The notes beneath the pieces were generated by a model that saw only the letters and a list, made by a program, of their open reading frames with translations, was not told where the DNA came from and made no database searches. This document shows, one piece after another, positions 1 through 64,000 of a stretch of 64,000 bases of DNA. How positions within the stretch are numbered: position 1 is the stretch's first letter; each line of letters begins with the position of its first letter. The translations under genes were made by a program, and so were the position numbers. This stretch comes from an uncultured Shimia sp. (lineage in GTDB: Bacteria > Pseudomonadota > Alphaproteobacteria > Rhodobacterales > Rhodobacteraceae), in the NCBI RefSeq assembly GCF_947493595.1, contig NZ_CANLRL010000004.1, positions 143,201-207,200 of the forward strand. The letters are read 5' to 3'.

Positions 1-240
1 ATCGAAAGTGACGATTATCACTTCCTGACAGGGTTGGCGCGAGACGGGCAGTTCATTGTGGGCGCGGTTGAGGAAACCTTTGAGGAACCGTTGGCTTTGG
101 GGTGGTTCAAAAAAATCCCGCTCAAGGCTCCGATTACCTGGAACATCTGCGCTGTGCGCAAGCGTGGTGAGAGCTCGCCAGCACTTGAGGCGTTCTGGCG
201 AGCGCTTGAGAGATATGCGGTGAACCCGGTTGCCGCTTAG
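1..240 (+). CDS. LysR-family transcriptional regulator, C-terminal part (5' truncated by window edge)
   Basis: Frame is open from base 1 (IESDDYHFLTGLARDGQFIVG...). Ends WNICAVRKRGESSPALEAFWRAL, typical of a LysR substrate-binding domain C-terminus. Confidence 0.6.
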   Translation: MESDDYHFLTGLARDGQFIVGAVEETFEEPLALGWFKKIPLKAPITWNICAVRKRGESSPALEAFWRALERYAVNPVAA

Positions 241-1160
241 GAGGTCTGCTCCAGATATTGCAGGCAGCCTTCGAGCGCGGCGGCATCGTCGGTGATCAAG
301 CTGATCGGAAAGGTTGCCGGGTCCACGATGCCATGGGCGTCGCGGGTGAGCTCTTCCATAAAGTCAGGCAAGGCCGCGGAGGTCAGCACGCCGCGGGAGG
401 CGGAGCCGGCAAAGGCCACGCCGTCGCGCGGCATATATTGCAGGATCATGGCTTGCGTCAGGCGGCCCAAGGCGCGGGCAAAAAGGCGCACAGTGCGGGT
501 GGCGTCGTTGCAGCCGTTGGCAAAGCCGTCAACGATGTCTTTGCCGCCCTTGCGTTGACCGCTGACCACCTGATGCAGGCGTTCCAGACCACGGCCGCAG
601 AAGCAGTCTTCGTAGGTGACAAAGACGTCAGCGCCGTCGCCAAGCTCATCGCGCAGCAGTTTGCCAACGGAGTAGGGCAGTTCGGCGTGGCCAAGTTCGG
701 CCTCCATGGCGGTTAGACCGCCACGGGCGTTGCGGCGGGTGGGGCTGACGTTGAAGCCGGTGCCCATGCCAGCCACCAGCGCTTGACCATTTGTCGGTTC
801 GTGTTTGGTGCCGCAGACCGGATCGGTTGAAATGCGCGCCAGCGCGTAGCCCAGAGCGGAGAGATCGTTGATCAACTCTGCATGGGGCGCGCCGGTTTGA
901 TTGCGCAGGTTTTCCACGCTGAGGAACCAGTCGCGGTTGGTCAACTCGCCTTCGCCGGAATGCACGGGACCGGCGATAGCGATGCACACCCCGGCGAGGT
1001 CGCCGGGGATGGTTTTTTCAAGATAAGCAGCAAGCACGGCGTCAAAGCTATCGTAGTCATCATTGGAGGCGCGCATCACACTTTCAATGCGCACACCTGT
1101 GGCATCCGCCAGAGCCAGGCGTGTGTTTGTGCCACCGATGTCACCTACTAAGTACGTCAT
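237..1160 (-). CDS. glk: Glucokinase
   Basis: LVGDIGGTNTRLALA ATP-binding motif, IAGPV, INDLSA, GMGTGF, EAELGH. ATG at 1160 preferred over the ORF-track start. Confidence 0.9.
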   Translation of the reverse strand: MTYLVGDIGGTNTRLALADATGVRIESVMRASNDDYDSFDAVLAAYLEKTIPGDLAGVCIAIAGPVHSGEGELTNRDWFLSVENLRNQTGAPHAELINDLSALGYALARISTDPVCGTKHEPTNGQALVAGMGTGFNVSPTRRNARGGLTAMEAELGHAELPYSVGKLLRDELGDGADVFVTYEDCFCGRGLERLHQVVSGQRKGGKDIVDGFANGCNDATRTVRLFARALGRLTQAMILQYMPRDGVAFAGSASRGVLTSAALPDFMEELTRDAHGIVDPATFPISLITDDAAALEGCLQYLEQTS

Positions 1161-1214
1161 AAACCGCAACTTTCTTCTTCTGAGTCAATTCGTTGGTTCG
1201 TCTATCGAATTAAT

Positions 1215-1979
1215 TCAGGTTTGAACAGGCACGCCTTCGGGCTTTTTGCCAAGGATGATCATGCTCAGCAAATCGTCGTCGGTGACGTCGTTCACATCCA
1301 CGGTGCCAACCAGTTGACCGTTCTTCATCACCGAGGCGCGATCGCAGAGTTCCATGACATCGTGGATGTCGTGGCTGATCAGGAAAATGCCGATGCCTTG
1401 GGCTTTGAGCTGCTGAATGAGCTCGGAGACCATTTGGGTCTCATGCGGGCCGAGGGCGGCGGTGGGTTCGTCCATGATCAGGATCTTGGCGTCGAAATAC
1501 ACGGCGCGGGCAATGGCTACGGACTGGCGCTGACCGCCCGAAAGCGCAGAGACTGGCTCGGCGAACTTTTGGAAGTTCGGGTTGAGCTTGCCCATGATTT
1601 TGCGCGTCTCGGCTTCCATGGCGTCGTCGTTAACCGTGCCCAGAGGTGTGGTGAGTTCTCGACCCAGGAAGAGGTTGGACGCCGCATCAAGGTTATCGGC
1701 CAGCGCAAGTGTCTGGTAGATGGTCTCGATGTTGTATTTGCGGGCGTCGCGCGGGTTGTTGATCTCCGCCTTTTCACCGTTGATGTAGATCTCGCCGCCG
1801 TCACCCTGATAGGCGCCGGAGAGGATCTTGATCAGGGTGGATTTGCCCGCGCCATTGTGGCCCAGAAGGCCGACCACTTCGCCTGGCATGAGATCGACGG
1901 AGACATGGTCCACCGCTTTGATCCCGCCAAAGGAGATGTGGATGTCGCGCATTTCCACGAGAGGGGTTTGCTTGTCCAT
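1215..1979 (-). CDS. xylG: Sugar (xylose/glucose) ABC transporter ATP-binding protein, single domain
   Basis: Walker [17 protein letters not shown] signature, ILIMDEPT; operonic with the permease and binding protein. Confidence 0.88.
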
Positions 1980-1990
1980 GATGTTTCTCC

Positions 1991-3256
1991 TTATGCGCCG
2001 GTGCGGCGGCGGTAGACGATGTCGACCCAGACCGCGAAGACCAGAACCACACCCACAACGATGTTTTGCAGCGGCGCGTCAACACCCACGGAGGCCATGC
2101 CGGATTGCAAAGATTGCATGATCAGCGCGCCAATCACGGCGCCATAGATGGTGCCAGCACCGCCAGAGAGCGCGGTACCGCCAATCACGGCAGCAGCGAT
2201 CACGCGCAGTTCGTCCAACGTGCCGAGACCCACATCCACCGCATTCAGGCGGGCGGAGGCGATGATCGAGGCGATGCCGGTCAAAGCGCCCATCAGCGCG
2301 AAGATTTTCACGGTCAAGAAGCGCGTGTTGATGCCGGAGAGCTCTGCGGCCTCAGGGTTGCCGCCGGTGGCGTAGATGTAGCGGCCAAAACGGGTGCGAC
2401 GGGCGATGATGGTCATCACAATCGCGACGGCCAGCAGGATCACCACCGGGATGGCCACACCGTGGTTCCAGACCATGCCGTCGGTGTATTCGATGCCTTG
2501 GGCCTTGGTGATGCGTTTCATCGCGCCTTTGGGGATTGGGTAGCTGTTCATGATCGACACAAACAGAAGGATGCCGCCGGCGGCGATGGCCATGAGGATG
2601 CCCTCGGCCCAGGCGGGTTTCACCGCAAAACCATGGGAAGCTTTGTTGCGGCGGCTGAGCAGCATGAAGCCCACAGCGACCAGGGCGGCAATGATGCCAA
2701 AGACCCAGCTGAGTGTTTCGCCCAATGTACCCTCAGCGCCGCCGCCCAGTAGTCGGAAAGTTGGGTCCAGTGGGGCTTGGGTTTGGCCCTTGGTGACCCA
2801 CCACATGGCGCCGCGATAGACAAGGAAGCCACCGAGGGTCACGATGAAGGCGGGCACGGTCAGGTAGCCGATGATGTAGCCTTGGAAGGCGCCAAGCACG
2901 GCGCCCATGAAAATGGCGAAGATCACGGCGATGATCCAGATCGACCAGTGGCCAAGGCCCACCACGTCTGGCAGCCATTGCACTTGCAGGGCGGCGGTGG
3001 TCATGCCGATGAAGCCGAGCATTGACCCAACGGAGAGGTCGATGTGGCGGGTCACAATGACAAACACCATGCCAGTGGCCATGACGGCAACAGAGGCAGT
3101 TTGCACCGAGACGTTGAAAAAGTTTCGAGGGGAGAGGAAGCGGCCGTCGGTGAAGACGCCAAAGACAATCCAGATCACCACAAGCGCGCCGATCATGCCA
3201 AGCAGGCGCGGGTCGAGGCCCAGCTTGTTGATCAGGGTTTTGGCTTGGTTTTGCAT
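1991..3256 (-). CDS. xylH: Sugar ABC transporter permease (XylH/RbsC family)
   Basis: Multiple TM segments, [45 protein letters not shown]. Likely start MQNQAK at 3256. Confidence 0.9.
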
Positions 3257-3399
3257 TGTGCGGTCCCTTTTTGGTTCGCGCGGATTGAGACACCTCACCC
3301 AGTCTGCGCGGTGGAGGCCGCTTCAGTCAAAGGTGCTCAAATCTTAGGGGAGTGGGGAAATTGGGTGCCCCCCCGCCAGTGGCGGAAGGGCAGGTGTGT

Positions 3400-4413
3400 T
3401 TACTGACACGCCGCGTTGGAAGAGCCCGCGCAGAGCACGTCTTTCTCGATCCAGCCTGCGTCCAGAACTGTGTTCAGATTGTCGGCTGTCACCGGCACTG
3501 GTGCCAAGAACATGGAGTTCAACGTGGTGCCTGCTGGGGAGGTCCACTCAGCGGAGCCTTCCACGGCGTTGCCGGAGGCCAGGGCGACGGCGATTTCGCC
3601 GGCCGCAGCACCCAGAGCGCGCGCATCTTTCCAAACGGAAACAGTCTGCGTGCCCATGGCCACACGGTTCAGCGCAGCGTGGTCACCGTCTTGACCAGAC
3701 ACTGGAATGCCTTCCATGCCCTGTGCGGTCAGAGCAGCAACAACACCACCGGCGGTGCCGTCGTTAGACGCAATCACAGCGTCAACTTTGTTGTCAGCCG
3801 CGGTCAGGATCTGCTCCATGTTGCGCTGGGCGTTGGCCGGAACCCAGCCATCGGTGTAGGCTTCGCCGACAATTTTGATGTCGCCTGCGTCAATCGCGGC
3901 CTGGATGATTTCCTGCTGACCACCGCGCAGGAAGTCTGCGTTTGGATCGGTTGGGGAGCCTTTGATCATCACGTAATTGCCTTTTGGCATTGCTGCCAGA
4001 ACGGCGCGGGCTTGCATGCGGCCCACTTCGACGTTGTCAAAGGTCAGGTAAAACGCGCGGCTGTCCTCAATGAGGCGGTCATAGGCGATCACAGGGATTT
4101 CTTCGTCGGCGGCTGCCTGTACGGCTGGGCCAACAGCGGAGGCGTCCTGTGCCAGAATGATCAGCGCGTCGGCGCCTTGAGCGATCAGGCTTTCGATGTC
4201 GGAAAGCTGCTTGGCTGAGGAGCTCTGCGCGTCAGCGGAGATGTATTTGGCGCCAGCGGCGTCCAGCGCGCCTTTGATGGCGGCTTCGTCAGTTTTCCAG
4301 CGCTCTTCCTGGAAGTTGGACCAGCTTACGCCGATGACCAGATCGTCTGCCCAGACTGCGGTGCTTAGGAAAGCGCCGGCGATAACAGCCGTCGCGGATG
4401 CAAAAAGTTTCAT
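3400..4413 (-). CDS. xylF: D-xylose ABC transporter periplasmic binding protein
   Basis: Signal peptide; SWSNFQEERWKTDEA, IAYDRLI, FDNVEVG, SGQDGD, TVSVWKD motifs of the XylF family. Confidence 0.9.
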   Translation of the reverse strand: MKLFASATAVIAGAFLSTAVWADDLVIGVSWSNFQEERWKTDEAAIKGALDAAGAKYISADAQSSSAKQLSDIESLIAQGADALIILAQDASAVGPAVQAAADEEIPVIAYDRLIEDSRAFYLTFDNVEVGRMQARAVLAAMPKGNYVMIKGSPTDPNADFLRGGQQEIIQAAIDAGDIKIVGEAYTDGWVPANAQRNMEQILTAADNKVDAVIASNDGTAGGVVAALTAQGMEGIPVSGQDGDHAALNRVAMGTQTVSVWKDARALGAAAGEIAVALASGNAVEGSAEWTSPAGTTLNSMFLAPVPVTADNLNTVLDAGWIEKDVLCAGSSNAACQ

Positions 4414-4491
4414 GGTGTCCTCCCAAATGTTCGTCCCGGTCTTTGGCCGAAGTGAGTCGGCTCAGGCCGGGTGTGACCAATGGTAGCGTAA

Positions 4492-4512
4492 TAAATTTGT
4501 AAATCAAATTAA
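4492..4512. promoter_or_regulatory. Predicted XylR (ROK) operator between divergent xylF and xylR
   Basis: TAAATTTG-TAAAT-CAAATTAA, an inverted repeat with a 5-nt spacer; matches the site upstream of xylB at 15/16 half-site positions. Confidence 0.7.
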
Positions 4513-4621
4513 ATCAACTAACCTTGCATTGATCCAACAAACATCGGCATGGTTTTGACGCCGGGTAAGGGCAGCTTGTGTTTTGGTTGCGGACCGTGTC
4601 TGGTGAAGAAGGAGCTAGTAT

Positions 4622-5815
4622 ATGTCTGTGAATCAACGAGAAATTGGGCGGCGTAAGCTGCTGGCAGAAATTCGCAGGCAGCAGCGTGTCCCGCGCATTG
4701 ACCTGAGCGAGCTGACCGGAATCAGCCGCGCAACCGTGACAACCATCACCGCCGAGTTGCTCCGCGAAGGGTTGATTGAAGAAGTCACAAGCGACCTTGG
4801 CGAGAAAGATTCGAAGCGGGGACGTCCCAAGGTGGATCTGAAGATTCGCGGTGCGGCGCGGCTGATCGCAGGGGCAAAAATCTCCAACAAGACGGTGTCT
4901 TTGGTGCTGCTCGATTTTGAAGGTACACAATTGGCCGCCCATGAAGCGGATCTGGAGACGGCGGTCTTGCCTGCCGAAGACATGGCGGAAGTACTGTCCG
5001 GACTTGTCGAGACGTTGGCGCGCAAGATTGGCCTGTCGCGGGCAGATGTGGCGGGGTTTGGTTTGGGTATCGCTGGTGTGGTCGATGCGCCGCGCGGTTT
5101 TGTGCATTGGTCGCCGTCTTTGACCAGCCGCAACGTGCAGTTTGGTGACGTGCTGGAGCGGGTGCTGGGCATTCCGGTGTTTTTGGACAACGATGCCAAC
5201 CTTGTGGCGATGGCCGAGAAGAGCTTTGGTCTTGGACAGGGGCACAGCGATTTTATTGTGGTGACCATTGAGAGTGGTGTCGGTATGGGCATCGTAATCA
5301 ATAATGAGATTTACCGGGGGACGCGGGGCTGTGGCGCAGAATTTGGTCACACCAAAGTGCATCTAGAGGGGGCGCTTTGTCGTTGTGGGCAGCGAGGGTG
5401 CCTGGAGGCCTATGTGGCGGACTACGCGCTGACGCGTGAAGCCATGTTGGCCAGTGGCGAAGCCGCCGAGCGGCAAGTTGAGGATATTTTGCGCACGGCC
5501 AAAGAGGGCGAAGCCGTGGCTGCGTCTATTGTGAACCGGGCCGGGCGGATGTTTTCCATGGGGCTGGCCAACATCGTGAACATTTTTGACCCTGAGTTGA
5601 TCATTTTGGCGGGCGAACAAATGCAGGCCAGCCACCTTTATGCGGAAGAGGTGATTGACGGTATGCGCAAGCTGATTGTGCAGGTCGACAAAGCCCCGCC
5701 GGAGGTGGTGGTACACAAGTGGGGCAACCTGATGTGGGCCCGAGGAGCAGCGGCCTATGCACTTGAAAATGTGTCGGAAAATGCGCTCGTGGAGTTGGCG
5801 GATAATGTGGCTTAA
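4622..5815 (+). CDS. xylR: ROK-family transcriptional repressor of the xylose locus
   Basis: N-terminal HTH (LSELTGISRATVTTITAELL...RGRP), ROK core LDNDANL, GVGMGI, AEFGH, Zn motif CRCGQRGCLE. Confidence 0.88.
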   Translation: MSVNQREIGRRKLLAEIRRQQRVPRIDLSELTGISRATVTTITAELLREGLIEEVTSDLGEKDSKRGRPKVDLKIRGAARLIAGAKISNKTVSLVLLDFEGTQLAAHEADLETAVLPAEDMAEVLSGLVETLARKIGLSRADVAGFGLGIAGVVDAPRGFVHWSPSLTSRNVQFGDVLERVLGIPVFLDNDANLVAMAEKSFGLGQGHSDFIVVTIESGVGMGIVINNEIYRGTRGCGAEFGHTKVHLEGALCRCGQRGCLEAYVADYALTREAMLASGEAAERQVEDILRTAKEGEAVAASIVNRAGRMFSMGLANIVNIFDPELIILAGEQMQASHLYAEEVIDGMRKLIVQVDKAPPEVVVHKWGNLMWARGAAAYALENVSENALVELADNVA

Positions 5816-7346
5816 GGGCGCAAGTGCATTGGCACTATTGATGGCAAGTAATGCGCAGGCAGAAGTGCGATTTGCATCAGTGGACGTTGCGGAGCATGTT
5901 TATGACGGCGGCTGGGAATTTTACGTCGGCGGTGGTGTGGCAGCGTTTGATTGCAGCGGTGATGGCTTGCCGGAGCTGGTGGTGGCGGGCGGGGAAAACC
6001 CGCCGATGCTGCTGCGCAACCAGAGTTCCCATGGCGGGGCGGTGACCTTTGAGGAGGACACGCCCGATGCCTTGATGATGCCCGATACTACGGGGTTTTA
6101 CCCGCTTGATATTGATGGCGACGACCGGCTCGATCTTGTTGCGTTGCGTGTGGGGGAGAACCGCCTTCTGAAAGGTGGCGAAGAGTGTCGTTTTGAGCCT
6201 ATGGATGTGCCGGGGTTTGACGGGGGCAATGCTTGGACCACGGCGTTTTCTGCCACTTGGGAGCGGCAGGATGCGCTGCCGACATTGGCGTTTGGCAATT
6301 ACGTGGATCGTGACGATCCCAAAGGGCCGTTTGAGGCTTGTGACGAGAATGATTTGTTCCGGGCCTCTGGCGAGGGGTATGCGCATGCCACGTTGACGCC
6401 GGGGTTTTGCCCGTTGTCGATCTTGTTTTCCGACTGGGGCCGCTTGGGCCGTTCGGATTTACGGATGAGCAATGACCGCCATTACTATGTGAAAGGTGGC
6501 GCGGAGCAGCTTTGGGCGATGGAGGCGACGCCGCGGCTTTATGGGGAGGCGGATGGCTGGGCCACGCATATGTTGTGGGGCATGGGCATTGCGCAGCGTG
6601 ATCTGGACTTTGACGGCAAGGCGGAGGTGTTTTTGTCGTCGATGGGCGATCAGCGGTTGATGAAACGTGTGAGCGCGGAGGCCCCGACGTTTGAAGATGT
6701 GCCTTTTGAGATGGGCACCTCGGCGCATCGGCCATACACCGGTGGCGACGGGCGGCCCTCAACCGGCTGGCACATCAGTTTTGGCGATGTGGACAACGAC
6801 GGGCTGGATGATGTGTTCATATCCAAAGGCAATGTGCAGCAAATGCCGGGCGCGGCGATGGAAGACCCCAACAATCTGTTGATTCAGCAGGCCGACGGAA
6901 CATTTGCTGAGCTGGGCGACGTAGCTGGGATCGCCACATTGGCGCGCAGCCGTGGGGCAGCGTTGGTGGATATGAACCACGATGGGTTGCTGGACCTGGC
7001 AGTGGTAAACCGACGGGCACCGTTGGAGGTTTATCAAAACGTCACTGAAAGCACGGGAAATTGGGTGGCTTTGACCTTGATGGGGAAAGAGGCCAACAGT
7101 CAGGCCGTGGGGGCCTTTATTGAGGTGAAAGTGGGCGACCAAGTGCACCTACGGGAAATCACCGTGGGTGGCGGTCACGCCGGAGGTGTATCCGGGCCGC
7201 AGCATTTTGGGCTGGGCGATGCGGAGACCGTTGAAGTGCGCGTGCGCTGGCCGGATGGCACGCAGGGCGATTGGATCGAGGTGCCGGTAAATGGCAGCTG
7301 GCGGGTGTGGTCCGAAGGGCCGGTGACGGTGCTGTCGGCGTACTGA
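5805..7346 (+). CDS. Exported CRTAC1-like protein (FG-GAP/VCBS beta-propeller plus ASPIC/UnbV domain)
   Basis: Signal peptide MWLKGASALALLMASNAQA. Repeats DCSGDGLPEL, DIDGDDRLDL, DLDFDGKAEV, DVDNDGLDDV, DMNHDGLLDL. C-terminal AVGAFIEV...GGGHAGG...HFGLG...VRWPDG. ATG overlaps the xylR stop by 11 nt. Confidence 0.85.
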   Translation: MWLKGASALALLMASNAQAEVRFASVDVAEHVYDGGWEFYVGGGVAAFDCSGDGLPELVVAGGENPPMLLRNQSSHGGAVTFEEDTPDALMMPDTTGFYPLDIDGDDRLDLVALRVGENRLLKGGEECRFEPMDVPGFDGGNAWTTAFSATWERQDALPTLAFGNYVDRDDPKGPFEACDENDLFRASGEGYAHATLTPGFCPLSILFSDWGRLGRSDLRMSNDRHYYVKGGAEQLWAMEATPRLYGEADGWATHMLWGMGIAQRDLDFDGKAEVFLSSMGDQRLMKRVSAEAPTFEDVPFEMGTSAHRPYTGGDGRPSTGWHISFGDVDNDGLDDVFISKGNVQQMPGAAMEDPNNLLIQQADGTFAELGDVAGIATLARSRGAALVDMNHDGLLDLAVVNRRAPLEVYQNVTESTGNWVALTLMGKEANSQAVGAFIEVKVGDQVHLREITVGGGHAGGVSGPQHFGLGDAETVEVRVRWPDGTQGDWIEVPVNGSWRVWSEGPVTVLSAY

Positions 7347-7356
7347 AAAAGCCGCG

Positions 7357-7380
7357 TGGATCAGTTGGACAGCTGATCCA
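7357..7380. terminator. Hairpin at the convergence of the propeller and di-heme enzyme genes
   Basis: TGGATCAG-8 nt-CTGATCCA, overlapping the di-heme gene stop; a 5-T run follows 6 nt later on the minus strand. Confidence 0.4.
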
Positions 7381-8683
7381 TGGGCAGTCCGGAGGGTACC
7401 GACTCTGGCACTCCAAGGCGGCCTTGAATGGCGTCGTAGTCCGTGAGGCTTTCGAGGAAGGCGAGGATCTGCGCGACCTCCTTATCGGTGAGGTCAGTCG
7501 GCGAAAGTTCGTTGGCGGCTGCGATTTCGATCACTTCAGGTTCGTCCGTCATCAATTTGAAATCTGTATCAAATTTTCCATCGGAATAGGTGGTGTGGGC
7601 CGCTACATAGGCTTTGAGCGAGGCCACCGGATCGAGGTGATGCCTGACCATGGCTTCCAGGGAGGTGTAGGCCCCGTTATGGCCATAAGGCGCGGTCTGC
7701 GTGATGTTGCGCAGGGAGGGCGTGCGAAAGCGGTAGAAGTCTTCGTCTTGGCCGGTGACGCGGCCACGGCCGACGTCGCGGTTGTGGTTTTCAAACGGTG
7801 CCGCTTTGCCCGGGCCGATCTGTGGCAGCGCGATGGCGTGGAAGCCGTGGTTGGTCTGGAATTGGCCGGAATGGCAGGTGCCGCATTGGGCTTTGCCGTA
7901 GAAAAGGTCCAGGCCAGCGGCGGCATCAGCGGTGAGTGGCGTGCCGTCGCGCAGGTACGCGTCAAAGGCGGAGGCATCCGCGCGCCATTCAAAGGCAATG
8001 AAGGCGGCCAATGCGTTGGCGATGTGGTGGAACTTGATGGGTTCCTCTGCGCCAATCACATCGTCAAAGGCAGCGCGGTAGGCGGGGATGGCTTCGACCC
8101 GTTTGGCAAGGATGTCCCATGCGCCGCCTTCGCCGGTGAGTTGGCCGAGACGCACGGCTTGCGAGACGTCGTTTTCGGAATAGTGACCGGCCATTTCGTC
8201 GCCAGAGAGCACCGGGAACATGGCTTGTGCGGCAAGGGCGTTGTCAAAGCCCATCTCCATCTCGCTTCCTAAAGGGGTGCGGATGCCGGAGGGGCGGGAG
8301 GGGTCGTCTTCGAGGCGGCCATCGTGGAAAAAGACTGTGAATTCGGTGGCGCCGAGGTTCCACAGCGCGGGGGCGTTGCGGGGGATGCGGTTTTCGGGCG
8401 GGTTTGAGGTGTCGATTTTGCGCTCTAGCCCGAGGCCGGTGGCGCCGTCGCCAAGGCCGAGGGAGACGCCATCCGACGTGCCCAGATCGGGGTGGTGGCA
8501 AGTGGCGCAGGCGACGCTGCGGTTGCCGGACAGGATCGGATCGTAGAACAGTTGCCAGCCCAGCTCGACCTCCGTCACGTCCTGCGCCGGGAAGATGGCG
8601 TCCGCCTTGGGCAGCGGTGAGGCGCTGGCACCGGTTGCCAGAATGGCGGGCAGGAAAGCGGCTGTGAGCATCAAGGGGCGCAT
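7361..8683 (-). CDS. Exported di-heme c-type protein, bacterial cytochrome c peroxidase/MauG superfamily, atypical residues
   Basis: Signal peptide MRPLMLTAAFLPAILATGASA. Two CxxCH motifs (CATCH, CGTCH), LGWQLFYDPILS, RNAPAL, FRTPSLRN, TAPYGHNG, LAFLESLTD. Confidence 0.88.
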   Translation of the reverse strand: MRPLMLTAAFLPAILATGASASPLPKADAIFPAQDVTEVELGWQLFYDPILSGNRSVACATCHHPDLGTSDGVSLGLGDGATGLGLERKIDTSNPPENRIPRNAPALWNLGATEFTVFFHDGRLEDDPSRPSGIRTPLGSEMEMGFDNALAAQAMFPVLSGDEMAGHYSENDVSQAVRLGQLTGEGGAWDILAKRVEAIPAYRAAFDDVIGAEEPIKFHHIANALAAFIAFEWRADASAFDAYLRDGTPLTADAAAGLDLFYGKAQCGTCHSGQFQTNHGFHAIALPQIGPGKAAPFENHNRDVGRGRVTGQDEDFYRFRTPSLRNITQTAPYGHNGAYTSLEAMVRHHLDPVASLKAYVAAHTTYSDGKFDTDFKLMTDEPEVIEIAAANELSPTDLTDKEVAQILAFLESLTDYDAIQGRLGVPESVPSGLPMDQLSN

Positions 8684-8776
8684 GGCGGGTCTTTCATTTA
8701 GAAAAGCCCTCCGCGCAGGAGAATATGCGCGAAGGGCCAGTGTATCTTGGCTCAATAACGATTTTGAAACAAGATA

Positions 8777-10081
8777 TTACACAAAGCGGTTCACGTAGTT
8801 TTCCAAAATCTCCTGACGGCCGGATTTGGGTGCCGGGTTGATCTTTCCGCTCATCACGTCGTCGAATGTGCCGTCCAAATCGCCGGCTAGCATGGCTTTG
8901 GCCGCGTCTGTGTCCCAACCGGCGTAGCGCTCGGCCAGGGCATCTTCGAGACCACCGTCCTCGATCATTGCGGCGGCGGCTTTCAGGCCGCGGGCGCAGA
9001 CGTCCATGGCGCCGATGTGGCCTGCGATCAGGTCTTCGGCGTCCAAGGACTGGCGGCGCAGTTTGGCGTCAAAGTTGGTGCCGCCGGTTTTCAGGCCGCC
9101 GTCTTTGAGGATGTGGTAGTAGGCCAGCGCAACTTCGGGCACCGAGTTCGGGAACTGGTCGGTGTCCCAGCCGGATTGGTAGTCGTTGCGGTTCATGTCG
9201 ATCGAGCCGAGCACACCAAGGGCGGCAGCGGTGGCGATCTCATGTTCAAAGCTGTGACCGGCGAGGATGGCGTGGCCCTGCTCGAGGTTGAGTTTGACCT
9301 CGTTTTCCAAGCCGTACTTCTTGAGGAAGCCATAGCAGGTGGCGGCGTCAAAGTCGTATTGATGCTTGGAGGGTTCTTGCGGTTTTGGCTCCACCAAGAT
9401 GGTGCCTTCGAAGCCAATCTTGTGTTTGTAGTCCACCACCATGTTTAGGAAGCGGCCCATGTTGTCGAGTTCACGGCCCATGTCGGTGTTGAGCAGGGTT
9501 TCATAACCCTCGCGGCCGCCCCAGAGCACGTAGTTTTCGCCGCCCAAACGTTTGGTGGCGTCCATGCAGGTTTTCACGGTGGCGGCGGAATAGGCGAAGA
9601 CTTCCGGGTCCGGGTTGGTGGACGCACCACTCATCCAGCGGCGGTGGCTGAACATATTGGCGGTACCCCAGAGCAATTTCACGGCGCGTGTGCTCATTTT
9701 TTCTTCAAAGTAATCAATGATCTCTTCGAAGTTCTTCAGGCTTTCGGCAAAGCTGTCACCCTCAGGGCGCACATCGGCGTCGTGCCAGCAGAAGTAAGGT
9801 TGTTGCAGGATGTCAAACATTTCAAAGGCAGCGTCGGCTTTGACTTTGGCCATGTCCATGCGGGTTTGCGGGTGCCACGGGCGCTCAAAGGTTTGGCCGC
9901 CAAAGGGGTCGCCGCCTTCCCAGGCAAAGCTGTGCCAATAGGCCACGGCAAAGCGCAGGTGGTCTTCCATGCGTTTGCCCATGACAACCTCATCAGGGTT
10001 GTAGTGGTGGAAGGCCATCGGGTTGGTGCTTTCCGGCCCTTCATATTGGGCGGGGGCGATGTTTTTGAAGAAATCGGTCAT
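8777..10081 (-). CDS. xylA: Xylose isomerase (class II)
   Basis: [47 protein letters not shown]. Confidence 0.97.
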
Positions 10082-11532
10082 TGTGTCAGGGCCTTTATGC
10101 CGGGGTACAGGGTGACGAAGTGGGCGTAGGCCTCTTCGTAGGCGTCGCGCAGATCACTGCGGGGGGAAACGGTTGTGGCGATCTCTGGCCGGGTCATGAC
10201 GGTCTCAGGATCGGCTTTGGTGGCGGCGCAAATGGCCAGCCGGGCGGCGCCAAGGGCCGCGCCAAATTCGCCTGCTTTGGGCAGGGAAATGGGCAGGTTC
10301 AGCAGCGTGGCGATGAGCTCGACCCAATAGGGTGACTGGCTGCCGCCGCCGATGGCAATCAGGCTTTGCAGGTCCGCGCCGGTGGATTTCAACGCTTCGA
10401 GATTATCGCGTAGAGCGAAACTCACACCTTCTAGCACGGCTTGGGTGAGGGCGGCGGGGCCGGTGTCGATGTCGATGTTCAGGAAGGCGCCGCGCATGGT
10501 GGCGTCGTTGTGTGGGGTGCGCTCGCCGGACAGATAGGGCAGGAAGCGCATGGCGCCGGGGCCGTTGATGCTGTCGCCCAAGAGCTTGGTCAGGTTGGCT
10601 GGGCTTTCTTGCAGGTTGCGGGAGAGCCAGTTGAGGCTGTCGGTGGCGGCAAGGATCACGCCCATCTGATACCAGCGATTGGGAACGGCGTGGCAGAAGG
10701 TATGCACGGCGCTTTCCGGTTTGGGGGCGTAGGCGTCGCGGCCAGTGAGCAGCACGCCGGAGGTGCCTAGCGAGACAAAGCCGTCTCCCTCGTTGAGCGC
10801 GCCGATCCCACACGCGGCGGCGGCGTTGTCTCCGGCACCTGCGGCGACAATCACGCCTTTGGGCAGGCCTAGTTCGGCGGCGATGTCATCGCGCACGGTG
10901 CCAATGGCGTCGGAGCCTTCAAACAGGTCCGGCATCTGATCACGGCGCACGCCGGAGGCGGTGAGCAAGGTGTCAGACCAGTCGCGGGTGCCAACGTCAA
11001 GCCAACTGGTGCCAGCGGAGTCGGACATGTCAGAGGCATAGACACCGGTGAGCCAGAAGTTCAGGAAGTCTTTGGGCAGCAGGACTTTGGCGGTTTTGGC
11101 AAATATGTCCGGCTCGTTTTCGGCGACCCAGGCCACTTTGGGGGCGGTGAAGCCAGGGAAGACGATGTTGCCGGACAGGTCTCGCACCTGTTCGGTGGTG
11201 TCGAACTTGGCGGCTTGCGCGGCGGAGCGGGTGTCGTTCCACATCATGCAGGGGCGCAAGGGGGCGCCGTTTTTGTCCAGCAAATTGGCGCCGTGCATGT
11301 GACCGGACACGCCGATGCCTTTGATAGCGGCGACCTCAGTAGGGTGGTCGGCCTTTAGCGCGGCAAAGACCGCTTTGGTGGCCGTGATCCAGTCCGATTG
11401 CAGCTGTTCGCTCCACCCTGAATGCGGTCGCGCCGTGTCCACGGCGGCCTCTTTTGCGCCGATCACACATTGGGACGCGTCAATCAGCAGGGCGCGTACT
11501 CCAGACGTGCCCAGATCCAATCCCACAAACAT
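10078..11532 (-). CDS. xylB: Xylulokinase
   Basis: [48 protein letters not shown]; overlaps the xylA start (ATGA). Confidence 0.96.
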
Positions 11533-11558
11533 GGGGGTTCCTCCTCAAGTCTACATAC

Positions 11559-11579
11559 TTAATTTGTGCCTCAAATTAA
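11559..11579. promoter_or_regulatory. Predicted XylR operator upstream of xylB
   Basis: Perfect TTAATTTG-TGCCT-CAAATTAA inverted repeat 27 nt upstream of the xylB start. Confidence 0.72.
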
Positions 11580-11726
11580 TTTGAGGATCAAACTAGAAAT
11601 TGCCTACTCGAAGATTTTTCCACTGGAGCGTGGATGGTGGAGATAAGTGTTTTTTTCGAAAAATCGAATGTAAACAAAGAGTTCGTCGTCTATTGGGCGC
11701 GACAGAAGAAAATTGCGAGTGAGCGC

Positions 11727-11757
11727 TTGACCCTCCTGTGACTGGAACCTTTATGTG
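11727..11757 (+). promoter_or_regulatory. CueR-dependent copA promoter
   Basis: TTGACC (-35), 19-nt spacer, TATGTG (-10-like). Overlapping dyad ACCCTCC-N7-GGAACCT resembles the CueR box ACCTTCC-N7-GGAAGGT. Confidence 0.8.
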
Positions 11758-11793
11758 ATGTAGTCGAACGATGTTTGAGAACGAGGCGAGTCG

Positions 11794-14268
11794 ATGACGG
11801 CGCATGTGTTGAATTTCCAGCTGGACGGGCTGAGCTGTGCGGGCTGCGTGAACCGCGCGCAGAAGGCGATGGCCGCTGTGGAAGGGGTGCAGGACGCAAG
11901 TGTGAACTTGGCGGACACCTCGGCGCGGGTGGCGTTTGAGGATGACACCGTGCGCGACGGTGTGATTGCGGCGCTGAAGTCGGCGGGCTATCCGGCGCGG
12001 GAGGCTACGGTGACGCTGGATGTGGGGGGCATGACCTGTGCAGGCTGTGTCCGCCGCGCGGAGGCCGCGATGGCGGCGGGCGAGGGCGTGCTGACGGCGG
12101 AGATCAACTTTGCCAGCGAGAGCGCAACCGTGCGTTATCTGGAAGGCGCGATCACGGCCAACCAGATTGCCGCGTTGAGCACGCGGGCGGGCTATCCGGC
12201 GCGGGTGCCGGAGGAGGGCGTGCCAGAAGACATCGCAGATCGGAAAGAGGAAGAGGCCAAGGCGGCCAAGCGGCGGGTGCTGCTGGCGGTGGTGCTGGCG
12301 TTTCCGGTGTTTTGCATCGAAATGGGCGGACATATGGTGCCCGCGTTTCATCATTGGCTGATGGCCAATGTGGGGATGCAAAACAGCTATCTGTTTCAGT
12401 TTGTGCTGACCTCGATCCTGTTGGTCGGGCCAGGGCGGGAGTTTTACGCCAAGGGTATTCCTGCGCTACTGAAAGGCGCGCCGGAGATGAACTCGCTGGT
12501 CGCCTTGGGCACGGGGGCGGCTTATCTGTTCTCCGTCGTGTCGACCTTTGCGCCGGGGCTGCTGCCTGCGGGCACCGCCAATGTGTATTTTGAAGCGGCG
12601 GCGGTGATTGTAGTGCTGATCCTGGCGGGGCGCTGGATGGAAGCGCGGGCCAAGGGGCGCACCGGGGCGGCGATTGCCGAGCTTGTCGGCTTGCAGCCGC
12701 GCGTGGCGCAGGTGGAGCGTAAAGGCAAAGTATCCGAGGTGGCGATCGAAGAGGTGGCGGTGGGCGATGTGCTGCATCTGCGGCCCGGGGAGCGTGTGGC
12801 TGTGGATGGGCGTGTGCTGGATGGCAACTCCTTTGTGGATGAGGCGATGATTTCCGGTGAGCCGGTGCCAGTGGAGAAATCCGCAGGCGATGCGGTGATA
12901 GCGGGCACGGTGAATGGCGCCGGTGTCCTGCGCTATGAGGCGGAGCAGGTGGGGCGCGACACGATGCTGGCGCAGATCATCGACATGGTGCGTCAGGCGC
13001 AAGGGGCAAAGTTGCCGATCCAGAACCTGGTGGACCGGATCACGGCGGTGTTTGTGCCGGTGGTGATGGCGATTGCGGCGGCGACCTTTGTGGTCTGGAT
13101 GTTTGTGGGGCCGGAGCCGCGCCTGGGCTATTCGCTGGTGGCGGCGGTGGCGGTACTCATTATCGCTTGCCCCTGCGCCATGGGATTGGCCACGCCAACC
13201 TCGATTATGGTCGGGACGGGACGGGCGGCGCAGTTGGGCGTTTTGTTTCGCAAAGGTGACGCGCTGCAGGGTTTGCGGGACTGCGATGTGGTGGCGTTTG
13301 ACAAGACGGGCACGCTGACCCAAGGGGCGCCATCAGTGACCGATGTGGCATTGGCGGAAGGTTTTGACGAGGATGATGTGTTGGCGCGGGTGGCGTCGGT
13401 TGAGGGGCAATCCGAGCATCCGTTGGCGCGGGCGATGGTTGCTGAAGCTCAAGAACGTGGGCTGGACGTGGCAGCGTGTACGGAGCTTGAGGTGCGGGTT
13501 GGGCACGGGCTGATTGGCACTGTGGATGGCGCACAGGTGGCCGTAGGCGCGGCGCGGTTGATGTTGGCACTGGAGGTGCCTTTGGGTGGGTTTGAAGCGC
13601 TGGCGGTTGCGTTTGCCGAGGCAGGCAAGACGCCGATCTATGTGTCGGTGGACGGCACATTGGCCGCTGTGATTGCGGTGGCGGATGCGGTGAAACCAAA
13701 CTCGGCAGCAGCAATCAAAGCCCTTCATGGCATGGGCAAGACCGTGGCGATGATCTCCGGTGACACAGAACGCACGGCGCAGGCTTTGGCGCGGGAATTG
13801 GGCGTGGATCACGTGGTCGCAGAGGTCTTACCAGACGGTAAGGTTGCGGCGCTGGAGCAGTTGCGCGACACCGTTGGCAAGGTGGCCTTTGTCGGCGATG
13901 GCATAAACGACGCGCCCGCCCTGGCGGCGGCGGATGTGGGTATCGCCATTGGCACAGGCACGGATGTGGCGATTGAAGCGGCGGATGTGGTGTTGATGGC
14001 GGGCGACGTGGGGGGCGTTGTGACCGGGTTTGACCTGAGCCGCCGGGTGATGCGTAATATCAAAGAGAACCTGTTCTGGGCGTTTGGCTACAACGTGGCG
14101 CTGATCCCTGTGGCGGCGGGCATTTTGGTGCCCTTTGGCGGGCCCGCGCTGTCACCGATGTTGGGCGCCGGGGCGATGGCGCTCTCCAGCGTGTTTGTCC
14201 TGTCCAACGCGCTGCGGTTGCGGCGCATCCAGCCAGCCTTTCAGGCCAGCAAGAAAGAAGGTGTGTGA
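11794..14268 (+). CDS. copA: Copper-translocating P1B-type ATPase
   Basis: Two HMA domains (GLSCAGC, GMTCAGC), CPC, DKTGT, SEHP, GDGIND, YN and MxxSS Cu(I) transmembrane motifs. Confidence 0.95.
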   Translation: MTAHVLNFQLDGLSCAGCVNRAQKAMAAVEGVQDASVNLADTSARVAFEDDTVRDGVIAALKSAGYPAREATVTLDVGGMTCAGCVRRAEAAMAAGEGVLTAEINFASESATVRYLEGAITANQIAALSTRAGYPARVPEEGVPEDIADRKEEEAKAAKRRVLLAVVLAFPVFCIEMGGHMVPAFHHWLMANVGMQNSYLFQFVLTSILLVGPGREFYAKGIPALLKGAPEMNSLVALGTGAAYLFSVVSTFAPGLLPAGTANVYFEAAAVIVVLILAGRWMEARAKGRTGAAIAELVGLQPRVAQVERKGKVSEVAIEEVAVGDVLHLRPGERVAVDGRVLDGNSFVDEAMISGEPVPVEKSAGDAVIAGTVNGAGVLRYEAEQVGRDTMLAQIIDMVRQAQGAKLPIQNLVDRITAVFVPVVMAIAAATFVVWMFVGPEPRLGYSLVAAVAVLIIACPCAMGLATPTSIMVGTGRAAQLGVLFRKGDALQGLRDCDVVAFDKTGTLTQGAPSVTDVALAEGFDEDDVLARVASVEGQSEHPLARAMVAEAQERGLDVAACTELEVRVGHGLIGTVDGAQVAVGAARLMLALEVPLGGFEALAVAFAEAGKTPIYVSVDGTLAAVIAVADAVKPNSAAAIKALHGMGKTVAMISGDTERTAQALARELGVDHVVAEVLPDGKVAALEQLRDTVGKVAFVGDGINDAPALAAADVGIAIGTGTDVAIEAADVVLMAGDVGGVVTGFDLSRRVMRNIKENLFWAFGYNVALIPVAAGILVPFGGPALSPMLGAGAMALSSVFVLSNALRLRRIQPAFQASKKEGV

Positions 14269-14654
14269 TGAATATCGGGGAAGTTTCCAAGAACACCGGA
14301 CTGCCGGCAAAGACCATTCGCTACTATGAGGACATCGGTTTTGTGACCCCGGCGCGGGGCGACAATGGCTATCGCAGTTTCAGCGAGAAGGATCAGCACA
14401 AGCTGGTGTTTCTGGGCCGGGCGAGGGGGCTTGGGTTTTCGATTGAGGACTGCCGGACGTTGTTGGCGCTGTATGAGGATCAGGGGCGGGCCAGTGCGGA
14501 TGTGAAGCGGGTGGCGCAGAAGAACTTGAGTGAGATTGACCGCAAGATTGCGGATTTGCAGGCGATGCGGGGCACTTTGAGCCATCTGGTGGCCAATTGC
14601 GCCGGTGACGGGCGGCCGGATTGTCCGATCTTGGAGGATCTGGGGCGCAGCTAA
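14265..14654 (+). CDS. cueR: Cu(I)-responsive MerR-family regulator
   Basis: MNIGEVS...KTIRYYEDIG...NGYR; C-terminal CAGDGRPDCPIL Cu-binding loop; overlaps the copA stop. Confidence 0.95.
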   Translation: MMNIGEVSKNTGLPAKTIRYYEDIGFVTPARGDNGYRSFSEKDQHKLVFLGRARGLGFSIEDCRTLLALYEDQGRASADVKRVAQKNLSEIDRKIADLQAMRGTLSHLVANCAGDGRPDCPILEDLGRS

Positions 14655-14709
14655 CGCGCTGATGTCACAAAAGGATTGCTCTGTGGCTGCCGCGTAGTAG
14701 CATCTCGCC

Positions 14710-15423
14710 ATGGGACCCATTCATTACGCGCTGTTGTTATCCTTGTTTGCCGGTCTGGCGATCCCGTTGGGGGGCGTTCTGGCGCGGGTGGAGCATATCT
14801 CCAACCGTGCGGTGGAGGCGCGGTTTCTGAAATCCATCACAGCTTTTGGCGGCGGGGCGTTGCTCTCGGCGGTGGCGTTGGTGCTGGTGCCCAAGGGCGC
14901 GGAGGTGCTGACCGTTGCGCTGGCCGTTGGGTTGTTGGTGGCCGGGGGCGTGTGTTTTGCGCTGGTGGATGCGGCCTTGGCGAAGGCGGGTGGCAGCGGG
15001 GCAATTGTGCTGGCGATGCTGTTGGATTTCCTGCCGGAAGCCATGGCGCTTGGGGCGTTGTTGGTGACAGAGGCAGCAACGGCGAAGTTGTTGGCGGCGA
15101 TGATGTTTCTGCAGAACCTGCCGGAAGGGTTTGCCGCGTTCCGGGAGATTTGGGTGCAGGGGAAGTTGCCCGCGGCCAAAGTGCTTTTGGTGTTTGTCGC
15201 GCTGGCTGGCTTGGGGCCGCTCTGTGCGCTGCTTGGCTTTGCGTTTTTGGCGGATGATCCGGAGACGCTGGGGGCGATCACGATTTTTGCCGCCGGTGGG
15301 ATTTTATATCTGGTGTTTCAGGACATCGCGCCGGAAGCGCATGAGAGCGGGGCTTATTCGCCGGCATTGGGAGCGGTGGCCGGGTTTGCGCTTGGGCTGG
15401 CTGGCGACATGGTGATTGGGTGA
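14710..15423 (+). CDS. ZIP/ZupT-family divalent metal transporter (short form)
   Basis: Hydrophobic, about 8 TM; LAIPLGG, AFGGGALL, DFLPEAMALG, QNLPEG, FAAGGILY, APEA. Confidence 0.75.
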   Translation: MGPIHYALLLSLFAGLAIPLGGVLARVEHISNRAVEARFLKSITAFGGGALLSAVALVLVPKGAEVLTVALAVGLLVAGGVCFALVDAALAKAGGSGAIVLAMLLDFLPEAMALGALLVTEAATAKLLAAMMFLQNLPEGFAAFREIWVQGKLPAAKVLLVFVALAGLGPLCALLGFAFLADDPETLGAITIFAAGGILYLVFQDIAPEAHESGAYSPALGAVAGFALGLAGDMVIG

Positions 15424-15541
15424 GGTGGGTGCTGCGGAAGGGCGCCTACTACGCTGCTTCGTGCCAGATTTGTTGCTCTTGGGCTGATTGTTCCCTAGGG
15501 CTTGTGGGATTGGAAAATACGATGATTGGAAAATCGAACAT

Positions 15542-16018
15542 ATGAACATGCTTCGAGCAATAATTCTGTTTGTCACGGTATTCACACTGCCTGTGCATGC
15601 TTCTGAAAATAAAGATAAATTGAAGGTTGGGTTATTCCACACCCCAGCGAGTTTTTCCGCGACACTTTCCGCCATAGATGACGAGAACCGTATTGTTCTG
15701 CCAAGTGCGACTTGGTTTGAACCTTCGGAAGTGAACGCATGGGTGCTGTTCATTTCGTCTGACGAAGATCGGATGGCGTTGCCTGAAATAGCACTTCAAG
15801 TTGTCGAAGCGGTCGAGGCGAGCCCAAATCCACTGGTTCGGGTTTCCGTTGACCTTCAAAATGGACAATCGCTTCGGGTGCAGGTGAACAACTTGGCTAA
15901 GACTTCGCGCAGCGTGGACTTTCAGGGATGCCTAGCTGCGCTTGATATTGCGTCCGTTGCTTATGGGGAAAGCTATGTGACGCCGGAAAATATCGAGGTG
16001 TTTTGTAGCGAGCATTGA
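15542..16018 (+). CDS. Hypothetical exported protein, AT-richer than flanks
   Basis: Signal-peptide-like MNMLRAIILFVTVFTLPVHA; open frame of 158 codons; no family recognised. Confidence 0.6.
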   Translation: MNMLRAIILFVTVFTLPVHASENKDKLKVGLFHTPASFSATLSAIDDENRIVLPSATWFEPSEVNAWVLFISSDEDRMALPEIALQVVEAVEASPNPLVRVSVDLQNGQSLRVQVNNLAKTSRSVDFQGCLAALDIASVAYGESYVTPENIEVFCSEH

Positions 16019-16070
16019 AACGATTCAAGCGCTGCTTGGAGATGGTGAAACATGTTGTGCGAGACACAAA

Positions 16071-16098
16071 AAAGGCTGCCTCGGAGGAGGCAGCCTTT
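16071..16098 (-). terminator. Intrinsic terminator downstream of leuA
   Basis: AAAGGCTGCCTC-GGAG-GAGGCAGCCTTT, preceded by an A-run (a U-tract on the minus strand). Confidence 0.85.
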
Positions 16099-16105
16099 CC
16101 TCTAC

Positions 16106-17671
16106 TTAAGCGAGGTCCTTATAGGACACTTCTTTGGCATCCGCGCCTTCGCCCACTTTGTCACGGCGCACTAGAAGACGGTTGAGCGCGTGGATGTAGG
16201 CCTTGGCGGAGGCGACCACCGTGTCGGTGTTGGCCGACTGGCCAGTGGCGATGACGCCGTCTTCTTCAAGACGCACGGAAACGGTCGCCTGCGCGTCGGT
16301 GCCTTCGGTCACGGCGCTCACCTGATAGAGTTGCAGGCGGGCGGTGTTGGGGTGGATCTGGCGGATCGCTTTGAAGGTGGCGTCTACTGGGCCGTCGCCC
16401 TCGGACGTGGCCGACATGTCTTTGCCGTCCACTTCCATCTCGATGGTGCTTTCGGCCGGACCGCCGGTGCCGCAGACCACTTTCATGGACACGAGCTGCA
16501 GACGGTCGTCTTCGTCTTCACCGCTGTCGGCGCGCACGAGTGCGACCACGTCGTCGTCAAACACCTCTTTCTTGCGGTCGGCCAGCTCCTTGAAGCGCAC
16601 AAAGATGTCTTTGAGCTGGTTGTCGCCCACTTCAAAGCCGAGCTGCTCCAACTTGTCGCGCAGGGCGGCGCGGCCGGAGTGTTTGCCCAGAGGCAGCGAG
16701 GTGCCGGAGAGGCCCACGTCTTCGGGACGCATGATCTCGAAGTTCTCGCGGTTCTTCAGCATGCCGTCCTGGTGGATGCCGCTTTCATGGGCAAAGGCGT
16801 TTTTGCCAACGATGGCTTTGTTGGGCTGCACCAGGAAGCCGGACACGGTGGAGACACGGCGGGAGATCGCCATGATTTTGGTCGTGTCGATGCCGGTGGT
16901 CCAAGGCATGATGTCGTGGCGGGTTTTCAGCGCCATGACCACTTCTTCAAGCGCAGTATTACCAGCCCGTTCGCCCAGACCGTTGATGGTGCATTCGATT
17001 TGACGCGCGCCGCCTGCGACGGCGGCGAGGGAGTTGGCGGTCGCCATGCCCAGGTCGTTGTGGCAGTGGGTGGCGAAGATCACGTCATCCGCACCCGGCA
17101 CGGTTTTGATCAGGCGTTTGATCAGATCGGCGCTTTCGGCCGGGGCGGTGTAGCCCACGGTGTCGGGGATGTTGATGGTGGTGGCGCCCGCTTTGATGGC
17201 GATTTCGATCACGCGGCAGAGGTAGTCCCACTCGGTGCGGGTGGCATCCATGGGCGACCATTGCACGTTGTCACAGAGGTTGCGCGCGTGGGTCACGGTC
17301 TGGTGGATCTTGTCGGCCATTTCGTCCTGGGTGAGGTTCGGAATGGCGCGGTGCAGCGGTGACGTGCCGATAAACGTGTGGATGCGGTTCTGCTTGGCGT
17401 GTTTCACCGCCTCCCAACAGCGGTCGATGTCGGCGAAGTTGGCACGTGCCAGACCGCAGATGCGGGAGTTCACGGAGTTCTTGGCGATCTCGGAAACCGC
17501 GGCGAAGTCACCCTCAGAAGCAATCGGGAAACCGGCTTCGATGATGTCCACGCCCATGTCGTCGAGCATGCCGGCAATTTCCAGCTTCTCGTCATGGGTC
17601 ATGGTGGCGCCGGGGGATTGTTCGCCGTCGCGCAGGGTGGTGTCAAAAATCAGGACTTTGTTGTCGGACAT
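16106..17671 (-). CDS. leuA: 2-isopropylmalate synthase
   Basis: IFDTTLRDGEQSPG, NIPDTVGY, HCHNDLGMATAN, GERAGN, AHESGIHQDG, and a C-terminal regulatory domain. Confidence 0.97.
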   Translation of the reverse strand: MSDNKVLIFDTTLRDGEQSPGATMTHDEKLEIAGMLDDMGVDIIEAGFPIASEGDFAAVSEIAKNSVNSRICGLARANFADIDRCWEAVKHAKQNRIHTFIGTSPLHRAIPNLTQDEMADKIHQTVTHARNLCDNVQWSPMDATRTEWDYLCRVIEIAIKAGATTINIPDTVGYTAPAESADLIKRLIKTVPGADDVIFATHCHNDLGMATANSLAAVAGGARQIECTINGLGERAGNTALEEVVMALKTRHDIMPWTTGIDTTKIMAISRRVSTVSGFLVQPNKAIVGKNAFAHESGIHQDGMLKNRENFEIMRPEDVGLSGTSLPLGKHSGRAALRDKLEQLGFEVGDNQLKDIFVRFKELADRKKEVFDDDVVALVRADSGEDEDDRLQLVSMKVVCGTGGPAESTIEMEVDGKDMSATSEGDGPVDATFKAIRQIHPNTARLQLYQVSAVTEGTDAQATVSVRLEEDGVIATGQSANTDTVVASAKAYIHALNRLLVRRDKVGEGADAKEVSYKDLA

Positions 17672-17685
17672 GGGTTTGTTCCAGT

Positions 17686-18042
17686 TTAGATATGCGGTTT
17701 AGGAGACGGGGCGCGGTCGCTGTCTCCGGAATTGGGTTCGCCGGTGGGCTCGATCAGAAGCACTTTCACTTCTTTCTCGGCACGGGGACGGTGGACCTGG
17801 CCTTGAGGCACAATCAACAACTCACCTGCGCCAAAGGTGACAGAGGGGGCGTTGTCGTAGTCCATGGTGACTTCGCCTTCGAGCACAAGAAAGAAGTCAT
17901 CGGTTTTGTCATGTTTGTGCAGCGGGTACTCGCCCTGAAATTTCACCACCATGACGTCGTTGCCGTTGTAGTTGGCAACCACATGCGGGTCCCAATGGCT
18001 TGAGAACATGGATAGTTTTTCGGCGAGATTGATTTTTTGCAT
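17686..18042 (-). CDS. Cupin-domain protein
   Basis: KINLAEK...HW.P...VVKFQGEYPLHKHDKTDDFFLVLEG...PQGQVHRP cupin motifs 1 and 2. Confidence 0.85.
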   Translation of the reverse strand: MQKINLAEKLSMFSSHWDPHVVANYNGNDVMVVKFQGEYPLHKHDKTDDFFLVLEGEVTMDYDNAPSVTFGAGELLIVPQGQVHRPRAEKEVKVLLIEPTGEPNSGDSDRAPSPKPHI

Positions 18043-18095
18043 CGTGTTTTCCTAGTTACCTGTTGCTGTCGTTTGCCGCGAGGCGGTTAGACATG

Positions 18096-18149
18096 TGGCG
18101 CGAGACATTCTCCTCTGAGCACGCGCGCCAACAGGGTCACGCTCAGAGG
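18096..18149 (-). promoter_or_regulatory. Leader RNA structure of the cupin-leuA transcript
   Basis: 9-bp stem 18112-18120/18141-18149 includes the leader stop codon; loop 7-mer 18124-18130 is complementary to 18096-18102. Confidence 0.65.
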
Positions 18150-18229
18150 CGGACTAGGAGTAGGTCGAGGCCACGCGCAAAGGGCGCCGGAAGGCGCGCG
18201 TCTGTTGCGATATGGGCTCGTGTGGTCAT
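18143..18229 (-). CDS. Leucine leader peptide, 28 aa (MTTRAHIATDARLPAPFARGLDLLLVRL)
   Basis: Read directly from the minus strand; not in the ORF track. Five Leu codons in the last eight (CTC GAC CTA CTC CTA GTC CGC CTC TGA), two of them rare CTA. Confidence 0.8.
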   Translation of the reverse strand: MTTRAHIATDARLPAPFARGLDLLLVRL

Positions 18230-18301
18230 GGCGCAGATTTATACATGCCGAAGGTCAAATGAAAAGGGCAAAAGTTTTGGATTTTTATCTAGGGTGGGAC
18301 T

Positions 18302-18361
18302 GGGGCTTTGCCCGGTCACAGCGGGGCTATGACTCCCCAGGATATTTGGGGACTGTGAAAG
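18302..18361 (+). repeat. Short intergenic repeat element, copy A
   Basis: GGGGCTTTGCCC, small hairpin, CCCCAGGATATTTGGGGACTGTGAAAG; same layout as 35491-35552. Confidence 0.55.
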
Positions 18362-18394
18362 GCGGTAGTGGGGCGGTCACACCGATCTGAAATG

Positions 18395-18423
18395 AAAAAA
18401 CCGCGCTTTTGGGCGCGGCTTTG
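18395..18423 (-). terminator. Intrinsic terminator downstream of the MORN gene
   Basis: A6-CCGCGC-TTTTGG-GCGCGG-CTTT. Confidence 0.7.
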
Positions 18424-18444
18424 TGATTTTTGCTGTCGGTGTGA

Positions 18445-19854
18445 TTAACCGTCGTTTTGGGCCGGGCCGGCTTCGGACAAGGTGCCATTGGCCCAGTTGC
18501 CTTTGCGCTCTTCACCGGAGGCGTATTTCATGGTGCCTTCGCCCTGACGCTGGCCACCTTTGAAGGTGCCCTCATAAATGTCGCCATTGGCATAGGTGGC
18601 GACACCAACCCCGTCAATCTCGCCGGATTTCCATTCGCCCGCGTATTTGAAGCCGTCCGGCATGACAATTTCGCCAATGCCGTTGCGCTGGCCCAGAGAG
18701 AACTGGCCGGTGTAGGTGGTGCCGTCGGCGTAGGTGGCGACCCCCATGCCGTGGCGCTGGCCGTCTTGCCATTCGCCTTCATAGCGGTAGCCGTCCGCGT
18801 AGGTCATTACGCCGCGTCCGTGGTTCTTAGCGTTTTTGAAGTCGCCTTCGTAGACCAGACCGTTGGCATAGACCGCTTTGCCAACGCCATCATTTACGCC
18901 TGCCTTCCAGTCGCCTTCATAGGTGGTGCCATCGGTGTAGGTGATTTTGCCCTGTCCATCAGCGAGGCCATTGGCGAACTGGCCAACATAAACCGAGCCG
19001 TCGGCGTAAGCGACTTCGCCGTTGCCTTCGATGTCACCGTTGACCCAGGTGCCCACGTAGACGTAGCCATCGCTACCCTTGAAGGTACCCTGGCCGTGGC
19101 GTTGATCCGCCTGGAAGTCGCCTTCATAGGTGTCGCCGTTGGCGTAGGTCACCATGCCTTTACCTTGGCGTTGGCCGCCAACAAGCTGCCCAACGTAGAT
19201 GTCGCCATTGGGTTGGGTAAGCGTGCCGTCGCCTTCGATCTGGCCCGCGGCCCAGGTGCCTTCGTAGATCAAACCGCCGGGCATGGTCAGGCGGCCTTGG
19301 CCTGCGCGTTCACCCGCTTTGATTTCGCCGTCATAGATGGTGCCGTCAGCATATGTGATCTTGCCAAGGCCTTCTTTGACGCCGTTGAGCCAGTCGCCTT
19401 CGTAGCGGTAGCCTGCCGGGCTGATCATCACGCCTTTGCCGTGGTGGTTGGCGTTTTGGAAGCTGCCTTCATAACGTACGCCGTTGGCATAGATCGCCAC
19501 GCCTGTCCCGGTGATTTTGCCGTCGGCCCAGTCGCCTTCGTAGGTGCCGCCATCGGTGAAGGTGATTTTGCCAAATCCATGGGGTTTGCCTTTGGCAAAG
19601 GTGCCGACATAAACCGAGCCATTGGGGAAGCGGGCCATGCCTTCGCCAACGATCTCACCCTCGACCCAGGCGCCTTCGTATTCGTAGCCGTTGGGCAGAC
19701 GGTAGATGCCGGTGCCGTGTTGCAGCCCGTTCTTGAAGGTGCCCTCATAGACACCGCCGTCGTCATATTGTTTTGTCAGAACCTGGCTGTCCTGTGCGAA
19801 GGCGGAAGTGCCCGCCAACAGGATGGCTAAGGTAAGTGCCTGAGTTCTGCTCAT
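18445..19854 (-). CDS. Exported MORN-repeat protein (18 full 23-aa repeats plus one partial)
   Basis: Signal peptide MSRTQALTLAILLAGTSAFA; tandem YEG.W/F..G...G.G...Y..G units. Confidence 0.9.
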   Translation of the reverse strand: MSRTQALTLAILLAGTSAFAQDSQVLTKQYDDGGVYEGTFKNGLQHGTGIYRLPNGYEYEGAWVEGEIVGEGMARFPNGSVYVGTFAKGKPHGFGKITFTDGGTYEGDWADGKITGTGVAIYANGVRYEGSFQNANHHGKGVMISPAGYRYEGDWLNGVKEGLGKITYADGTIYDGEIKAGERAGQGRLTMPGGLIYEGTWAAGQIEGDGTLTQPNGDIYVGQLVGGQRQGKGMVTYANGDTYEGDFQADQRHGQGTFKGSDGYVYVGTWVNGDIEGNGEVAYADGSVYVGQFANGLADGQGKITYTDGTTYEGDWKAGVNDGVGKAVYANGLVYEGDFKNAKNHGRGVMTYADGYRYEGEWQDGQRHGMGVATYADGTTYTGQFSLGQRNGIGEIVMPDGFKYAGEWKSGEIDGVGVATYANGDIYEGTFKGGQRQGEGTMKYASGEERKGNWANGTLSEAGPAQNDG

Positions 19855-20068
19855 AATTTCCAGTCCCACTGTTGCCCCAAAGGAGCATCCCCATCACCTT
19901 GCGGTGTTTTGACTGATTTTAGGGCAAGGGTTTCTTTGGAGCAAACGGTTTTGCACGTTTGACCTGTTTTGGCGGGTTTGCACGGCTTAGGGGCGGTGGT
20001 TTGCGCTTTTCCTTGGCGCTGTGTCTGCTACATCTTTGCGCAAGTAACGCGGTGCGGGAAGAAAATTG

Positions 20069-21727
20069 ATGGCTGATACATTCCGTTTGACACTGGCGCA
20101 GGCCAATCCGGTGATGGGGGATCTGGCGGGCAACGCCAACAAGGTGCGTGAAGTCTGGGCTGAGGCCAAGGCGACGCAGTCCGACATGGTGGCGTTCCCG
20201 GAAATGTTTATTGTGGGCTACAACGCGCAGGATTTGATCCTGAAGCCGGCGTTGCAGGCGGCAGCATTAGCAGAGATTGAGCAACTGGCTGTCGATTGTG
20301 CTGAGGGGCCGGTTGTGGCCGTGGGTGGTCCGCTGGTGCAGGACGGCGCGTTGTATAACGCTTACTTCATCCTGAAGGGGGGGAAGATTGCGCATACCCA
20401 GCTGAAGCACCATTTGCCGAACTACACGGTGTTTGATGAGGAACGCCTGTTTGCCCATGGGCCGATGGGCGGTCCGTATGATGTGAACGGGGTGCGGGTT
20501 GGCTCGCCAATTTGCGAAGATGCCTGGTTTGAGGATGTGCCGGAGACTTTGGAGGAAACCGGGGCGGAGATCCTCGTGGTGCCCAATGGCTCGCCTTACT
20601 ACCGCGACAAGTTTGATCGCCGCATGAACCACATGGTGGCGCGGGTGATCGAGACTGAACTGCCGCTGGTCTACCTCAATATGGTGGGCGGTCAGGATGA
20701 CCAGGTGTTTGACGGGGGCTCCTTTGTGCTGAACCCCGGCGGGCAATTGGCGATGCAATTGCCGGTGTTTGACGAGGCGGTGGCGCATGTGGAATTTGAG
20801 CGCACCGCGGCGGGCTGGCGCTGCAAGGATGGCCCAAAGGCGCTTTTGCCTGCGGGGGAAGAGCAGGACTACCGCGTCAGTGTCGAAGCGCTGCGGGATT
20901 ATATGGGGAAGACGGGCTTCAAGAAGGTCTTGCTGGGGCTGTCAGGCGGGATTGATAGCGCCTTGGTGGCCACAATTGCGGTGGATGCGCTGGGCGCAGA
21001 GAACGTGCGCTGTGTGATGCTGCCGTCGGAGTATACCTCGCAGGAGTCGCTGGATGACGCGGAGGACATCGCCAAGCGGTTGGGCGTGCACTACGATTAT
21101 GTGCCGATTGCCGAAGGACGTGCCGCGATCACCAACACGCTGGCACCGCTGTTTGAAGGCACCGAGCCGGGGCTGACAGAAGAGAACATTCAGAGCCGCC
21201 TGCGCGGGCTATTGTTGATGGCGCTGTCCAACAAGTTTGGTGAGATGCTGCTGACCACGGGCAATAAATCTGAGGTCGCGGTGGGTTATGCGACGATCTA
21301 TGGCGATATGGCGGGTGGGTATAATCCGATCAAAGACATGTACAAAACCCGCGTGTTTGAAACCTCGCGCTGGCGCAATAGCGTGCATCGGGATTGGATG
21401 AACGGGCCTGCGGGCGAGGTCATTCCGGTGAATATCATCGACAAGCCGCCGTCAGCAGAGCTGCGACCAGATCAGAAAGATGAAGACAGCCTGCCGCCCT
21501 ATGACGTGTTGGATGCAATCCTGTTCATGTTGGTGGATGAGGACAAATCCGTCGCCGATTGTGTCGCCGCTGGCTATGAGCGGGAGACGGTGAAGCGGGT
21601 GGAGCATCTGGTCTATATCAGCGAATACAAACGCTTCCAGTCCGCGCCCGGCGCGCGGTTGAGCAAGAAGGCGTTTTGGCTGGATCGCCGCTATCCGATT
21701 GTGAACCGGTTCCGCGATCCGAGCTGA
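20069..21727 (+). CDS. nadE: Glutamine-dependent NAD+ synthetase
   Basis: Nitrilase-type domain with FPE, K and ICED triad; synthetase LGLSGGIDS, ENIQSRLRG, TGNKSE, KPPSAEL. Confidence 0.95.
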   Translation: MADTFRLTLAQANPVMGDLAGNANKVREVWAEAKATQSDMVAFPEMFIVGYNAQDLILKPALQAAALAEIEQLAVDCAEGPVVAVGGPLVQDGALYNAYFILKGGKIAHTQLKHHLPNYTVFDEERLFAHGPMGGPYDVNGVRVGSPICEDAWFEDVPETLEETGAEILVVPNGSPYYRDKFDRRMNHMVARVIETELPLVYLNMVGGQDDQVFDGGSFVLNPGGQLAMQLPVFDEAVAHVEFERTAAGWRCKDGPKALLPAGEEQDYRVSVEALRDYMGKTGFKKVLLGLSGGIDSALVATIAVDALGAENVRCVMLPSEYTSQESLDDAEDIAKRLGVHYDYVPIAEGRAAITNTLAPLFEGTEPGLTEENIQSRLRGLLLMALSNKFGEMLLTTGNKSEVAVGYATIYGDMAGGYNPIKDMYKTRVFETSRWRNSVHRDWMNGPAGEVIPVNIIDKPPSAELRPDQKDEDSLPPYDVLDAILFMLVDEDKSVADCVAAGYERETVKRVEHLVYISEYKRFQSAPGARLSKKAFWLDRRYPIVNRFRDPS

Positions 21728-21764
21728 GCCAGCCGACTAACCTAGATAAAGCAGGGGCTTGAAC

Positions 21765-22112
21765 ATGATTGAGCGCAAACACACGGGCACACGGATGTCC
21801 AAAATTGTCATCCATAATCAGGTGGCGTATCTGTGTGGACAGGTTGGCGCGGGGGACACCGTTGCGGAGCAAACGCGGGATTGCCTGTCTCGCGTGGATG
21901 CGTTGCTGGAAGAGGCTGAATCGGATCGCGCGCATATCTTGCAGGCCATCGTCTGGCTGTCTGATATGGCTGATTTTGCCGAGATGAATGCGGTTTGGGA
22001 TGACTGGGTGCCCGAAGGCCACGCGCCTGCGCGAGCCTGTGGCGAAGCCAAATTGGCGCGGGATGTGCTGAAGGTTGAGGTGATTGTCACGGCGGCTGTG
22101 AAAGCGGGCTGA
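21765..22112 (+). CDS. RidA/YoaB-family protein
   Basis: RMSKIVIH...[32 protein letters not shown]. Confidence 0.9.
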
Positions 22113-22369
22113 GGGGTCGTTGGGGGAAGGCGGATGAGCGTCAGACTCGCTACCCCAGTCAGTGGAGGGCTAGTTTGAGCCCAAAATCATCGGTGCTGCG
22201 GGTGCGCGAAGGTAGGCTTTAGATGATCTTAGTGTATCAATCTTGTGCCGATCCTATCTCTCGTAATATCGATTAACGAGCTTCAAATGATGCATGTAAA
22301 GGTTGAATTTCCCGTATCCATGAGGATAGGCTGAGAATTATTACTTCAGAAATTTGAAAGGAACATTCG

Positions 22370-22669
22370 ATGAAACCGTTTAGGTCAATTTCTGTCATCC
22401 TTTTATTGTGTTCTGCCATTCCAGCAGCGGCGCAAAATATGACTTACATCGGGGACGCTCAACGAGGTGTACCCGCGTTCAAAAACATCAAATCCCTTTG
22501 TACAGGAGCAAATGTAGCTGCGGGTGTAGACTGTGTTGAAGCCGCTCGTGCAATATGTGCGCAGCAATTCGGTGGTCAGGGCGCGACGTACGAAAACACA
22601 ACCGCGATATTAAGAGGCTACGACGAAAATACCTCTGAAATTATCTATGGGTGTTTCACCACAGGCTAG
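22370..22669 (+). CDS. Small exported Cys-containing hypothetical protein
   Basis: RBS GAAAGGA; signal peptide MKPFRSISVILLLCSAIPAAA; four Cys in the mature part; AT-rich context. Confidence 0.65.
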   Translation: MKPFRSISVILLLCSAIPAAAQNMTYIGDAQRGVPAFKNIKSLCTGANVAAGVDCVEAARAICAQQFGGQGATYENTTAILRGYDENTSEIIYGCFTTG

Positions 22670-22896
22670 CTTTACCTCGTAGCCAAATGAAGGAATTTTG
22701 CGGATAATAATTTGGCTTGATATGTTATCTGGAATTTCAGGCCGTATTTAACATAATTTGCCTTATTAGTACCTGTAGGCGGTAATTCGCGACAAATTTC
22801 CGAAAGCCGCCATTAGCGCAGCCGCAGCGAAATGTTGCAAAGTCCCTCAAAGCTGCCATCCGCTCTATATGCTCCGCAATGTTCTCATGCCTCCAA

Positions 22897-22931
22897 AAAA
22901 CGGCGCGTCCTAACCTGGGACGCGCCGTTTT
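22897..22931. terminator. Bidirectional intrinsic terminator downstream of gltX
   Basis: 14-bp inverted repeat AAAACGGCGCGTCC / GGACGCGCCGTTTT with A and T tails. Confidence 0.85.
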
Positions 22932-22946
22932 CGTTTTTGGGGGGAC

Positions 22947-24272
22947 CTAACCGCGCGCCTTGATGACCTGCAGTAGTGGCATCAGGGAGGCCATGTCGGG
23001 GCCGTTTTTCTGACCGGTCAGCGCTTTGCGCAGCGGCATGAACAGACCGCGGCCTTTGCGGCCGGTGGCTTCTTTCACCGCCGCGGTCCAGGTGGACCAT
23101 GTGTCGTCATCAAACGGGCCTTCGGGCAGGAGCTTCATGGCTTCCGCGATGAACTCTTTGTCCTCGTCGTCGATCTCCGGTTCGGCCCCATTGGTGTAGA
23201 GGTCCCACCATTTGCCCAGATCGTTGAGCGTGGTGATGTTGTCGCGGGTCACGTTCCAGAAACGCTCTGCTTTGTCGGCCGGCAGCCCAACGGCGGCAAC
23301 GGCGTCTGCCACCTCTGCGAGAGGCTTTTCCTGCAGAACCTTGGCGGTGAGCGGGTAGAGGTCTTCGACGTCAAACTTGGTGGGTGCTGCGCCAAATTTG
23401 GTGATGTCGAAACCATCCGCGATCTCTTCGAGGTTGGCGCGCAGCTCCATTGGGTCGGAGCTGCCGAGACGGGCCATTAGGCTCAAAAGCGCCATCGGCT
23501 GTACACCCGCTTCGCGCAGATCACGCAAGGCAAGGGTGCCGAGGCGTTTGGAGAGCGCTTCGCCCTGTGGGCCGGTCAGCAGTGAGTGGTGCGCGAAGTT
23601 TGGCACCGCGCCGCCAAGCGCTTCGATGATCTGGATTTGAGTGGCGGTGTTGGTGACGTGGTCGGAGCCGCGCACAACGTCAGTGATTCCGTAGTCGATG
23701 TCGTCGCAAACGGAGGCCAGCGTGTAGAGGAATTGGCCATCGGCGCGGATCAGGACCGGGTCGGACACGGAGGCGGCGTCAATCGAGCGGTCGCCCAAGA
23801 TGCCGTCGGTCCATTCGATGCGCTCGTGATCCAGCTTGAAACGCCAGTGACCGTTGCCGCGCTCTGCGCGCAGGTTGGCTTTCTCGTCGTCCGACAGGTT
23901 CAGGGCCGCGCGGTCGTAGACCGGCGGTTTGCCCATGTTGAGCTGTTTCTTACGCTTTAGGTCCAGCTCCGTAGGGGTCTCAAAGCACTCGTAGAACCTG
24001 CCCATGTCACGCAGCTTTTGTGCGGCGTCTTCATAACGGTCCAGACGGGAGGACTGGGTTTCGATGCGGTCCCAGGTCAGGCCAAGCCATTCGAGATCCT
24101 GTTGAATGGCGTCGACATATTCCTGCTTGCTGCGCTCCGGATCGGTGTCGTCAATGCGCAGCACAAAGGTGCCGCCAGCTTTGCGGGCGATCAGATAGTT
24201 CATCAGCGCGGTGCGCAGATTGCCAACGTGGATGTAGCCGGTTGGCGAAGGGGCAAAACGGGTGGTCGTCAT
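22947..24272 (-). CDS. gltX: Glutamate--tRNA ligase
   Basis: TRFAPSPTGYIHVGN, LRIDDTD, VVRGSDH, LSKR (KMSKS site), FMPLRKALTG. Confidence 0.95.
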   Translation of the reverse strand: MTTTRFAPSPTGYIHVGNLRTALMNYLIARKAGGTFVLRIDDTDPERSKQEYVDAIQQDLEWLGLTWDRIETQSSRLDRYEDAAQKLRDMGRFYECFETPTELDLKRKKQLNMGKPPVYDRAALNLSDDEKANLRAERGNGHWRFKLDHERIEWTDGILGDRSIDAASVSDPVLIRADGQFLYTLASVCDDIDYGITDVVRGSDHVTNTATQIQIIEALGGAVPNFAHHSLLTGPQGEALSKRLGTLALRDLREAGVQPMALLSLMARLGSSDPMELRANLEEIADGFDITKFGAAPTKFDVEDLYPLTAKVLQEKPLAEVADAVAAVGLPADKAERFWNVTRDNITTLNDLGKWWDLYTNGAEPEIDDEDKEFIAEAMKLLPEGPFDDDTWSTWTAAVKEATGRKGRGLFMPLRKALTGQKNGPDMASLMPLLQVIKARG

Positions 24273-24379
24273 GGGAATCTCCTGTTGCGTTCCCAATTCC
24301 ACACCTTGCGCGGTTTGTCCAGAAATGTGGCTCTTTGGTGGGCCGGTTTAAGTACTGGCCCACCAAGGTGCGTAAAGTG

Positions 24380-25789
24380 TTAGAGCTGATCCTGATCCGG
24401 GATGAAATCAGGGTTGCGCTCGATCTGAGGTTGTCCAACCAAACGCCACCGGTAGATCACGTCGTAGGTGCCGCCGTCGCCTTGGGTGCGAAACTCCAGT
24501 GGCACGCTGGTTGTGTTGCCGTGAAAAGGCCAGCCGGTGAGTGTTTCCGGGGACAACTCCAAGGCGCGGATTTGCAGGTCAAAGATATCGTCCCGGTTGG
24601 CAAACATTGCGCCAAGCCAGATCACCAAGGCGCCTAGAATACCCACCGCAATGCCAATGAGTGCGCCGACCAAGAGGCCAATTGGACCGCCAATCGACCC
24701 AATGGTGAAACCGGCCATAAGAGAAGCCGCAATAAAGCTAGCCATGCCGAGATAGACAGTCATGGTGGCTTCATTGGTCAGATAATTTATCTCCGCTCGC
24801 AGCGCTGTGTCGAGTTCAAACAAATAAGCGGTAAACCCACCCTGTGGATCCGTTTCTGCCATGGAAAAGAAGGTCACAAAAACGAGGGGCAGGGACATGG
24901 TTCCGGTTTCAAAACGCATCGGGACAATGGGCGGGTCGAACACGGCAGTGTCGGAGGTGCGGAAAGAGCCGGCGTCAAACTCGTCGGTGACCGGTTGATC
25001 ACCTTGGCGGTCTGCGGGGATGCCGGGAACCTCAAAATAGCCAGAGGCCTCTGTCACGTCATAGGCTTCGACAAGCCCTACCGCGCCGAGAGCAGCAAAG
25101 CGAATTTCGTCCGCGCCTGCTTCGCCGCGGGTTTCGCGAATGCAGGTGACACGATCCACCAGAAATTCAACAGCCGAGACGCCGGTTACAATCGCTTGGT
25201 CCGGAAAGACTGTTGCTGGCGGCGCGTCCTGAATTGTGGGGGGGGCGTCGTCCAAAGGTTGATCTTGGTCCGGTGGAGCCGCTTTCGTCCCGCTTTGCGG
25301 CATGGTGGCAAGCTGGCCTGGAAAAAACTCTTGGAGGATGCCTCGGTTGTGAGCCTGGAGATCCTCCGGTGTCTTGATTTGAGCGTTCTCTTCAGGTGTC
25401 AAAATATCTGCCAGTTCCTTTGTGATGGGAAAACGCTCTGACAGCGGGGTTTTGCTGTCGGGGTCGACAATTTTGCTGAGACGGCGTTTGGCGTCAGCTG
25501 ACAGAGGGCGGCCGCTGTGGGGATCAGTTTCCAGCAGGCGCTGCACCAGCTTGGCTTTTTTCTCTTTCGAGAGGGCCTGGGCCATTTTGGCAAAGACGGC
25601 AGAGACGCTTGGATGGCGTTCCTGTTGCTCCTGGGTCTTTCGATTCCCTTGGGTGAAGCTGCGTGGCCCAGCTTTGCCTCGCAGCAGGGTTTCGGCCAAT
25701 TCGGCTTGATAATAGAGGCTGAGTAGGGTGGAGGCTTTGCGGGCACGAGGGCCCATGCGCTCAAACTGCGCGGGATCGTAAAAGGACAT
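24380..25789 (-). CDS. Hypothetical protein with a C-terminal glycine-zipper hydrophobic hairpin
   Basis: 469-codon ORF with no signal peptide; GPIGLLVGALIGIAVGILG segment flanked by beta-strand-like sequence. Confidence 0.7.
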   Translation of the reverse strand: MSFYDPAQFERMGPRARKASTLLSLYYQAELAETLLRGKAGPRSFTQGNRKTQEQQERHPSVSAVFAKMAQALSKEKKAKLVQRLLETDPHSGRPLSADAKRRLSKIVDPDSKTPLSERFPITKELADILTPEENAQIKTPEDLQAHNRGILQEFFPGQLATMPQSGTKAAPPDQDQPLDDAPPTIQDAPPATVFPDQAIVTGVSAVEFLVDRVTCIRETRGEAGADEIRFAALGAVGLVEAYDVTEASGYFEVPGIPADRQGDQPVTDEFDAGSFRTSDTAVFDPPIVPMRFETGTMSLPLVFVTFFSMAETDPQGGFTAYLFELDTALRAEINYLTNEATMTVYLGMASFIAASLMAGFTIGSIGGPIGLLVGALIGIAVGILGALVIWLGAMFANRDDIFDLQIRALELSPETLTGWPFHGNTTSVPLEFRTQGDGGTYDVIYRWRLVGQPQIERNPDFIPDQDQL

Positions 25790-25895
25790 AATGGAACTCG
25801 ATGCTTAGAAAAAATGCAGGCGGCGGGAAAACAATAGGCGCCGTTTTGATCTAAGCGTGCCGTGACAGTCGCAGCAAGGCGGGTATTCCTAACCT

Positions 25896-26330
25896 TTATG
25901 AGCGCCCATCTGTTACGGACCACTTGGCGTTGAGATCCGTGAGGCCGGTTTTGATGAGCTCTTCGAGTACGGTGAGATCGATGTCAGCCAGTGTGTTGAT
26001 GTAGAGGCAGGATTTGCCCAGCTTGTGTTTGCCAAGCCGGTCGAGAATGGCGCTGTAGTCCTGATAGCCGGGCATGATGTAGAGCACGAGGTTGGCTTTG
26101 CGTGGGCTGAAGCCGGTGGCGAGGAAGTCGCCTTCGCGGCCGCTGTCATAGCGGTAGTGGTATTGGCCAAAGCCAATGATGGACGGTCCCCACATCACTG
26201 GGAGATAGCCCGACACGCGTTCAAAGAGGTCGAGTAGGACGAAGGCGTCGGATTGGCGGCGGGCTGGGGAGACCGTCTTCAGAAAATCGCGCGGATTGAT
26301 GCCTGTGGGCGTGGTTTTGTTGGTGCTCAT
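25896..26330 (-). CDS. DUF1801 (YdhG-like) protein
   Basis: MWGPSIIGFGQYHYRYDSGREG...GFSPRKANL, LGKHKLGKSCLYI. Confidence 0.85.
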   Translation of the reverse strand: MSTNKTTPTGINPRDFLKTVSPARRQSDAFVLLDLFERVSGYLPVMWGPSIIGFGQYHYRYDSGREGDFLATGFSPRKANLVLYIMPGYQDYSAILDRLGKHKLGKSCLYINTLADIDLTVLEELIKTGLTDLNAKWSVTDGRS

Positions 26331-26532
26331 GGGGTGGCCCTCATGGAGGTGAGTGGACAAGATATCTGTTGCGGTTTTTGGGAGCCTACGCAAATGAGAC
26401 TGGTTTGGCACCGCACGCCAAATTAGGATGCATTGTTTGATCTAAAACAGGGTTTTGCCAATCCTGTTTGCGATAACACTGTTTGTGAACAAGTGTGTAA
26501 CTTGAGTTTTAGTCCTTTGGGAGGGCGGACCG

Positions 26533-27486
26533 TTGCAAGATATTTTGACCGTGACTTTCAATCCGGCGGTGGACATGTCCACTGCGACGCCTGCCGTCAC
26601 CGCGGGGCCTAAGCTCCGGTGCGACGCGCCGGTCTTTAGTGCTGGTGGTGGCGGGATCAATGTGTCTCGCGCCATTCGCATTCTGGGCGGCCATTCGCGG
26701 GCGTTTGTGGCAGCTGGGGGGACTGCCGGTGTGAAGCTCGGGGATTTATTGGCCGAAGAGGGCATTGCGCGCATTCCCTATCCAGCACCGGGAGAGACCC
26801 GCACCAATGTGGCGGTGATTGAGGGCGAAAGTGGGGATCAGTATCGCTATGTGATGCCGGGGCCAACTTGGGGGGAGGCAGATTGTGCGCTGATGCTCGA
26901 TAATCTTTGCGCGATGGTGTCGCCGTCGGGGCTTGTTGTGCTGTCTGGAAGTTTGGCGCCGGGCATGCCGGTGGATGTGATCCGCCGGATTATGCAGCGG
27001 TTGGGGACCGATGGGCCGAGGGTGATTTGTGACATTTCCGGAGCGCCATTGGCCAACCTGTGTGGGCATGAAGGCTGCGGGCTGGAGCTGCTGCGCATGG
27101 ATCATGATGAAGCAGAAGAGATCGAAGGTGGGCCATTGGCAAGCCGGGAAGACAGTGCACGGTTTGCGCGCGATTTGGTCTCGAAGGGTGTAGCGCGGAC
27201 GGTGATTGTGGCACGGGGGCCGGATGGGTCGGTTCTGGCGACGGCGGAGGGCTGTGTGCATGCCTCTGGGCTGGATGTGCCGGTGGACAGCAAGGTAGGA
27301 GCCGGGGACAGTTTTGTCGGGGCGTTTGCCTTGGCGCTGGCCATGGGCAAAGACGCGACCACCGCTTTGCAGTGGGGCACTACGGCGGCGACGTCGGCGG
27401 TGACCACGCCTGCGCGAGAGCTGTGCCGGAAGCCGGATTTTGAACGGTATTTGCCTGAATGTGCGTTGAGCGATCTGGCTGTGTAG
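26533..27486 (+). CDS. PfkB-family 1-phosphofructokinase/hexose kinase
   Basis: TVTFNPAVD, GGGGINVSR, LSGSL, VGAGDSF; TTG start with GGGAGG RBS. Confidence 0.88.
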   Translation: MQDILTVTFNPAVDMSTATPAVTAGPKLRCDAPVFSAGGGGINVSRAIRILGGHSRAFVAAGGTAGVKLGDLLAEEGIARIPYPAPGETRTNVAVIEGESGDQYRYVMPGPTWGEADCALMLDNLCAMVSPSGLVVLSGSLAPGMPVDVIRRIMQRLGTDGPRVICDISGAPLANLCGHEGCGLELLRMDHDEAEEIEGGPLASREDSARFARDLVSKGVARTVIVARGPDGSVLATAEGCVHASGLDVPVDSKVGAGDSFVGAFALALAMGKDATTALQWGTTAATSAVTTPARELCRKPDFERYLPECALSDLAV

Positions 27487-27487
27487 C

Positions 27488-28882
27488 TCAGAGATACAGC
27501 ACCGAGGCGACTAGGAAGAAGATCAGCACCCCAAACACGTCGTTGGTCGTGGTGATGAAAATGCCGGTTGCCACGGCGGGATCGAGCCGTAGGGATTTCA
27601 AAACAAAAGGAATAACGGCGCCGATGGTGCCTGCGATGGTGGTCACAAGCGTAAGTGCACAGAGCGCGGTGAGGGCCAGATAGACTGGTGCGTGCAGCGG
27701 GATGAACAGGCTGACCAGCAGAACCATGAGCGCGGCGATGCTGCCGATTGAGAGCCCGTTGAGCATGGCGCCCAAAAGCTCGCGCAGGATGCGGCCGCCA
27801 AAGTCACCCTTCCAGTTCACACCGGAGGTGAGGGACTGCACAGACACGGTGGAGGCCTGAATGCCCGCGTTACCGGCGGTGGCCATAACCACAGGGATGA
27901 AGCTGGCGAGCACAGCGGCTTGGGCCAGCGCGTCCTCAAAGGAGCCAATCACACCGGCAGCAAAGCCCGCGCCGCCGAGGCCGCCAAGCAGCCAAGGCAG
28001 ACGTCGGCGCAAGATGGTGAGGGGGCTGTCAAACTGTGTCGTGGCTGGAGAGACTGAACCCATGCGCAGCATGTCTTCTTCGGCCTCTTCGCGGACAATT
28101 TCCGCCAGTTCGCGCGGGGAGATGCCGCCGACAAGTTTGCCGCTGCTGTCGATCACCCCGATGGCGTGCAGGTTCTTGGCGCGGGCCATGGAGAGGACGT
28201 CTTCGCGATCCCAGTCGGCGCTGACCAACAGAAGCTCCGGATGCAGGATGTCGCGCAGGATCACGGTGTCGCTCGCGGCGAGTACTTCACGAAAGCGCAG
28301 GAAGCCCAGCGGTTTGCGGGCGGTGTCCACCACAAACATCATATCGATTTTGGCGAGGTTCTGGCTGCGGGCACGGATGTCTTGAGTGAGCTGCGCCACG
28401 GTCCAATCTGCCGGGGCCATCAAAACGCCGAGGCGCATGACGGTGGCGGCGCTGTCATCGCGGGCTTGCAAAACGGCAGCGATGGCCTCGGCCTTTGGGT
28501 GCGCCGCGAGGAGTTGTGCGGCGAAACTGCGCGGCAGTTCGAGCAGCGTGTCGACGGCTTCATCCACATCCATCATGGCGATGATGTTGGAGAAGGTGGT
28601 GAGCGAGGTTTCCGAGAACAAAACGGCGCGCAGATCCGGGTCGAGTTCGGCCATGACCTTGAGGCCAAGCGCATCCGGGATCCAGTCAAACATCACGCGG
28701 GCACGAGCAGGGCGCAGGCGGGTGAGGGCGGCCAAGGTGTCAGCGGTGGGCCAGTTTTCGATTGCTTCGAGCAAGGCCGCTTTGTCGTCTGCCGCGATCC
28801 ACTGATCAAGCTGTCTTAGCAGCTTGCGGTTGGCCTGCTTGCCGTCCTCTGTTTGGTCGTCGTGCCAGATCATAGAGGGCAT
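27488..28882 (-). CDS. mgtE: Magnesium transporter MgtE
   Basis: N-domain, CBS pair, RRLPWL, FIPVVMATAGNAGIQ, LDPAVATG.FITTTNDV. Confidence 0.88.
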   Translation of the reverse strand: MPSMIWHDDQTEDGKQANRKLLRQLDQWIAADDKAALLEAIENWPTADTLAALTRLRPARARVMFDWIPDALGLKVMAELDPDLRAVLFSETSLTTFSNIIAMMDVDEAVDTLLELPRSFAAQLLAAHPKAEAIAAVLQARDDSAATVMRLGVLMAPADWTVAQLTQDIRARSQNLAKIDMMFVVDTARKPLGFLRFREVLAASDTVILRDILHPELLLVSADWDREDVLSMARAKNLHAIGVIDSSGKLVGGISPRELAEIVREEAEEDMLRMGSVSPATTQFDSPLTILRRRLPWLLGGLGGAGFAAGVIGSFEDALAQAAVLASFIPVVMATAGNAGIQASTVSVQSLTSGVNWKGDFGGRILRELLGAMLNGLSIGSIAALMVLLVSLFIPLHAPVYLALTALCALTLVTTIAGTIGAVIPFVLKSLRLDPAVATGIFITTTNDVFGVLIFFLVASVLYL

Positions 28883-28895
28883 GGCGGCGGGCCTT

Positions 28896-29459
28896 TTAGC
28901 TGGTGTACTTTGCGTCCAGAGCGGCGAGGTGGTGATCCACCAGCGCGGTTTCGTCTTTGGTCAGCACGCGATGACGCGGGTATTGCGGATCGGTGCGGTC
29001 ATGCAGGATAGGCGCGTCCCAACCGGTTGTTGTGGCAAAGAAATCCGCAACACCTTGCTCGCCAAACTCGTGCAGGTAGCCTTGCACAACCACGTCTAAG
29101 TAGCTGAGTAAGATCGGATGGCGCATGTCTGCGGGCAGGCCAATGTCGTGCCGCGCGGTGTAAACCGCGATCTCAATCGGATCGGTGATCGGGTGGGTGA
29201 CATTCGGGGTGCTGAGCATGCGGGTGTAGGCAAACTCACGGGCATCCAGAGCTTCCCAGTCATCGCCGGGCACATGTGCTATAATGCCGTCAATGGCGCA
29301 GGAGTCGTCTGGCACAGCGGTGAGAAACGCGATGGGGCGCAGGTCGGTGTGACACCACTGCCGCCGCCATCCGTTCAGGCGGGCAGGGTGCGCGTTCTCG
29401 TAAGAATGCGTGCTGTGGTTCACGAGGCTACCATAGCCAAAGAAGAAAGAGGCGGTCAT
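28896..29459 (-). CDS. Gamma-glutamylcyclotransferase (GGCT/ChaC-like) family protein
   Basis: FFGYGSLVN N-terminal motif; ALDAREFAY. Confidence 0.8.
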   Translation of the reverse strand: MTASFFFGYGSLVNHSTHSYENAHPARLNGWRRQWCHTDLRPIAFLTAVPDDSCAIDGIIAHVPGDDWEALDAREFAYTRMLSTPNVTHPITDPIEIAVYTARHDIGLPADMRHPILLSYLDVVVQGYLHEFGEQGVADFFATTTGWDAPILHDRTDPQYPRHRVLTKDETALVDHHLAALDAKYTS

Positions 29460-29479
29460 GTTTCCTGCCTACACGTGTG

Positions 29480-29493
29480 TTGATCCATGTCAA
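29480..29493. promoter_or_regulatory. FNR/CRP-type box
   Basis: TTGAT-CCAT-GTCAA, 9/10 match to TTGAT-N4-ATCAA, in the divergent GGCT/Rrf2 intergenic region. Confidence 0.65.
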
Positions 29494-29563
29494 TGCTATG
29501 CGTGGGCCCCTCTGGCACAAGTCGGCCACCCATCTGACCGTTGGGACGGACTGAGAGGAAAAA

Positions 29564-30019
29564 ATGCGGATTACCAAACGGACGAATATTGCCATTCGTG
29601 TGCTGATGTATTGTACAGCGCACCGTGGCCGCTTGGTGACCAAGCATGAAATTGCAGGCGTGTGTAACGCTTCGGAAAATCACCTCGCACAGGTCATTCA
29701 CCAGTTGGCGTTGATGAAAGTGCTGAGCACACAGCGTGGACGCAACGGTGGGCTGGAGTTGGCGCGAGAGCCAAAAGACATTGAGATTGGCGAGATTTTC
29801 CGTGCGATGGAGGCTTCCGTGCCTTTGGCGGAGTGCTTTGCCGATGTCGACAATTCTTGCCCGCTCGTTGAGGCATGTCGTCTGAAAGAGGCGCTGCGTG
29901 AGGCTGCTGAGGCGTTTTACGCCCGTCTGGATCAGGTCACTTTGGACTCTTTGGTCTGTGATAACACAGCGTTGTTGGGAATTTTGGCGCCTGATCCATG
30001 TGGTGCGAAGGCCGGGTGA
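29564..30019 (+). CDS. rirA: Rrf2-family Fe-S regulator, RirA-like
   Basis: MRITKRTNIAIRVLMYC (Asn8 and Cys17 as in RirA), RGRNGG wing, AECF-x5-CPLV-x2-C cluster motif. Confidence 0.65.
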   Translation: MRITKRTNIAIRVLMYCTAHRGRLVTKHEIAGVCNASENHLAQVIHQLALMKVLSTQRGRNGGLELAREPKDIEIGEIFRAMEASVPLAECFADVDNSCPLVEACRLKEALREAAEAFYARLDQVTLDSLVCDNTALLGILAPDPCGAKAG

Positions 30020-30059
30020 GGTCGGGGTGCCACCTTTTGCGGCCTGACTCCCCGAAGTG

Positions 30060-30446
30060 CTAGTGCCGGAAATCAACGCCGGACAACACCAGTCCAGCAC
30101 CAATCACTGTGCCCCAAAACAGAACCGCAACAATGGCCGCCCAGCGCCCTTTTGTGGAGGAGGGCCATCGTAAGGCCGCAAGCAGCAAAGTGCCAAGAAG
30201 TACCGCTGCGAGGATAACCAGAAGTTTTTCCGTCGCAGCGCCGGACGGCAGGGTATCGAGGTCTGGCAGGTCAAGGCCAAGATCATAGCGCATTTCCCAG
30301 ACCGCAAGCAGACCAATTGCAGAGATCAGCGCAACAATCAGAAGACCAAGGGCGCTGCGCGCTCGGCACAGCTGGATACCAGCGAACAGCGAAAGGCCGC
30401 CACCAATAAGCGGACCAACAAAGATGATCAGAGCAAGCGCAAGCAT
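30060..30446 (-). CDS. Small membrane protein, about 4 TM, unknown function
   Basis: Hydrophobic segments throughout; start MLALALIIF preferred. Confidence 0.6.
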   Translation of the reverse strand: MLALALIIFVGPLIGGGLSLFAGIQLCRARSALGLLIVALISAIGLLAVWEMRYDLGLDLPDLDTLPSGAATEKLLVILAAVLLGTLLLAALRWPSSTKGRWAAIVAVLFWGTVIGAGLVLSGVDFRH

Positions 30447-30715
30447 AGGTGGTCCTTTTGTATCTGCATGTATCGTGTTTATTGATCTTGGGGTCGGAGG
30501 CAACCGTCGTTCTTGGCGGGAGGCCATGGTTGTCAATAAGTTTGTGTGAATGTGGTTTTGGGGGTGGCACTGCCTTGCCGCGATGGGGTCCGCCTGCGGT
30601 TGCTAGAATTTCGGGAATTTAGGCGAGCAATCTTCATTATAAGCATTGCTTATTGCGCGATAATTATGTGGAACATAGAGGCTTGTCAGATTTTGTTCTG
30701 CATACTACGGTGCAC

Positions 30716-30885
30716 GGCAAGGTGAATCGGGAGAACTGGACGATCCAGTGCCGAAGGAGCAACCGCCCCGGAAACTCTCAGGCCACAGGGACCGACCACC
30801 TAAGGAAACACACTCTGGAGAGTGGTGTCCGTCAGGGCGCCCGCCGAAGGGATAACGATCTCAGGCAATCGGACAGAGGGGGCAT
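30716..30885 (+). ncRNA. Tandem glycine riboswitch
   Basis: Two aptamers with GGAGA...CCGAAGGAGCAA...CTCTCAGG and CTCTGGAGAG...GCCGAAGGGATAAC...TCTCAGG...ACAGAG, directly upstream of gcvT. Confidence 0.93.
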
Positions 30886-30972
30886 CGCACGCGCGGACTA
30901 ATTGCGCGAAATTGGGATGCCGGATGTGACCTCCAGAACATGGACACGCCCGGAAAGAGAAGGGCGAGGCCT

Positions 30973-32097
30973 ATGGGAGAGCTGAAGCGCACACCGCTTT
31001 ATGATCTGCATATTGAGCTTGGTGCCAAGATGGTTGGGTTTGCGGGCTATGATATGCCTGTGCAATACCCGCTTGGCGTCATGAAGGAACACTTGCATTG
31101 CCGTGGGGCAGCTGGACTGTTTGACGTGAGTCACATGGGGCAGGTCGCGTTGCGGGCTGACGGCTATGAGGCTGCGGCAAAAGCGTTTGAAGCGCTTGTG
31201 CCACAAGACGTGATCGGCCTTGGCGCTGGGCGTCAGCGTTATGGTTTTTTCACCAATGACGCGGGCGGGATCGAAGACGATTTGATGTTTGCCAACCGTG
31301 GCGACCACTTGTTTGTGGTGGTGAATGCGGCCTGTAAAGAGGCCGATATTGCACGCATGACCGCGGCGTTGTCGCCTGATGTGACGGTTGAAGAGATCAC
31401 CGATCGCGCGCTGGTGGCGTTGCAAGGTCCGGCAGCGGAAACCGCGCTGGCGCGGCTGAACCCAGCTGTTGCAGACATGGCGTTTATGGATTTTATCGAA
31501 GTCGAGCTGGATGGCGTGGCCTGTTGGGTCAGCCGCTCGGGCTACACCGGTGAAGACGGCTATGAGATTTCCATTCCAGAGGCCGACGCGGAAGGTATTT
31601 GCCGCAAGTTGCTGGAGATGGAAGAAGTTGAGGGCATCGGCCTTGGTGCGCGCGACAGCCTGCGCTTGGAGGGTGGTCTTTGCCTTTATGGCAACGACAT
31701 TGATGCCACCACATCCCCAATTGAAGCGGCCTTGACCTGGGCGATCCAAAAGGTGCGGCGCGCGGATGGCGACCGTGCCGGTGGGTTCCCTGGCGCGGAC
31801 CGCATTTTTGGCGATCTGGCCGAAGGCGTGGCGCGCAAACGTGTGGGGCTGGCCCCAACCGGCCGCGCGCCGATGCGGGCAGGCACGCAGTTGTTTGCCG
31901 CAGCTGAAGGTGGCGAGCCGATTGGCGAAGTGACCTCGGGCGGCTTTGGCCCAACCTACGAAGGTCCGGTGGCCATGGGATATGTTGGCACGGCACAAGC
32001 CGTTGTCGGGACAGAAATTTTTGGTGAGGTACGCGGCAAACGCATGCCCGTGACCGTGGCGAAGATGCCGCTGGTACCCGCCAACTTCAAGCGTTGA
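30973..32097 (+). CDS. gcvT: Glycine cleavage system aminomethyltransferase T
   Basis: LKRTPLYDLH, FAGYDMPVQY, FDVSHMG, RSGYTGEDGYE, GLGARDSLRLEGG. Confidence 0.97.
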   Translation: MGELKRTPLYDLHIELGAKMVGFAGYDMPVQYPLGVMKEHLHCRGAAGLFDVSHMGQVALRADGYEAAAKAFEALVPQDVIGLGAGRQRYGFFTNDAGGIEDDLMFANRGDHLFVVVNAACKEADIARMTAALSPDVTVEEITDRALVALQGPAAETALARLNPAVADMAFMDFIEVELDGVACWVSRSGYTGEDGYEISIPEADAEGICRKLLEMEEVEGIGLGARDSLRLEGGLCLYGNDIDATTSPIEAALTWAIQKVRRADGDRAGGFPGADRIFGDLAEGVARKRVGLAPTGRAPMRAGTQLFAAAEGGEPIGEVTSGGFGPTYEGPVAMGYVGTAQAVVGTEIFGEVRGKRMPVTVAKMPLVPANFKR

Positions 32098-32115
32098 GCA
32101 ACAGGAGAGCAAGCA

Positions 32116-32475
32116 ATGAAATTTACCGAAGAGCACGAATGGCTGCGGGTTGAAGGCGATCTGGTGGTGGTTGGCATCACCGAGCACGCCAGCGAGCAAT
32201 TGGGCGACGTTGTGTTTATCGAGCTGCCGGAAGCGGGCACCGAAGTCACCAAAGACGAAGAAGTCTGTGTGATTGAATCCGTGAAAGCTGCGTCTGACAT
32301 TCTGGCGCCAATCGATGGCGAGATTGTCGAAGTGAACGAGCCGCTGGTGGATGAGCCGGGCAAAGTGAACGATGACCCCATGGAAGGCGCTTGGTTCTTC
32401 AAGATCAAGCCGTCCGATGCGTCCCAGATGGACGACTACATGGACGAGAACGCCTACAAAGACTTCATTGGGTAA
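32116..32475 (+). CDS. gcvH: Glycine cleavage system H protein
   Basis: HEWL, VGITEHA..QLGDVVF, IESVKAAS (lipoyl-Lys). Confidence 0.97.
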   Translation: MKFTEEHEWLRVEGDLVVVGITEHASEQLGDVVFIELPEAGTEVTKDEEVCVIESVKAASDILAPIDGEIVEVNEPLVDEPGKVNDDPMEGAWFFKIKPSDASQMDDYMDENAYKDFIG

Positions 32476-32622
32476 ACGCTTTTGCGTGCGCGGATCGTCT
32501 GATGGCGATCCGCGTGCCCTATGATCTTCAAGAGAGAATTATTGGTTTGGCTTTTCTGGCCGGACCGCAGTCTGACTTTTTCTTCGCCGCACCTGTTGCC
32601 GCGGATTGTTGAGGAGATGAAG

Positions 32623-35472
32623 ATGACCTTCAAACCCACCGACTATCTACCCTATGATTTTGCCAACCGCCGTCACATTGGCCCGTCTCCGGATGAGATG
32701 GATGCGATGCTTGAGGTGATTGGTGCCGAGAGCCTTGACGCTTTGGTCGCCGACACGATGCCGGAAAGCATCCGCCAGAAAGCGCCGTTGGATACTGGAC
32801 GCCCGATGTCGGAGCGCGAAGTGCTGCGCCACATGCGGGAAATTGCTGAAAAGAACGATGTGCTTACCAGCCTGATTGGTCAGGGGTACTATGGCACCGT
32901 GACGCCACCGGCAATTCAACGCAATATTTTGGAAAACCCAGCCTGGTACACAGCCTATACGCCGTATCAGCCTGAGATCTCGCAGGGCCGTCTTGAGGCG
33001 CTGTTGAACTATCAGACCATGATCAGCGATCTGACCGGTCTGGAAGTGGCCAACGCCTCTTTGCTGGATGAATCCACCGCCTGTGCCGAAGCCATGACCA
33101 TGGCGCAGCGGGTGTCCAAATCCAAAGTCAAAGCCTTCTTTGTGGATGAAAACTGCCACCCGCAGAACATTGGCGTGATGCAAACCCGCGCTGCGCCGCT
33201 GGGCATTGAAGTGATTGTTGGCAATCCGGATGATCTCGAGGCTGACAAAGTCTTTGGGGCGATCTTCCAATACCCCGGCACCCACGGGCATGTGCGTGAC
33301 TTCACTGCTGAAATTGAAGCGCTGCACGCCAACAAAGCGATTGGTGTTGTGGTGGCAGATCCGCTGGCGCTGACCCTGTTGAAAGAGCCGGGTGCTATGG
33401 GCGCCGACATTGCGGTGGGCAGCACCCAGCGTTTTGGCGTGCCTGTAGGATATGGTGGTCCACACGCCGCCTATATGAGCTGTAAAGATGCTTATAAGCG
33501 CTCCATGCCGGGCCGGATCATTGGTGTGTCAATTGATGCACAGGGCAACCGTGCCTACCGTCTGTCTTTGCAGACGCGTGAACAGCACATCCGCCGTGAG
33601 AAAGCCAACTCCAACGTCTGTACTGCACAGGCGCTGCTGGCGGTGATGGCGTCGATGTACGCTGTGTTCCACGGGCCAGAGGGCCTTCAGGCGATTGCGC
33701 AGCGCATTCATCGCAAGACCGCACGTCTGGCCAAAGGTCTGGAAGATGCGGGCTTTACCGTGGAGCCGGGCGTGTTTTTTGACACCATCACCGTGGATGT
33801 TGGCCTGTTGCAGCGCGGTGTGTTGCAGCACGCGGTGCAGGAGGGCATCAACCTGCGCAAAGTTGGCAAGACTAAAGTTGGTATCTCGCTGGATGAAACC
33901 GCCCGTCCGCAGACCATCGAAGCGGTTTGGCGTGCCTTTGGCATTGTGCAGGAAGACAACGACTACACGCCTGAGTATCGCCTGCCGGAGAAACTGCTGC
34001 GCGAGAGCAGCTATCTGGATCACCCGATTTTCCATATGAACCGGGCAGAAACCGAGATGATGCGTTACATGCGTCGTCTGGCAGACCGCGATCTGGCGCT
34101 GGACCGGGCAATGATCCCGCTGGGTTCTTGCACCATGAAGCTGAACGCCGCGGTGGAAATGATGCCGGTGAGCTGGGAAGAGTTCTCCAATATGCATCCG
34201 TTTGCACCCAAAGATCAGGTTGCAGGCTACACCCATATGATCGAAGATCTGAGCGACAAGCTGTGTCAGATCACCGGGTATGATGCGATTTCCATGCAGT
34301 CCAACTCGGGCGCGCAGGGTGAATATGCCGGTCTGTTGACCATTGCGGCCTATCACCGCTCACGTGGGGAAGAGCACCGCAATGTCTGTCTGATCCCAAT
34401 GAGTGCGCATGGCACCAATCCGGCGTCTGCGCAGATGGTGGGCTGGAAAGTGGTGGCGGTGAAAACCGCAGAGAACGGCGACATTGACGTGGAAGATTTC
34501 CGCGCCAAAGCAGAGAAGCACGCCGAGAACCTTGCAGGCTGCATGATCACCTACCCATCCACGCATGGTGTGTTTGAGGACACGGTGCATGAGGTCTGTG
34601 GCATCACCCATGAGTTTGGCGGTCAAGTTTACATCGACGGTGCCAACTTGAACGCGATGGTGGGCCTGTCCCGTCCGGGCGATCTGGGGGGGGATGTGAG
34701 CCACCTCAACCTGCACAAAACCTTCTGCATTCCGCATGGTGGTGGTGGCCCCGGCATGGGCCCCATTGGTGTAAAAGCGCACCTGACGCAGTACCTTCCG
34801 GGTCACCCGGAAACCGGTGGTCAGGAAGGGCCTGTTTCAGCGGCGCCGTTCGGTTCTCCGTCAATTTTGCCAATTAGCTGGGCTTATGTTCTGCTGATGG
34901 GCGGTGAAGGTCTGACCCAGGCGACACGTGTGGCGATCCTGAACGGCAACTACATTGCCAAGCGGCTCGAAGGGGCGTTTGACATCCTGTACAAAGGTCC
35001 AACCGGCCGTGTGGCGCATGAGTGTATCATCGACACCCGTCCGTTTGCCGACAGTGCTGGCGTGACCGTGGATGACATTGCCAAACGTCTGGTGGACAGC
35101 GGTTTCCACGCGCCCACCATGAGCTGGCCAGTGGCAGGCACGTTGATGATCGAGCCCACCGAGTCCGAGAACAAGGCGGAGCTGGATCGCTTCTGTGATG
35201 CGATGCTGTCCATTCGTGAGGAAATTCGCGACATCGAGGAAGGCCGGATTGATGCGGAAAACAACCCGCTGAAGCACGCGCCGCACACGATGGAAGACCT
35301 CGTGAAGGATTGGGACCGCCCATACACTCGCGAACAGGGGTGTTTCCCTCCAGGTGCGTTCCGTGTCGACAAGTACTGGCCACCGGTGAACCGTGTGGAC
35401 AACGCTTACGGCGACCGCAACTTGGTCTGCATCTGTCCGCCGATGGATGACTACGCCGACGCAGCGGAGTAA
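32623..35472 (+). CDS. gcvP: Glycine dehydrogenase (decarboxylating), P protein
   Basis: [31 protein letters not shown] (PLP Lys), MIEPTESE; GAGGAG RBS 6 nt before ATG 32623. Confidence 0.97.
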
Positions 35473-35490
35473 ATCTCTGGTTTGGGGGAG

Positions 35491-35552
35491 GGGGCCAGCC
35501 CCCTCGCTTGCCAAGGCAAGCACACCCCTGAGATATTTGAAGAATGAGAAAG
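35491..35552 (+). repeat. Short intergenic repeat element, copy B
   Basis: GGGGCCAGCCCCC, GCTTGCC-AA-GGCAAGC hairpin, CCCCTGAGATATTTGAAGAATGAGAAAG. Confidence 0.55.
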
Positions 35553-35574
35553 CCGGGTTTGCGCCCGGCTTTTT
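35549..35574. terminator. Intrinsic terminator after gcvP (shared with the convergent permease)
   Basis: AAAGCCGGG-TTTGCG-CCCGGCTTTTT. Confidence 0.85.
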
Positions 35575-35585
35575 CTGTTGAGGAG

Positions 35586-38111
35586 TTAGTCGCGGGCGCG
35601 CAGGATTTGTGCGGGGCGGTTGGCCAAGGAAGGCAGCGCGAAGACCATGCCTGCCAGGAGATTGGCCAGAATGCCTGCGGATAAGATCAGCAGCGCGTTG
35701 GGCCAGATCACGTAGAAGTCGCTTTCCATGACAAAGGTCATCACCGCCCAGCCGCCGGTGAGACCGACAGCGAGCGCCACAGCGCCAGCCGCAGCACCGA
35801 GGAGCGCGGCGCGCCAGGCAAAGCTGCGTAGGACCTGCACGCGTGTGGCGCCGAGAGTTTTGAGGATCGCTGCCTCATAGGTGCGGGCAGCTTGGCCCGC
35901 AGCGGCGGCGCCAAAGATCACCAGTAGTCCCGTGAGCAGGATGGTCGACGCGCCATAGGTGGTGGCATTGGCGAGCTGTGCGACGAGGCTGGAGACCTGC
36001 TGGGCAGCGTCGCGCACGTGGATGGCCGTGACATTGGGGTATTGCTCGGAGACATCCTTGAGCAGGGTCGCTTCGCTCTCGGCATCGGCATAAACCGTAG
36101 CGATGAAGCTGTGTGGCGCGCCAGCCAGCGCGGCTTCGTTCATCACAATCACAAAACCCATGCCCGCGGAGGAGAAATCTACGTCGCGGAAGCTGGTGAC
36201 CGTGCCGGTGATGTCACGGCCCAGGATATTGATGGTCAGCGAGTCACCCAGATTGAGGCCCATCTCAAGGGCTTCCTCTTCGGCAAAGCTGATCTGAGGT
36301 TCACCTGCATGGTCCGGATCCCACCATGTGCCAGCGGTCAGCTTGGTGTCCTCTGGCATGGCACCGGCGTAGGTCACGCCGCGGTCGCCGCGAATGACCC
36401 AATGGTCGCCTGCAACCTCTTTGGCGGGTTGGTCGTTGATGCGGGTGACCACGCCGCGCAGCATGGGGGCGGTTTCGACGTTGTGGATGGTGGGTGTGGC
36501 GTCCCAATCGGCTTGTAGTTCCGGCATTTGATCGCGCTGGATGTCGACAAAGAAAAACGACGGGGCCACGTCTGGCAGATCGCGGGCAATGGCGTTGCGC
36601 AGGTTGCCGTCGACTTGACCGACAGTGGCAAGCACGCTGAGACCAAGGCCGAGGGAGAGCACCACAGGTGTGGTGGCGTCACCAGCGCGGCCAAGGGATT
36701 GCACGGCCCAACGGAGTTCAGGGCGCAGCCGCATGCGGGTGGCGAGGCGGCGCAGAAGTGCGCGCAGGCCGGTGGCGGCAAAGGTAAGCGCGATCATGGC
36801 GATTATCACGCCGCCAGCAAACCAGAGTGTCAGTCGAGGGGAGCCAGAAAGCCAGCTGGCAAGACCCAAAAGGAGCGCGATCAGCAGGCCGACCACAAAG
36901 ATGTAGCGCGCGGCGGGCAAATGGCGGTTTTCCCCCAGTTGGTCGCGGAAGAGAGCACTTGGACGGACGTTTTCGACGCGGGCCAGGGGCCAAAGGGTGA
37001 AAATAGCAGCAGCGAGCGCGCCATAGAGGGCGGCCTCGATCAGGGGGATCGGATAGAGACTGAAGTTCGCGGGGAACGGCAAGACCGACTCGATCACCGG
37101 GCCCAACAGGATCGGGAGGAGCGCGCCTAGGGCAAGACCAAGAGCGATACCAACAAGAGAAACAAAGCCGATTTGCAGGAAGTAGCTGAGGAAGATCACA
37201 CGGCGCTCAGCGCCAAGGCTGCGCAGTGTGGCGATGGTCTCGGTTTTACGCGACAGGTACGCGCGAATGGCGGTGGAGATGCCCACGCCACCCACGGCAA
37301 GCCCTGCGAGCCCCACGAGGATCAGGAAGGCGCCAAAACGTTCTACAAAGCGGGTGATGCCGGGCGCGCCGTTGCGGCTGTCGCGCCAGCGCATGCCGGT
37401 GCTTTCAAATTTTGCGCGGGCGTCGGCTTCGAGCGCCGCGAGGTCTGGATTGGGCGGCAGGTCGAGACGATAGTGGCTGGTGAAGAGCGTGCCAGACGCC
37501 AGCAGGCCGCTGTTGGCGAGGTCTTCGGTGCGGACAAACGCGCGCGGTGCAAAGTTGAAGCCGTCTGCGGTGTCGGGTTCACGATCCAAGCGGGCGGTGA
37601 GGATGAATTCTTGGGTTCCGAGCTGGAAGGTGTCGCCGATATTGAGAGACAAGCGGTCCGCCAAAAGGCCGTGCAGGACCGCGCCGGGTAGGGTGCCGGA
37701 TCCAGCCAGCGCGTCTTGCCATGGGATGTCCGGTGAGATGTCGACATTACCGACAAGGGGATAAGCATTATCGACGGCTTTGACTTGTGCCAATGCGCGT
37801 TCGGCATCGTCTTTGCGGGGGACAACCACCATAGAACGGAAGTCGATGATTTCGGACGTGGCTTCCGCGTTTTCTACTGTCCACGCCAGCTCTTCGTCTG
37901 TGGCACGACGATAGGTGAAGCTCATTTCGGCATCGCCGCCCAAGAGCGTGGCGCCTTCAGAGGCAAGGCCGGTTTGGATGGCGCTGCGGACGGAGCCGAT
38001 GGCGGCGATGGTGGCCACGCCAAGGATCAGGCAGGCAAGAAAGACGGCGAAACCGCGCAGGCCGCCGCGGATTTCACGGCGGGCGATGCGCGTGGCAGCG
38101 GTCAGGCTCAT
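35586..38111 (-). CDS. FtsX/MacB-like ABC permease (YbbP family)
   Basis: Duplicated FtsX architecture; LLGGDAE, PDVAPSFFFVDIQ, REAAILKTLGA-like motifs. Confidence 0.85.
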   Translation of the reverse strand: MSLTAATRIARREIRGGLRGFAVFLACLILGVATIAAIGSVRSAIQTGLASEGATLLGGDAEMSFTYRRATDEELAWTVENAEATSEIIDFRSMVVVPRKDDAERALAQVKAVDNAYPLVGNVDISPDIPWQDALAGSGTLPGAVLHGLLADRLSLNIGDTFQLGTQEFILTARLDREPDTADGFNFAPRAFVRTEDLANSGLLASGTLFTSHYRLDLPPNPDLAALEADARAKFESTGMRWRDSRNGAPGITRFVERFGAFLILVGLAGLAVGGVGISTAIRAYLSRKTETIATLRSLGAERRVIFLSYFLQIGFVSLVGIALGLALGALLPILLGPVIESVLPFPANFSLYPIPLIEAALYGALAAAIFTLWPLARVENVRPSALFRDQLGENRHLPAARYIFVVGLLIALLLGLASWLSGSPRLTLWFAGGVIIAMIALTFAATGLRALLRRLATRMRLRPELRWAVQSLGRAGDATTPVVLSLGLGLSVLATVGQVDGNLRNAIARDLPDVAPSFFFVDIQRDQMPELQADWDATPTIHNVETAPMLRGVVTRINDQPAKEVAGDHWVIRGDRGVTYAGAMPEDTKLTAGTWWDPDHAGEPQISFAEEEALEMGLNLGDSLTINILGRDITGTVTSFRDVDFSSAGMGFVIVMNEAALAGAPHSFIATVYADAESEATLLKDVSEQYPNVTAIHVRDAAQQVSSLVAQLANATTYGASTILLTGLLVIFGAAAAGQAARTYEAAILKTLGATRVQVLRSFAWRAALLGAAAGAVALAVGLTGGWAVMTFVMESDFYVIWPNALLILSAGILANLLAGMVFALPSLANRPAQILRARD

Positions 38112-38803
38112 GCGGAGGCCTCAACCGCAGTCAAAGGCGCATCGATTTGACCATCCCGCAGGCGCACGACACGTTCACAGCGTTCAGCAAGTGTGTTGGA
38201 ATGGGTGACCAGCACCAGCGTGGTGTCGCGTTTGGCGTGCAGGTCAAACAGCAGGTCCATGATGGTTTCGCCGGTGGATTGGTCGAGGTTGCCGGTGGGT
38301 TCATCCGCCAGCAAAAGGCGCGGGGAAGGGGCGCAGGCCCGCGCAAGAGCAACCCGTTGCTGTTCACCGCCAGACATTTGGCTGGGGTAGTGGTCAGCGC
38401 GGTGGCCAAGGCCCACGGCCTCAAGCTCGGCTTTGGCGCGCTCTAGGGCGTCTTTGCGCCCGGCAAGTTCCAGCGGGGTTGCGACATTTTCAAGCGCGGT
38501 CATGGTGGGGATCAGGTGGAAGTTCTGAAACACCACCCCCATGTTTTCGCGGCGGAACCGGGCAAGGGCGTCCTCGTCCATTGCGGAGAGGTCATGGTCC
38601 AGCGCGGTGATAGTGCCGGAGGTGGCGCGCTCCAATCCGCCCATGAGCATTAGCAGGGAAGATTTGCCAGACCCAGAGGGGCCAACCAGTGCCAAAGTCT
38701 CTCCCGCCTGCACGTCCAAAGAGATGCCGTGCAAGATTTCTATGCGTCCGGCATTGCTTTCCAGCGCCAAAACCGCATCTTTAAGGGAGAGAATGGATGA
38801 CAT
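38108..38803 (-). CDS. ABC transporter ATP-binding protein (YbbA family)
   Basis: GPSGSGKSS, MSGGEQQRVALARA, LLADEPTGNLD. Confidence 0.9.
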   Translation of the reverse strand: MSSILSLKDAVLALESNAGRIEILHGISLDVQAGETLALVGPSGSGKSSLLMLMGGLERATSGTITALDHDLSAMDEDALARFRRENMGVVFQNFHLIPTMTALENVATPLELAGRKDALERAKAELEAVGLGHRADHYPSQMSGGEQQRVALARACAPSPRLLLADEPTGNLDQSTGETIMDLLFDLHAKRDTTLVLVTHSNTLAERCERVVRLRDGQIDAPLTAVEASA

Positions 38804-38818
38804 GAAAGAGGCCGCCTG

Positions 38819-39499
38819 TTGATGAATGTTTCCACCCTATATGGGGCGTCCAAACGCGTGGGCAAGGCGCTGACCTTCGGCATTTTAGTTGTTCCGGTAA
38901 CGGCTAGGTCGGCTTTGGCCGAGCCCGCGGTGATTGCGGCGCTGGGGGATAGTCTCACGCATGGTTATGGCGTGCCACAGGGAGAGGGTTTTGTGCCGCA
39001 GCTTGAAGGCTGGCTTCGGGCGCAGGGGCTGGACGTGATTGTGCAGAACTCGGGGGTGTCTGGAGACACCACTCAGGGGGGCTTGTCACGGGTTGGCTGG
39101 ACCTTGGGGCCGGAAGTGGATGCAATGATTGTCACCTTGGGGGGCAATGATGCGTTGCGTGGGATTGACCCGGCGGTGAGCAAGGCCAATTTGGCCGGGA
39201 TTGTTGAGGCCGGTCAGGTGGCGGATGTGGATGTGCTGCTGATAGGTGTCGAAGCACCGATGAATTTTGGCGCTGACTATAAACAAGCATTTGACGGGAT
39301 GTATGGCGAGCTGGCGGCGCAGTACGATGTGGCTCTGGCACCGGATTTCTTTGAGGCCATTCGGGATTTGCCAGCTGACGAGTTGCGTGCGCTGATGCAG
39401 GCGGATGGCATCCATCCAAATGTGCAGGGCGTGGCGCGGATTGTGCCGGTGCTTGGTCCCTTTGTGCAAAGCTTGGTCGAGCGTGCTGTGGAGGAGTGA
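38819..39499 (+). CDS. tesA: Arylesterase/thioesterase I (SGNH-GDSL)
   Basis: LGDSLTHGYG, NSGVSGDTT, LGGND, DGIHPN; divergent from the ybbA-like gene. Confidence 0.85.
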   Translation: MMNVSTLYGASKRVGKALTFGILVVPVTARSALAEPAVIAALGDSLTHGYGVPQGEGFVPQLEGWLRAQGLDVIVQNSGVSGDTTQGGLSRVGWTLGPEVDAMIVTLGGNDALRGIDPAVSKANLAGIVEAGQVADVDVLLIGVEAPMNFGADYKQAFDGMYGELAAQYDVALAPDFFEAIRDLPADELRALMQADGIHPNVQGVARIVPVLGPFVQSLVERAVEE

Positions 39500-39502
39500 T
39501 CT

Positions 39503-40114
39503 ATGCCGGGGCGGCTGTTTTTGGAAACCCCTATGACGAAAATTGGTCAGTGGGCTGGTCGTGAGATCGTTGGGGTTTCTGATGAACCGTTGCGCCGGAA
39601 CATTGCTCCGGGCCAGGAGATTGTGTGCCTGACTGCGTGTGGCTTCACACGTATGCGTTGGGGCATTGTTCCGGTTGGTCGTGTGAACGCCAGGGGGCGG
39701 CCGGTGATGGAGACAATTGTCAATGCGCGGTCCGAGACAGTGTTCGACAAGTCCGCGTTTGATGGCGTTGGGCGGGCTGTGGTGATTGTGGATGGGTGGT
39801 ATGAGTGGACCGGTGAGAAGCGCAAGAAGACAGCTTGGCGGATAACAGGCGCGGAGCCACTGGTGTTTGCGGCGATCACGGATCTGTGGATTGCGCCCGG
39901 AGGGCGGGAAGTCCACCAAGTCGCGACGGTGACCTGTGAACCCAATGGCGACGTGAAGCCAATCCATCACCGGATGGGGGTTCTTCTTGAGAAAGACGCA
40001 ATTGATTTGTGGCTCACTGGCACGCAGGAAGAGGTTGCGCCGTTGATGGTGCCTTGGCCAAACGGGCGACTGTCTATCGAAGAGGCCGCGGATGTGGATT
40101 GGGACGGCGCTTAG
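39503..40114 (+). CDS. SOS response-associated peptidase (SRAP/YedK/HMCES) homologue with Pro in place of Cys2
   Basis: MPGRLF (family MCGRF), RNIAPGQ, MRWGIVP, NARSET, DGWYEW, IHHRM; GGAGGAG RBS 6 nt upstream. Confidence 0.88.
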   Translation: MPGRLFLETPMTKIGQWAGREIVGVSDEPLRRNIAPGQEIVCLTACGFTRMRWGIVPVGRVNARGRPVMETIVNARSETVFDKSAFDGVGRAVVIVDGWYEWTGEKRKKTAWRITGAEPLVFAAITDLWIAPGGREVHQVATVTCEPNGDVKPIHHRMGVLLEKDAIDLWLTGTQEEVAPLMVPWPNGRLSIEEAADVDWDGA

Positions 40115-40890
40115 GCGGCGAGATCAATCCAAACGGGGACATGGTCAGAGGGTTTGGAGCGACCGCGTTCTTCTTTGTCGATCTGACAGTCTTGTAGCAG
40201 GTCCGCGCATTGCGGGGAGAGCAGGAAGTGGTCGATGCGAATGCCGTTGTTGCGGTTCCACGCACCCGCTTGATAATCCCAGAAGGAATACATGCCAGAC
40301 ATTTGGTTGCGGGCGCGGAAAGCTTCGGTAAAGCCGAGGTTTAGCAAGCGACGATACGCGGCGCGGCTTTCAGGGCGGGCCAAGGCGTCTTCCTGCCAGT
40401 CTTCTGGTTTGGCGGCGTCTTCGTCTTGCGGGATGATGTTGTAGTCACCTGCCATCAGAAACGGTTCTTCGGCAGCCATAAGCTCTTGGGCGCGGGCGTG
40501 CAGGCGGTCCATCCACGCAAGTTTGTAGTCGTATTTTGGACCGGGGCAGGGATTGCCGTTGGGCAGGTAGAGGCCGCAGACACGTACCGGGGTGTCGCCC
40601 ATGACGGTGGCCTCGATGTAGCGGGCCTGTTCGTCGATCTCATCGCCAGGCAGGCCGCGTGTCACATCCTCCAGCGGCAGCTTGGACAGGATCGCTACAC
40701 CGTTGAAGCTTTTCATGCCGTGGGTTTCGACCTGATAGCCGCGCTCTTCGAAGATCTCGCGTGGGAAGGCTTCATCAACGGATTTGATTTCTTGCAGCAG
40801 CGCAACGTCGGGCTGCGCCTCATCGAGCCAGCGGGGCAGGGTTTCGATGCGTGCTTTGATCCCGTTGATGTTGAATGTGGCGATTTTCAT
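40111..40890 (-). CDS. xth: Exodeoxyribonuclease III (AP endonuclease)
   Basis: MKIATFNINGI, LQEIK, YLPNG, AGDYNI, GIRIDH, PSDHVPV. Confidence 0.96.
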   Translation of the reverse strand: MKIATFNINGIKARIETLPRWLDEAQPDVALLQEIKSVDEAFPREIFEERGYQVETHGMKSFNGVAILSKLPLEDVTRGLPGDEIDEQARYIEATVMGDTPVRVCGLYLPNGNPCPGPKYDYKLAWMDRLHARAQELMAAEEPFLMAGDYNIIPQDEDAAKPEDWQEDALARPESRAAYRRLLNLGFTEAFRARNQMSGMYSFWDYQAGAWNRNNGIRIDHFLLSPQCADLLQDCQIDKEERGRSKPSDHVPVWIDLAA

Positions 40891-41066
40891 GGGCGCGCTC
40901 CTCACTGCTGGTCTGCGGTATCTATCCAGCCACAGCAGGGAACGGCAAGGTGGAAAGTTTGCTTGGTTCAAGGAGACGGGGATCTGGATTTTGCGAAATC
41001 GAAAACCTGTGGCAGGCTGGGGCCGGTACTTTCGACGATGTATTTGTTTGATGTGTTGAGGGTCAT

Positions 41067-41975
41067 GTGTCTGTTGTTTCGGTGCGCGTCCTTGGGGGCG
41101 TGGTGGTACTAAGCTATACTTTGGTCCTTACGGGAGCGGATGTGTTGATCAAGGTGATCGCGCAGAGCTATCCTGCGGCTCAGCTATTTGGTGTGTCTTG
41201 TATGGTTGTGGTGATGCTGAGCTTAGTTTCCGTAAGCGTGAAGGCGCATGGGAACATCTTGCGTGTAAGCGCGCATTTGCGAACACGGTATTCAGGTTTC
41301 ATGGTTTTACGCTGTGGGCTTGGGCTGTTGGGGGCCTTTGGGTTTTACCACGGTTTTCGGCTTTTGCCTTTGGCGGAAATGTTTCTGTTCATTGGGATGA
41401 TCCCGCTTGGAGTGGCGGTTTTGTCGGGACCGGTCCTGCATGAACCAGTACGGGCAACGGCTTGGGCAGCTTTGGCCGTTGGCAGTCTTGGTGTGGCATG
41501 TCTCTTTGTGGACGGTGGAAGCGTTTTGGGGAGCGGCCACGCGGCTGCCGTTGCGGGCTGTGTTACTTCGGCGCTTTCAATGGTGTTAGCACGGTGGATG
41601 ACACAACGTGAAGGCGGGTGTCTGGCGCAGGTGTTTTGGCCAAATCTCGCTGCGGGCTTGGTGATGCTGGCAATCCTGCCGTTTGTGGCCGTGCCCATGC
41701 CAATCTCAGATGTGCTGTGGGCATGCCTCTATGGAGCGGTGATGTTTGTGGCGCGTTGGCTGTGCATGGTCGCGCTCACTCTGTTGCCTGCCTACGTGGC
41801 GACGCCATTGATGAACATTCAGTTTGTGTGGGCGGTGTTTGTTGGCTCAGCCGTATTTGGCGAGAGCATCTCTGGCCCGGTGGTGCTCGGTGGCACTTTG
41901 GTTGTGGTAGGCGGGTTGGTGCTTGTGGCTGACATGGTGCCAGCCACAATCAAGGAACAGACCGTAGCCGCTTGA
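41067..41975 (+). CDS. DMT/EamA-family transporter
   Basis: About 10 TM with duplicated EamA pattern; GTG start with GAGG RBS. Confidence 0.8.
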   Translation: MSVVSVRVLGGVVVLSYTLVLTGADVLIKVIAQSYPAAQLFGVSCMVVVMLSLVSVSVKAHGNILRVSAHLRTRYSGFMVLRCGLGLLGAFGFYHGFRLLPLAEMFLFIGMIPLGVAVLSGPVLHEPVRATAWAALAVGSLGVACLFVDGGSVLGSGHAAAVAGCVTSALSMVLARWMTQREGGCLAQVFWPNLAAGLVMLAILPFVAVPMPISDVLWACLYGAVMFVARWLCMVALTLLPAYVATPLMNIQFVWAVFVGSAVFGESISGPVVLGGTLVVVGGLVLVADMVPATIKEQTVAA

Positions 41976-41977
41976 TT

Positions 41978-42301
41978 TTACATGGAGAAGCTGGTGCCGC
42001 AGCCGCAGGAGCTTGTGGCGTTGGGGTTGTTGATCACAAACCGTGCGCCAATCAACTCTTCGGTGAAATCAATCACGGCGTCTGTCAGAAAGGGCAGGGA
42101 CACACTGTCCACCAAGACTTTCTCGCCGCCACCTTCCAGCACAAGATCGTCGTCTGTTTGGGCATCGAGTTTGATTTCATACTGAAAGCCAGAGCATCCG
42201 CCGCCTTCTACAGCCACGCGCAGGGCTTGGCCTTGTTCGGCGGCGCCAATCTCAGCGAGACGTTCGAAAGCTCTTTGTGTGACTTTGGGCGGCAACTGCA
42301 T
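41978..42301 (-). CDS. erpA: A-type Fe-S carrier (ErpA/IscA, HesB family)
   Basis: GGGCSGFQY, IDFTEELIGARF, NPNA.SSCGCGTSF. Confidence 0.88.
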   Translation of the reverse strand: MQLPPKVTQRAFERLAEIGAAEQGQALRVAVEGGGCSGFQYEIKLDAQTDDDLVLEGGGEKVLVDSVSLPFLTDAVIDFTEELIGARFVINNPNATSSCGCGTSFSM

Positions 42302-42394
42302 GATATTTTGTCCTATTCGCGCGATTTGCCCGGTTCCTAGCGGGCATAAATTCCAATATAGAAGGGCCAAGGACAGGCTACAAGGACCACGCTT

Positions 42395-43534
42395 ATGCAG
42401 GCGCCCTATGCCTCAGATCCGGCACGCGCCAAGGGACGGCGTTTTCCGGAGGAGGAGAGCAGCTTCCGGTCGTGTTTTCAGCGGGACCGGGACCGGATCA
42501 TTCATGCGAGCGCGTTTCGGCGGCTCAAGCACAAAACACAGGTTTTTGTGGAGCATGAAGGTGACTACTTTCGTACCCGTTTGACACATTCGATTGAGGT
42601 GGCGCAGGTGGCGCGGACCATTGCGGGGGCGTTGGGTCTTAATCAGGAAATCACCGAAGCGATCGCGCTGGCGCATGATCTGGGGCACACGCCCTTTGGG
42701 CATACCGGTGAAGACGCGCTGCACGAGTTGATGGCGCCTTATGGCGGGTTTGACCACAACGCACAGGCGGTGCGGATTGTGACCTCGCTCGAGCGGCACT
42801 ATGCGGATTTTGATGGGTTGAACCTGACCTGGGAGACATTGGAGGGGATTGCCAAGCACAATGGGCCGGTGACGGGCGAGCTGCCTTATGCCTTGGCTGA
42901 TTACAATGCGCTGCATGATCTGGAGTTGCATACCCATGCGAGTGCCGAGGCGCAGGTGGCCGCGTTGGCGGATGATGTGGCCTATAACAACCACGATTTG
43001 CATGATGGGCTGCGTGCCGGGCTGTTCACGGAAGAAGAGATCTGTGCTCTGCCAATTGTCGGGGACGCTTTTGCCGAGGTGGATCGGCAGTATCCGGGAT
43101 TGGAAGCGATCCGGCGACGGCATGAGGCGTTGCGGCGGGTTTTTGGCGTGATGGTCGGGGATGTGATTGATACATCCCGGACAGCCTTGTCTGAGGTGGA
43201 TGCGCAGTCCGTGGAAGAATTGCGCGCTTGTGGGCGGCCTGTGGTGCAGTTTTCCACTGCGCTCTGGGCAGACCTGAAAGAAATTCGCGGCTTCCTGTTC
43301 ACGCGCATGTACCGCGCGCCCAGCGTGGTGAAGATGCGCAAAGAAGTGACCATTGTTGTAAAAGAGCTGTTTCCGCTGTTTTTGACGGAGCCCACATTGT
43401 TGCCTGCCCGCTGGCATACGGATTTGGCAAAATGTGACAGCGAAACCGCCGTGGCGCGCATGGTGTCGGACTATATTTCCGGCATGACGGACCGCTATGC
43501 GTTGCAGCAACATGAGCAGCTTCTGGGCAAGTGA
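42395..43534 (+). CDS. dgt: Deoxyguanosinetriphosphate triphosphohydrolase
   Basis: FQRDRDRIIHASAFRRLKHKTQV, RTRLTHS, AHDLGHTPFGH, DDVAYNNHDLHDG, DYISGMTD. Confidence 0.94.
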   Translation: MQAPYASDPARAKGRRFPEEESSFRSCFQRDRDRIIHASAFRRLKHKTQVFVEHEGDYFRTRLTHSIEVAQVARTIAGALGLNQEITEAIALAHDLGHTPFGHTGEDALHELMAPYGGFDHNAQAVRIVTSLERHYADFDGLNLTWETLEGIAKHNGPVTGELPYALADYNALHDLELHTHASAEAQVAALADDVAYNNHDLHDGLRAGLFTEEEICALPIVGDAFAEVDRQYPGLEAIRRRHEALRRVFGVMVGDVIDTSRTALSEVDAQSVEELRACGRPVVQFSTALWADLKEIRGFLFTRMYRAPSVVKMRKEVTIVVKELFPLFLTEPTLLPARWHTDLAKCDSETAVARMVSDYISGMTDRYALQQHEQLLGK

Positions 43535-43609
43535 CGTTGACGTGACGGATTGGGGTGATAAACCACGCCAAATCCGAAAAGACCAAAGACATATTGATAG
43601 GACGGTCTG

Positions 43610-45355
43610 ATGAACCTGTTTTCCGAGATCCGCGTAGCCGTGATCGACGCGCTGACTGCGATGCAAACCGAAGGCAAGCTGCCTGAAGGGCTGGACTTCA
43701 AAAACGTGGCAGTAGAGCCGCCACGCGACGCGTTGCATGGCGACATGGCGACCAACGCTGCGATGGTGCTGGCCAAACCTGCCAAAATGAAGCCACGCGA
43801 TATCGCAGAAGTGCTGGCGGCAAAACTGGCCGAAGACGCGCGTGTTGAAGTGGCTGAGGTGGCTGGACCTGGTTTCCTGAACCTGCGGTTGGCGCCGGTG
43901 CTGTGGCAGGGCGTGGTGAAAGCTGCGCTGGAAGGTGGCCAGAACTTTGGCCGCTCCGCCATGGGCGAAAACAAAAAAGTCAATGTGGAGTATGTCTCTG
44001 CCAACCCAACTGGGCCACTGCACGTGGGTCACACACGGGGTGCGGTGTTTGGCGACGCGCTGGCGTCTCTGTTGGACTTTGTCGGTTTTGATGTGACCCG
44101 TGAGTACTACATCAATGATGGCGGTGGTCAGGTCGATGTATTGGCGCGCTCTGTTTACCTGCGCTACCTTGAGGCGCATGGCCAAGAGGTTGCGTTCCCT
44201 GAAGGCACCTATCCCGGCGACTACCTGATTGAGACCGGCAAGGCTTTGAAGGACAAGGTTGGCGACGCCTATCTCGATAAGTCCGAAGATGTTTGGTTAC
44301 AGGATGTTCGCGTCTTCGCAACCGATGCGATGATGGAGCTGATCCGGGCTGATCTGAAGGCGCTGGGCGTGGTGATGGACAAGTTCTATTCTGAAAAGTC
44401 CCTGTACGGCACCGGCCGCATTGAAGCGGCGATTTCAGAATTGGAAGAAAAAGGTCTGATCTACGAAGGTGTGCTGGAGCCACCAAAAGGCAAGAAGCCG
44501 GAAGATTGGGAACCTCGAGAGCAGACGTTGTTCAAGTCCACCGAACATGGCGATGACGTGGATCGACCGGTGAAGAAATCCGATGGGGCTTGGACCTACT
44601 TTGCGCCTGACATCGCCTATCACTACGATAAGGTGGATCGCGGTTTTGACATGCTGATCGATGTCTTTGGTGCGGACCATGGCGGTTACGTCAAGCGCAT
44701 GAAGGCTGCAGTTTCGGCATTGTCAGATGGCAAGGTGCCCTTGGACATTAAGCTGACCCAGCTGGTGAAACTGTTCAAAAACGGCGAGCCTTTCAAAATG
44801 TCCAAGCGGGCCGGGACCTTTGTGACCCTGCGTGACGTGGTCGATCAGGTAGGTCCGGATGTGACCCGCTTTGTGATGTTGACCCGCAAAAACGATGCAC
44901 CGCTGGACTTTGATTTTGACAAGGTTCTAGAGCAATCCAAAGACAACCCTGTGTTTTACGTGCAGTACGCACATGCGCGGGTGTGTTCGGTGATCCGAAA
45001 TGCCGAAGCAGCGGGCATCACAGCGGATGACGCGACTTTGGCAGCGGCAGACCTTGGCAAGCTGGATCACGCGGCGGAAATCACAGTGGCGAAGAAGTTG
45101 GCCGAATGGCCCCGTCTGGTGGAAATTGCCGGTCGCACTAATGAGCCGCACCGGATCGCGTTCTATCTGTATGAACTGGCCGGTGAGCTGCATGCGCTGT
45201 ACTACAAAGGCAACGAGGACACTTCGCTGCGCTTTGTCCAAGAGGGTGACGCAGATACATCACAGGCGAAAATTGCACTCGCACGTGCAGTGGCCGTTGT
45301 TATTTCCGCAGGTCTTGGTATTCTGGGCGTAACTCCGGCGCAAGAGATGCGCTAA
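43610..45355 (+). CDS. argS: Arginine--tRNA ligase
   Basis: [37 protein letters not shown]. Confidence 0.97.
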
Positions 45356-45445
45356 AGCTGCACGTTCGTCGGGGTTGAGGACTAGGCAAGACGACCCCGG
45401 CGACACCGTACAACTGCGGTAACGCGGACGGGCAGTGAGGCAAAA

Positions 45446-46465
45446 ATGGCAGAAATTCCGATGGGCGCGCACGGCGTTCCCAAAGGCGAATCTTCCAACG
45501 CGGCACTTTTGGTGAACCGCGCGGGAATGTTTGTATCTCTGGCACTGGTGGTAGGCACCGGTGTTTGGGGCTTTCAAATCCTATCCCGTGATGTAAGTGG
45601 TGTGCCGGTGGTGCGTGCCTTGGAAGGGCCAATGCGTATTCAACCTGATGACCCAGGTGGACGTCAGGCAGGCCACCAAGGGCTGATGGTCAATCAGGTT
45701 GCTGCCGATGGCAGCGCAGCTGGTCCAGCGGATCAGGTGATTGTTGCGCCGCCGCCAATTTCGTTGACAGATCGTGATCGGGTTCAGAATGCGCCGGTTG
45801 TGGTGCAGCCGACCCAAGAACGTTCGGCGGTGCCAAGTCTGGTTGAAACAGAAAAACTGACCGAGGTTGTTGTGCGCGCGCCAATTGAGCCCATCGTTGC
45901 GCCAGCCCCATTGGACGTGAGCACGCCGCTGTCGGTGGAAGAGTTGGCTGAGCAACTGTCGGCTGGGGCAACGCCTTTGGAGACAATTGAGGTTGACGAA
46001 GTCAAACCCATTCAGGTGGCTTTGAAGGAGCCGGAAGTTTCCGCGGATGTGGAACCTGCTGCCAAGCCCGAAATCAAAGGTGGGTTGAAGCGCTCATTGC
46101 GTCCGGTTTTGCGTCCCGCCAATCTATCATCACAGGCGCAAGGCACGCAGGTCGCGTCGATTGATGCGGCAGTACAGGGCGCCTTAAAAGAAGTCGATGC
46201 CGAGACCATTCCCGCGGGCACCCGTCTGGTGCAGTTGGGCGCCTACGCCAGCCCGGAGATCGCGCGGGCCGAATGGGACAAGTTGCAACAGCGGTTTGAT
46301 ACCTATCTTGGCGATAAGTCGCGGGTGATTGAAAAGGCGAGCAGCGGCGGGCGGGTGTTTTATCGCTTGCGTGCGATGGGCTTTGACACCGTGAGCGACG
46401 CGCGCCGGATGTGCTCTGCGCTGAAGGCTGAAAACGCCGATTGTATTCCGGTCACCACGCGATGA
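45446..46465 (+). CDS. SPOR-domain cell division protein (FtsN-like)
   Basis: N-terminal TM, Pro-rich linker, C-terminal VQLGAY...YRLRA.GF SPOR domain; conserved position after argS. Confidence 0.85.
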   Translation: MAEIPMGAHGVPKGESSNAALLVNRAGMFVSLALVVGTGVWGFQILSRDVSGVPVVRALEGPMRIQPDDPGGRQAGHQGLMVNQVAADGSAAGPADQVIVAPPPISLTDRDRVQNAPVVVQPTQERSAVPSLVETEKLTEVVVRAPIEPIVAPAPLDVSTPLSVEELAEQLSAGATPLETIEVDEVKPIQVALKEPEVSADVEPAAKPEIKGGLKRSLRPVLRPANLSSQAQGTQVASIDAAVQGALKEVDAETIPAGTRLVQLGAYASPEIARAEWDKLQQRFDTYLGDKSRVIEKASSGGRVFYRLRAMGFDTVSDARRMCSALKAENADCIPVTTR

Positions 46466-47445
46466 GCCGCTTCTGCGCCGCGATTTTTGGCTGTGATGGA
46501 TTGCGCCTGAGCGCTGCGGAAAAGACGTTTTTTCGCGAGGTGCAGCCGTTTGGCTTTATTCTGTTTGCGCGCAATATCGACACTGCGGATCAAATCCGCG
46601 CGCTGTGTGATGAACTGCGGGACTGCGTGGATCATCATGCGCCGATCCTGATTGATCAGGAAGGGGGGCGGGTGCAGCGCATTCGGGCTCCGCTGGCCTC
46701 TGAGTGGTTGCCGCCATTGGAAGAAGTGCAGAAAGCCGGATCCAATGCTGCGCGTGCGATGTACCTACGTTACCGCATTATTGCGCATGAACTGATGGCG
46801 CTGGGTATTGATGCGGATTGTGCGCCCATGGTGGATGTTGCGCGACCTGATACCCATCCGTTTTTACGCAACCGGTGTTACGGCGAGGACCCGCAGCAGA
46901 TCATTGAAATTGGCCGCGCGGTTGCTGATGGGTTGTGGGATGGCGGGGTCTACCCCGTTATAAAGCACATGCCTGGACATGGGTTGGCAGTGGTGGATAG
47001 CCACAAGGACCTGCCGCGTGTCTCTGTGCCAAAAGCGCAGTTGGAAGGCGATTTTGCACCGTTCAAAGCGCTCAACGATCTGCCAATGGGCATGACCGCC
47101 CATATTGTCTTTGAAGATATGGACGATGCGCCAGCGACCACCTCTCCGAAGATGATGCAGTTTATGCGTGATGAGATTGGCTTTGATGGGCTGATCATGA
47201 CGGATGACATTGACATGCAGGCACTGAGTGGCACCGTCGACCAGCGTGCTATGGCGGCAATTTCTGCGGGATGTGACGCGGTTCTGCATTGCAACGGCAC
47301 ATTGGCAGAGCGTCAGGCGGTGGCAGCGGCAATTGGTGAGATGTCTGAGGCTGGACAGCGTCGGGCTGAGGCGGTTCTGGCCGCGCGTCGCGCGTCCGTG
47401 CCTGTTGACATTGAAGCGCTTGCCGAGGAACTTAAAGCGTTCTGA
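46462..47445 (+). CDS. nagZ: Beta-N-acetylhexosaminidase (GH3)
   Basis: GFILFARN, IDQEGGRVQR, KHMPGHG...DSH, MTDD..M.AL. Confidence 0.93.
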   Translation: MSRFCAAIFGCDGLRLSAAEKTFFREVQPFGFILFARNIDTADQIRALCDELRDCVDHHAPILIDQEGGRVQRIRAPLASEWLPPLEEVQKAGSNAARAMYLRYRIIAHELMALGIDADCAPMVDVARPDTHPFLRNRCYGEDPQQIIEIGRAVADGLWDGGVYPVIKHMPGHGLAVVDSHKDLPRVSVPKAQLEGDFAPFKALNDLPMGMTAHIVFEDMDDAPATTSPKMMQFMRDEIGFDGLIMTDDIDMQALSGTVDQRAMAAISAGCDAVLHCNGTLAERQAVAAAIGEMSEAGQRRAEAVLAARRASVPVDIEALAEELKAF

Positions 47446-47468
47446 ACGGGCGCTTGACTGGCAGGGGC

Positions 47469-48293
47469 ATGGCCGAGACTGACCTAAACAAAACTCTACA
47501 GATGTCCTTTGGGGACGAGCAGGAGGAGATGTCCGTTGCCGAGCGAATGGCAGCGGAAGCTCTGATTGTGGATGTGGACGGGTTTGAGGGGCCGCTTGAC
47601 CTGCTGCTCACGCTGTCGCGGACGCAGAAAGTGGACCTGCGCAAGATTTCGGTTTTAGAGCTGGCCAAGCAATATCTGGACTTTGTGGAACGGGCGAAAC
47701 GGCTCAGGCTGGAACTCGCGGCGGACTATCTGGTGATGGCGGCTTGGTTGGCGTTTTTGAAATCTCGTCTTCTCTTACCGCCAGATCCAACCGAAGAGGG
47801 GCCGTCGGGTGAGGAGCTAGCAGCGCATTTGGCGTTCCAATTGGAACGACTGCAAGCGATGCGGGATTCGGCGGCAAAACTCATGGCGCGGGATCGGATG
47901 GGGCGTGATTTCTTTGCGCGTGGTGTGCCGGAAACGGTGGAGCGTGTTCGGAAAGTTACTTTCACCGCGACCTTGATGGATTTGATGCAGGGTTATGCGC
48001 GGTTACGTACACGGGACGAATTTCGCCCATTTATCCTAGATCGCGAGTCTGTGTTCACCATGGAAGAGGCTTTGGAGCGCATGCGCGGTTTGATTGGCTA
48101 TGCGGGGGCGTGGACCGATATTCTGAGCTATTTGCCCGTGGGCTGGGAAAATGATCCCAAGAAACGGCGTTCGGCCACCGCAGCAACCTTTGCAGCGTCG
48201 CTGGAACTGGCCAAAGAAGGCAAAGTGTTTATCCGCCAAAGTGAGACCTTTGCGCCGATAGAAGTACGAAAGAGGGACGGCAGGGATGAGTGA
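47469..48293 (+). CDS. scpA: Segregation and condensation protein A
   Basis: FEGPLDLLL, AADYLVMAAWLAFLKSRLLLP, TFAASLEL.KEG. Confidence 0.94.
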   Translation: MAETDLNKTLQMSFGDEQEEMSVAERMAAEALIVDVDGFEGPLDLLLTLSRTQKVDLRKISVLELAKQYLDFVERAKRLRLELAADYLVMAAWLAFLKSRLLLPPDPTEEGPSGEELAAHLAFQLERLQAMRDSAAKLMARDRMGRDFFARGVPETVERVRKVTFTATLMDLMQGYARLRTRDEFRPFILDRESVFTMEEALERMRGLIGYAGAWTDILSYLPVGWENDPKKRRSATAATFAASLELAKEGKVFIRQSETFAPIEVRKRDGRDE

Positions 48294-48990
48294 CGATATC
48301 AATATGTCGGAACCCGGCGCAGAGGCTGCGCAGGACGCGCCGCAACAGGAGGAAAGCCTGTTTGAAGCGCCGCCCGTTGCCGAGCAGGAGCGCATGTGCG
48401 AGGCGATCCTGTTTGCCAGCGCTGAGCCGGTGAGTGTTAAGGAAATGAACAACCGTATGCCACATGGCTGTGATGCGGCGGAGGCCTTGGTGCATCTGCG
48501 CAAGCGCTATGAGGGGCGGGGGGTACAGGTGGTCAAGGTGGGTGACGCTTGGGCGATGCGTACAGCACCAGACCTGGGTTTTTTGATGCAGAAAGAAACC
48601 GTGGAGACGCGCAAGCTGTCCCGTGCGGCTGTCGAGACATTGGCCATCATCGCATACCATCAGCCGGTGACACGTGCGGAAATTGAAGAAGTCCGTGGGG
48701 TGAGTGTGAGCCGTGGTACGGTGGATCAGTTGCTTGAGATGGAGTGGATCCGGTTTGGGCGGCGCAAGATGACGCCTGGGCGTCCCGTGACCTTTGTGGT
48801 CACGCCACAGTTTCTGGATCACTTTGGCTTGTCCAGCCCGCGTGACTTGCCGGGGCTCAAGGAGCTGCGGGCGGCCGGGCTCCTGGAAAACCGTCCACCA
48901 CCTGGCACAATTCCCTTGGGCGTGAATTCAGATGAAGACGATGATGGGATGGTCATCGACGAAGGTCAGTCCGAGATGTTTGAGGATTAA
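48286..48990 (+). CDS. scpB: Segregation and condensation protein B
   Basis: LSRAAVETLAIIAYHQPVTRAEIEEVRGV, PGRP...T..FLDHFGL. Confidence 0.95.
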   Translation: MSDDINMSEPGAEAAQDAPQQEESLFEAPPVAEQERMCEAILFASAEPVSVKEMNNRMPHGCDAAEALVHLRKRYEGRGVQVVKVGDAWAMRTAPDLGFLMQKETVETRKLSRAAVETLAIIAYHQPVTRAEIEEVRGVSVSRGTVDQLLEMEWIRFGRRKMTPGRPVTFVVTPQFLDHFGLSSPRDLPGLKELRAAGLLENRPPPGTIPLGVNSDEDDDGMVIDEGQSEMFED

Positions 48991-49075
48991 GTCTGCGTCA
49001 AAAATGGTCTGAAGCCCTATTATTGGCGCATTTGATACCTAGGTTACATTCAAGACAACGGGTGGAGTGACTCCT

Positions 49076-49306
49076 ATGAATGCCAATCAACTGATCAATA
49101 TGGTGACCCGGATGGTGATGCGCCGTCTGATCAACGGTGGCATTAATGCGGGGATCAATGCGGCTTCCAAAGCGCAGAAGAATAGGACGCAAGCAGAGCC
49201 GGGGCCTTGGGGAGAAAAATCGCAAGCCCCTAAGAATGCGCCCCAGCTTGATGCAAAACGTGCGAAGCAAGCCATGCGGGTGACCCGCAGGATTGGCCGC
49301 TTCTAA
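49076..49306 (+). CDS. Small basic hypothetical protein
   Basis: GGAG RBS; MNANQLINMVTRMVMRRLIN...AKQAMRVTRRIGRF. Confidence 0.65.
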   Translation: MNANQLINMVTRMVMRRLINGGINAGINAASKAQKNRTQAEPGPWGEKSQAPKNAPQLDAKRAKQAMRVTRRIGRF

Positions 49307-49312
49307 GCCCTC

Positions 49313-50389
49313 TTAGCTGGCTTTGAAGTGCTTGCTGAGCTTCAGGCCCTGACCCTGGTAATTTGACGCGATGCCGGAGCCGTAGAGCTGCTCTGGTACC
49401 TCAGCCATGCGCTCATAGACCAGACGACCTACCACCTGACCGTGTTCGAGCACAAACGGGGCTTCGTGACAGCGCACTTCCAAAACGCCGCGCGACCCTG
49501 TGCCGCCGGCGGCGTCATGGCCAAACCCGGGATCAAAGAAACCGGCGTAATGGACACGGAACTCGCCGACCATGGCCAGAAACGGCGCCATCTCAGCCGC
49601 GTAAGCTGGCGGGATGTGGACGGCTTCTCGGCTTACCAGAATGTAGAAGGCGCCGGGATCGAGGATGATTTGACCGTCGGAACTGTGCAGTTCTTCCCAA
49701 TAGTCTGCGGGATCATAGTGACCGATATTGTCGAGGTCGATCACGCCGGTATGTGGTTTGGCACGATACCCGACCAAAGTGCCCTCAGAGGGTTTCAGAT
49801 CGACCGAGAACCCCAATCCATCGTCGATTACGGCGTCGCCGTTCACCAGCGGGCTGCGGTCATGAAGCACGGTCAAATCGGCGTCGGTCAGAATGCTTTG
49901 ACCTTTGCGGAAACGAATTTGGTTGAGTCGCATTCCGGGGCGCACCAGCACAGAGAAACTGCGTGGACAGATTTCGGCATAGAGCGGTCCTGAGTATCCC
50001 GGTGCGATGCGGTCAAACTCGGTGCCACCATCGGTGATGGTACGGGTCAGCAGATCGAGACGGCCGGTGGAGCTTTTGGCATTGGCCACTGCTTGCACAT
50101 CGTCGGGCAGCGCGAGGCTCTCCATCAGCGGCACAACATAAACACAGCCTTTTTCCAACACGGCGCTGTTGGTCAGGTCGATGCGGTGCATTTCGAATTC
50201 GGACAGGCGATCTTGGACGCTGCGCCCGTTGCCCGCCAGGAAAGACGCACGCACGCGGTAGGCAACTGTGCCCAAGCGTAAATCGAGAGACGCCGGTTGA
50301 ACCTGGCCTTCCGACACAGGATCAGTGACTGAAATCTCGCCGGTTTGCAGCATGGTTTCAATGGTTTGGCTCGGAATAACACCGGTCAT
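49313..50389 (-). CDS. dcd: 2'-deoxycytidine 5'-triphosphate deaminase (two-domain alphaproteobacterial type)
   Basis: QPASLDLRLG, NAKSSTGRLD, RVHYAGFFDPGFG, LEVRCHE.PF. Confidence 0.92.
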   Translation of the reverse strand: MTGVIPSQTIETMLQTGEISVTDPVSEGQVQPASLDLRLGTVAYRVRASFLAGNGRSVQDRLSEFEMHRIDLTNSAVLEKGCVYVVPLMESLALPDDVQAVANAKSSTGRLDLLTRTITDGGTEFDRIAPGYSGPLYAEICPRSFSVLVRPGMRLNQIRFRKGQSILTDADLTVLHDRSPLVNGDAVIDDGLGFSVDLKPSEGTLVGYRAKPHTGVIDLDNIGHYDPADYWEELHSSDGQIILDPGAFYILVSREAVHIPPAYAAEMAPFLAMVGEFRVHYAGFFDPGFGHDAAGGTGSRGVLEVRCHEAPFVLEHGQVVGRLVYERMAEVPEQLYGSGIASNYQGQGLKLSKHFKAS

Positions 50390-50409
50390 TGGGTCGTCTC
50401 CAGATACAC

Positions 50410-50444
50410 AAAACGCCCGGGCCTTGCGGCACACGGGCGGTTTT
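50410..50444 (-). terminator. Terminator downstream of tRNA-Pro
   Basis: AAAACGCCCG...CGGGCGGTTTT stem immediately 3' of the tRNA. Confidence 0.65.
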
Positions 50445-50447
50445 GAT

Positions 50448-50524
50448 TGGTCGGGCTAGCAGGACTCGAACCTGCGACCTTCCGTCCCCCAGACGGACGC
50501 GCTACCAGGCTGCGCCATAGCCCG
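50448..50524 (-). tRNA. tRNA-Pro(GGG)
   Basis: Minus strand CGGGCTATGGCGCAGCCTGGTAGCGCG-TCCGT CT GGG GG ACGGA-AGGTCGCAGGTTCGAGTCCTGCTAGCCCGACCA; 77 nt, CCA encoded. Confidence 0.97.
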
Positions 50525-50597
50525 ACGATGGGCTGTTCATAACGAAATTGCGGGCGGGAGCAAGTCTTAAAATGCAAGTTTTGTCTCGCCCTGAATT

Positions 50598-52001
50598 TTA
50601 GCCAGCTTTGCCGTGAAGCGCCTCAAGGCGCGCCAGAAGATCTGCGGCGCGAGAGGCGTCTTTGCGGTCCACGGTCACAGGTTTGGTCAGCATCAGCAGG
50701 AAGTCGTCTCGCGCGGTTTCGCGGGCGACGAGGGTTTCCAAGTCAGGTGCGCTGGAAGGTGATATGGCCGAAAGGTCATTGGCCGTCTCTGTAGGCGCTT
50801 GTGGGGGCGGCGCGGACTTGGGTGCAGCGGCGCCTGAGCTGGACGGTGCGTTGGTCGTTGGCGCCTCTACAGAGCTTTCACTGTTGATGGCCGGTTCATC
50901 CGAAGCGTCGCTCATTGCAAGTGCTGACGGAGTCGTACCGTTGTCGCCGTCCGCCATCGTTTCAAGGCCAGGCACAAAGGCGGCGTTCGGAGCGGGTGTT
51001 TCTGGTTCCGCGGAAACGTCCGGGGACTGGAAGGGGGCCGGTGACGCTGCGTCCGAGGACGCAAGCTCGCCAAGCGGCTCGGCCTCTGTCGTATTGTCGC
51101 TTGTTGATTGGGCGGCATCCTCAGCCTCAGCTTCAACTGGGGCAACCGGAGTGTCCAGCGTGGCAAAAAGATCGTCCATCGGTGGCAACTCTTCAGGCCC
51201 ACCAGAGGAAGCCCCTGTTTCCACCTTAGGAGCTTGTTCCGATTCCGCCGCTGTGGCGGGCTCGGCTTGGTCGACTTCCGGTGCCTGTGCGGGGCTGGTC
51301 AAACCTGAGGGTAGCGGGCCTGTCTTAGACGAAGCTGCGGGCACATCATCTTCGATTTTGACCAGTAGATCCTCCGGAATGCCGGCGTTGTCTTCCTCCT
51401 CGACGTCTCCAACGGAGGTCTCAACATCCGGTTTGAAATCATCCGGTGCGGTGTAAAGCGTTTCTTCGGACGCCTCCTCAACGGTTTCTTCCTGGACAGC
51501 AATGTTCTCTTGGTTTGCGACATCTTCAAGCGGAGCGTCGGCTTCTGGCGGGTCCTCAAGGTCTGCGTCAACAGCTTCCACAGGCTCTTCCAGTTCAGCC
51601 TCTACTTCAGGAGGTTCGTCTTGGGGGATGCCGGCTTGCGGTTCTTCCTGCGGTGTCTCGACCGGCTCCAGGCCTGTTTCTTCGGTTACATCTTCCGCAA
51701 CCGCCTCAACAGGCTGGGCTTCCTCGTCTACAGGGCGGGACAGGCTGGAAACGTGTTTGACGCCCTTTTCGCGCAAAAGTTGCTGCGCCTCTTTGATTGG
51801 CATGCCGTCTTCGTGCAAAAGTTTTTTGAGGCCACCCAAGAGTTCCATGTCTTGCGGGCGATAATACCGCCGCCCACCGGCACGTTTCACGGGTTTGACC
51901 TGTGAAAACTTGCTTTCCCAAAAGCGCAAGACATGCGTTTGCACGTCTAGCCAGTCAGCGACTTCGCTAATAGTGCGAAATGCCTCACGCGATTTGGCCA
52001 T
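50598..52001 (-). CDS. MerR-family HTH protein with a long acidic Pro/Glu/Asp/Ala-rich tail
   Basis: FRTISEVA...[10 protein letters not shown]...[20 protein letters not shown]; conserved position between ihfA and tRNA-Pro. Confidence 0.88.
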
Positions 52002-52016
52002 GGAGTTTGTCTCGTC

Positions 52017-52319
52017 TTATTTTTTGTTGCCGGCTGCGACGCGATCTTTCATCAGATGCGACGGTCGAAAGGTCAGGACACGGCGGGGCTGGATCGGAAC
52101 TTCTTCGCCGGTTTTTGGGTTGCGACCGACACGGGCTGCTTTGTCCCGTACACTGAACGTCCCAAACGAGGAAATTTTGACCTGCTCACCTTGCACCAGG
52201 GCATCGGACATATGAGTCAGAATGCTTTCGACCAGTTGTGCGGAATCGTTTCTGGACAGGCCCACTTCGCGAAACACTGCTTCGCTGAGATCCATCCGGG
52301 TCAATGTCTTGTCAGTCAT
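52017..52319 (-). CDS. ihfA: Integration host factor alpha
   Basis: [38 protein letters not shown]. Confidence 0.96.
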
Positions 52320-52440
52320 GTGGTCCCCCCTGCCGGTACACGTTTCAAAAACCATAGGGGCAAGAGAAATTGGGAGTCAATGATTTGAACGGGAAGTGAG
52401 GCGATTATCTGCAATATTCGCCAATCACTTAGGTCAGTTT

Positions 52441-53415
52441 TCACCAACGCAGAACCACAGCGCCCCACGCCAGGCCGCCACCAATTGCCTCGGTCACCAG
52501 CAGGTCACCTTGCTTAATCTTGCCTTCGGCCACGCCAGTGGACAGGGCGAGCGGGATAGATGCGGCTGATGTGTTGCCGTGGTCTTGCACGGTTACAATC
52601 ACGCGCTCCATGGGGACGCCAAGTTTTTTTGCGGTGCCTTGGATGATGCGGATGTTTGCCTGATGTGGGACAATCCAGTCCACGGCATCATCGGTCAAAC
52701 CAATTTTTGTCAGGGCTGTGTGAGCGGTGGAGGTCAGTTTCTCAACTGCTTGGCGGAAAAGAGCATTTCCCTGCATGCGCAGCTTGCCAGCGTCGCCCGT
52801 AGTGGACACGCCGCCGTCCACAAACAGCATATCTTTGTAGCGGCCGTCAGAATTTAGGTCAGCACTTAAAACGCCGCGATCGGCGGTTTCCCCAGTGCCG
52901 TCCTGCGCTTCCAGAATTAGCGCGCCCGCGCCATCGCCAAACAGCACACAGGTGGCGCGATCTGTCCAGTCCATGATGCGGCTGAAGGTTTCCGCGCCGA
53001 TCACCAGAACACGCTGAGCCTGACCGGACAGGATCAGCGCATTGGCATTGGTCAATGCGTAAACAAAACCAGCGCAAACCGCCTGAACGTCAAACCCGAA
53101 GCCACGCGTCATGCCAATCTTTTGCTGCACCATGGTGGCGACAGACGGAAAGGTCAGATCTGGCGTGGATGTCGCGACAACCACCGCGTCGATGTCATCG
53201 GCGGTCAGGCCCGCGTTTTCCAAAGCTGCTTTGGCGGCAAAACTTGCAAGGTCGGACGTGGTCTCATCTTCAGCGGCAAAGTGCCGACGCTCAATACCCG
53301 AGCGGGTGCGAATCCACTCGTCCGAGGTGTCCAGAGATTTTTCGAATTCGGCGTTGGGAACGACCCGTTCCGGCAAGTAGTGGCCAACGCCCTTAACCAC
53401 GGCGCGTGTCGTCAT
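52441..53415 (-). CDS. fabH: 3-oxoacyl-ACP synthase III
   Basis: DTSDEWIRTRSGI, DVQAVCAGF, PHQAN, HGNTSAAS. Confidence 0.97.
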   Translation of the reverse strand: MTTRAVVKGVGHYLPERVVPNAEFEKSLDTSDEWIRTRSGIERRHFAAEDETTSDLASFAAKAALENAGLTADDIDAVVVATSTPDLTFPSVATMVQQKIGMTRGFGFDVQAVCAGFVYALTNANALILSGQAQRVLVIGAETFSRIMDWTDRATCVLFGDGAGALILEAQDGTGETADRGVLSADLNSDGRYKDMLFVDGGVSTTGDAGKLRMQGNALFRQAVEKLTSTAHTALTKIGLTDDAVDWIVPHQANIRIIQGTAKKLGVPMERVIVTVQDHGNTSAASIPLALSTGVAEGKIKQGDLLVTEAIGGGLAWGAVVLRW

Positions 53416-53438
53416 ATCAGTGCCTTGCTATTTTATTG

Positions 53439-54524
53439 TTATTCGTTTGTGCTGTCAGCATCTTGCGGCAGAGAAACAGCAGATGCAACCCGCGCCGCAA
53501 GCTTTTCAGAGAAGCCCGATTGCGCAAGTTTGAAGGCGAGTTTAACCGCGGCGGACACGCCGGTGGCATCCGAAGACCCGTGGGATTTCACCACAGTACC
53601 ATTCAGACCCAGGAACACGCCCCCGTTGACGCGCCGGGGATCGATGCGTTTGTTGAGACGATTCAGCGACGTATAAGCCAATAGGGCCGCCAAACGCGAT
53701 AGAGGGGAGAACTTGAAAGCTTCCTTGAGCAGTGAGCCGATCAGGCCTGCGGTGCCTTCGCCGGTTTTCAGCGCGACGTTGCCAGTGAACCCGTCGGTGA
53801 CAATCACATCAGCTTTGTCAGCGGGCAAATCATTGCCTTCCACAAAACCAACAAAGTCGTAGTTTGCGTTCTTGGCATTGCGGGCGATCAGGTCGTGCGC
53901 CAGCTTGAGCTCGGTGCGGCCTTTATGCTCTTCGGTGCCCACATTAAGCAACCCGACGCGGGGGCGCTCGAGGTCCATGCCGTTGCGGGCATAGGAGGCG
54001 CCCATCAGCGCGTATTGCAACAAATCATGCTCGTCGGCGCTAATGTCGGCACCGGCGTCGAGCATGATGTTGAAGCCTTGTGGTGCGCGGGAGGGCCAGA
54101 GCACGGCAATGGCCGGACGGTCCACGCCAAGAATTTTGCGCAGCCGCACAACCGAGAGCATCATCAAAGCGCCGGTATTGCCACAACTGACCACGCCGTC
54201 TGCTTCGCCGCTGCGCACCGATTCCAATGCGGACCACATAGATGTGGTTTTGGAGCGGATCACATCTCGGGGTTTGTCTTCCATCGACACCACGTCAGAG
54301 GCGTCGCGAATCTCAACCCGGCCATCCAGAATGCGCTTGCGCGCGACCAGCTTCTCAAGCTCGTCTTTGGGGCCATGCAAAATGAAAGCAATGTCTGGGT
54401 TGATCTTCGCAGAATGCGAAATGCCGGCAACAACAGCTGCCGGCCCGCGATCGCCACCCATGGCGTCAACTGAGATTACTGTGCGCCCGCTGCCGGGGTT
54501 TGCTGTTTGCGCCAAACCGGTCAT
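53439..54524 (-). CDS. plsX: Phosphate acyltransferase
   Basis: SVDAMGGD, SCGNTGAL, LLNVGTEEHKG, DGFTGNVALK, KSHGS. Confidence 0.96.
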   Translation of the reverse strand: MTGLAQTANPGSGRTVISVDAMGGDRGPAAVVAGISHSAKINPDIAFILHGPKDELEKLVARKRILDGRVEIRDASDVVSMEDKPRDVIRSKTTSMWSALESVRSGEADGVVSCGNTGALMMLSVVRLRKILGVDRPAIAVLWPSRAPQGFNIMLDAGADISADEHDLLQYALMGASYARNGMDLERPRVGLLNVGTEEHKGRTELKLAHDLIARNAKNANYDFVGFVEGNDLPADKADVIVTDGFTGNVALKTGEGTAGLIGSLLKEAFKFSPLSRLAALLAYTSLNRLNKRIDPRRVNGGVFLGLNGTVVKSHGSSDATGVSAAVKLAFKLAQSGFSEKLAARVASAVSLPQDADSTNE

Positions 54525-54544
54525 GCGGGCTCAGATCCCGTTGT

Positions 54545-54751
54545 TTATGCTGCGTCTTCGTCCAGATCGACGTCGTCCACCATCGCAACGACTTCGCGGT
54601 CGCTGTAGTGGCCGCAAGAAGCACATACGTGGTGCGGGCGCTTCAGTTCGCCACAGTTCTCACATTCGTTAGGGTTCGCTGCAACCAGGGCGTCATGTGC
54701 ACGGCGGTTGTTGCGGCGCGATTTCGATACTTTGTTCTGCTGGACAGCCAT
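54545..54751 (-). CDS. rpmF: 50S ribosomal protein L32 (Zn-ribbon form)
   Basis: [19 protein letters not shown]...CENCG...HHVCASCG. Confidence 0.96.
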
Positions 54752-54890
54752 GTCGCAACCTTTGATTTACTTGGGGGCCGGAGCCCGGTTTCCTGAGCGT
54801 TTGGAGCCTCTACGCGGTAAGCGCGCCCGAGTCCAACGCTAAATTCGAATGAGCGCGCGAAAATACTGCGATTTCCGCACAACGCAAGCC

Positions 54891-55451
54891 CTATTCGTCC
54901 TCTTTTGAGCCCAACTGGTCACGCAAGGCTGCCAATCCGGCAAAGGGGCGGACGTCTTCGTCTGTCATGGCCTTTTTTCCGGCCTCCGTAAAGACGGCTT
55001 CTTGCAATTCAGCCCCGTCCGCTCGTGGAAATTGCGGAATGTTGAGCGCTAGTGCCTCGTGCAGGATTGCTTCAACGTCGATATGTGTTTCCAAAGGCTC
55101 AGAGTTTTCGTCCTCGGGCATTTCGATTTCTTCGTCATCGTCAGGCAATTCCGGCATCTGCGCGAGGAAACGGCGCTCGATTTTCTCGTCGATCCGAGTT
55201 GTAACCGGTTCCAGCGTGACCACGCAGGGCTGCACAACAGTGGCCCCTAGGGCGCCAACCAACTCCCAGTCATTTTTTCCGTATGCGCGTATTTCGCCAG
55301 TAAAAACAACTTTACGCAAAGTTGTGAGGCCAAGCGCGTCAGCCAGTGCGCCAAGCTCTTTGGCGTTTGGCCGCAGATCAAAGCCAGTTGGGCGATTCTG
55401 TCGGAGGTCGGCCACGCGGAATGTGGAAGTGGGGGAGGCGCTTGAAGACAT
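54891..55451 (-). CDS. yceD: YceD/DUF177 family protein
   Basis: VVQPCVVTLEPV...EALALNIPQFPR...RPFAGLAAL; directly upstream of rpmF. Confidence 0.85.
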   Translation of the reverse strand: MSSSASPTSTFRVADLRQNRPTGFDLRPNAKELGALADALGLTTLRKVVFTGEIRAYGKNDWELVGALGATVVQPCVVTLEPVTTRIDEKIERRFLAQMPELPDDDEEIEMPEDENSEPLETHIDVEAILHEALALNIPQFPRADGAELQEAVFTEAGKKAMTDEDVRPFAGLAALRDQLGSKEDE

Positions 55452-55569
55452 GTTTCTGACTTTGAGTTGAGGTCGGTTGCAATGTGGACACGTGTTGTCA
55501 TCTTGAACCATACGCGTTCCTTCTGTAAGCGAGATAAAAGGCAAGACGGGCCAAGACAAGAGGGCAGGC

Positions 55570-56043
55570 ATGAAGATGCGAACCAAAGTGATCAAATATG
55601 CGGTCATGGGAGCGGCCATGCTGTCCTTGGCGTCCTGCGCCACGCGCTATCGCAATCATGGCTATGTGCCGACCGAAGAAGAACTGGCGTCTATCACGTT
55701 GGGCGTAGACACGCGGGACACGGTTGTCGAGACCTTTGGACCTCCATCAGCTTCCGGTGTTCTGGATGACAGTGGCTATATTTATGTGCGCTCGCGTATC
55801 AAACATTTCGGTCCAACCCGACCCGAGGTCGTTGACCGGCAGGTGGTGGTTATTGGGTTCGACACCAAAGGCATAGCGCGAAACGTTGAGCGTTACGCTT
55901 TGGAAGATGGGCGGTTTGTGCCGTTGCAGCGCCGTATCACCGACAATGGAATCGAGACCGGTGGTTTGTTGCGTCAACTGGGGGCGAATATTGGCAACTT
56001 TGGACCATCTGGAGCGCCAACCGCGAGCAACGGAAGTTTCTAA
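55570..56043 (+). CDS. bamE: Outer membrane protein assembly lipoprotein BamE
   Basis: Lipobox LASC, GYVP, TRDTVVETFGPPS, V.I.FD..G. Confidence 0.88.
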   Translation: MKMRTKVIKYAVMGAAMLSLASCATRYRNHGYVPTEEELASITLGVDTRDTVVETFGPPSASGVLDDSGYIYVRSRIKHFGPTRPEVVDRQVVVIGFDTKGIARNVERYALEDGRFVPLQRRITDNGIETGGLLRQLGANIGNFGPSGAPTASNGSF

Positions 56044-56121
56044 AAGTACCAGCGTGATCCGCCTTTGTGGGTTTGTCATTCGGTTGTCACCGCATCTCTG
56101 ATAGGCTGGCGCCGGAAAGGG

Positions 56122-56868
56122 ATGCAGATGAACGAGGCGATTCAAGAGGTTGGTCGATACCGTGTGCGGGTCTCGCAAACTGCGCGCGACTTGCGGGCGG
56201 CGCAACGTCTGCGCCAATTGGCTTTCCACGGTGATGACACAACACTTGATGTGGATGCCTATGATCCACATTGCCGGCATTACCTGATTGAAGACGTCGC
56301 AAATGGGCGTTTGGTGTGTGTTTTCAGGATGTTGCCTCTCAACGGTGGGGCGGACATCGACCGTAGCTATTCCGCACAGTTTTATGAGTTAGACGCGCTA
56401 AAAACCTATCCTGGCCGCATGGTTGAAATGGGTCGGTTTTGTATGCACCCGGAAGTGCATGATGCGGACGTGCTGCGCATCGCTTGGGGTGCAATGACCA
56501 GCTATGTGGACGAAAACAATGTGGAATTGCTGTTTGGCTGCGCCTCCTTTGAAGGCACGGATACCAGCAGTTATCTTGATAGCTTTGCAATGTTGCGCGA
56601 TCGGCATCTGGCGCCAAATCGATGGTTGCCGCGGGTGAAGGCGCCCAACGTGTTTCGTTTTGCCTCTCGGTTGCGGCGTAAGCCAAATCTCAAAGCGGCG
56701 CAGTTGAGCATGCCACCTATGCTGCGCAGCTATCTTTTGATGGGCGGGTGGGTCAGCGACCATGCGGTGGTCGATCAGAAAATGAACACGTTACATGTGT
56801 TTACCGGCGTCGAGGTGAAGGCGATCCCTGCGGCCCGAAAGCGGCTTTTGCGGGCTTTGGCCTGCTAG
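56122..56868 (+). CDS. glsB: GNAT-fold aminolipid N-acyltransferase (GlsB/OlsB family); synteny with bamE favours glutamine-lipid GlsB
   Basis: AAQRLR...F, D.YD..C.H, EMGRFC.HP, LFGCASF, MPPMLRSYL..GG.V.DHAVVD. Confidence 0.7.
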   Translation: MQMNEAIQEVGRYRVRVSQTARDLRAAQRLRQLAFHGDDTTLDVDAYDPHCRHYLIEDVANGRLVCVFRMLPLNGGADIDRSYSAQFYELDALKTYPGRMVEMGRFCMHPEVHDADVLRIAWGAMTSYVDENNVELLFGCASFEGTDTSSYLDSFAMLRDRHLAPNRWLPRVKAPNVFRFASRLRRKPNLKAAQLSMPPMLRSYLLMGGWVSDHAVVDQKMNTLHVFTGVEVKAIPAARKRLLRALAC

Positions 56869-56917
56869 CCGCATAGGCGCGGTTGACGGGGCGGCGTGTG
56901 CGGGCTAGGCGCATGCT

Positions 56918-58732
56918 ATGGCACGTATACCTCTTTTACAGATGAGCGATATCTCCCTGACATTTGGCGGAGATCCGGTTTTTGATCAGTTGAACCTTGT
57001 GGTGCAACCCGGTGATCGGGTGGCGCTGGTAGGGCGCAACGGTTCGGGCAAATCAACCTTGATGAAGGTCATGGCGGGGCTGGTCGAGCCAGACCGAGGC
57101 GACATCGTTGTTCCGCCGGGTGTGAGCGTCGGGTATATGGAGCAAGACCCTGATATGAAAGGGTTTGCCACGCTTGGTGATTTTGCCTCGGCAGCTTTGG
57201 AGCCGGGTGAGATGTACAAGGTCGAACGGGCAGGGGAAGGGTTGAAGTTTGATCCGGCACGCGCGGTTGAGACGGCCTCTGGTGGCGAACGTCGGCGCGC
57301 GGCTTTGGCGCGGCTGATGGCGGAAGCGCCGGAGCTGATGTTGTTGGACGAGCCAACCAACCACCTTGATATTGAAGCGATTGCCTGGCTTGAAGAAGAG
57401 CTGAAAGCGACACGGGCAGGCTATGTGTTGATCAGCCACGACCGGGCGTTTTTGCGCGCTTTGACCCGTGCAACCCTTTGGATTGACAGGGGAATGGTGC
57501 GTCGTCAGGAAAAAGGCTTTGAGGATTTTGAAGCCTGGCGCGACAAGGTCTGGGACGAAGAAGACCTGCAGCGCCATAAGATGGATCGCAAGATCAAGGC
57601 CGAGGCGCGGTGGGCTGTGGAAGGCATCAGCGCGCGGCGCAAGCGCAACCAAGGGCGTGTGCGGGCGTTGAAAGATCTGCGGGCGGAACGGTCCGCGATG
57701 ATCAAGCGACAAGGCTCGGCGGCGATGGAACTGTCTGCGGGTCCGAAGTCAGGTAAAAAAGTGATAGATGCCAAAGGTTTGTCGAAGTCTTACGACGGTA
57801 AGAGCATTGTGCAGGACTTTTCGCTGACGGTGCAGCGGGGCGACCGTGTTGCCTTTGTTGGGCCTAACGGCGTGGGCAAAACCACTTTGATCAAAATGTT
57901 GATGGGCGAGCTGGAACCGGATGCGGGGACTGTGTCGTTGGGCACCAATCTGCTGCCTGCGGTGTTTGATCAGGCGCGGGCCAAGCTGGATCCGGAGATG
58001 ACGCTTTGGGACAGCCTCACAGGCGATCCAGAGATGCGGGTTTCGGGTAAGGCCGATCAAGTGATGGTGCGCGGTAATCCCAAGCATGTGGTTGGATATC
58101 TTAAAGAATTTCTGTTCGATGATCGGCAGGCGCGGGCGCCGGTGCGGTCTTTGTCGGGGGGCGAGAAGGCGCGGTTGTTGTTGGCGAAACTGATGGCCAA
58201 GGAGAGCAATCTTCTGGTCATGGACGAACCGACCAACGATCTGGATGTCGAGACCCTCGATCTTCTCCAAGAACTGTTAGATGACTATGACGGCACCGTG
58301 CTGTTGGTGAGCCACGACCGGGATTTTCTCGATCGGGTGGCCACCACAACCATTGCCATGGAGGGGAACGGTCAGGCGGTGACCTATGCCGGAGGCTGGT
58401 CTGACTATCGGGCGCAGCGGCAGGAAGACGCACCGAAAAAGGCTGAGAAAACAAAGCAAAAGGCTGAGAAGGCAAAGGCCGAGAAGGCCGCGCCTACCGC
58501 TGGTTTAAGCTTCACCGAGAAGCACCGCCTGGAGGCATTGCCGGGTATCATGGAACGGCTTGAGGCAGAGATCGCAAAGTTGGAAGGCTTCATGGCGGAC
58601 CCGGAGTTGTTCACCAAAGAACCGGTAAAATTCCAGAAAGCTACAGAGGCGTTGGTGGAGCGTCAAACGGCTTTGCAAGACGCCGAAGAAGAGTGGCTGG
58701 TGCTGGAAGAAAAGGCCGAAAGCAACAGCTGA
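56918..58732 (+). CDS. uup: ABC-F family ATPase (Uup-like)
   Basis: Two ABC domains (GRNGSGKST, GPNGVGKTT), DEPTNHLD/DEPTNDLD, C-terminal coiled coil, no TM segments. Confidence 0.85.
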   Translation: MARIPLLQMSDISLTFGGDPVFDQLNLVVQPGDRVALVGRNGSGKSTLMKVMAGLVEPDRGDIVVPPGVSVGYMEQDPDMKGFATLGDFASAALEPGEMYKVERAGEGLKFDPARAVETASGGERRRAALARLMAEAPELMLLDEPTNHLDIEAIAWLEEELKATRAGYVLISHDRAFLRALTRATLWIDRGMVRRQEKGFEDFEAWRDKVWDEEDLQRHKMDRKIKAEARWAVEGISARRKRNQGRVRALKDLRAERSAMIKRQGSAAMELSAGPKSGKKVIDAKGLSKSYDGKSIVQDFSLTVQRGDRVAFVGPNGVGKTTLIKMLMGELEPDAGTVSLGTNLLPAVFDQARAKLDPEMTLWDSLTGDPEMRVSGKADQVMVRGNPKHVVGYLKEFLFDDRQARAPVRSLSGGEKARLLLAKLMAKESNLLVMDEPTNDLDVETLDLLQELLDDYDGTVLLVSHDRDFLDRVATTTIAMEGNGQAVTYAGGWSDYRAQRQEDAPKKAEKTKQKAEKAKAEKAAPTAGLSFTEKHRLEALPGIMERLEAEIAKLEGFMADPELFTKEPVKFQKATEALVERQTALQDAEEEWLVLEEKAESNS

Positions 58733-58833
58733 TTTTCACGTCGGTAAGACGTCGGTATTGCGGCTGCTTTACGACTGTCCACTGGTTTTGAATATGTTGC
58801 GGCGTCACGGCGCCGCAACTTTTGATTTACGTC

Positions 58834-60345
58834 TTAGGCGTCAGCGCCTTCGCTGGACGCAGCTGCCTGATCTTGAAGAAGCACCACAACGCGATTGGCC
58901 ATCAGGTGCCGGGCATGGTCGTAGTCCCGTCCATTGGAGCTCGCTGCCAACGCGTCCAGCTCGTGCATGCTTTGCAATGCGGGCGTATCATTGAGCGCCA
59001 GAGTGCAATTGGGGCTTGGCTTGGTAAATTTAGGCAAGGTGAGCAGGACCGAGAGGTCGGCGACCTGGCTGCCGGAGATGTCGAGCTGTTCCAGGTACGG
59101 CAGCGAGCGCAGCGGATAAAGGTCGTTAACCGCAGTTCCGGTACAACTTAGGTTCTTGAGCAACCTACATCTCTGAAGTCCATTGATCGAGCTGATGTTG
59201 GTGCCAGAGAGGCTGAGGTTTTGTAAGTTGGGCAGTTCCGGCCATGGTGCACGCATCTGATGGTCTGTGTCATCGGTCAGCTGGAAATGCAGCGTCCGCA
59301 GGGTGTCACAGTGCTCCAATGGGCCGAGGTCCAGATCTGGGTCAGCGCTTTGCAGCAACAGGTAGGCGAGCTTGCGCAAAGACGCGACAGGCGCGAGGTC
59401 ACAATGGGAGACCGCGCCAATCGACAGATGGTTCAGTGCGCTCAGAGAGGATACAAAACTGAGATCGGTGATCAGGCCAAGTGATTGGATGGTCAGGTTT
59501 TCCAGCCTGGCGGCCTGAGACAACGCGTCAAACCGTATTGCCGGGGTGTTCCACAGCGACAGTGTTGTGAGCGCGGGCAGGGAGCCCAGAGCGGTAAGGT
59601 CGGTGGTGTCCGCGCCAAACAGGTCCAGCGTATCCAGCTGTTGCAAGTTGGCAAGTGGTGCAATGTCGACCTTGCCGTCACAGCGCAGGGACAGCGTGGT
59701 GAGCGCGTCTGCCTGTGCCAGCGACGTCAGCGATTGGCCCTGCGCAATGCGGGTTTTGAGGTCTGTCAGGTTTGGGCTTCGGGTGAGTGCGGGGAGCGTA
59801 TCGCATAAGGCCAGCAGGTCAGCCTGCTCCAGGCGGGGCAGAGCACCGAGGTGGACCGGCTTGCCGGGATGGGAGATTTTGAGCCGCCGTAGATTAGGCA
59901 GATCGGGCAAGGTTACATCAATCTCGGACGGCAGCGACAGTTTGAGCTCTGTCAGCTCTGGCAGATCTGCGAGCGGCGACAAATCCGTAACCGGTGAGGC
60001 GGTGATTTCCAGCGCTTGCAAATTTGGCAGACCGCGCAGCGCGGCAATATTGGTGATGGGCGTATGACGGATGCAGAGTTTGCGCAAATGGGGCGCAAGC
60101 GCGGAGATTTCCGGCAATAAGCGGCCGTTGTCGCCAGAGATCACCATTTGACGCGCATGGGCCTCTTTGTGGCGCTCTAGGCTCCAGGCAAAAAAGGCGG
60201 CGGGATCGGCCGGCGTGCCCGTAGGTGTGGGGGTGGCTTTGCGACGCGCCCGCACCTGCGGACGCATGCGTTGTTTGAGGCTCTGTTTGGCCACAGAGAG
60301 GAAGGATTGGATTTTTAAACTGGTCAGCACGTGAGAACTCATCAA
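58834..60345 (-). CDS. Leucine-rich repeat protein (about 16 internalin-like repeats)
   Basis: Repeats such as LPNLQALEITASPVTDLSPLAD and LPYLEQLDISGSQVADLSVLLT; start uncertain (MRPQVRARRK is an alternative). Confidence 0.8.
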   Translation of the reverse strand: MMSSHVLTSLKIQSFLSVAKQSLKQRMRPQVRARRKATPTPTGTPADPAAFFAWSLERHKEAHARQMVISGDNGRLLPEISALAPHLRKLCIRHTPITNIAALRGLPNLQALEITASPVTDLSPLADLPELTELKLSLPSEIDVTLPDLPNLRRLKISHPGKPVHLGALPRLEQADLLALCDTLPALTRSPNLTDLKTRIAQGQSLTSLAQADALTTLSLRCDGKVDIAPLANLQQLDTLDLFGADTTDLTALGSLPALTTLSLWNTPAIRFDALSQAARLENLTIQSLGLITDLSFVSSLSALNHLSIGAVSHCDLAPVASLRKLAYLLLQSADPDLDLGPLEHCDTLRTLHFQLTDDTDHQMRAPWPELPNLQNLSLSGTNISSINGLQRCRLLKNLSCTGTAVNDLYPLRSLPYLEQLDISGSQVADLSVLLTLPKFTKPSPNCTLALNDTPALQSMHELDALAASSNGRDYDHARHLMANRVVVLLQDQAAASSEGADA

Positions 60346-60519
60346 CGGCGCCTGATAGTGGGACGGCGCGGGGGGGAAAAGAAGTCAGGAGCGTTAGTGG
60401 AAGTTCAGTCTACTGCGGAACAGCCTTGGGACAACTCACTTTTTGGTAAATTTCGGTGGTTTTTGGGGAGGTGCCCTGTTCAAAAGGCGTAAGGCTTTGA
60501 ACTTACGTGTAAAACAAAG

Positions 60520-60548
60520 ACACCCGCCTGCGCGTGGCAGGCGGGTGT
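60520..60548 (-). terminator. Terminator downstream of the MFS gene
   Basis: 12-bp stem ACACCCGCCTGC / GCAGGCGGGTGT with an A-rich flank. Confidence 0.75.
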
Positions 60549-60579
60549 GGGCGGTCTTGATGGTTAAAACGATCAGGGC

Positions 60580-61758
60580 TTAGGCTAGGGTCGTCTTTTG
60601 TAACTCCGGCTGTGGTGTCAAATGACGGGCCATCACAAAGCTGAGGCAGAGACCGGGCAGGAGCGCGGCCAAAGCCATGGCGATGCCAAAGTGGTCTGCC
60701 AGTAGGCCAATGATGGGCGGGGCGACGACGTTGGTGCCAATCGCCATGACCGACAGGAAGGCAATGTTGTCGGCGTCATGTTCATCTTCCAGTGCCGCTG
60801 CCGCAGACACGGCCAGAGGGAAGCCAACCGAGAGGCCCAGCCCGATGCAGGCAAAGCCGACAAAAGACGCCAATGGCGGGAAAGGCGCCACCAGGGTCAG
60901 CAAACCAATGATGGCCAGGCCGACGTTCATGCGTGCGAGATTGGTGCTGCCCATGCGGATTTTCAAGAAGTCCCCAATGAAGCGGCCAAAGGCAACAAAG
61001 GCGGAAAACACAGTGATCGCAAGACCTGCGGTGCTGGCGCCTTCGGGCAGACGTTCGGCCATATAAACGGCGCCCCAATTGGCCATGGCACCCTCTGCCA
61101 TGGTTACGGAAATCACAAAGAGCACAATCAAGAACAGGGTGGTTGGGTAATCACGCAGTTTGCGGCGTTTGGTTTTGGTCGAGGCGTCAGCGGATTGCGG
61201 GCGCAGGTTGGGCAGTGGACGTGTCAGCCATAGGGCCAGGATGGTTGTGCTTGTGGTGAGGGTTAGCACGGTGACCACCGGCGACACCGCGGCCGTGAAA
61301 ATGGCGGCCAGGAAGGAGCTGACCGTCAGGCCAAGCGCCCAGAAACCGTGGCAGCGGTTCATCACGGATTTCTTTGCGGCTTTCTCGAGCTGACCTGCGT
61401 AGACATTCAACGCCACATTCAGGAAGGTCATCGACGCTCCAAAAATCAGCAGCGCCAAGAACAAAGTGACGTGGTCCACCGCAAGGAGTGGCAAGACAAC
61501 TGTCACGGCCTGAACTGGAAACATGGTGAGCAGGACTTTGGGCGCGCCATGCCTGGCCACAATTTTGGCGGCAAACTTGGACATAAACACAAAGGCCATG
61601 GGCAGGCCGAGCAAGGCCAACGCCAACTGTGCGTTGCTGAGATCCAATTTGGATTGCATAAACGGAATATGAGGCAACCACCCGCCAAGCGCGAAGGGAT
61701 GCAAGAAAAACAGCGCCATAATGAGGCGCACGGTCCCTGAGGACAGTGTTGGGGTCAT
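60580..61758 (-). CDS. MFS transporter
   Basis: 12 TM pattern; W.PHIP, ALNVYAG, M..CHGFWALG, MAEGA.ANWG, GRFIGD. Confidence 0.88.
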   Translation of the reverse strand: MTPTLSSGTVRLIMALFFLHPFALGGWLPHIPFMQSKLDLSNAQLALALLGLPMAFVFMSKFAAKIVARHGAPKVLLTMFPVQAVTVVLPLLAVDHVTLFLALLIFGASMTFLNVALNVYAGQLEKAAKKSVMNRCHGFWALGLTVSSFLAAIFTAAVSPVVTVLTLTTSTTILALWLTRPLPNLRPQSADASTKTKRRKLRDYPTTLFLIVLFVISVTMAEGAMANWGAVYMAERLPEGASTAGLAITVFSAFVAFGRFIGDFLKIRMGSTNLARMNVGLAIIGLLTLVAPFPPLASFVGFACIGLGLSVGFPLAVSAAAALEDEHDADNIAFLSVMAIGTNVVAPPIIGLLADHFGIAMALAALLPGLCLSFVMARHLTPQPELQKTTLA

Positions 61759-62016
61759 GTGAGAAAGTCCTGTTGGCGGATGTGGGGCCAGCTAGACCCA
61801 AAGCTGTGCAGGGAACAAGTGACCTACGTGTATTTAACTGTGAAAAACAACCTTAAAGTGTTTTTGGTTGAGGCTCGCTCTACTCTGTCAGAAAATTGGT
61901 TGGGTTTTTTGAGGGCAATTCCAGAGGTCTCCTCCCAAGGAGCGGGGAGAATCGGAGGGGCGTGGCTTGCGAAATCGCAGGCATGGTACAGCTTGGTCAC
62001 CGGCTGGGTAATGCCG

Positions 62017-62775
62017 TTAGCCCGGAAAGATCTTTCGGAAGTGGCTGTCAAAATAGTCCCATGAGTAGACTGCTTTGTTGCCAGCATACCCCTCGTAGTA
62101 AGATTTGCCTGTCGAGGTAGGCAGGCCCGCCCAGATCTTGGCAAGGTTGAGCATGAAGGTCGCGCGCGACATTTCGGCGGACTGAAAATCGCTGAGCCCG
62201 GCTTCTTCTAGCAACTGGTGGGCCAGCTGGTCTTGTATCTCCGGGCTGAACAGCTTGTCGTGCGGCACCTCCTGATGGCGTACGAGACGGCGCAGGGTGG
62301 CGGGGATAAACTGATAGCGGCCAATCGCGTGGGGCTGTCCCGGGGTGTTGTCGATCCACTGATAGATCTCGGCGATGGTCATCTCGGTTGGCGGACGAGA
62401 TGTCTTGGTCCGGGCGCCATACTGCACGGCATCATAGCCAGCCTTGCCCGCTTCGGCTCCAGCAATCAGGGTCATCAGCTGCTTGGCGGCGGACGGCAGA
62501 ACCTGCGTCAGCACCGGCGCAAAGAGGCCACCGGTGGCGCGGCCGCGGAACAGGCTGGCAGTGCCGGGGCGCAAGGCCAACGCGCCGCGGCTGACGTCGG
62601 CGTCCGTCGGTTGCGCGAGGGCAGGCTGTTGCGGGGCGCGGGGGGAAGTGTCGTTGAAAGAGGCGCGTTGCGCAAAGAAACCGTTCTGGATCAGGGAGAC
62701 GCTGTTGGCCTGCGCTTGGGACGCCATGAGGCTGACGGTCAGAAGCGCAAGACGCAAAGAGGAGGCAATCGACAT
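62017..62775 (-). CDS. Exported lysozyme-fold (lambda-R-like muramidase) protein
   Basis: Signal peptide MSIASSLRLALLTVSLMASQAQA; IAGAEAG (catalytic Glu position), GYDAV, HAIGRYQFIPATL, FSPEIQD, LAKIWAGLP. Confidence 0.75.
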   Translation of the reverse strand: MSIASSLRLALLTVSLMASQAQANSVSLIQNGFFAQRASFNDTSPRAPQQPALAQPTDADVSRGALALRPGTASLFRGRATGGLFAPVLTQVLPSAAKQLMTLIAGAEAGKAGYDAVQYGARTKTSRPPTEMTIAEIYQWIDNTPGQPHAIGRYQFIPATLRRLVRHQEVPHDKLFSPEIQDQLAHQLLEEAGLSDFQSAEMSRATFMLNLAKIWAGLPTSTGKSYYEGYAGNKAVYSWDYFDSHFRKIFPG

Positions 62776-63220
62776 GGGAACCGGCTTTCTGCTGGCGAGG
62801 TGTTTCACGCGGACTATGCAGAAAGAGGCTTGATAAAGGGTTTATCGGCGAAGGCTGTTGGTTTGGGATGAGGGGGCGTAGCAAGTTTGCGCAGGAAGCG
62901 GGCTTTGTGCAGCTTCAAGATCCAACCGTTTTCAAATGCGGCCGTAGAATCCCAGGCTGATCGAGAGCTCCTCCAAACCTGTCTCTAATGCTTGGCAACA
63001 GCGGTTAAGGGGCAGAGTTTCCATCCTTTTTTAATGCCATGCCACATGCCAGACAATTTTCCGATCACTTCCGGTGACCGCAATGTTCGCTCGCGTGAGT
63101 TGCTCCTTTTGGTTTCTCAGCGCGAGCGGGAAATCGAATGTTTGGCAAAAGTTCTTGGTTCAAAGGGTGGCAAAGCTTACCGTGAGGCATTCGTATCTTT
63201 TTTTAAAAAAGGGCATCGGA

Positions 63221-64000
63221 ATGAAATGCATAACGCTGAAATCTTTCTTGTCTTCCATAATATTACTAATGCCGACAGGTGCATTGGCACAGTCGGCTGA
63301 AGACCAAGAGAATGAATTGCTTCGGGCTGAGGAGTTGGAAACGCTTGTCGCTCCTGTTGCCCTTTACCCAGATACGTTGCTTATCCAAGTATTGGTTGCC
63401 GCGACCTATCCTCTTGAGGTTGTTAAGGCCGACGTGTTTTTGGACGACAACGCAGAAGTGGAGCAAGAGGAGTTGAAGTCGCTCATTGAAGCCGAAGACT
63501 GGGATGAAAGTGTCGAAGTTTTGGCGACGGCATTCCCAGATGTGCTGGAGGATATGGCAGCGCATATCGATTGGACAGAGACGGTCGGGAACGCGATGTT
63601 GGCCCAAAGCGACGACGTCATGGAAGCGGTCCAAGTCAAACGACAAGCCGCAAACGATGCAGGCAATTTGGTCAGTGGTGACGAGCAAACCGTTGAAGTG
63701 GTTCAGGAGGGCGATTCAGACACAATTGTTATCCAGCCGACTGATCCCGAAGTGGTCTATGTGCCTCAATATGAGACCGAGACGGTTTATGTCGACAACT
63801 CTTCTGACGTGGGCGATGCGCTGGCAACAGGCCTGCTGGTTTTTGGCGCTGTAGCCATCATAGATGAGATCTTTGATGACGATGATCACTGGCATGATTA
63901 TTGGGGATGTCGCAATTGCGGTGGCTGGAACGGTCAACCAATCATTCGAAATCCGGACATAGACATTGATATCGACGGGGACGTGAATATCGGGGATCGC
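63221..64000 (+). CDS. Exported DUF3300-domain protein (3' truncated by window edge; absent from ORF track)
   Basis: Frame open from ATG 63221 to the window end: MKCITLKSFLSSIILLMPTGALA...LETLVAPVALYPDTLLIQVLVAATYPLEV...IVIQPTDPEVVYVPQY. Confidence 0.88.
   Translation, partial: MKCITLKSFLSSIILLMPTGALAQSAEDQENELLRAEELETLVAPVALYPDTLLIQVLVAATYPLEVVKADVFLDDNAEVEQEELKSLIEAEDWDESVEVLATAFPDVLEDMAAHIDWTETVGNAMLAQSDDVMEAVQVKRQAANDAGNLVSGDEQTVEVVQEGDSDTIVIQPTDPEVVYVPQYETETVYVDNSSDVGDALATGLLVFGAVAIIDEIFDDDDHWHDYWGCRNCGGWNGQPIIRNPDIDIDIDGDVNIGDR

Follow-up and report, generated by a model that had tools for sequence, protein, structure and literature searches.

The window (the whole 64-kb stretch of Shimia DNA that was analysed) contains a xylose locus in which the gene of a propeller protein, here called PROP, faces that of a predicted di-heme protein. 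The genes and sites of the locus are:

1215-1979, minus strand: xylG, open reading frame
1991-3298, minus strand: xylH, open reading frame
3400-4413, minus strand: xylF, open reading frame (Pfam Peripla_BP_4)
4494-4510: putative XylR operator AATTTGTAAATCAAATT, within the promoter region from which xylF and xylR diverge
4622-5815, plus strand: xylR, repressor of the ROK family, with a winged helix at its N-terminus (Pfam ROK, 2.6e-57; HTH_24)
5805-7346, plus strand: PROP, CRTAC1-family propeller gene, its ATG overlapping the end of xylR by 11 nt
7347-7360: gap of 14 nt separating the convergent stop codons of PROP and the di-heme gene
7361-8683, minus strand: di-heme gene (Pfam CCP_MauG)
8684-8776, minus strand: spacer of 93 nt from the xylA stop to the di-heme start, containing a weak hairpin (8707-8723)
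8777-10081, minus strand: xylA (NCBIfam xylose isomerase, 714.8 bits)
10078-11532, minus strand: xylB, with FGGY kinase domains
11561-11577: putative operator copy AATTTGTGCCTCAAATT upstream of xylB, abutting the next
11578-11594: putative operator copy AATTTGAGGATCAAACT upstream of xylB, abutting the previous one

To judge from their sequences, xylG, xylH and xylF are an ABC xylose uptake system, and transport of both glucose and xylose has been shown for the R. pomeroyi orthologues SPO0861-0863 (PMC10130141). The initial annotation described PROP as coupled to xylR, the PROP and di-heme genes as lying tail-to-tail across 14 nt, and the di-heme gene as following xylA by about 90 nt; the overlap at the xylR stop, the gap and the spacer are all as it described. 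The gap is too short for a terminator hairpin to fit. Both xylA and xylB are co-directional with the di-heme gene and lie upstream of it, and terminator-like sites around the intervening spacer do not exceed their frequency in shuffled sequence. A CxxCH motif occurs in the di-heme gene only among the 49 longest non-overlapping open reading frames of the window, which is thus left with no other c-type cytochrome partner, in agreement with the claim that further redox partners are absent. The copA gene adjoins the locus; it is unrelated, and provides the sole copper-related context.

PROP matches FG-GAP_3 (2.4e-20), FG-GAP and UnbV_ASPIC (6.1e-15) in Pfam and is, by its sequence, a CRTAC1-family protein, built of an FG-GAP calcium-loop beta-propeller and a C-terminal UnbV_ASPIC beta-sandwich, with export predicted. 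Its homologues are annotated 'CRTAC1 family protein'. The AlphaFold2 model (pLDDT 89.1, pTM 0.90) finds murine CRTAC1 (9etn, TM 0.71, 21% identity) as its best match in a fold search of the PDB, which also yields aldos-2-ulose dehydratase (4a7k), a sugar-converting propeller enzyme. The conserved positions fall chiefly in the FG-GAP calcium loops, which are structural. Many Trp, Tyr and Cys positions are invariant; none is specific to the clade associated with the di-heme gene, and all the conserved ones are kept in the clade that has no di-heme partner. Signatures of flavin, PQQ or copper sites are not recognizable in the sequence, and we know of no catalytic activity for CRTAC1-family proteins. 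The N-termini of PROP and the di-heme protein, judged by eye, resemble Sec signal peptides (MWLKGASALALLMASNAQA/EV and MRPLMLTAAFLPAILATGASA/SP), consistent with the putative Sec export of both that had been proposed, and the lengths of annotated homologues (513 aa for PROP, 436-440 aa for the di-heme protein) agree with the chosen start codons.

The di-heme protein matches CCP_MauG (Pfam, 4.6e-34), and its two CxxCH motifs begin at residue 59 in CATCHH (59-64) and at residue 267 in CGTCHS (267-272). A peroxidatic-type pocket region is kept at the first heme (P137, E141-M142). The inter-heme Trp within the FWDGR of MauG and bCcP is replaced by His120 in FHDGR. His348 and His349 lie within LEAMVRHH, and His349 aligns exactly with Tyr294 of MauG, which is Met in bCcP. 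Bis-His ligation is predicted for the second heme; taken with the His in place of the inter-heme Trp, this would set the protein apart both from MauG-type enzymes that mature proteins through bis-Fe(IV) and from canonical peroxidases with a Met ligand. Its AlphaFold2 model (pLDDT 75.7) has the generic bCcP/MauG/MbnH fold, and a profile search of the PDB ranks MbnH first (6e1c, 126 bits, 1.3e-35). Against NCBIfam it scores 116 bits for MauG (TIGR03791, cut-off 444) and 121 bits for MbnH (TIGR04039, cut-off 363). The Y294H variant of MauG (3orv) gives 30.2 bits, above the 28.7 bits of the wild-type protein.

The palindrome AATTTG-N5-CAAATT, a putative operator, precedes xylR and recurs ahead of xylB. 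When 87 loci are scanned with a position matrix derived from this motif, 82% show a site ahead of xylR, compared with 4% of random windows, and the copy upstream of xylB is also present in 17 other loci. PROP is almost certainly under XylR control, to judge from its overlap with xylR and the operator-bearing promoter that the two share. In the commonest locus architecture the same matrix places a XylR operator at the di-heme gene in 3% of loci, which is background, so that this gene could plausibly be sugar-induced only in loci that place it after xylA, the Shimia window among them. Being convergent, the two genes are not co-transcribed. The sugar-induced module proposed in the initial annotation would hold for its PROP half, and probably would not extend to the di-heme gene of the commonest architecture.

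The survey covered 201 Rhodobacteraceae genera. PROP is present in 120, of which 72 have the di-heme gene no more than 2.5 kb away and invariably tail-to-tail with PROP, the distance between the matched ranges running from -7 to ~500 nt (median ~50 nt). A di-heme ortholog is found in 85 of the 89 genomes with the xylR-linked PROP clade (clade A), as against 12 of 112 others, and PROP and xylA occur together in 115 cases, PROP alone in 5, xylA alone in 21 and neither in 60; these co-occurrence counts come mostly from one family, Rhodobacteraceae, and the statistics ignore kinship. The exceptions are eight genomes with a di-heme ortholog and no PROP, and four clade-A genomes with PROP and no di-heme gene. 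Where both are on one contig, PROP lies within 10 kb of xylA in 78 of 84 genomes. The association of the two genes with each other and with xyl genes, on which the earlier proposal depended, is therefore frequent across the family. PROP is also found in xyl operons of other alphaproteobacterial families and of one genome of another proteobacterial class.

The flanks of the pair are variable. The di-heme gene may lie behind xylBA, or xylBA plus an aldose epimerase gene (Shimia window, R. pomeroyi), or stand alone, convergent on xylR-PROP; in two loci (L019, L082) it follows xylF while PROP follows xylHG. SPO0858 and SPO0859 are the pair in R. pomeroyi. In a further locus (L020) the pair is alone with no xyl genes near, and in 49 loci it is intact while the DNA past the di-heme gene is unconserved. 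The pair is found outside Rhodobacteraceae in a Bauldia MAG. In Fuscovulum blasticum the genes are co-directional with a gap of 55 nt, and a natural propeller::di-heme fusion (P0326, 1159 aa) is present on three contigs from two samples, its di-heme part being 47% identical to the Shimia protein with the FHDGR and HH hallmarks; these last two arrangements suggest a joint function. The genes thus stay adjacent through several independent rearrangements, and the data support a conserved, co-inherited pair of the xylose locus rather than a chance association. None of the UnbV_ASPIC proteins in 21 other Pseudomonadota genomes adjoins a CCP_MauG gene, and no partner was detected at more distant CRTAC1-like loci.

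The partner is exchanged in other PROP clades, where a DHOR-type di-heme gene or a PAP2 'vanadium haloperoxidase'-like gene is located directly upstream in the same operon. The 208 loci with PROP orthologs comprise 125 with a convergent CCP_MauG gene, 40 with a PAP2-like gene, 5 with a DHOR-like gene and 32 with none; a partner is absent at ~15% of PROP loci. All three partner families carry annotation as peroxide-using enzymes, and the property common to them is most simply the handling of peroxide or generation of an oxidant. The PAP2-like partner could be a phosphatase and not a haloperoxidase, in which case this shared property is lost.

Several known systems resemble the pair in part. MauG, which acts on pre-methylamine dehydrogenase in TTQ biosynthesis, is likewise a periplasmic di-heme enzyme of CCP_MauG fold encoded beside its dedicated partner; the heavy chain of MADH is, like PROP, a seven-bladed propeller, and the C-terminal extension of the Shimia di-heme protein aligns with MauG over ~97 residues. 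However, Tyr294 and Trp93 of MauG correspond to His349 and His120, the locus has no mau genes, and a CRTAC1-type propeller is the partner, a small TTQ subunit being absent. MbnH (kynurenine formation in MbnP, copper homeostasis) is the nearest solved structure by profile and its gene also adjoins that of its partner, but it has Tyr where the Shimia protein has His at the axial position of the second heme, and the Shimia locus lacks an MbnP-like gene and, copA apart, a copper context. In Burkholderia the BthA gene always adjoins that of one exported partner, PhosA (PMC6405878), and BthA (6nx0) aligns with the Shimia protein over its full length; unlike the latter, BthA shows Tyr-His heme ligation and bis-Fe(IV) formation, and its partner is a purple acid phosphatase in place of a propeller. 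Hydrazine synthase contains a CCP-like di-heme subunit in which His likewise stands in for the Trp and the second heme likewise has bis-His ligation, in complex with a seven-bladed propeller, and non-anammox HZS-like clusters of other phyla contain CRTAC1/FG-GAP genes (PMC12758564). Yet the match to HZS-gamma (5c2v_C, 28.7 bits) covers the first heme motif only, the Shimia locus has neither an alpha subunit nor a nitrogen-metabolism context, and the HZS beta propeller is not of FG-GAP/UnbV type. The canonical di-heme CCPs (MacA, CcpA, Pseudomonas and Nitrosomonas CCP) share the Pfam CCP_MauG match, two CxxCH motifs, the fold and a periplasmic location (predicted for Shimia), but the Shimia protein is ~100 residues longer, with FHDGR for FWDGR and His at the expected Met ligand. 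Mammalian CRTAC1 (9etn) has the same FG-GAP calcium-loop propeller and UnbV_ASPIC domain pair, whereas PROP has no EGF-like tail, is predicted to be periplasmic, and lies inside a sugar locus paired with redox enzymes.

The initial annotation proposed, among other options, oxidative maturation of PROP in the manner of MauG or MbnH, whereby the di-heme enzyme would modify Trp, Tyr or Cys of PROP into a protein-derived cofactor and the propeller would become a periplasmic aldose oxidoreductase. Members of the superfamily that are not peroxidases, such as MauG, MbnH and BthA, as a rule have dedicated partners (PMC6405878). The top profile match to MbnH, the tight pairing with the fusion P0326, and the abundance of invariant Trp, Tyr and Cys in PROP are all consistent with this. 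Cofactor building of the MauG style is nevertheless disfavoured by the two histidines, one replacing the hole-hopping Trp and one at the Tyr294 position; Y294H MauG is not known to form bis-Fe(IV) or to support TTQ synthesis, and it is this variant that outscores the wild type. The low NCBIfam scores, the retention of every conserved Trp, Tyr and Cys where the di-heme partner is missing, and the improbability of three unrelated partner families maturing the same residue point the same way. The pair is probably not a MauG-type protein-maturation system, and we consider the maturation of PROP quite unlikely. It is unlikely that PROP itself oxidizes a substrate such as a sugar with production of H2O2, its partner (di-heme, DHOR or haloperoxidase-like) being only a local sink or user of the peroxide. 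Beta-propeller oxidases with peroxidase partners exist (compare the Streptomyces copper-radical oxidase GlxA and peroxidase DtpA), and both the peroxide-using annotation of the three partner families and the match to 4a7k would fit, but PROP lacks a recognizable cofactor signature, its conservation is mostly structural, its family has no activity known to us, and a mere peroxide sink would not need fusion to its source.

A bis-His cytochrome that only transfers electrons, from a propeller of dehydrogenase type into the respiratory chain, on the pattern of the quinohemoprotein sugar and alcohol dehydrogenases, would suit the predicted ligation of the second heme, which is typical of electron-transfer hemes, and the fold of PROP, periplasmic sugar dehydrogenases being beta-propellers. 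This is highly improbable given the peroxidatic-type pocket region at the first heme, the lack of PQQ-type motifs in PROP and the inability of the alternative PAP2-like partner to carry electrons. The two proteins might have no coupling at all: the di-heme protein would serve the periplasm generally, as a peroxidase or electron carrier, PROP would be a calcium-binding lectin or adhesin of unrelated role that rides on the xylR transcript, and synteny inherited within a single bacterial family would keep the genes together. Their separate transcription, the di-heme gene without a XylR operator in the commonest architecture, the absence of adjacency from the 21 other genomes and the exceptional genomes accord with this, but survival of the pair through at least five different rearrangements as its flanks change, its recurrence in Bauldia, its near-complete co-retention, the fusion protein, and the different peroxidase-type partners in the same operon in other PROP clades make it very unlikely.

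We propose instead that a conserved periplasmic module, with PROP as one half and the di-heme protein as the other, belongs to the XylR-controlled locus for xylose uptake and catabolism in Rhodobacteraceae, a proposal we judge about evenly balanced between right and wrong. It is weakened by the convergence of the genes, the di-heme gene having no operator in the commonest architecture, the partnerless PROP and distant CRTAC1-like loci, and the lack of CCP_MauG adjacency in the 21 other Pseudomonadota genomes. PROP is almost certainly produced together with XylR, through the overlapping genes and their operator-bearing promoter, and would work jointly with the di-heme protein, probably in a complex. 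PROP may form a calcium-stabilised scaffold for binding or catalysis, with the di-heme protein providing peroxide-dependent chemistry or electron transfer, and a residue of PROP would be a less likely target than a sugar-derived small molecule or a glycan bound to the propeller. The pair would then be best read as a two-component periplasmic redox module on the theme of a di-heme enzyme plus dedicated partner.

The organism is a Shimia species of the Rhodobacteraceae, and the closest homologues of the encoded proteins are those of Shimia (89–95% identical). The xylose locus and its flanking genes are arranged as follows.

237–4413, minus strand: glk, xylG, xylH and xylF
237–1169, minus strand: glk (glucokinase), directly after xylG
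4622–5815, plus strand: xylR, ROK-family regulator
5805–7346, plus strand: PROP, the exported CRTAC1-family propeller
7361–8683, minus strand: the di-heme gene, encoding a member of the CCP_MauG superfamily
8777–10081, minus strand: xylA
10078–11532, minus strand: xylB
11794–14268, plus strand: copA, copper-exporting P-type ATPase, divergent from xylB

The first 11 nt of PROP, counted from its ATG, lie within the 3' end of xylR, 14 nt separate the convergent stop codons of PROP and the di-heme gene, and the latter starts 93 nt after the stop codon of xylA. Every coordinate assigned to the locus in the initial annotation proved to be right. It had also stated that there are no other redox partner genes in the window; for c-type cytochromes this is borne out, since of the 49 longest ORFs of the 64 kb, chosen without overlaps, only that of the di-heme protein encodes a CxxCH motif. 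The position of glucokinase directly after xylG fits the import of both glucose and xylose by the orthologous XylFGH of Ruegeria pomeroyi (PMC10130141). The copA gene adjoins the xyl locus in only a few other genera, and is therefore probably unrelated to the PROP/di-heme pair. A scan of the locus for promoters and terminators performed no better than on shuffled sequence, and a search of RNA runs found none that contains the locus of this strain.

PROP is built as an FG-GAP calcium-loop propeller followed by an UnbV_ASPIC domain, the organization of the CRTAC1/ASPIC-UnbV family (Pfam scores of 73.3 bits for FG-GAP_3, 42.9 bits for FG-GAP and 55.3 bits for UnbV_ASPIC, all above the cut-offs), and its relatives carry the database name 'CRTAC1 family protein'. 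The AlphaFold2 model (pLDDT 89, pTM 0.90) comprises a beta-propeller with a C-terminal beta-sandwich. Its best match in the PDB is murine CRTAC1 (9etn, TM 0.71), after which come the integrin alpha heads, LGI1 and the sugar-converting aldos-2-ulose dehydratase. A role as a periplasmic mutarotase is unlikely, given that the R. pomeroyi operon already contains an ordinary aldose-1-epimerase gene. The same genome encodes a second, much larger UnbV_ASPIC/FG-GAP protein outside the window (G000:C2:328020–328526, loci L006/L213, in an open frame of ∼1066 aa), beside which neither a di-heme nor a PAP2-like neighbour was detected.

The distribution of PROP was surveyed using one genome for each of 201 Rhodobacteraceae genera, in 120 of which it is present. 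It occurs together with xylA in 115 genomes and alone in 5; xylA is found alone in 21, and 60 have neither. Of the 84 genomes in which PROP and xylA share a contig, 78 have them within 10 kb of each other, so that the nearness to xyl genes on which the initial annotation made its proposal depend is borne out in this family. Among 300 other Alphaproteobacteria a PROP orthologue was found in only 5, and in three of them it is a co-directional member of a xyl operon; a genome from another proteobacterial class has the order xylA-xylF-xylH-xylG-PROP-PAP2-like, all in a single direction.

A palindrome AATTTG-N5-CAAATT occurs once in the xylF/xylR intergenic region (4494–4510) and twice upstream of xylB. 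When loci are scored with a matrix derived from it, 82% have a site upstream of xylR, compared with 4% of random windows, and the site at 4494–4510 is the predicted XylR operator of the xylR-PROP unit. Taken together, the co-occurrence with xyl genes, the proximity to xylA and the operator upstream of xylR indicate that PROP is very probably controlled by XylR, and very probably translationally coupled to this repressor. Gene order and predicted operators place PROP within the xylose loci and within the xylR transcription unit.

The predicted link of the di-heme gene to XylR depends upon the architecture of the locus. In the window it lies behind xylA, with predicted XylR operators upstream of xylB. 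In R. pomeroyi (L236, 8039–9004) xylA is separated from the di-heme gene (SPO0858) by an aldose-1-epimerase gene, whose stop codon overlaps the start of the di-heme gene by 4 nt. The di-heme gene is thereby the fourth cistron of a xylB-xylA-epimerase string, and SPO0859, lying between it and xylR, is the expected PROP orthologue. In ∼16 other genera the distance from xylA to PROP is 2.2–2.9 kb, consistent with an extra gene at the place of the R. pomeroyi epimerase. Upstream of stand-alone di-heme genes, the commonest architecture, the XylR operator is absent, the frequency of sites (3% of 66 loci) being that of the background. These genes have no conserved gene upstream either, as any one neighbour is common to at most 9 of 49 loci.

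The initial annotation had proposed that the two genes be followed across the Rhodobacteraceae, and the result upholds the pairing. A di-heme ortholog lies within 2.5 kb of PROP in 72 of the 120 PROP genera, always tail-to-tail, with gaps between the matched ranges of mostly 10–100 nt. The PROP tree contains a clade A (87 rows), where xylR precedes PROP and a di-heme gene converges upon it, and a clade B (∼30 rows) that has neither. A di-heme ortholog is present anywhere in the genome in 85 of 89 clade-A genomes versus 12 of 112 others (odds ratio 177, uncorrected for phylogeny). Locus L013 (genome G034), from among the few clade-A genomes without any di-heme ortholog, matches xylA only as two fragments, one of them interrupted by a TAG, and xylB over no more than part of its length, which suggests a decaying xylose locus.

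Several arrangements of the pair are found. In that of the window xylBA lies behind the di-heme gene; in the commonest it lies on the far side of xylFGH, and the DNA beyond the di-heme gene varies by genus. The pair is apart from all xyl genes at locus L020, has both genes running the same way, 55 nt apart, in Fuscovulum blasticum, and takes the form of a di-heme gene after xylF with PROP after xylHG at L019 and L082; outside the Rhodobacteraceae it is found in a Bauldia MAG. Within the Pseudomonadota at large none of 21 genomes has an UnbV_ASPIC gene adjoining a CCP_MauG gene, and no di-heme or PAP2 neighbour was detected at more distant CRTAC1-like loci. The rule is thus limited to the PROP orthologue group, and does not extend to every FG-GAP protein.

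The two proteins are also found joined. P0326 (1159 aa) connects an FG-GAP/UnbV_ASPIC propeller to a di-heme domain that is 47% identical to that of the window and has the motifs CASCHH, FFHDGR and AHH. It is present on three contigs from two samples, one of them 5 Mb long, and is a reliable fusion. A second candidate, P0275, was discounted; it has a frameshift inside the propeller part on a short Logan contig, and constitutes weak evidence. On the Logan contig L235 (3.6 kb) an internally frameshifted PROP orthologue is followed by a frame open into a co-directional di-heme gene; this read-through reflects either faulty assembly or a fusion of recent origin.

The unexpected result is that the partners of PROP are interchangeable. 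Among 208 PROP-ortholog loci (a partly redundant sample) the partner is a convergent CCP_MauG gene at 125, a PAP2-like gene at 40, a DHOR-like gene at 5 and a di-heme gene within 6 kb at 5, while 32 have none. At 22 clade-B loci PROP is directly preceded, co-directionally, by the gene for a ∼440-aa exported protein of the PAP2 superfamily, with the motifs KX6RP, PSGH and SRX5H and the NCBI name 'vanadium-dependent haloperoxidase'. The PAP2-like/PROP unit lies behind xylA or a ROK regulator in Hyphomicrobiales, Rhizobiaceae, Aestuariivirga, Mesorhizobium and a Variovorax MAG. The contexts of the 40 PAP2-like/PROP operons are varied; they include L101, L116, L097, L093 and others in Rhodobacteraceae clade B, and L189, L193, L197, L201, L207 and L210 in other orders. 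At five loci from other lineages (L027, L029, L128, L209 and L229) a di-heme gene of the DHOR/DUF1111 'putative peroxidase' type is directly upstream of PROP, one example being xylR-DHOR-PROP with overlapping stop and start codons. As read from these genomes, PROP is inherited along with a partner of predicted peroxidase type, whose gene lies next to it or is fused to it.

The di-heme protein scores 118.6 bits against CCP_MauG (PF03150, cut-off 25.6) and contains two CxxCH motifs, CATCH at 59 and CGTCH at 267. None of the curated subfamily models recognizes it above its cut-off. The best NCBIfam match is the His-Xaa-Ser system-associated MauG-like model TIGR03981 (272.6 bits, cut-off 340), and the scores are 121.3 bits for MbnH (TIGR04039, cut-off 362.85) and 115.9 bits for MauG (TIGR03791, cut-off 443.85). 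Its best solved relative in a profile search is MbnH, followed by canonical peroxidases, MauG and BthA.

In phmmer alignments to MauG chains His349 falls exactly on MauG Tyr294, the axial ligand of the six-coordinate heme, and the MauG Y294H variant (3orv) scores 30.2 bits compared with 28.7 bits for wild-type MauG. In 50 homologues neither His348 nor His349 varies, and no methionine is conserved at the position of the bCcP high-potential-heme ligand. The alignments to 3o5c and 4aal end one or two residues short of that position, and their extension places His349 there. Profile alignment to MacA sets ffHDGR over qFWDGR, so that His120 stands in place of the inter-heme tryptophan (Trp93 of MauG, within the FWDGR common to bCcP); FHDGR is kept in 71 of 78 di-heme orthologues. 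It is through Tyr294 and Trp93 that MauG can retain and relay the bis-Fe(IV) oxidant. Judged by these alignments the di-heme protein lacks the hallmark residues of MauG and probably those of bCcP. It would represent a naturally occurring His/His lineage within the bCcP/MauG superfamily, with the hallmarks that abolish bis-Fe(IV) chemistry in engineered MauG. A paralogue in the same genome, outside the window (G000:C7:18401–19663, locus L002), is 48% identical with MHDGR and RHH motifs, and adjoins genes for a TRAP-type binding protein and a SEL1-repeat protein. It has no propeller gene close by, and many Rhodobacteraceae have paralogues of this kind.

The surroundings of the di-heme gene also differ from those of known systems. 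The mau operon (mauA/mauB) is absent, the neighbours being all xyl genes; the exported neighbour is an FG-GAP/UnbV_ASPIC protein and not MbnP, the usual partner of MbnH; and the locus has no radical-SAM or His-Xaa-Ser peptide genes, the context of TIGR03981. The closest match to the His/His pattern is the gamma subunit of hydrazine synthase, described as having histidine at the tryptophan position and a bis-His second heme (PMC12758564). Sequence similarity is negligible (28.7 bits to 5c2v_C, from the N-terminal heme motif only), and no hydrazine synthase alpha- or beta-like genes are present in the locus. The only published hint of an association is a CRTAC1 gene inside hydrazine-synthase-like clusters (PMC12758564). 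Literature searches linking xylose loci to FG-GAP/UnbV/CRTAC1 proteins, or FG-GAP/UnbV proteins to haloperoxidase-like partners, found nothing relevant. A parallel between the PAP2-like partner and the phosphatase partner of BthA was rejected, PhosA being a purple acid phosphatase. Both protein families are already catalogued, and MauG, MbnH and BthA are precedents for di-heme enzymes that have a partner of their own.

That PROP and its partner act as a joint periplasmic redox module is a reading for which we consider the case evenly balanced. PROP and the di-heme protein would form a periplasmic complex, in which the calcium-stabilised propeller binds a ligand and the partner adds peroxide-dependent or electron-transfer chemistry; the property common to the three partner families may be the use of peroxide. 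Mere synteny of the two genes, to be set against the retention of the di-heme gene in clade A and the fusion in P0326, is very unlikely. The initial annotation had envisaged that the di-heme enzyme matures or redox-couples to the propeller, after the precedent of MauG and MbnH. MbnH is indeed the nearest solved relative, but oxidative maturation in their manner is disfavoured by His349 on Tyr294, by His120 for tryptophan, and by PROP itself, where the residues specific to clade A are H226, Q283, R381, R404, D180 and F176, with no Trp, Tyr or Cys among them as a candidate site of modification. We consider it distinctly unlikely. With no such residue peculiar to di-heme-linked PROP, the substrate is likelier to be a small molecule or a glycan than the propeller itself undergoing maturation.

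Two further explanations retain a partnership with other roles. PROP could be an oxidase and its partner the sink for its peroxide; the fold matches of PROP include a sugar-converting enzyme, and the best match is CRTAC1. We regard this as unlikely. The di-heme protein could alternatively be purely an electron-transfer partner, for which there is the His/His pattern, to be weighed with the PAP2-like genes that occupy its place elsewhere, whose products cannot carry electrons; this seems remote. The joint module could be extended to a widespread H2O2-driven carbohydrate-active redox system, comprising a CRTAC1-type calcium propeller and an interchangeable peroxidase-type partner (His/His di-heme CCP, DHOR di-heme or vanadium-haloperoxidase-like PAP2, separate or fused), a proposal that is tentative and rather improbable as it stands.

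The PROP/di-heme pair is a genuine and conserved feature that can be tested in a model organism. It comprises two conserved exported genes that lie outside every pathway scheme, in xylose loci both of roseobacters, R. pomeroyi (SPO0858 to SPO0860) among them, and of other Alphaproteobacteria, and the existence of an arrayed R. pomeroyi mutant library makes the question directly testable. CRTAC1/UnbV proteins are also conserved in enediyne clusters, and three different peroxide-type partners of one propeller family offer a testable entry to the function of bacterial CRTAC1/UnbV proteins. The pair may also point to an oxidative step in the marine use of sugars that has so far escaped notice. If the H2O2-driven system exists, its oxidation, release or conditioning of sugars, in the periplasm or on the cell surface, would amount to an 'auxiliary activity' of a new kind, wired in the Rhodobacteraceae into the XylR xylose regulon.

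Follow-up and report, generated by a model that had tools for sequence, protein, structure and literature searches.

A MauG-like di-heme protein of a marine Shimia with histidine at both family-defining positions and a conserved CRTAC1-type propeller neighbour

In the 64,000-nucleotide stretch of DNA from an uncultured Shimia sp. that was analysed here (the window), a di-heme protein of the bCcP/MauG superfamily carries His at both of the positions that define the family, His144 in the column of the inter-heme Trp and His373 in the column of the Met or Tyr that ligates the second heme, and its gene faces that of a CRTAC1-type propeller protein in an arrangement that recurs across species. The best reading of these data is a secreted or periplasmic di-heme enzyme of a large uncharacterised bCcP/MauG branch. 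The behaviour of bCcP/MauG proteins has so far been defined by two residues: the Met or Tyr that ligates the second heme and the Trp of the bridge are considered to decide between a scavenging peroxidase and a long-range bis-Fe(IV) protein oxidant. The clade to which the query belongs is natural and very large, with His at the ligand site and, in about half of its members, His at the Trp site as well, and it includes TIGR03981 and roughly half of the genera sampled in the marine Rhodobacterales family of Shimia. To our knowledge, the biochemistry of this ligand set has been described only for engineered mutants and for the distant hydrazine synthase (HZS); in this clade, nature offers a way to examine how peroxide chemistry changes when the second heme is bis-His and the bridge is non-aromatic. 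The CRTAC1 propeller, conserved and at times fused, provides a concrete candidate substrate or partner, which makes function testable, and the pair could help to explain what the CRTAC1/ASPIC fold, found as far afield as animals, does biochemically. The features of the locus are collected in Table 1.

Table 1. Features of the di-heme locus, numbered from the first letter of the window
Feature	Position	Strand	Basis or remark
Operator candidate AATTTG-N5-CAAATT, inverted repeat	4494..4510	.	between xylF and xylR
ROK-family regulator, XylR-like	4622..5815	+	Pfam ROK 2.6e-57 and HTH domain
Secreted CRTAC1-family propeller (FG-GAP repeats and UnbV_ASPIC)	5805..7346	+	Pfam, AF2, Foldseek
Di-heme CCP_MauG-superfamily gene	7361..8683	-	stop 7361-7363, likely start ATG 8683
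His372-His373	7637..7642	-	His373 (7637-7639) at the distal axial-ligand column of heme 2
T354-A-P356-Y-G-H359 "MauG motif" (Ca-site Thr/Pro, conserved His)	7679..7696	-	Thr 80/81, Pro 81/81, His359 81/81
Second heme motif C291-G-T-C-H295	7871..7885	-	81/81 orthologues; aligns with the second CxxCH of the references
Heme 1 distal pocket Q177-AMF-P181-VLSGD-E187-M188	8192..8227	-	Gln177, Pro181, Glu187, Met188 each 81/81
His144 in FFHDGR	8324..8326	-	column of the inter-heme Trp (MauG Trp93, FWDGR); His in 80/81 orthologues
Asn127 (RNAP), candidate Ca-site residue	8375..8377	-	Asn 74/81, His 7/81
First heme motif C83-A-T-C-H87	8495..8509	-	Cys83, Cys86, His87 each 81/81
Predicted Sec signal peptide MRPLMLTAAFLPAILATGASA	8621..8683	-	read from sequence; hydrophobic N terminus in all orthologues
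xylA	8777-10081	-	xylose-isomerase-like TIM barrel; upstream in 52/80 related loci
xylB	10078-11532	-	FGGY kinase domain; upstream of the di-heme gene in 65/80 related loci
Operator candidate, second copy	11561..11577	.	upstream of xylB

The open reading frame as listed by the program extends to a TTG at 8755; the true start is almost certainly the ATG at 8683, which encodes Met25 of the TTG-started frame, because the orthologues begin at MR.. residues corresponding to this position. The signal peptide predicted at this N terminus implies periplasmic export. The protein is 95% identical to a Shimia sp. "cytochrome-c peroxidase" and matched Pfam PF03150 (CCP_MauG) in a profile search with 118.6 bits against a cut-off of 25.6 (E 4.6e-34). 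It contains two CxxCH motifs, one per domain (CATCH at residues 83-87 and CGTCH at 291-295), both present in 81/81 orthologues, and its AF2 model (pTM 0.84) matched MbnH, BthA, MauG and bCcP chains in Foldseek with a probability of 1.00 and TM scores of 0.5-0.69. The protein has the two-domain di-heme peroxidase fold and is a member of the bCcP/MauG superfamily.

On the reverse strand, 8309-8341 translates as FTVFFHDGRLE, with the codon of His144 at 8324-8326, and 7628-7690 translates as PYGHNGAYTSLEAMVRHHLDP, with His372/His373 at 7637-7642. HMMER alignments to solved bCcPs end 1-5 residues short of the ligand; hence the MauG, MbnH-family and YhjA sequences were taken from annotated records and aligned separately, the MAFFT alignment comprising the query, Paracoccus denitrificans MauG (NC_008688), an MbnH-family protein and 150 cluster representatives. 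In this alignment His144 shares a column with the Trp of MauG and MbnH (QFWDGR), and it also aligns with the inter-heme Trp of E. coli YhjA; His373 shares a column with the Tyr of MauG (AILFY) and that of MbnH (VEIY). With the PYxHxG motif as reference, E. coli YhjA (PYFHRGDVPTLDGAVKLM) has Met at position +17, where MauG and MbnH have Tyr and the query has His; the register requires zero gaps. The canonical bCcP traits are absent from the query, which has His373 in the column of the YhjA Met and FFHDGR instead of the FWDGR that holds the inter-heme Trp, and so are the MauG traits Tyr294 and Trp93, both columns being occupied by His. An earlier, sequence-only reading of this DNA had placed His at both family-defining positions and had aligned the second of them by eye, gap-free, with the C-terminal heme ligand; the first statement is confirmed by translation and computed alignment, the second is upheld by the MAFFT columns and the PYxHxG register, and the computed comparison with bCcP-type YhjA, MauG and MbnH found neither Met or Tyr nor Trp at the two columns of the query.

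Within a set of 81 species-level orthologues, His373 is present in 81/81 and His372 in 75/81, the latter being exchanged for Gln, Phe or Ser in 6 orthologues. Because His144 and His373 are near-invariant although identity across the set ranges from 56 to 94% and only 85 of 440 columns are invariant, these residues are, as judged from conservation, under selection, and chance is excluded as the cause. Heme 2 is probably six-coordinate and bis-His through His373; this ligation is read from homology and conservation, the AF2 model carrying no heme, and in that heme-free model His372/His373 lie where a helix modelled with confidence (block pLDDT 91-92) reaches its C-terminal end. His372, which adjoins His373, is specific to the clade.

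Around the hemes, the first CxxCH of the query aligns with the first CxxCH of MauG, MbnH and YhjA, and His87 is predicted to be the proximal ligand of a five-coordinate (peroxidatic) heme, with His295 as the putative proximal ligand of heme 2. Gln177, Pro181 and Glu187 align with MauG Gln103, Pro107 and Glu113, the column of Glu187 being Glu in 145 of the 150 representatives, and the distal His of canonical bCcPs has no counterpart residue in the query in the alignment. Asn127 is presumably a Ca-site residue, by homology to MauG Asn66. The peroxidatic Glu (GDEM) and the Ca-site motifs (RNAP, TAPY), which had previously been noted as retained, are indeed so across the orthologues, at the frequencies given in Table 1.

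Our analyses place the query within a much broader group of proteins. A total of 7898 database proteins match it at E<=1e-10, and the wider set considered here consists of the representatives of the 150 nearest 50%-identity clusters, 134 of which are full-length. Among these 134, the ligand column contains His in 100, Tyr in 26, Lys, Glu and Met in 2 each, and Gly and Arg in 1 each, and is therefore occupied almost entirely by known heme ligands; the Trp-site column, counted over all 150 representatives, contains Trp in 67 and His in 56. The tree resolves a subclade of 58 representatives that are almost all His/His or x/His, His at the ligand site is likewise a trait of TIGR03981, the curated family closest to the query, and the same Shimia genome encodes a second His/His paralogue (contig C7), which stands alone with no propeller nearby. 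Far from being special, the query typifies a very large clade. The earlier proposal of a "natural third chemistry" stands in so far as the ligand set is neither that of a His/Met bCcP nor that of a His/Tyr MauG and His replaces the Trp; it goes too far in so far as the set is common in the clade and has precedents in HZS gamma and RoxA.

The neighbouring propeller protein matches FG-GAP_3 (2.4e-20) and UnbV_ASPIC (6.1e-15) in Pfam, and its AF2 model (pLDDT 87, pTM 0.90) has murine CRTAC1 (9etn_A) as its best PDB match in Foldseek (E 2.8e-22, TM 0.71/0.66), so that it combines the FG-GAP propeller, the C-terminal UnbV_ASPIC domain and the CRTAC1 fold of the CRTAC1 family. The two genes are convergent (tail-to-tail), with 14 nt separating their stop codons, and a convergent CRTAC1 gene adjoins the di-heme gene in 67 of 80 species-level loci. 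Across 201 genomes, sampled at one per genus, both genes occur in 90, the di-heme gene only in 9, the propeller only in 29 and neither in 73, which corresponds to an odds ratio of 25 (Fisher p 1e-20, kinship among the 201 genomes being ignored); 62 genomes have the two genes <=300 nt apart, and a further 14 have them within 5 kb. The same pair is found on a Phaeobacter plasmid, and in four sister-clade proteins the di-heme domain is fused to FG-GAP/UnbV_ASPIC, in both orders. On the other hand, the two genes are convergent and not co-transcribed, and the 29 genomes with the propeller but no di-heme gene likewise speak against a partnership. Comparative genomics supports the partnership, and the di-heme enzyme would act on the propeller or with it. 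Literature searches for a described CRTAC1 and di-heme pair, or for this clade, returned nothing beyond a paper on anammox evolution, and the conserved pairing is a new feature here. A link between the propeller and the His/His state as such was considered and rejected, since the fusions carry Trp/His and several further His/His proteins of the clade are encoded without a propeller gene in the vicinity; these stand-alone relatives indicate that the partnership is a trait of this orthologous group and of part of the sister clade.

The genomic context is one of xylose catabolism, the neighbours being xylA, xylB, xylR, xylFHG and the CRTAC1 propeller. The genes xylB and xylA (8777..11532) immediately precede the di-heme gene and share its strand; on the opposite strand the 3' end of xylR overlaps the start of the propeller gene, and in 61 of 80 related loci a ROK regulator is found on the far side of the propeller gene. 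The operator candidate has two exact matches in the whole window, and at least two were found in 0 of 100 shuffles. A promoter scan of 4300-11800 returned zero sigma-70-like sites, thus none before the di-heme gene, and terminator-like matches in the same interval were at chance level only. A gene for a Cu-type P-type ATPase is situated 260 nt beyond xylB. The arrangement suggests two convergent operons, xylB-xylA-diheme and xylR-propeller, each of which would end with one member of the pair, and from this terminal position both genes are probably expressed with xylose catabolism. A point against is the weak hairpin at 8707-8723, in the gap that separates xylA from the di-heme gene; a search for expression evidence returned DNA runs and no RNA runs.

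On balance, and with moderate confidence, we favour as the best explanation a Trp-less di-heme enzyme with a peroxide-activating heme 1, a bis-His heme 2 and a propeller partner. In such an enzyme, heme 1 would probably be five-coordinate and react with H2O2, or with O2 once reduced, and heme 2, if bis-His, would be a low-spin electron-transfer heme of comparatively low potential, neither a high-potential His/Met heme nor an Fe(IV)-capable His/Tyr heme. With the Trp-radical hop unavailable, the two hemes would communicate through tunnelling or through a propionate/Ca/water network. Y463H-BthA still reduces H2O2 although its near-IR bis-Fe(IV) band is gone, and Y294H-MauG is likewise reported to have lost the band (PMC6405878); by analogy with these two variants, peroxide may give a compound-I-like oxidant at heme 1 and not bis-Fe(IV). 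The enzyme might then oxidatively modify the propeller, as MauG does with MADH and MbnH with MbnP, or the enzyme and the propeller might form a single complex, as do the beta and gamma subunits of HZS. A more specific version, which we put forward as tentative, is that the pair constitutes a hitherto undescribed two-component periplasmic oxidative system of marine Rhodobacterales, fused in other bacteria. In it, a natural bis-His, Trp-less MauG relative would use peroxide to build a protein-derived cofactor into the propeller, or would form a complex with it; the xylose regulon and the CBM, PA14, LysM and beta-helix fusions among relatives point to sugars or glycans as what the mature system would act on.

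Other explanations have to be weighed against this Trp-less enzyme with a propeller partner. It is unlikely, in our judgement, that the protein is a periplasmic H2O2-scavenging peroxidase in which a bis-His electron-entry heme accepts electrons from a lower-potential donor than those of bCcPs and to which the propeller is functionally unrelated. The full peroxidatic pocket and the Ca-site residues are conserved, as such a role would have it, and bis-His Y463H-BthA, given an external donor, reduces H2O2 much as the wild type does (PMC6405878), so that a plain peroxidase role is compatible with a bis-His heme 2. The role of scavenger would moreover be vacant, as no canonical Trp/Met bCcP is present among the three CCP_MauG genes of this Shimia genome, and several of the stand-alone His/His genes lie in housekeeping contexts. 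However, the CRTAC1 link is tight both in position and in phyletic pattern and extends to domain fusions, the gene belongs to a sugar regulon and not to an oxidative-stress context, and the joint loss of the Trp and of the high-potential ligand is unlike proven scavengers.

The di-heme protein could also be an electron-transfer cytochrome serving a redox-active propeller that oxidises a periplasmic sugar or glycan, a proposal that we find rather improbable. It draws on the analogy to quinoprotein propeller dehydrogenases with cytochrome c partners, and it would agree with a bis-His heme, which is typical for electron transfer, with the xylose regulon, with relatives fused to PA14 with CBM_4_9, LysM, beta-helix or cohesin/dockerin, and with one relative located between a GH78 rhamnosidase and a sulfatase. 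We know of no cofactor-binding signature in CRTAC1-type propellers, however, and none was found in the propeller of the query locus; furthermore, a pure carrier would not need the strictly conserved Gln/Pro/Glu pocket of heme 1. Very improbable is a heme 2 ligated by Met369, His372 or solvent instead of His373: Met369 lies one helical turn ahead of His373 and had been suggested as an alternative or switching ligand (EAMV), and His372 is highly conserved, but Met369 is ruled out by conservation, being Met in 9/81 and Val in 58/81 orthologues, His372 varies in 6 orthologues, and His373 is invariant in the exact register of the proven Tyr and Met ligands. Most improbable of all is reductive small-molecule chemistry (e.g. 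on NO or hydroxylamine) of the HZS-gamma type with a structural propeller as in HZS beta-gamma, for although HZS gamma is the one studied relative that combines His at the Trp position with a bis-His second heme and non-anammox HZS homologues flank CRTAC1/FG-GAP genes (PMC12758564, PMC12607021), these homologues have Trp and not His (PMC12758564), the relatedness is marginal (5c2v_C, E=1e-5), no alpha-subunit homologue is present at the locus, and the gene sits among sugar-catabolic genes of a marine, aerobic heterotroph.

Comparison with known systems shows which features are shared and which set the query apart. HZS gamma (PDB 5C2V chain C) is the only studied natural member reported with His at the Trp position (its own His144) and a bis-His second heme (heme gamma-II), and the complex in which it works includes a beta-propeller subunit (PMC12758564, PMC12607021). 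The query shares the His at the Trp position, the residue equivalence in HZS gamma being as stated in PMC12758564; yet its match to 5c2v_C covers ~50 residues (profile positions 29-80) in the region of the first heme motif only, HZS gamma is absent from the best 50 of 82 Foldseek matches to the query model, and the query shows no sign of the third Cys-heme link, the alpha subunit (no HZS alpha-like gene being found in the di-heme locus) or the reductive nitrogen chemistry of anammox. RoxA, with a first heme that binds O2 and a C-terminal heme that is bis-His (H394/H641; PMC6311187), is a natural precedent for bis-His ligation of the second heme, but it is a protein of ~70 kDa whose distal His is far from the MauG motif, and hence its register is not homologous to that of the query. 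BthA (PDB 6NX0) has Ser257 in place of the inter-heme Trp, which shows the Trp to be dispensable, but its ligation is His/Tyr, unlike that of the query; neither BthA nor RoxA has a propeller partner. Canonical bCcPs share the fold, the heme motifs, the peroxidatic Glu and the Ca site with the query; they differ in having a high-potential His/Met heme and the inter-heme Trp, whereas the query has His at both positions, ~100 extra loop residues and no distal-His loop. The closest curated family is TIGR03981, the "His-Xaa-Ser system-associated MauG-like protein", which the query matches over its full length with 272.6 bits, below the cut-off of 340 bits (a genuine member scores 377 bits). That genuine member has His at the ligand column (...EEAIVAH) but has kept the Trp (FFWDGK), and no genes of the radical-SAM His-Xaa-Ser system were found in the 11.5 kb around the di-heme gene.

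The best solved relative of the query, by profile search (E 3.2e-36) and also as the top Foldseek match, is MbnH (PDB 6E1C; TIGR04039). It forms kynurenine from a Trp of MbnP, the product of the neighbouring gene, and serves as the model case of a di-heme enzyme whose target is a periplasmic protein encoded next to it (PMC11951088). Where the query has His and His, the MbnH-family protein carries Trp and Tyr; the query scores 121.3 bits against the TIGR04039 cut-off of 362.85 and has no MbnP gene and, despite the Cu-type P-type ATPase gene beyond xylB, no copper context. MauG of P. denitrificans (TIGR03791; PDB 3L4M) differs from the query in sequence (~25% identity; a TIGR03791 score of 115.9 for the query against a cut-off of 443.85), in having Tyr294 and Trp93 where the query has His, and in its mau operon, which is absent from the query locus. 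Nevertheless, MauG resembles the query in fold (TM about 0.53/0.64), in its two CxxCH motifs, in the Gln/Pro/Glu pocket, in the Ca-site motifs and in the PYxHxG motif, and Y294H-MauG (PDB 3ORV) is the engineered counterpart of the bis-His heme 2 predicted here. MauG is likewise paired with a separately encoded protein, its target being pre-MADH, and that of the query would be the CRTAC1 propeller.

The di-heme gene encodes a member of the CCP_MauG superfamily (Pfam CCP_MauG, 4.6e-34 by profile search) with two CxxCH motifs, CATCH 83-87 and CGTCH 291-295, in the numbering of the TTG-started translation, P0001. A protein database search found 95% identity to Shimia (marine Rhodobacterales) proteins named "cytochrome-c peroxidase". 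Because orthologues begin at residues corresponding to ATG 8683 and a hydrophobic signal peptide, read from the translation as MRPLMLTAAFLPAILATGASA, directly follows that codon, the gene was taken to start there and its product to be presumably periplasmic. A heme-free AF2 model, with 51 orthologues as input (mean pLDDT 79, pTM 0.84), confidently places the SLEAMVRHH helix (block pLDDT 91-92); Foldseek matched the model about equally to MbnH, BthA, MauG (including the Y294H entry 3ORV), and bCcPs (TM 0.5-0.69), and a profile search ranked MbnH (3.2e-36) nearest among solved relatives.

The sequence-only reading had placed His at both family-defining sites by eye. For a computed alignment, MAFFT was run on the query, 150 representatives of protein clusters, and four references: P. 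denitrificans MauG (plasmid NC_008688; QFWDGR and PYMHNGVFTDLRTAILFY), an MbnH-family protein adjoining an MbnP gene (TLTWANP and PYMHDGSVATLEDAVEIY), E. coli YhjA (QFWDGR and PYFHRGDVPTLDGAVKLM), and a MauG-like paralogue encoded in the query's own genome. The placement holds, as 8309-8341(-) translates to FTVFFHDGRLE, with His144 (codon 8324-8326) in the column of the references' Trp, and 7628-7690(-) translates to PYGHNGAYTSLEAMVRHHLDP, with His373 (His372/His373, 7637-7642) in the column of the Tyr of MauG and MbnH. The gap-free register first judged by eye was reproduced, the spacing from the invariant PYxHxG motif to the ligand being equal for the Met of YhjA, the Tyr of MauG and MbnH, and the His of the query. 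The peroxidatic Glu and the Ca-site motifs are likewise kept, with Gln177/Pro181/Glu187 equivalent to MauG Gln103/Pro107/Glu113 and both RNAP and TAPY present. Across 81 sequences (the query and orthologues from 80 loci of different species, 56-94% identical), where only 85 of 440 columns are invariant, His373, Gln177, Pro181, Glu187, and both heme motifs are each found in 81/81 and His144 in 80/81, the single exception being Asn. These data show that both key residues and the peroxide pocket are conserved. A switching role for the Met one helical turn before the ligand, also proposed from the sequence, is rejected, since Met369 is kept in just 9/81 orthologues and the position is Val in 58/81. 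Two further His are specific to the query's clade, MauG having Phe and Asp at these sites: His372, adjoining the ligand, occurs in 75/81 orthologues and 112/134 wider representatives, even where the ligand is Tyr, and His88 (8492-8494), directly after the first CxxCH, in 79/81 orthologues; they might contact a propionate or contribute to an extra metal site.

The His ligand state is widespread. A word-indexed search with the query returned 7898 proteins at E<=1e-10, and an exhaustive search against representatives of 50%-identity clusters returned 657 at E<=1e-30. Of the best 150 of these 657, 67 have Trp and 56 have His in the Trp column; in the ligand column, 100 have His, 26 Tyr, and 2 each Met, Lys, and Glu. 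Nearly all of these residues are known to ligate heme, which supports the ligand assignment; His373 is likely the ligand of heme 2, through a predicted His373-Fe bond. Joint states (Trp column/ligand column) in the 134 representatives carrying both columns are His/His in 41, Trp/His in 40, and Trp/Tyr in 22. A maximum-likelihood tree set the ingroup apart from YhjA, MbnH, and MauG (aLRT 97) and recovered a 58-row clade (aLRT 97; His/His 40, x/His 14, Trp/His 4) that includes the query together with the second His/His paralogue of its genome, next to a 57-row sister clade that is mostly Trp/His. Among curated families, TIGR03981 (His-Xaa-Ser system-associated MauG-like) is nearest, and the query scores 272.6 bits against it, below the 340-bit cut-off; a genuine member (377 bits) carries FFWDGK and EEAIVAH, that is, Trp together with His at the ligand site. 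Column counts, tree, and this member together argue that the ligand-site His is ancestral to the large group, and the change from Trp to His marks one large subclade, in which Gly, Ser, Thr, Val, Ala, or Phe can also occupy the Trp column.

The gene lies in a xylose locus (see table) in which 14 nt separate its stop codon from that of the convergent propeller gene. The 64-kb window contains exactly two copies of the inverted repeat AATTTG-N5-CAAATT (at least two matches in 0/100 shuffles), a likely ROK/XylR operator whose copies bracket the whole locus, including the di-heme/propeller pair. Given these paired candidates and no promoter-like site found before the di-heme gene, the two genes each seem to end one of two convergent operons under XylR control. 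Between xylA and the di-heme start lie a weak hairpin and an imperfect repeat, whose scan scores are no better than chance; they may represent an attenuator or internal regulatory site. The neighboring P-type ATPase is of note in that MbnH serves a copper-binding partner.

Features of the xylose locus and related genes elsewhere in the genome
Feature	Position	Strand	Remark
Glucokinase, then xylG-, xylH-, xylF-like ABC transporter genes		-	before xylR
Inverted repeat	4494-4510		operator candidate between xylF and xylR
xylR	4622-5815	+	ROK regulator
Propeller gene	5805-7346	+	secreted FG-GAP/UnbV_ASPIC; start overlaps xylR end
Di-heme ORF	7361-8755	-	ORF list; 464 codons, TTG start
Di-heme gene as taken	7361-8683	-	ATG 8683
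Weak hairpin, then short T-run	8707-8723	-	
Imperfect inverted repeat	8740-8776	-	ATATCTTG … CAAGATAC; just past xylA stop
xylA	8777-10081	-	
xylB	10078-11532	-	
Inverted repeat	11561-11577		operator candidate before xylB
Heavy-metal P-type ATPase	11794-14268	+	copper-type, two HMA domains; divergent from xylB
Second CRTAC1-family gene	contig C2 328344-328526; L089 79-1728 and 1912-3114		FG-GAP_3 + UnbV_ASPIC
Third CCP_MauG paralogue	contig C2 ~447998-448501; L004 952-2184	-	classic MauG-like; GGQFWDGR; PYMHNGVFEDLRTVVLFY (Trp + Tyr)
Second His/His-type paralogue	contig C7 18452-19090; L005 958-2715, L090 7910-9667	+	TLMHDGR … RMIRHH

The propeller is a conserved partner. Its AF2 model (pLDDT 87, pTM 0.90) matched murine CRTAC1 best by far (9etn_A, E 2.8e-22, TM 0.71/0.66). 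Of the 80 species-level loci, 67 have a convergent CRTAC1 gene after the di-heme gene and 61 a ROK gene beyond that, with xylB upstream in 65 and xylA in 52; the annotation of a Phaeobacter piscinae plasmid shows this arrangement too. Of 201 genomes from the query's bacterial family, one per genus, 99 carry the di-heme orthologue and 119 the propeller (both 90, di-heme alone 9, propeller alone 29, neither 73; odds ratio 25, Fisher p 1e-20, uncorrected for phylogeny), and where both occur the genes lie <=300 nt apart in 62 genomes and within 5 kb in 14 more. The di-heme gene is thus almost never without the propeller, the 9 exceptions being the weakest matches, whereas the propeller does occur alone, as expected if the enzyme serves the propeller. 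Moreover, four sister-clade representatives fuse the two domains in single polypeptides, in both orders (P0168 and P0189; P0173 and P0204). A functional link between the two is likely. The fusions carry the Trp/His state, and a further three His/His representatives are encoded on their own; having the partner and having His144 are thus separate traits. In other genomes, some tblastn matches to the pair, including the CRTAC1 region of L080 and L082, contain a single in-frame stop near the match end, most likely reflecting alignment beyond the true start or stop, not pseudogenes.

Glycan and cell-surface associations recur among sister-clade relatives. The modules joined to their di-heme domains are PA14 with CBM_4_9, LysM, pectate-lyase-like beta-helix/NosD, Big_1 with CarboxypepD_reg, or Amidase_2 with cohesin and dockerin (P0264, P0254, P0199, P0195, and P0149), and the stand-alone P0180 lies between a GH78 alpha-L-rhamnosidase and a sulfatase. 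Such modules, together with the xylose regulon, give no more than a hint of a glycan-related role. Within the query's genome, the second His/His paralogue groups with the query's 20-row subclade and sits downstream of transporter solute-binding-protein genes, with no propeller gene found at that locus. The classic MauG-like paralogue adjoins an imelysin-like gene, and the second CRTAC1-family gene is followed by a DUF2793 gene, with no adjoining di-heme gene. No canonical Trp/Met bCcP was found in this genome.

Mechanistically, heme 1 would be five-coordinate and activate H2O2, and heme 2 would be low-spin bis-His (His295/His373) with a potential below that of a His/Met heme. Lacking Trp or Tyr, the enzyme is unlikely to form a bis-Fe(IV) charge-resonance state; a compound-I-like oxidant at heme 1, or ordinary peroxidase turnover, would be expected, with the oxidant used on the propeller or electrons exchanged with it. 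We slightly favor this composite scheme as a whole. The sequence-only reading had proposed a natural third chemistry; the computed alignment confirms that the ligand set is distinct, but its uniqueness does not stand, as the state is ordinary in a very large clade and has precedents. The interest is rather at the clade level, where a branch of the MauG family that is His-ligated, very common, and unstudied has a CRTAC1 partner that is conserved and in some cases fused. In hydrazine synthase, heme gamma-II is bis-His and gamma-His144 occupies the catalytic Trp position (PMC12758564; PMC12607021), with marginal similarity to the query around the first heme motif (5c2v_C, E 1e-5, profile search), and in RoxA a bis-His C-terminal heme (H394/H641) lies beside an O2-binding N-terminal heme (PMC6311187). 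BthA has Ser257 in place of Trp and still forms bis-Fe(IV), and in its Y463H variant H2O2 reduction persists although the near-IR band is lost, the band loss being likewise reported for Y294H-MauG (PMC6405878). The third ligand set is therefore not new to the superfamily, yet it is uncharacterized in the query's clade, on which a literature search found no paper. A di-heme enzyme serving the propeller would resemble MauG acting on MADH and MbnH acting on MbnP (PMC11951088).
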